Shown here piece by piece: positions 1 through 16,811 of a stretch of DNA of 16,811 nt (position 1 is its first letter; every line of letters begins with the position of its first letter). Origin of the DNA: a virus (lineage: Duplodnaviria; Heunggongvirae; Uroviricota; Caudoviricetes); IMG/VR virus record IMGVR_UViG_2579778842_000004; one strand, 5' to 3'. The notes beneath the pieces are model-generated. The model had not been told where the DNA came from, ran no database searches, and saw nothing but the letters and a program-made list of their open reading frames with translations. The position numbers and the translations under genes are program-made.

Positions 1-332
1 AAGATATATTGCTGATTTGAAAAGTTTTTCCCTGTTTTCAGCATGTCTTTCGGCATTATGGTTGCTATTTTTTATTTCAGGTATTAGTTCCTGTTCTACC
101 GCCATTTCGTATCGTTTTTTGCTCTTAGCTGCGTCAAAACTTCCATTAACCTTTGCGTCGTGAAGATATTCTAAATCAGCCTTTGTTATATAAATGTTTT
201 TATCTGACAGGCTACTCAGGTGAATCTGGGAACTTTGCATTTTGAATTTATATAGATCACAATCAAATGTTGCTTCAAGTCGCACATATGGCTCTCCACA
301 TTCTTGTGAATGATAATGTCGTGTTGTACTAC
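1..332. repeat. Terminal direct repeat, left copy (matches 16480-16811)
   Basis: Direct comparison: 1-332 equals 16480-16811 except one substitution (T at 49 vs C at 16528), which is synonymous in the minus-strand ORF. Identity runs to both window edges, so the true repeat may be longer. Confidence 0.95.
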
Positions 333-801
333 CGCGTACACGCAACAATCCGCATGCAATTGATTTTCTTACAATAAAAGAGTTTTTGCCAATTTGTTCA
401 AAAACATTTTTATTGTCTCTGTCTTCAACTGTCAGTGGTTTATGTGCATAAAATAGCTCATAAGCACCGCTTTCAGATGCTGGGATATAAACTTCGTTGC
501 TTGCGCTGGTAATAAGAAAAGGAAATGTAAACCTTACTTCTTCTGGGTACATAAGTAATAAATCAGTTATAAAATCAGCATCTTTTTTGAAGTGGATGGC
601 GGCATCAGCTTCAATGAAATCAAGAAAGTCAGCATAGACATAAAAGTCTATATGTAGTCTATCTTTCCAATGCCATATATCATCAATTTCACAATTTAAT
701 AATTTTGATGCTCGCTCTATCGTGCAGTAGTCCAAAGGTGGAATACCTGATTCCTGCCATAAATTTCTATGCACCGCAGTTGTTTCATGAGAGTCGTTCA
801 T
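1..801 (-). CDS. Hypothetical protein, AT-rich ('gene X'), 5' part; 3' end runs off the window start. Same gene as the 16315-16811 copy if the unit is circular or tandem (about 321 aa).
   Basis: ATG at 801-799 with AAGGTG 6 nt upstream; in-frame TAG further upstream excludes an earlier start. Open frame continues to position 1 (MNDSHETTAVHRNLWQESGIPPLDYCTIERASKLL...). Not in the ORF track because it is truncated. Visibly AT-rich compared with neighbours. Confidence 0.55.
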   Translation of the reverse strand, partial: MNDSHETTAVHRNLWQESGIPPLDYCTIERASKLLNCEIDDIWHWKDRLHIDFYVYADFLDFIEADAAIHFKKDADFITDLLLMYPEEVRFTFPFLITSASNEVYIPASESGAYELFYAHKPLTVEDRDNKNVFEQIGKNSFIVRKSIACGLLRVRGSTTRHYHSQECGEPYVRLEATFDCDLYKFKMQSSQIHLSSLSDKNIYITKADLEYLHDAKVNGSFDAAKSKKRYEMAVEQELIPEIKNSNHNAERHAENREKLFKSAIYL

Positions 802-896
802 TGCGTCACCTTTTACGCTGCGCCTTATTTTGTGATTGAGCCAGGCGGTAAGGCTTCCCGCTTTTCGCCCCGTCGAGCTAGGCTCAATCTATTCAG

Positions 897-2156
897 TTAG
901 TTCGCCCTTCTGAGAGGCGTTACGTTGTAGTCTTTTCCGCTTTCCAGTGCCACCAGCAGATCAGCCCACTGTGCCAGTGCTGCTTTACGCTCATCAAAAT
1001 ACTGATGGCGGTTATAAATCCCCTCTACGCCCTTAATGCGATGATTGAGGCATCGTTCCGCCACAACAGGATCAACACCCAACGCTGCTAAATGAGTACG
1101 TGCGGTGCGTCGGAAGTCGTGAATCGTGAAATTAGGCACATCCGGCATTTCGGCGCGAACCTTAGCCAGTGCTACGGGTAAAGTGCTTTCCTGAATATGT
1201 GGGATCATTCTGTTTTGCATCTTCCTGGCCGGAAGCACCCATGCGCTATTACATGAAAAGGTGTGTAGCTCTCTCAACCATTCAACGGCTGGGGAAGGTA
1301 GAGGTATATCAATAGGGTCTCCGTTTTTGCTGCGTTCTTCCGGCAAATGCCATACCGCACCATCTAAATCAAACTCTTCCCATCGTGCGGCGCATAACTC
1401 CATCTTACGAACGCATAGTGCCAGCAATAGCTTAAATGTCAGTTCGTTCTGGCGGCTGAATCCTTTTGCGGTGCGCATAGCCTCGAATAGCCTGATAAGC
1501 TCATCGCGAGTTAGCCAACGGTCGCGGGAAACCTCTTTACCACCAGCATCAGATACTTCAAACGCTGAACAAGGGTTTATCTCCAGAGCGTGGCGTTTTA
1601 TCCCATAGTCAAAGATACGGCGTGTCCAGCGTAATACATCTGTTGCTATCGTTGGTGCTCCTCGGTCAACGATACCTTTCAACATGTCGTCAATGTGGCG
1701 TGGCTTAACGTCCTCTACCTTCATATGCCCAATGCAGGGGTTAATATCCTTATCAATTCTCCGGCGAAGGATATCGGGATGTTTCCATCTCGGAAGTATC
1801 TGGCGCTCGAAGTATTCGGAGGCCAGATCTGAAACACGCATGGCGTTTTTCTCAGCCTCCATTTTTGCCAGTGCTTCAGCTTTTCGTTCCTGTTTCTCTG
1901 CTGCTACGTCATAGCCAAGAGCAACTCTGGCTGACAGCTCTTTTGCTGTTTCTCTGGCTTTTGATAGTGACAGTTCGGAGTAAGAGCCTATAACCATAGC
2001 CCGCTGCTTTCCTGCGAGCTTATAGCGGAATCGCCAGAACGGGACTGTGTAGTTTTTGGGGTAGCAAATATAAAGGCCGTTGCCGTCTGCCTTGCCATCA
2101 AATCTGTCTCCCGCCTTTATCCATGCGCGGATCTGCATATCTGTGAGTTTTGGCAT
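897..2156 (-). CDS. int: Tyrosine recombinase / integrase, P4-type (N-terminal arm-binding domain plus catalytic domain)
   Basis: N-terminus MPKLTDMQIRAWIKAG...DGNGLYICYPKNYTVPFWRFRYKLAGKQRAMVIGSY is typical of P4-family integrases. C-terminal catalytic motifs HDFRRTARTHLAALG and LNHRIKGVEGIYNRHQY (R...HxxR...Y). Start placed at the internal ATG (2156) rather than the track start 2240, because 2157-2240 is occupied by TGTACA repeats. Confidence 0.88.
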   Translation of the reverse strand: MPKLTDMQIRAWIKAGDRFDGKADGNGLYICYPKNYTVPFWRFRYKLAGKQRAMVIGSYSELSLSKARETAKELSARVALGYDVAAEKQERKAEALAKMEAEKNAMRVSDLASEYFERQILPRWKHPDILRRRIDKDINPCIGHMKVEDVKPRHIDDMLKGIVDRGAPTIATDVLRWTRRIFDYGIKRHALEINPCSAFEVSDAGGKEVSRDRWLTRDELIRLFEAMRTAKGFSRQNELTFKLLLALCVRKMELCAARWEEFDLDGAVWHLPEERSKNGDPIDIPLPSPAVEWLRELHTFSCNSAWVLPARKMQNRMIPHIQESTLPVALAKVRAEMPDVPNFTIHDFRRTARTHLAALGVDPVVAERCLNHRIKGVEGIYNRHQYFDERKAALAQWADLLVALESGKDYNVTPLRRAN

Positions 2157-2185
2157 TGCGAATACCTGAATATCGAATATGGGTG

Positions 2186-2236
2186 TGTACATAAAGCAAT
2201 GTACATGAAAGTCATTATGTACACCTCTATGTACAC
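2186..2236. promoter_or_regulatory. Array of four (A)TGTACA(C/T) repeats just upstream of int
   Basis: tgtacat 2186, atgtacat 2199, atgtacac 2216, atgtacac 2229, spaced 13-17 bp. TGTACA is self-complementary. Candidate operator or arm-type sites. Confidence 0.4.
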
Positions 2237-2281
2237 GCATATTGTGCGCTTTGTTGCGTCGTTATGATAGCTCATGATAAC

Positions 2282-2318
2282 AAAAAAGCCCGACATTTCG
2301 CGGGCTTTGTGTTTTTTT
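2282..2318. terminator. Bidirectional rho-independent terminator-like hairpin
   Basis: A-run 2282-2287, stem aagcccg (2286-2292) / cgggctt (2301-2307), loop 8 nt, then TTTGTGTTTTTTT. T-run available on both strands. Confidence 0.5.
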
Positions 2319-2427
2319 GCTGCTTGGTGATTTTTACTGATGGCTTATTCGATATTCTGAATCTGTTTGTAGAGTATTGGCTTCAATGCCGCATTGTAGC
2401 TGGTTTCTTCCTAATGCGATTTTTGAT

Positions 2428-2447
2428 TATGTACACCCTTATGTACA
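2428..2447. promoter_or_regulatory. Second pair of ATGTACAC repeats (ttatgtacacccttatgtacacgg)
   Basis: Near-identical to the 2215-2238 pair, about 210 bp away on the other side of the terminator. Confidence 0.3.
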
Positions 2448-2740
2448 CGGTTTTTTCGGGTGCTTTGGTCAGAAGCCATTGCCTACATCCCTCACGATCG
2501 AGGTGTGTAACCATGTTCAGGCTTGTTGTCCTGCGCGCGCGTATTGCTCGTGAAATTGCTGTACCCAATAGTGATGTCCGAAAAAACCTCCGTTCTCACA
2601 TGAAACAGCCATATGCAACTGGTAACTGAACAGACTGGTAGACCGTTCGTTCAGTAAATACCTGATATTTTCGCCAACGAGAAATTGCGTTGGCTGGCAG
2701 GGTGCAAATTTGCACGATGGACTAACCCATTGATTCTTTC

Positions 2741-2765
2741 GAAAACCCCCATTGGGGGAAAAGCC
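2741..2765 (-). terminator. Weak terminator-like hairpin downstream of the PerC-like gene
   Basis: On the minus strand CCCCC-AAU-GGGGG followed by UUUUC; lies about 115 nt past the stop at 2875. Adjacent perfect palindrome gtgcaaatttgcac at 2702-2715. Confidence 0.3.
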
Positions 2766-2874
2766 TAACTCATTGGTTTTCCCACAATCCTCAATTTGAG
2801 GAATGTACCTAAAACCATTTTTATAGCTCCGATCCCTTCAAAGTGAGGGGTAATTTGCCAAAACAGAGAGAGCA

Positions 2875-3162
2875 TTACTGTCTCTGGCAATCTTTATCGC
2901 GATAACGCCTGAAGTACCCTCTCGCTTCCTCATCCATACCAAGAGCCGAATGAGTCCGCTTAACTGCCTGTCTTAAATCTCCGAATCTGTCTGTAGTTGC
3001 TGGTGGGCGTGCCGCCTTACGGATACATTCAGAGCGTCTGTTTGCTGCATGTTCACGTTCTTTATCGCCATCTGCCAGCATCATGACTTCTGCCCATCGT
3101 GCGGCAGCTCTCCGGTATAGCCCTTTTGACTCCAGCTCTTCAGCTTTCCTGTCCCTTATCAT
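2875..3162 (-). CDS. Small basic regulator, PerC/ANR-family-like (tentative)
   Basis: 95 aa, MIRDRKAEELESKGLYRRAAARWAEVMM... matches my recollection of the N-terminal pattern of PerC-type small activators; GAGAGG 6 nt upstream of ATG. Family assignment is from memory, not a search. Confidence 0.55.
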   Translation of the reverse strand: MIRDRKAEELESKGLYRRAAARWAEVMMLADGDKEREHAANRRSECIRKAARPPATTDRFGDLRQAVKRTHSALGMDEEARGYFRRYRDKDCQRQ

Positions 3163-3198
3163 TTCTGCCTCTCAGATTATATAGATAAGCAAAAAGGT

Positions 3199-3319
3199 GT
3201 TGGTTCAGTTGGTTCAGTTGGTTCAATTTGTAAAGATCGTTGTTTTTATTGTGTTTTTTCTGAAATATTGAACCAACATCAACTCATTTTGAACCAACAC
3301 AGCCCAGCTCTGAACCAAC
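3199..3319. repeat. Iteron cluster A: 3 tandem GTTGGTTCA (3199-3225) plus 3 inverted TGAACCAAC at 3269, 3290, 3311 (21-bp phasing)
   Basis: Read directly. The whole block is an imperfect reverse complement of cluster B (9351-9461), including the shared spacer atttgtaaaga. Confidence 0.65.
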
Positions 3320-3373
3320 AACACAGCGATAGCTTTGTGATTGGCCCGTTATTTTCTGGCTGATATTTGAGCG

Positions 3374-3404
3374 TATAACAGTGTTATACAGTGGTATACT
3401 GTAT
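3374..3404. promoter_or_regulatory. Two adjacent palindromes upstream of the RHH gene (candidate operators)
   Basis: TATAACA-g-TGTTATA (3374-3388) and ATACAGT-ggtat-ACTGTAT (3386-3404), overlapping a TATACT -10-like hexamer about 12 nt before the ATG. Confidence 0.4.
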
Positions 3405-3421
3405 GGATATTACTCACTGAT

Positions 3422-3877
3422 ATGGTCTTTGCAATGAGCAAATCTAATCTGGTCGCGTTCCGCATCCCATCTGAATTGCAGGATGAGTTTAATCGGTCTG
3501 TTCTCGCTTCTGGAGGGGATAAAACCTCCTGGCTTGTTGATGCGATTCGCATGAAGCTGGGACAGCCGGAAAAGTCTATTGATTCACGAATGCTTGGGCT
3601 GGTGGAGCGCATGGAAAAAGCTGCTGCGTCGCTTATTGCCGGAAAGCCGAACATCCCACCAAAGCCATATAACGAAACGGCAGTTATAAAGATCATTGCC
3701 GATACCATCCGACAGGGATTTGATAATGGGCGTGTGATAGCTGAACGGATCAATGAAGCAGGCTATCAAACAAAAGCTGGTAAAGCGTGGGATAAAGATA
3801 TTTACAGCGCGTGGAAGCGTCAGGGAAGCAATGCTGAAAAGTTAAAAGCGGTGATTGATTGTAAGGTCAGCGTATAA
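3422..3877 (+). CDS. Ribbon-helix-helix (Arc/MetJ/CopG-like) DNA-binding protein with C-terminal extension
   Basis: N-terminus SNLVAFRIPSELQDEFNRSVLASGGDKTSWLVDAIRMKL fits the beta-strand/helix/helix RHH pattern. No clear SD; alternative start at ATG 3434. Confidence 0.6.
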   Translation: MVFAMSKSNLVAFRIPSELQDEFNRSVLASGGDKTSWLVDAIRMKLGQPEKSIDSRMLGLVERMEKAAASLIAGKPNIPPKPYNETAVIKIIADTIRQGFDNGRVIAERINEAGYQTKAGKAWDKDIYSAWKRQGSNAEKLKAVIDCKVSV

Positions 3878-3956
3878 ACATGAGTGCCCATTGGAAAGCT
3901 GCTTGGGCCAATACCTTTATACACCAGCAGGTGGTGACGATAGGTGAGGATCAGGA

Positions 3957-4178
3957 ATGAAAGGCAGAACGCCACACATTGAACATCAAGCCAACCACTT
4001 CTCGGATGTTCGCAATGAGATGATTGCCATTCGCGGTGATATGCACGGCTTGGAGCGTCGAATTATTGATAAGATTGATGAAAATAGAGATAAGGCCAGT
4101 GAAAATCAAAAGTGGATCATCGGCCTGTTGATTTTATCAATGCTTATCCCGCTACTTATCGCATTGGTCACAAAATGA
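3957..4178 (+). CDS. Small tail-anchored membrane protein (coiled-coil N-terminus, single C-terminal TM)
   Basis: 73 aa; C-terminal WIIGLLILSMLIPLLIALVTK is one hydrophobic helix. Topology resembles XhlA-like or holin-like small proteins, but no family confirmed. Confidence 0.5.
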   Translation: MKGRTPHIEHQANHFSDVRNEMIAIRGDMHGLERRIIDKIDENRDKASENQKWIIGLLILSMLIPLLIALVTK

Positions 4179-4699
4179 ATATCCAATGTGTATGCTGTCG
4201 ATGCTACGCGCACGTACTTGTCGCAAAATATCAGACAAAAGCCAGATTCAGAACGTCGTGATAACCACCAGCACAACAGAGAGGTCATGTAACGCGATTT
4301 ATCACACCAGATACATGTGATTGGTGTACCCGCATAAAACATCGTCATAGCGCGTCCTGTGCGCATATACGCCGATAATCAACACATCACCACCACTCTG
4401 TCTCATGTAGAGAACACTTTTATGGTATCCCCCGCCATCGTGCGCGTACTAGTCGGACGCAGTTGCAAAACTTTTTGCAACTGATACCCCTCGCGCGCGT
4501 ACTTGTCTCGAAATTGGTGTTTTGCTGTGGCAGTGATATCAGAAAAATCTTCCTGTTTCACATAAAGCGGATATGCGCGTACTGTAACGACCCCATCAAC
4601 GGGGGCGGATTTGAAATCCCGACCCAAGCTATGTACCAAATGCCATGTCTTGGATATATGATGATTGCCATTCTAAACAACGCTAAAGGGAGGGTTGGT

Positions 4700-5314
4700 G
4701 TGAGCAGAAAAGATACTAAAGAATTGCTAACTATCTGCATGGTGTACTTTTCAATTTATTTTTGTGCATACATGATAGTCCCAGATGAGTTTGAACATGG
4801 CAGTATTATTTATTCCATAACATTCTATTTTTTAGAGCTAACACCAATTTTGGCTATCCTTTTGGCAATACATATTTATTTTTCCTTAAAAAAAGAATCG
4901 ACTAATTGGGAGAAGGTATGGAGAGACAGAGGATTTCTAACATCACCTAAAGATGATGCATATGAGAGTGATTTTTCAGACTTTATAACAAACTACTACT
5001 CCAGCGAACGATTCAAAAATAGACTGTCTGATGTTTGGGAAACAGCAATGTATTCTATAGGGATTATATTATTGATACTTACTGGTATTGCTCAATATGT
5101 TTTTAACATTGACTTATCATTAAATCCTGAAAATTTAATATCGCCATTGATTTTTGGTGAGATATTGATCTTCTCATTCGGAATTTTCTTGAGTGTTGTT
5201 CTCTGCTCATTATGCAAGCTACTGACTAACAGGTATCCGGGTGAAGCAAGGAGAGCAAGAAAGGCAAATCCATATTATCTTTTATTTCCTAATGGAGACA
5301 GCAGAGATATCTAA
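4700..5314 (+). CDS. AT-rich integral membrane protein, about 4 TM helices, unknown function
   Basis: GTG at 4700 preceded by AAAGGGAGGG (5-nt spacer). Composition drops sharply in GC at about 4690. Four hydrophobic segments (LLTICMVYFSIYFCAYMIV, IIYSITFYFLELTPILAILLAIHIYF, AMYSIGIILLILTGIAQYVF, LISPLIFGEILIFSFGIFLSVVLCSLC). The track's longer start (4463) would include repeat-rich DNA. Confidence 0.6.
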   Translation: MSRKDTKELLTICMVYFSIYFCAYMIVPDEFEHGSIIYSITFYFLELTPILAILLAIHIYFSLKKESTNWEKVWRDRGFLTSPKDDAYESDFSDFITNYYSSERFKNRLSDVWETAMYSIGIILLILTGIAQYVFNIDLSLNPENLISPLIFGEILIFSFGIFLSVVLCSLCKLLTNRYPGEARRARKANPYYLLFPNGDSRDI

Positions 5315-5332
5315 GCCATCCATGGCCATCTG

Positions 5333-7348
5333 TTATTGAGCTTCCTTTTGCGATGCTTGTGCTGCTGTGGTCAGTGATTGTGTGACCGTACTGATCGCTC
5401 TGTCATATGCTGTGCTACCTTTTGGCGTATTTGCCAGACGTAACAAGGCATTTCGTATAACAGGGCTTTCGTATGCCTTCGCTGCTCCGCCTACGGCACC
5501 AGCAGCAGGAACAACAAACGCAGCCGTTTTTAGCATCCCCGCTAATACTGCTGCGTTTATGATGCCACCACCAACTAACAATCCATAAAGCTGCTGACCA
5601 TTTAAGTTTTGAACGTTCGCTTTTGCCGCGTGTCTTGTATCGTTGAGGTATTTAATAACGCCGTCCAGTTCCTTTCCATGTACGCCTTTAAAGAAAGTTG
5701 CTGATTGCTTCCTGTTCCGGTGTAACGCATTAATAAACTTCTCAACACTGATATTTCCAGACGGATCAGTCGCCTTATCTACAGCATTCTGAACTATGGC
5801 TGCTCGTGCGTTTTGCCTACCATTGTCATCCAGAAGCCTGTAAAGCTGAGAACGTTCTGATGGGCTTTGGCTAAAAACGAGTTTTGTTACATCCTCAGGC
5901 GTGGCCTTGCCGCTGGCTATTGCCTTTTGAACGCGCGTTCTTCCCATCATGTCATTGAATTTAGACCATGAGCGATCAACCCTTGCCATATTAATGGCTT
6001 CGTCTGCTCCAAGATTTTTGGCTACGGCTTTTTTCATATCCGCCGTATATGCCTTGTAGATAATATCGCTGGCTTTCTGGAGCGTATCTTTATCAACAGT
6101 GTCAGATGACGCCATAAATCGCTTTCGAAGATCGGTTCTGTTTTCCCTCGCCAGACGCAGGTCATTTGGTCCGCTGGTGATATCGTCTTTAAATTGCTGC
6201 AAGACTTTTACCGCGGCTCTATCCTGAGATTTGCCCGGGCGGCTTAACACGGCAATCTGATTGTCGATAGCTTTTACCGTGTTTGAGAGATCGACAGGGG
6301 TATCCCCCATAGCGTCAATTATGCGGTTATATCGCTTTCCTGCTGCCTCAATGAATTTTTGTTGCCCTTTAGTCGCAGATTCATAAAGCTGTTTATCAGA
6401 AATGCCACCCAGACCATCGCTAAATGTTCTGACTAAATTTTCTCGTGCTTGTTGTTGATTCAGCCGATTCTTACCGGTTCCAAAAAAAGGAACTCTTTCG
6501 CCTAATGTCTGAGCCTGACTCTGCATAAAGGTTTTATCTTTCAGCATGTCACTGGTCATTAACGGTAGGTTTCTTTCCGATGCAAAATCAACAGCGGCTT
6601 TCGCTTCCGGTGCCATATCACCGCGAACGGCCCTCGAAACGGCACTCACTGTATTCTCCAGACCCTTACCAATGCCGCCAATGCCAGCAGAGATTACCGT
6701 TTGTAACGGATCAATATCTTCTCCACCAGCAAGGCTGGTGGCTCCCTGTAGTGCTAAATCTGTAGCTGCTGATTTCCCTATGGCCCCCAGCACCGTTCCG
6801 GCCCTGCCCGCTGGTGTAAACGCCAGCGCATTAGCCAGAAACGATGCCACGTCTTGCGGCGATAAACCCGGCTTGTTCAGAGCATAATCACCGGATGGTA
6901 GGGAAACGATAGTGTTACCCTTCTCATCCTGCCTTAATTTCGCTCCCATGCTCTGAAGAATCTTTTCCTGAGATGCGTCAGAGCCGAAAAGTTGAGACCA
7001 TCGAGCTTTTAGAGCATCCATGCTGAGTGAGGTTAACTCTGGGGCAAGGTCGACATTTTGCAGTCTCTCCATCTCTGGAGTCATTCGGCTTTCGCCTGTT
7101 ATAGCATCGCGCATCGCAGCCCCAAGGCTGGCTCCCTGTTCTGCTGAACGCTCAAGCCCCTCTCTTTGCTGAGTAGCTAACTTTGCATACCCTGACGCAA
7201 GAGAGTTGTCTGCTGGCGATTGCTGAACACCTTGTTGTGTTGGTGCTGACTGACCAGCAAAATACTCATCAATGGCGGTGCCAATATCTTCGGTGCTCGT
7301 ACCATCAGGGAAGGTAAATGTCTTACCGTTTGCAGTTACTTTCATCAT
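5333..7348 (-). CDS. Large (671 aa) Ala/Gln/Gly-rich, largely helical-looking protein with C-terminal hydrophobic segment; function unknown
   Basis: Start overlaps the upstream stop (ATGA at 7348-7345). C-terminal [40 protein letters not shown] is membrane-like. No enzymatic motif recognised. Confidence 0.8.
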
Positions 7349-8736
7349 TCCACCGTAAATTGAATGCCTGATTTTGACGTGTAGCTACCTCCTGCTGATT
7401 GCTGAGTAGCTGGCTGTTGCCTTGATGATTTCTTCCCGCCATTACCGACATTAACGTTATATTGCTGGTTGTAATTGTCGGTATATTGCTGAATGTCGCG
7501 CATTGATTGTTGTAGTGCTTCAGGGCTTGAGAAATCAGGCTTTGGCATACCTTGAAAATACCTATTGGCCTCTGCTTCGGTGTTGATGCCAGATGCCCCC
7601 ATATCTCGGGCTGCCGCAATCCCCTGATTTTGCATTTTGCCCAGGATTCGCTGTGCAGCGTTGTATAGCCTCCTCTCCTCAGCACCAGATGCCCGGCTAC
7701 GAATATCTGCACCAAGAGCAAAAGAACCTGAAGAACCAGTAATACCTGTCATGAAGCCAATATCGTCAATTGATGCGCCAGAAATTGCCTCAAGATCTTT
7801 CTTCATTTCGTAATTCTGCGCATTAGCTGCCGACGTGGCCGGAGCAGCAATAGAGCCAGCTGGAACGCGAACTATGTTCCCCTCATTGTCTATACCTTCG
7901 TAGAACGCGTTAGCACCAGCACCATGAAGTTTCCCGCCTACGGTTACAGTTCTTCCGTCTGCTAGTTGAACTGTGCGCTCATTATTCCCAACCGCCCCTT
8001 TCATTGATGTTCTCTGCATCGCTAAATCCTGACCGCGCATCGTGATGTTCTGTCCTCGTGCTGTTAGCGCCTCGCCAGCCTGATTGCTGCGGATTGTCTC
8101 TGCCAACTTGTCACGCTCAATATCCCGACCTTCCATTTGATCTTTGATATCGAAGTACTTCTCATGGCCGAGAGAAAACAGTGCCAGATTACCTGCGAAG
8201 TGCTGGAAGCCCTGCGGGTCATTAACCTGCATTTCAGCAATAGTTTCTGGAGGGATACCTAAACGACGCATCTCCTTTTCGTTATCCATCATGAACCTGC
8301 CAAATGCGCCCGGACCAAGCGACGAAGCTACCTGTGCTTTAAGCGCCAGATTGCCAAAATCATCCCGCTGGGCGTCATCGACATACCCCATGCCTTTACG
8401 GACTTCCTCAAACTCTTCTGGGAATGCTGTAATAAGATTACGCATCTTCTCCCTGTCGCCGGACGCATAAGCATCTGCATAACCTTTCTGGAATGCCGCT
8501 TTACGCTCCTGCTGTTGCTGCTGCTTATAAATATCAGCAACTCCAGCCAGACCACGAAGACCTGTCAGAGCAACGTTATTTGCACCTGATCGAGCCAGTT
8601 CATTGTTTTCGCGGATCAGACCAAGCGTTGCGTTAATGTCGCTTGCCTTTGGCGCATTCTCATTTTGCGTACCGATGCCAGCCAGAAAACCACCAGAATT
8701 AATACCCTGTTGCCACGTAGCCATTGATTTACCCAC
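7345..8736 (-). CDS. Large (about 460 aa) low-complexity Gly/Ala/Gln/Asn-rich protein; function unknown
   Basis: Long ORF, translationally coupled to the 671-aa gene. Track start is GTG 8736; ATG at 8724 ([12 protein letters not shown]...) is an alternative. Confidence 0.78.
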
Positions 8737-8902
8737 GTCCAGTTAAAGTGTAAGTCAGCGCCTTATCCATTAATCCCCGAGCAATTTCGTGGATCGTTGG
8801 CGCAACTCCTACCTCTGATTTTTTACGCTGCTCCTCCTGAATTTTCTTTATCGCTTCCATTTGTTTCTCACTTATCAATACTGGCTTTACTGAAATAGCC
8901 AT
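8729..8902 (-). CDS. Possible small Lys/Glu-rich ORF (57 aa) heading the large-protein operon
   Basis: ATG at 8902 with AAGGGGG 4 nt upstream (cagttctAAGGGGGcgttATG); stop at 8729-8731, 4 nt before ATG 8724. Not in the ORF track, presumably because it is short. Confidence 0.3.
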
Positions 8903-8997
8903 AACGCCCCCTTAGAACTGTATAAAACAACAGTTATTATAATTTCATAAAACGCAACATTCATCATTGTGATTGCAAAATATGAAACAAATAGCAC

Positions 8998-9030
8998 AAA
9001 AAAATGCCACCGCTCATTAGCTGGTGGCAT
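8998..9030 (-). terminator. Rho-independent terminator closing the primase operon
   Basis: On the minus strand: stem AUGCCACC / GGUGGCAU (9004-9011 / 9023-9030) followed by U7 (complement of A-run 8998-9004). Confidence 0.5.
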
Positions 9031-9350
9031 CGTTCTGTATGTCAGGTTTTGACAGGTTTTTTATGGACTCTAAAAACTATATTTATGGTGTCGCATTACT
9101 CTTCACGGCAGGCGCTTTCCAGTTCTGCCCTTGCTTCTGGCTCCATTGGTAATTTGATTCGAAATCAGCTATGCGGATGGTTTGCTGAACAGGCATAACA
9201 ACTTCTCAGAGGCTGTTTTTTTGAACTACGAAAATTTCGTAGTGCTCACTTTCAAAAACGTCACGCCCTTGTACACAGGATTTTACGAAAGTCTCGTAAA
9301 GCACTCTCTGATGCCAGCCAGATGTTGTGCTCATCAATTCAGTCACGTTG

Positions 9351-9461
9351 TGTTGGTTCAAAATGCCGTGTTGTTGGTTCAGTGTTGGTTCAATAAAAAG
9401 AATAAAATCCTTATAAAACAATACTCTTTACAAATTGAACCAACTGAACCAACTGAACCAA
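9351..9461. repeat. Iteron cluster B: 3 GTTGGTTCA (9351, 9372, 9383) plus 3 tandem TGAACCAAC (9435-9461)
   Basis: Read directly; mirror image of cluster A, immediately downstream of the primase stop (9488). Confidence 0.65.
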
Positions 9462-9487
9462 CACCTTTTCTACGCACATGAAGAAGC

Positions 9488-12250
9488 TCATTCTTCAGAT
9501 GAGTTATAATCTCCTGGCTGGTAATTGAGTACATAAACGTTTATTTGTCGTCCCTGAATACGTGGTGATTTTCTTTGGTATCCACGACCGCTGTTTGGTG
9601 GGGTTAGCATCCCGGCTTTTTTCAACACTTCAGCAAACTGTTTTGCGTTGAAACCACATGCGATCTCCTTTTCAAATGTGGCCGGGAATGTGTAGAAAAT
9701 CATTGGGCTTTCGTCATGTTCTCCACGCTGACGGTATCCGGCTAAATCTTTGATGGGCAAATCTGCCGGGCTGTATGGAAATGGTGCAAAACGGCTAAGC
9801 CCATAGGCATTAAGAAATGCCTCCGTTTGTTCAATAATCTGCTGATGCTCTTTGTTACCTGTGCCGAACTCGCGCAACCATGCGTTATAGCTGTGCTGTA
9901 TCGCATCACGGCATGTCTGAGCATCCCAGCCTGTTACAACCTCGCCTAACAACAATGCGGCCTCCAGAATGGCAAATCGCGCGGCTACACGGTGAACCTG
10001 CTCACCATAATCGGATGGGATCAGGCTTCTCCATCTGCTTTCGCAATCACGAACAGTTTTAATAGCCTGTTGCTGGTGGTCTGCCAGCCATTTAATCCAC
10101 TCACGCCCGGCTGCGCCATGGTGATGCTGGTAAGCGTCTTTCAGTGCGTCTGCGTGCTGTTTTCCGTTCTGGTAATCGTGAAAGCGTACTGCTTTACTCA
10201 ACGGAATATTCAGCAGTCGCACCAGTTGCCCGGCTTTGGTTTTTCGCCCGGAAGTAGCGATAAATGTTTCTAAATCCATTTCTCCGGTGCTGATTGCCAC
10301 TGTGCGCCAGCGTTTTAGATCCCGGTTTCCACCATCTTTAGCGCCTTGCAGTTTCCCTACACCGTTAAATAACGCATAGGCAGACTGTGAAACACTGACA
10401 GGATCAGCGCCCTGACCAACTTCATCAAGCGGCATTAGTCCGTCATTGTGGGCGGCAGCTTCATTTGCCAGCCCCAGCGCGGTTCCGTACCACGTCAGCC
10501 GCAGTAAATCAGGGTTGCCGTATAAGCTGCTCGCCACGTTTGCCGTGGTGGTCTTACCTGCGCTCGACTGCTCATAGAAATGAATGCCGAACCCGTCAGC
10601 GCCCACCAGCCCAATCAATGGCGCTGCCAGTGCTGCGCCGATCCCGGTCATCATTGAATAGTTACCAAAGGCCAGACGCGCCACGTTATCACGCCAGCTT
10701 TTCGCGCTCCCTGAGACGGTATATCCGGCTGCGGCTGAGCTTCTCCCGCTGAACAGCACAGGATTTTCAGGTGTTCCGATGATTTCCCCATCAGGCATGA
10801 TGTACGCTCCGCATTGCCAGCCAGTGGCATGAGCAACACGCCACAATTCACGAGAGCCACTGCGTTGTAGCCAGTCTGCCAGTATTGCTCTGAGGCTGCT
10901 TTTGGTCGTGACATTTACCCCACCAGCTTTCAGGGTGCGCCAGCCTTCACGCTCGCCAATATCAGCCAGCGGGATAGCCGCTGTTGTCGGTATGCCTGCA
11001 CCGAATGCCAGCCATGAGATAATAAGATACTGATCTTTGTCGTCGCGTCCCGTGCCGATAACCTCCAACGGGGAACATAACCAGCTTTCAGCGTTGACGA
11101 TCTCCCCGCTTTCCTTGTCCACCTTCGGCGTTACCCAGAAAACGCCATCTTTGCGGCTCTCAATGTGGGGTTTTAGTGGATCTTTCTCTGGATGGTCAGT
11201 TTTACCGCCCTCAATGGCTTGCAATCGCGGTTTCACGGCTTCCCCTTGAATCTGGTACATCGAATCGTTAAACGCAGCCGTAGCGACTTCCAGCCCGTTT
11301 TGCTGGCGGTAGTCGTCCCAGTCGGCTTTGTAGTCTGTCGGCGGCAGTGCCACCCAGCCAGCCACGGATAAGGCGGCTTTCTCTGCGGCATCTTTGCCCG
11401 TGTTCGCCTGTTCGTCCTGCTGGTGGTCGTTATCTGCGGCAATGATAATCTGCGTGGCTGGATATATCCGGCGCATCACTTCGGCAACGGGTAGCAGGTT
11501 GCCCGCATCAATGGCGCACACTGTCAGCGCGTCAGGGCGCATCAGGTGGACTGATAAAGCGGTTGCCAGCCCCTCGGCAATTAAAACGCTCTGCGGCGAT
11601 TCTGGCGCGTTTACGGCGTGATATGCCCCGCGCTTTGCTGAACCTGTCAGGAGTCGCTTCTCTCCCTGCGGTGTAATGGTTTGCGCTGCTGCCACTGCGC
11701 CGGATTCGTCCACCAGCTCCAGCAATAACGAACCATCCGGCATAACCGGATAGTTAAACCCGGTCAGCCCTTTTGATTGCAGGTAATCAGATTCGCCCTG
11801 TGTGGCACTCTGGCGCATTCCGGCATACAGATGGGCAAACGTAGCCCTTCGCTGCTCTGCGTCCTCTGCTGCCTGTTTCTGGCGCTCCTGCTCACGCTGC
11901 TGGCGGTCAGCTTCCAGTTGCTCCCTTCTATGGCTCGCTGCCACCGGGTCGGATTGCGCTGCCCGGTAATCAATACCCAGAACATCAGCGACAAGAAGCG
12001 CCGCCTCTGTTGTGTCGCAGTTATTTACGCGTTTAATTAAATCCAGCCCATCACCAGCGCCGCACTGATTACAGATGAAGCTACCGCGCCCGTTGTCATC
12101 GAACCGGAATCGATCTTTGCCCCCACATGCAGGGCAGGGAGCATGACGGCGCGGAGAGTCAGGGACATTTATGTTCAGGCAGCCCAGCACATGAGGCCAG
12201 TTGTTTTCAGACGCACTGATAACCTGACGGATAAGATCAATGTTTCGCAT
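9488..12250 (-). CDS. Primase-helicase, P4 alpha-like (N-terminal zinc ribbon, TOPRIM, C-terminal P-loop NTPase)
   Basis: 920 aa. Zinc ribbon CPACGG...FICNQCG; TOPRIM-like VLIAEGLATALS ... IIIAADNDHQ; Walker-A-like FYEQSSAGKTTTANV. GGGGG 5 nt upstream of ATG. Confidence 0.9.
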   Translation of the reverse strand: MRNIDLIRQVISASENNWPHVLGCLNINVPDSPRRHAPCPACGGKDRFRFDDNGRGSFICNQCGAGDGLDLIKRVNNCDTTEAALLVADVLGIDYRAAQSDPVAASHRREQLEADRQQREQERQKQAAEDAEQRRATFAHLYAGMRQSATQGESDYLQSKGLTGFNYPVMPDGSLLLELVDESGAVAAAQTITPQGEKRLLTGSAKRGAYHAVNAPESPQSVLIAEGLATALSVHLMRPDALTVCAIDAGNLLPVAEVMRRIYPATQIIIAADNDHQQDEQANTGKDAAEKAALSVAGWVALPPTDYKADWDDYRQQNGLEVATAAFNDSMYQIQGEAVKPRLQAIEGGKTDHPEKDPLKPHIESRKDGVFWVTPKVDKESGEIVNAESWLCSPLEVIGTGRDDKDQYLIISWLAFGAGIPTTAAIPLADIGEREGWRTLKAGGVNVTTKSSLRAILADWLQRSGSRELWRVAHATGWQCGAYIMPDGEIIGTPENPVLFSGRSSAAAGYTVSGSAKSWRDNVARLAFGNYSMMTGIGAALAAPLIGLVGADGFGIHFYEQSSAGKTTTANVASSLYGNPDLLRLTWYGTALGLANEAAAHNDGLMPLDEVGQGADPVSVSQSAYALFNGVGKLQGAKDGGNRDLKRWRTVAISTGEMDLETFIATSGRKTKAGQLVRLLNIPLSKAVRFHDYQNGKQHADALKDAYQHHHGAAGREWIKWLADHQQQAIKTVRDCESRWRSLIPSDYGEQVHRVAARFAILEAALLLGEVVTGWDAQTCRDAIQHSYNAWLREFGTGNKEHQQIIEQTEAFLNAYGLSRFAPFPYSPADLPIKDLAGYRQRGEHDESPMIFYTFPATFEKEIACGFNAKQFAEVLKKAGMLTPPNSGRGYQRKSPRIQGRQINVYVLNYQPGDYNSSEE

Positions 12251-12262
12251 TCTGGCCCCCGT

Positions 12263-12865
12263 TTAGTGCGTCACTGGTGCTTCTGGGATGCCGTTTTCGT
12301 TTAGTTCGGCAATAAAGCTGTTGTGAAGATCGGCAAGCACTTCTCGCCCAAACGAAGTGAGTGTTCCCTGTTCGACATCGAACATGTTGCTGTAAAAAAT
12401 GATGGCATTCTTTGTTCCGACATCAACACCATATTTCTCGATCATTGCGCCCTCAATGTTGTTTGCCATAGCGAGGCGCTCTGCTACTGGATACAGCGGC
12501 ATGGCGACGATGCCATTGGAATAAACAGAAACCACGGAATGATTGCCACTGTCATCAATAATGCTGACGGTGCCGTTTTCCTTTCTCATTTCATTGATGA
12601 ATGCTGTTGCTATCAGCCAGCGCCACATAATCACGTGATGCTGTGATGTGTAATCGAAATATCCCTGGTTGCCGCCACTGGCAATAGCGAGATGTATAAA
12701 CATGCCTTCATCTGGTTTATCGTCATAATCCCCGGCATCCAGACGATTTACGGCATCAATATATGAGACGGTCTCAACGCGTTCTGTCATGCCATCGTTG
12801 CTGCGGTACATGATGTTTACGCCGTCAGGCGTTGCTTCTGCATGGAAAGTTAAGAAATTATTCAT
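12263..12865 (-). CDS. Hypothetical protein (200 aa)
   Basis: Start moved to ATG 12865 (MNNFLTFHAEATPDG...), which overlaps the stop of the upstream 73-aa gene. The track start 12970 would overlap that gene by 35 codons. Confidence 0.6.
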   Translation of the reverse strand: MNNFLTFHAEATPDGVNIMYRSNDGMTERVETVSYIDAVNRLDAGDYDDKPDEGMFIHLAIASGGNQGYFDYTSQHHVIMWRWLIATAFINEMRKENGTVSIIDDSGNHSVVSVYSNGIVAMPLYPVAERLAMANNIEGAMIEKYGVDVGTKNAIIFYSNMFDVEQGTLTSFGREVLADLHNSFIAELNENGIPEAPVTH

Positions 12866-13079
12866 GTTTCGCCTCGCCTGAATGATTCTGTAACTCATAT
12901 TTGCCCAACAATTCGTCTGCTTCCTGAATAGCTTCTGGTACGCCATTGAGCAGTGACATAACCGCGCCAATCATTAACTTGTCTCTGTTGCTGGGGCTGG
13001 CCCCTTCAAGCCAGAACCCTAAAACAGTCTGAACCTGTTCGATACGACATTGCGCTTCAATGAGCTGGATGTTGGTCAT
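12858..13079 (-). CDS. Small acidic hypothetical protein (73 aa)
   Basis: Member of a chain of stop/start-overlapping small ORFs on the minus strand. Confidence 0.5.
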   Translation of the reverse strand: MTNIQLIEAQCRIEQVQTVLGFWLEGASPSNRDKLMIGAVMSLLNGVPEAIQEADELLGKYELQNHSGEAKHE

Positions 13080-13339
13080 TTCGCACTCTCCGCATCGATT
13101 AAACTGATATCTATCAGAGAGGTAACTTTTTGTAGCCAGCTAGTGATTACTGTCGCCTGTTCCCCTCCCACCGATGGAAGAATCTCATTCATCACATGAA
13201 CCAGACCTGTGCGCGCTCTGGTAAGCCGTTCAGTCGTGCGATCTGCAAGAGTGAATGTGTCTGGATATGGCTCTTCACGGCTCAGCAATGATTCAATTTC
13301 CAGCTCACACGGATGACGATAAATTAAGTTGATATTCAT
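13076..13339 (-). CDS. Small acidic hypothetical protein (87 aa)
   Basis: ATGA overlap with neighbours on both sides. Confidence 0.5.
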   Translation of the reverse strand: MNINLIYRHPCELEIESLLSREEPYPDTFTLADRTTERLTRARTGLVHVMNEILPSVGGEQATVITSWLQKVTSLIDISLIDAESAK

Positions 13340-13530
13340 TTTTCACCCCCAAGAATTACCAGCTCTGCACGGGCATCGTTAACCAAAGATGAGCACGCTT
13401 TAATCGCATCCACGACATCAGTAGCGTCCATTTCTTCAGCCGAAAGACTGACAGCAACCAGGACAGCCGCTGCTTGCTCGATTAATTGAAGTGCGGACGT
13501 AAGGCGAGGGGTATTAATTGAGTTATTCAT
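13336..13530 (-). CDS. Small acidic hypothetical protein (64 aa)
   Basis: ATGA-type overlap with neighbours. Confidence 0.5.
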   Translation of the reverse strand: MNNSINTPRLTSALQLIEQAAAVLVAVSLSAEEMDATDVVDAIKACSSLVNDARAELVILGGEK

Positions 13531-13741
13531 TGGTTTCCCCCGTTTTTACTGGCATTTCGCCACCTTCCAGCAGGAAATGAACGTCACGAACGGCGAGATC
13601 CAATATCGCGAGTAACGCCTTCAGTCTTTCGTCTCGTGAGGGAGAGTTGCTCACCAGAATGTCGTTAATCACTTCTGTCAGTGTGATGATCTGGCTTGTG
13701 CGTTCGAGGGGATCCATATGCACATCGTAGGTTTTAATCAT
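13523..13741 (-). CDS. Small acidic hypothetical protein (72 aa)
   Basis: ATG 13741 with GGAGGTG 6 nt upstream; overlaps the stop of the 13734-13928 ORF (CATGATTAA). In frame with the long 13523-14551 open frame. Confidence 0.5.
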   Translation of the reverse strand: MIKTYDVHMDPLERTSQIITLTEVINDILVSNSPSRDERLKALLAILDLAVRDVHFLLEGGEMPVKTGETNE

Positions 13742-14551
13742 GTGCCACCTCCATGCGGATACGACCAGCAAAAAAGCAGACGTGATCGCGCACCAGAGAA
13801 CGGCGAGCATCGCGTTCAGACTCGGCAGCAATATGATGAATTTTGGCGGTAATTGTCGGGCAATCGCGGCGAACTGCGGCGATAATCCAGATAAATTGCG
13901 GTTTTTGGGTAGGGGTAGTAGCCAGCATGTGGCAGCCTCCTTGATTGATGGTTTATAGCCACCGCCGGAGGTCCTAAGCTCGCTGGCGGTGGACTGTACA
14001 GGGTTAGGACTACTGGCAATCAAGGAAACCAGCCTGACCGAAGTCAGCCCCATACAGCCCACCATTGATAAGGTGTGCGTGTGCGCCGATACAAAAAAAG
14101 ACGCTGGCGCGTCATGTATCGCCTCGATTGCCTGCGGGGTCCTAATCCCGGCACCCGTTTTATGAGGTGCCTTATAACCATAAACCGTGTTGCCGCATAA
14201 CGGCAAGCTCTTTTTTATGGACTCCGAAAACTCACTATTGGAAGCACCAGATGCACAATACATCGCGCTCATTTCGTTAACGTCACGCACGTGGACGAAT
14301 GTTTTTGTGGAGTCACTACACGAGCAGAACAGGTGATCTACGACCAGAAATTCTCTGGCGCAGCCGCTGACCTTCTCAACGCTAACACCATCGACCGTAA
14401 TTTCTGACATAGTTAAGGCATCCGCTCCTACCACCAGCAAATGATAAACTTTGCTTGTATCTGCTGTATTAATGCCTGACTTTGCTGTCATATTGCTGGA
14501 TTTTGGCGACATACCAGCCAGTGAAAATGTCTTCTTCTGGACGGTTAGCAT
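13523..14551 (-). CDS. Long uninterrupted open frame (342 codons); N-terminal about 150 codons look coding, middle section coincides with RNA structures; possibly composite or frameshifted
   Basis: ATG 14551 has GGAGG 7 nt upstream and overlaps the upstream stop (ATGCTAA). No in-frame stop until 13523; a T7 run sits at 14099-14093. Alternative annotation is the two small ORFs listed separately. Confidence 0.3.
13734..13928 (-). CDS. Small basic hypothetical protein (64 aa)
   Basis: ATG 13928 preceded by textbook SD AAGGAGG (13942-13936, 7-nt spacer). The SD lies in the 3' arm of a predicted RNA stem. Confidence 0.45.
   Translation of the reverse strand: MLATTPTQKPQFIWIIAAVRRDCPTITAKIHHIAAESERDARRSLVRDHVCFFAGRIRMEVAHD
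13936..14113 (-). promoter_or_regulatory. Structured RNA leader/attenuator-like region (minus-strand transcript)
   Basis: 5' to 3' on the minus strand: hairpin GACGC-GCCA-GCGUC then U7 (14113-14093); CUGAC-UUCG-GUCAG tetraloop hairpin (14047-14034); 9-bp long-range stem CCUUGAUUG (14025-14017) pairing CAAUCAAGG (13947-13939), which contains the SD of the 13928 ORF and encloses an 8-bp hairpin CCACCGCC/GGCGGUGG (13992-13959). Confidence 0.4.
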
Positions 14552-14727
14552 TTGTTAACCTCCGCGAACTCCTTCATGAAACGCGCCAGCGGTTGTACGC
14601 ATGGCGATTGATACCCGTCGCGATAGAACGTCACTCGGTTGTGAGACACGCTTTCGACAGTAACGAGTGCTCCGTGGGCATCTTTGTAGCGTTTTTGAGG
14701 TTGTGGTGTTCCTGTAGGCTTAAACAT
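14545..14727 (-). CDS. Small hypothetical protein (60 aa)
   Basis: ATG 14727 with GGAGG 6 nt upstream, 4 nt after the AntA-like stop (MFKPTGTPQPQKRYKDAHGALVTVESV...). The track start 14814 would overlap the upstream gene. Confidence 0.5.
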   Translation of the reverse strand: MFKPTGTPQPQKRYKDAHGALVTVESVSHNRVTFYRDGYQSPCVQPLARFMKEFAEVNKC

Positions 14728-15553
14728 GGACCGCCTCCAGACGCTTAGCGAGCCAGCGTTGCGACAGGCGGGTGAGTTCTCCTTTGCGCTGCTCATATTC
14801 CATGCCCATATCAATTAACGTGATATTGGTGCTTTCGAGATATGAGAGGTGCTCAAGTTGTTCTGCGTTCATATGGTCGCGAGGTTCGCCAGAATAGCCA
14901 TTTATCCGCGCCCACTGCTTAGCAGTTAGCCCACCAAGAACGATACGAGAAATCATATTGCTCTCGTTTGTGTAGTGGTGTTGCTGCGTCGTTTTCCCCT
15001 GCTCGGCACGGGCCATATTCAGCGCATCGCACATTGGCTTAAAGTTGTTTGCGGCACTGATACGGGCTTTTAGCTGGCGACGATAGCGGGCGGCGATTTC
15101 AGGAACGCTACGCTGTAATTCTTCCTCGCACTGGATGAAATAACGGCGGATAGCGCGCCCCTGATCATTGCGTTCGATCATTGCCAGTTCTTTCGCCATT
15201 CCGACACTTAACAGATAGTCTTTGCCGGGTCTGCCAGAGTGCTTAATCTTGCTGTAAGCCGTGCCATTCGGGCTTTTCCCCAAATTTGGGGAAATTGTTT
15301 TATGGACTGAGTAATCGTGCCCAATGGTGAAGTCATATTCAGAGATGCGATCAGTGATCCATGTAGAGAAGTCTTTTCCCACGCCCAACGCTTTGTGTAA
15401 CGCTTTTGCGCTAACAATATTGGTTTCACGCCCACCGATATGACCAGGAATAACCGGGACAATTGCGGCAAATTCATTACCGTTAATTGTGCCCAGAGAG
15501 GCGTTCAGATGAGGGGCGGCCTCAGAAATTAATCTGCTTTTTTCGATGTTCAT
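14720..15553 (-). CDS. Phage antirepressor-like protein (AntA-type N-terminal domain)
   Basis: 277 aa; N-terminal segment ...NIVSAKALHKALGVGKDFSTWITDRISEYDFTIGHDY... matches the AntA/Bro-type signature as I recall it; GGAGA 7 nt upstream. Confidence 0.7.
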   Translation of the reverse strand: MNIEKSRLISEAAPHLNASLGTINGNEFAAIVPVIPGHIGGRETNIVSAKALHKALGVGKDFSTWITDRISEYDFTIGHDYSVHKTISPNLGKSPNGTAYSKIKHSGRPGKDYLLSVGMAKELAMIERNDQGRAIRRYFIQCEEELQRSVPEIAARYRRQLKARISAANNFKPMCDALNMARAEQGKTTQQHHYTNESNMISRIVLGGLTAKQWARINGYSGEPRDHMNAEQLEHLSYLESTNITLIDMGMEYEQRKGELTRLSQRWLAKRLEAVHV

Positions 15554-15565
15554 TTTCAGTCTCCG

Positions 15566-15997
15566 TTAGGCGGCGTTAAACGCGTTCGGGTAGAGTTTCA
15601 GAATGTCGGCAATTTCCTGCTGAGAAAGTCCGTTGTGATCATTTATGTTCGCAAGATGGTTAACATGAGTGATCACTTTCAGAACATCACCACGGCAGGA
15701 GAAACGGTAGCGAAGGTGTGTTCCGATACCATCAGGATTCTTTTCGTCGATACGCTCCAGAGTGATTCCAAGCTGGCGTTCTAACTCTGTTGCATAGTTA
15801 CGACCAGAAGACAGACGGCAGTAGCGAAGAATGTCATTTTCTGTCCATCCCTCTATACCAGTACGCAGCATATAGACTCTGGCACGATGCTTTTTCGGTG
15901 TGCGCTTTGGTTCTTGAAGGGATTTTGTAAGGGGCGTAACATCAGATACGCGAATATCTGAATTAGCCGCCTGTAATGGGCGGTTTTTCTTTTCCAT
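15566..15997 (-). CDS. Hypothetical protein (143 aa), translationally coupled to the AlpA-like gene
   Basis: ATG overlaps the AlpA-like stop (TGATG); AAGGTGG 5 nt upstream. Confidence 0.6.
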   Translation of the reverse strand: MEKKNRPLQAANSDIRVSDVTPLTKSLQEPKRTPKKHRARVYMLRTGIEGWTENDILRYCRLSSGRNYATELERQLGITLERIDEKNPDGIGTHLRYRFSCRGDVLKVITHVNHLANINDHNGLSQQEIADILKLYPNAFNAA

Positions 15998-16200
15998 CAG
16001 GCCACCTTCCCGCGGCGTTCTGCCAGCCAGTTGTGAATCTCAACCGCATCAAACGCAGTTATTTTTTCTCCCAGCTTTACCGGACGTGGTAGTGAACCGT
16101 TTCTTACTTTACGGTCGATGGTGGATACACTAACGCCCAGCAATTCAGCCAGGCGGAAGCGTCTGATATAGCCTTTTGTAGGAATAGTGTCGGTGTTCAT
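15997..16200 (-). CDS. alpA: AlpA-family / excisionase-type helix-turn-helix regulator
   Basis: 67 aa; RFRLAELLGVSVSTIDRKVRNGSLPRPVKLGEKITAFDAVEIHNWL fits the AlpA/Xis HTH pattern; first gene of the long minus-strand operon. Confidence 0.75.
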   Translation of the reverse strand: MNTDTIPTKGYIRRFRLAELLGVSVSTIDRKVRNGSLPRPVKLGEKITAFDAVEIHNWLAERRGKVA

Positions 16201-16204
16201 GCTT

Positions 16205-16259
16205 CCCGTAACCTCTTAGCGATAGTTGTTGCTTCGTTACGGGAGGAAGTATCTGTACA
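16205..16259 (-). promoter_or_regulatory. Leader of the AlpA-like gene: 8-bp inverted repeat around the SD plus one TGTACA motif
   Basis: CCCGTAAC (16205-16212) and GTTACGGG (16236-16243) separated by 23 nt; AAGAGG lies at the loop/stem junction; tgtaca at 16254-16259. Confidence 0.35.
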
Positions 16260-16270
16260 TATATGAACAA

Positions 16271-16298
16271 TAAAAAGGCACAGTAATGATACTGTGCC
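16271..16298 (-). terminator. Rho-independent terminator downstream of gene X
   Basis: Minus strand: stem GGCACAGU / ACUGUGCC (16298-16291 / 16284-16277), 6-nt loop, then U5 (complement of A-run 16272-16276); 17 nt after the stop at 16315. Confidence 0.55.
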
Positions 16299-16314
16299 TG
16301 AATAGTTAGCTACT

Positions 16315-16811
16315 CTACCCCTTACCGTTGGCGGCAGCACGTAAGTGTCTCAAAATCACATCTTCATTTGTGATTGCTAACGGTGGAATTTCGTCTTTAT
16401 GAGCCACTATGCAATCCCGCCACTTCTCAGGGCTTATTTCTTTCTTTTTGCCACGGCATTCATCAGGATACTTTGACAAAAGATATATTGCTGATTTGAA
16501 AAGTTTTTCCCTGTTTTCAGCATGTCTCTCGGCATTATGGTTGCTATTTTTTATTTCAGGTATTAGTTCCTGTTCTACCGCCATTTCGTATCGTTTTTTG
16601 CTCTTAGCTGCGTCAAAACTTCCATTAACCTTTGCGTCGTGAAGATATTCTAAATCAGCCTTTGTTATATAAATGTTTTTATCTGACAGGCTACTCAGGT
16701 GAATCTGGGAACTTTGCATTTTGAATTTATATAGATCACAATCAAATGTTGCTTCAAGTCGCACATATGGCTCTCCACATTCTTGTGAATGATAATGTCG
16801 TGTTGTACTAC
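16315..16811 (-). CDS. Hypothetical AT-rich protein ('gene X'), 3' part; 5' end runs off the window end
   Basis: Frame is open from the window end to the stop at 16315. The last 54 codons (LSKYPDECRGKKKEISPEKWRDCIVAHKDEIPPLAITNEDVILRHLRAAANGKG) are unique; the rest duplicates 1-332 in the same frame. Confidence 0.6.
   Translation of the reverse strand, partial: STTRHYHSQECGEPYVRLEATFDCDLYKFKMQSSQIHLSSLSDKNIYITKADLEYLHDAKVNGSFDAAKSKKRYEMAVEQELIPEIKNSNHNAERHAENREKLFKSAIYLLSKYPDECRGKKKEISPEKWRDCIVAHKDEIPPLAITNEDVILRHLRAAANGKG
16480..16811. repeat. Terminal direct repeat, right copy (matches 1-332)
   Basis: See left copy; offset between copies is 16479 bp. Confidence 0.95.

Follow-up and report, generated by a model that had tools for sequence, protein, structure and literature searches.

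The DNA analysed here, a stretch of 16,811 nucleotides that we call the window, repeats its own ends. Comparison of the two ends revealed that positions 1-332 equal 16480-16811 except for one synonymous mismatch (T at position 49, C at 16528), so the window is a circular permutation or a tandem read-through of a 16,479-bp unit. An open reading frame on the minus strand, referred to as gene X, crosses this junction, running from an ATG at 801 to position 1 and then from 16479 to 16315 as a single uninterrupted ORF of 966 nt that encodes 321 aa. The first-pass annotation, made from the sequence alone, had anticipated a protein of about this length and had placed it between an integrase gene (int) and an AlpA-like gene. 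Both points were confirmed by E. coli cq9, in which an identical CDS is annotated intact as a 'hypothetical protein' (WP_001555743.1) in the order yicC / int / X / alpA; the ORF is not disrupted in the real molecule, and homology revealed no housekeeping function. The features of the locus, all on the minus strand, are as follows, in the order in which they are read.

Positions 897..2240, minus strand: P4-type tyrosine integrase (ORF of 447 aa; annotated start giving 897-2156, 419 aa; Pfam Arm-DNA-bind_3, Phage_int_M and Phage_integrase; RefSeq annotation).
Positions 822..888, minus strand: int-alpA RNA motif (Rfam RF02996, 60.6 bits), 5' leader of X in the int-X spacer.
Positions 802..821, minus strand: ribosome-binding region of X, AAAAGGTGACGCA before the ATG (direct reading).
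Positions 1..801, minus strand: CDS of X, codons 1-267, with the ATG at 799-801.
Positions ~52-801, minus strand: variable cassette of X, about aa 1-250.
Positions 628-750, minus strand: N-terminal winged-helix segment of X, aa 18-58.
Positions 16315..16811, minus strand: 3' part of the CDS of X, with the stop codon TAG at 16315-16317; 16480-16811 duplicates 1-332.
Positions 16318-16545 (= 1-66 + 16318-16479), minus strand: conserved basic C-terminal module of X (C-module), aa 246-321 (family alignment, pN/pS, pLDDT 96-98, pI 9.0).
Positions 16266..16299, minus strand: intrinsic terminator of X, a 10-bp stem (16299-16276) and then a T-tract.
Positions 16206..16246, minus strand: inverted repeat CCCGTAAC-N24-GTTACGGG abutting the alpA start (RNA fold −15.4 kcal/mol, z = −2.4).
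Positions 15997..16200, minus strand: alpA, 67 aa (Pfam Phage_AlpA), an AlpA-family activator and the gene that invariably follows those of the X family.

The window represents a phage satellite of the PICI type, integrated at yicC and similar to EcCIMP1. Pfam analysis identified a P4-type integrase, AlpA, an AntA antirepressor, Ash, a Toprim-DUF927 primase and a P22-type ejection protein; a PerC-like ORF is also present, and iterons (GTTGGTTCA) lie at 3199-3320. The features by which Gram-negative PICIs are recognised are all found, namely int, alpA, a primase-replicase, an iteron origin, a size within about 10-20 kb and a specific att site, which adjoins yicC according to the annotation of E. 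coli cq9. AlpA is the master activator of E. coli PICIs (PMC6092414; PMC11773190), among them EcCIMP1, which was induced and transduced experimentally by the P22-like phage Kapi1 and for which helper-dependent induction and packaging have been demonstrated (PMC11773190). At the nucleotide level EcCIMP1 is 94% identical to the window across 12265-16007 and 90% across the primase region (90-94% over more than 7 kb), and the two share the antirepressor, DUF4222, Ash/Icd with C4 RNA, the DUF927 primase, DUF2824, P22-type ejection proteins and the PerC-like gene. This homology ends at the 3' end of alpA, and EcCIMP1 has another module in place of the whole int-(X)-alpA block: a tRNA-Thr integrase, another alpA allele and between them a 427-nt gap with only a small ORF, EcCIMP1_002. 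It has no X-family gene. Because the entire block differs, including the alpA allele, EcCIMP1 was not accepted as evidence that an island can do without X. Excision is compatible with the circular form of the window and with the circular Klebsiella records of 22 kb described below.

As the first-pass annotation had remarked, gene X is markedly AT-rich (GC 0.375 vs 0.472 for the window) and has a good Shine-Dalgarno sequence (AAGGTG, 6 nt ahead of the ATG, by direct reading) and a strong terminator of its own. The 57-nt stretch of the terminator folds at −21.3 kcal/mol (z = −4.9), and none of 200 shuffles was as stable. A promoter of its own, by contrast, is not evident, since neither a sigma-70 consensus promoter nor a terminator was found in the int-X spacer. 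The upstream gene, int, is the probable source of transcription, and in other alleles int and X lie 3-18 nt apart or overlap. X is probably translated off the integrase transcript, downstream of the structured leader formed by the int-alpA RNA, and the strong terminator ends the int-X transcript just ahead of alpA, insulating alpA. The inverted repeat next to alpA tracks the alpA lineage and not the X allele, being common to three X alleles, those of the window, of strain D8 and of TKEC.

The element at 822-888 is a bona fide int-alpA RNA, scoring 60.6 bits with the covariance model against a gathering score of 35.8, and its minimum free energy is −32.4 kcal/mol (z = −2.35). The same RNA was detected in 8 of 15 other loci scanned (49-65 bits), always on the strand of X and ending 18-21 nt before the ATG of the X-family gene, and in the loci that carry it the motif precedes X regardless of the allele; loci with tight coupling of int and X lack it. 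In one locus (L014) the outer stem is changed, apparently in a compensatory manner as read by eye. This position identifies the int-alpA RNA as a 5' leader of X-family genes within the int-X transcript. Rfam files the motif as a gene/sRNA named for the flanking int and alpA, whereas here and at the eight other loci it is the leader of a protein gene; the original description reportedly placed it merely between int and alpA and assigned it no cis or trans role. The Rfam motif hence gains a genomic role.

A word-indexed search with X returned 48 clusters, all 'hypothetical' and all from Enterobacterales. An exhaustive profile search extended the family to at least 604 clusters (604 representative clusters at E ≤ 1e-3, 165 at E ≤ 1e-10), mostly of 270-350 aa; the members with a named source belong to Escherichia, Salmonella, Yersinia, Xenorhabdus, Pantoea, Pectobacterium and others, with a single one in Chromobacterium. 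The 90%-identity cluster of X itself holds 374 member sequences, and 75 of 5,426 complete E. coli genomes contain at least 80% of the int+X query; a scan of one genome per species added only five extra loci. Searches of Pfam, NCBIfam and PHROGs gave no significant match to X, and its family is absent from 50,697 phage records. The few matches in the plasmid collection included mislabelled chromosomes and two circular Klebsiella records of about 22 kb; the one examined shows the layout X, AlpA, antirepressor, which indicates that this 'plasmid' is an excised island. The X family is an undescribed and unnamed, alpA-linked family of hypervariable proteins.

Family alignments divide X into three parts, an N-terminal segment, a hypervariable middle and the near-invariant C-module. 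The N-terminal segment (about aa 18-58) is moderately conserved, with A31 and D41 nearly invariant, and in the middle only G151 is nearly invariant. The C-module (aa 246-321) follows the consensus AERHAxNREKLFKSAIYLLSKYPDECRG..KEISPEKWRDCI..H..EIPPL.ITNEDVILKHLR; it is basic and helical and was modelled confidently (pLDDT 96-98). The abundance of Cys and His noted earlier is real (7 Cys and 14 His), and conservation is confined to C275 (invariant) and C290, H253, H294 and H312 (at least 90%), all in the C-module. The stretch RGSTTRH (aa 155-161), which had been singled out as an R-x5-H motif, lies in the variable part and reads IAGTVIQH and VSGTMVRN in the closest orthologues; as a motif it was rejected.

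Structure searches gave the N-terminal domain, for which no fold had been assigned earlier, a MerR/excisionase-type winged-helix fold (Excisionase/AlpA/TorI/RdfS-type), matched the middle and the C-terminal part to nothing beyond small helical or winged-helix domains of a generic kind, and found no enzymatic fold in X. Gene X thus encodes a non-enzymatic, hypervariable protein. Neither a Pfam MerR/MerR_1 match nor a basic DNA-contacting surface was found in X, and X matched neither Pfam HTH_17 nor Phage_AlpA (1 of 76 family members gave a marginal HTH_17 match, E = 0.005); in hhalign, the family profile aligned with the AlpA of the islands in the correct register with E = 0.0049 but a probability of 7%. 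The N-domain has a pI of 4.7 (net charge −4) and its putative recognition helix reads EIDDIWHW, an acidity atypical for a DNA-binding HTH; the pI is 5.9 for whole X, 9.0 for the C-module and 10.4 for AlpA. The same trend was seen across the family, in which the median pI is about 5.1-5.4 at full length and 4.3-4.6 in the middle region and only the C-module is basic, and D/E runs occur in the middle region. Given an acidic N-domain and a basic AlpA, we regard the fold as established and DNA binding by X as putative only.

Every X-family member whose neighbourhood was read, at about 20 loci, adjoins an AlpA-family gene and is co-oriented with it, and at these loci, which range from identical copies down to relatives at E ~1e-11, X lies directly upstream of alpA. 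They include the window and cq9, alleles from Salmonella, E. coli and Pantoea, strains D8 and TKEC (E. coli), the circular Klebsiella record, Cedecea, and Enterobacter, in which the island occupies a different att site next to der. The arrangement was found in 4 of 5 species-representative genomes. Among the most distant members, one lies in an island with BrxR/BREX-like genes and one in an island with a DUF3631 primase. Taken together, the loci with the X-alpA pair span different integrase and att types (yicC, der), primases (DUF927, D5, DUF3631) and cargo (BrxR/BREX-like). int is usually directly upstream of X, 3-130 nt away or overlapping. An HTH_3 gene takes its place at one locus (L032), a HicB-like gene with a small ORF lies upstream of X at another (L034), and an IS3 element separates int from X at a third (L020); X still abuts alpA in all three. 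The invariant of the locus is the X-alpA pair and not the adjacency to int.

In the E. coli islands at yicC, the slot between int and alpA is invariably filled by a single ORF of about 200-320 aa, the occupants being four X-family allele types, one 293-aa type and two basic unrelated ORFs (TUM1857 and NH-21). The 293-aa proteins (CX07/64.1) have a similar layout, and they were not accepted as members, as hhalign gave an N-terminal match only (E = 0.003, probability 10%). By eye, the slot proteins of TUM1857 and TKEC seem to end in divergent C-modules; this likeness was also rejected, the former scoring no better than shuffles and the latter marginally (4.6 bits). Between alleles, DNA homology runs through int (72-80% identity), ends with the stop codon of int, and resumes near codon 250 of X to continue through alpA. 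In strain D8, the AlpA protein is identical and the whole X gene, including the C-module, is replaced together with the terminator. X alleles are thus swapped as cassettes inside near-identical island backbones. Alleles only 18-34% identical in the N-domain and middle pair with integrases 86-92% identical at the same att site, yicC.

The selection acting on X differs between its parts. In the C-module, synonymous sites are saturated (pS 0.77-1.0) and pN is 0.06-0.22, indicating that conservation of this module acts at the protein level. Between true orthologues, dN/dS of the N-domain plus middle is 0.12-0.16; within one and the same island pair, dN is 0.44 in the middle, about 5 times that of int (0.08), and 0.03 in alpA. 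The AT-richness of X, which might be taken as a mark of recent import, is shared by all genes of the slot, including the conserved C-module and the unrelated occupants (GC 0.34-0.44, against 0.38-0.55 for the flanking int and 0.45-0.55 for alpA), each allele lying 8-18 GC points under its flanks. Its retention in every allele makes it a conserved feature of the locus instead.

X is neither a housekeeping gene nor an artefact, nor is it generic cargo. It is best explained as part of the int-alpA control module of a PICI-type satellite and not as interchangeable cargo. Within this module we tentatively propose, at a chance somewhat below even, that X serves in the quiescent state as a gatekeeper or sensor of the self-activating alpA switch, in an allele-specific way. 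X would gate alpA in the quiescent island as a repressor or anti-activator anchored through the C-module, and its variable N-terminal and middle parts may let each allele recognise a specific alpA-releasing signal, for which a helper-phage protein is the most plausible candidate; X would then be a functional analogue of the SaPI Stl and PICI Rpr master repressors.

Several observations point towards such a gatekeeper. X is strictly adjacent to alpA at about 20 loci in islands that otherwise differ, and its family turned up in no other context, with no phage record and a 'plasmid' that proved to be an excised island. The layout with int is operon-like, with the RNA at a fixed 18-21 nt from the ATG and a strong terminator before alpA. 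Purifying selection on the C-module is combined with a fast-evolving middle, and the replacement of cassettes in near-identical backbones is a pattern also found in Stl repressors, whose hypervariability is established (PMC6092414). The proposal also fits a stated gap, as no global repressor of Gram-negative PICIs is known and the induction of alpA by helpers is unexplained (PMC6092414).

Other findings argue against a gatekeeper. A search of the X-alpA spacer for an operator revealed no k-mers with meaningful recurrence in the island and no allele-specific operator, and alignment of orthologous spacers showed only the terminator and the alpA-proximal inverted repeat to be conserved; no binding site was thus found, and the repeat follows the alpA lineage. 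Both the N-domain and the whole protein are acidic, and X is co-oriented with alpA, while Stl and Rpr are divergent. In D8 an identical AlpA goes with a different X, C-module included, so X does not co-vary with AlpA, which also weakened the suggestion of a specific contact between the C-module and AlpA or Int. Finally, X is not universally required, since functional PICIs exist that have no X-family gene, namely EcCIMP1 and, as far as the gene numbering of the paper indicates, EcCICFT073 (PMC6092414).

The main rival, in our judgement somewhat less likely, takes up the first-pass idea in modified form: the accessory region at the int-proximal (5') end would encode in X a conflict-related protein, made hypervariable by an arms race. 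Such a protein could be an anti-phage or interference factor, non-enzymatic and acting as a single protein on a phage component that it binds, or an anti-defence 'establishment' protein made together with Int on entry into a new cell. The 5' ends of PICIs are reported to carry immune genes (PMC11364771), and SaPIs and PIMEs have accessory regions that lie between int and the regulatory module. The exchange of cassettes in near-identical backbones and the filling of the slot by unrelated ORFs in TUM1857 and NH-21 are in keeping with this explanation; so are the acidity of the proteins and the D/E runs of their middle regions, which are compatible with protein or DNA mimicry, and co-transcription with int, which implies expression both when integrated and on entry. 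EcCIMP1 confers superinfection immunity without a recognisable defence system (PMC11773190), though it has no X.

Several findings count against the conflict explanation. PADLOC-DB v2 returned for X only a partial PDC-S31 match (E = 0.002, 15.5 bits), which occurs in 1 of 76 family members and is spurious, and had no match among 10 other slot proteins; altogether, PADLOC recognised none of about 17 proteins of the int-alpA slot, no slot protein matched Pfam, and no known defence system has ever been seen in the slot, unlike in real hotspots. Defence genes are promiscuous (Tai occurs in phages, P4-like elements and PICIs), whereas the X family was found only upstream of alpA and never in phages. 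Moreover, where extra genes have entered the locus (HicB-like, HTH_3, IS3) they sit upstream of X, which stays beside alpA. The first-pass reading of X as a swapped-in defence cargo thus survives in part: cassette exchange, AT-richness, a location in the immune 5' region of PICIs and unrelated ORFs in the slot agree with it, and the strict alpA linkage, the missing PADLOC and Pfam matches, the absence from phages and of an enzymatic fold, the conserved nature of the AT-richness and the structured RNA leader speak against it.

X could instead assist the integrase in recombination, as an architectural or directionality cofactor that acts at att and descends from an excisionase-type winged helix, though we consider this improbable. 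The excisionase/AlpA/TorI/RdfS-type fold and the usual place right after int, often translationally coupled or overlapping, would suit such a cofactor, but its alleles show no co-variation with Int or att (18-34% identity under integrases 86-92% identical at yicC), its N-domain is acidic, loci L032 and L034 have no adjacent int and yet keep alpA adjacent, and AlpA already provides the excision function in related PICIs (PMC11773190). That the locus acts mainly as DNA or RNA, an AT-rich block for H-NS-type silencing plus a terminator keeping alpA off, with the protein of minor importance, is very unlikely: the GC content of every allele is indeed 8-18 points lower than that of its flanks, each gene is followed by a terminator and alpA has to stay silent, but the ORF is always intact (about 200-340 aa), the C-module is confidently modelled and purifying selection at the protein level is clear (dN/dS 0.12-0.16; C-module pN 0.06-0.22 with saturated pS).

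Returning to X as a gatekeeper of alpA, a fuller version, which taken as a whole we hold to be a long shot, would have the family supply the gatekeeper that senses the helper and has so far been missing for a large class of Gram-negative int-alpA islands and PICIs. X would be Stl-like or an anti-activator, its hypervariable part would recognise a specific helper-phage protein, its C-module would hold alpA off, and the int-alpA RNA may serve as a riboregulatory leader that sets the dosage of X from the integrase transcript. X is a concrete and cheaply testable candidate for the alpA switch of Gram-negative PICIs, coming from a widespread family that is described in no database, locked upstream of alpA and allele-variable in constant backbones. 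Should it prove to act in defence or anti-defence, it would represent a new single-gene, non-enzymatic system on satellites in several percent of E. coli genomes.

Among known systems, YfjH of the cryptic prophage CP4-57 (E. coli K-12) occupies the same slot between intA and alpA and is of similar size (318 aa), but it lies on the opposite strand and shows no detectable similarity to X; identity of the two was rejected (BLASTP E = 0.43, no match to the family HMMs). Compared with AlpA/excisionase and MerR-family proteins, X is 4-5 times longer, its N-domain has a pI of 4.7 against 10.4 for AlpA, and it appears to lack the MerR-family layout, a long dimerisation coiled-coil with a C-terminal effector-binding domain behind it. 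The immune genes at PICI 5' ends and Tai-type single-protein immunity (PMC11364771) resemble X in being small non-enzymatic satellite proteins from an int-proximal immune region, but there is no homology, and Tai-type genes are spread over phages, P4-like elements and PICIs at several hotspots, whereas X is found only upstream of alpA. SaPI Stl and Gram-positive PICI Rpr share no sequence similarity with X, have an XRE-type HTH where X has an acidic MerR/excisionase-type domain, and are divergently transcribed, whereas X runs in the same direction as the downstream operon, with a terminator between the two. They nevertheless resemble X in being a single gene between int and the activation or excision-replication operon, in their strong divergence among otherwise similar islands and in combining an HTH-type N-terminus with a variable region, which in Stl and Rpr binds a helper-phage protein and in X is a candidate for the same role.

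The window is a circular permutation. Its positions 1-332 and 16480-16811 form a 332-nt terminal overlap, which lies inside gene X, the AT-rich ORF between int and alpA, and carries one mismatch (T at 49, C at 16528). This overlap with its single mismatch fits a satellite, excised or concatemeric, whose sequence was assembled from a slightly mixed population. Among the comparison loci, Klebsiella pneumoniae pKpvST101_4 (L025; CP031371.2), a circular molecule of 21,845 bp deposited as a 'plasmid', displays the gene order X-family, AlpA, antirepressor, DUF4222, and is probably not a plasmid but a satellite or island in excised form.

In Symbiopectobacterium purcellii (L020), an IS3-family element (orfA/orfB, 2730-3835) splits int from the X-family gene, which still adjoins alpA despite the insertion. 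The position directly upstream of alpA is filled in E. coli CX07 and 64.1 (L029/L030) by a 293-aa acidic protein in an X-like layout, for which homology to X was not demonstrable, and in TUM1857 and NH-21 (L023 and L031) by two basic ORFs, 208 and 216 aa long, that overlap the int stop codon. None of these alternative occupants gave a database match.

Repeats were found near the starts of int and alpA. Five copies of the motif GTGTACATAA lie within 2185-2449, some of them within the 24-nt sequence ATTATGTACACCYYTATGTACACG, which is present as direct repeats (2214-2237 and 2426-2449). Placed to either side of the presumed attP core, beside the start of int, these copies are candidates for binding by Int, as arm-type sites, or by AlpA. 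At alpA there is one further element:

16206-16246, minus strand: inverted repeat CCCGTAAC-N24-GTTACGGG, directly before the alpA ATG

The SD-like AAGAGG immediately ahead of the ATG sits within this repeat, which is kept alongside three different X alleles; more distant alpA lineages (L011, L014) have other inverted repeats in its place. It could be a site through which AlpA regulates its own gene, or it could form a hairpin in the 5' UTR.

The replication and cargo regions comprise the following features:

3199-3234 and 3267-3320: GTTGGTTCA iterons, three direct and three inverted, on either side of an AT-rich stretch
4463-5314, plus strand: 283-aa ORF in the most AT-rich stretch
5333-8736, minus strand: P22-type injection/ejection protein genes (463-aa Inj_translocase, E = 1e-83; adjacent 671-aa ORF)

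The iteron array and AT-rich stretch lie on the upstream side of a PerC-like ORF, and together they form the predicted PICI-type replication origin. A second, related block near 9348-9469, beside the primase start, was identified solely by a BLAST cross-hit to the related E. coli PICI EcCIMP1. The 283-aa ORF, located at the GC minimum of the whole window (about 0.31-0.36), matched neither Pfam nor PADLOC, and is probably the other cargo candidate of the first-pass annotation. The P22-type genes are unusual PICI cargo, comparable to EcCIMP1_017-019 of EcCIMP1.

Two RNAs and an antirepressor gene were also found:

13982-14069, minus strand: C4 antisense RNA (Rfam, 80.2 bits)
14094-14170, minus strand: isrK (Rfam, 63 bits)
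14720-15553, minus strand: 277-aa AntA-type antirepressor, its C-terminal half matching PDC-S22, a PADLOC candidate defence model (E = 1e-10)

Both RNAs are enclosed by the Ash-family ORF region (13523-14551), and in related islands there are also c4-a1b1 target sites, together with a gene annotated as Icd-like. Based on these features, the satellite appears to carry a module resembling immI of P1 (c4-icd-ant).
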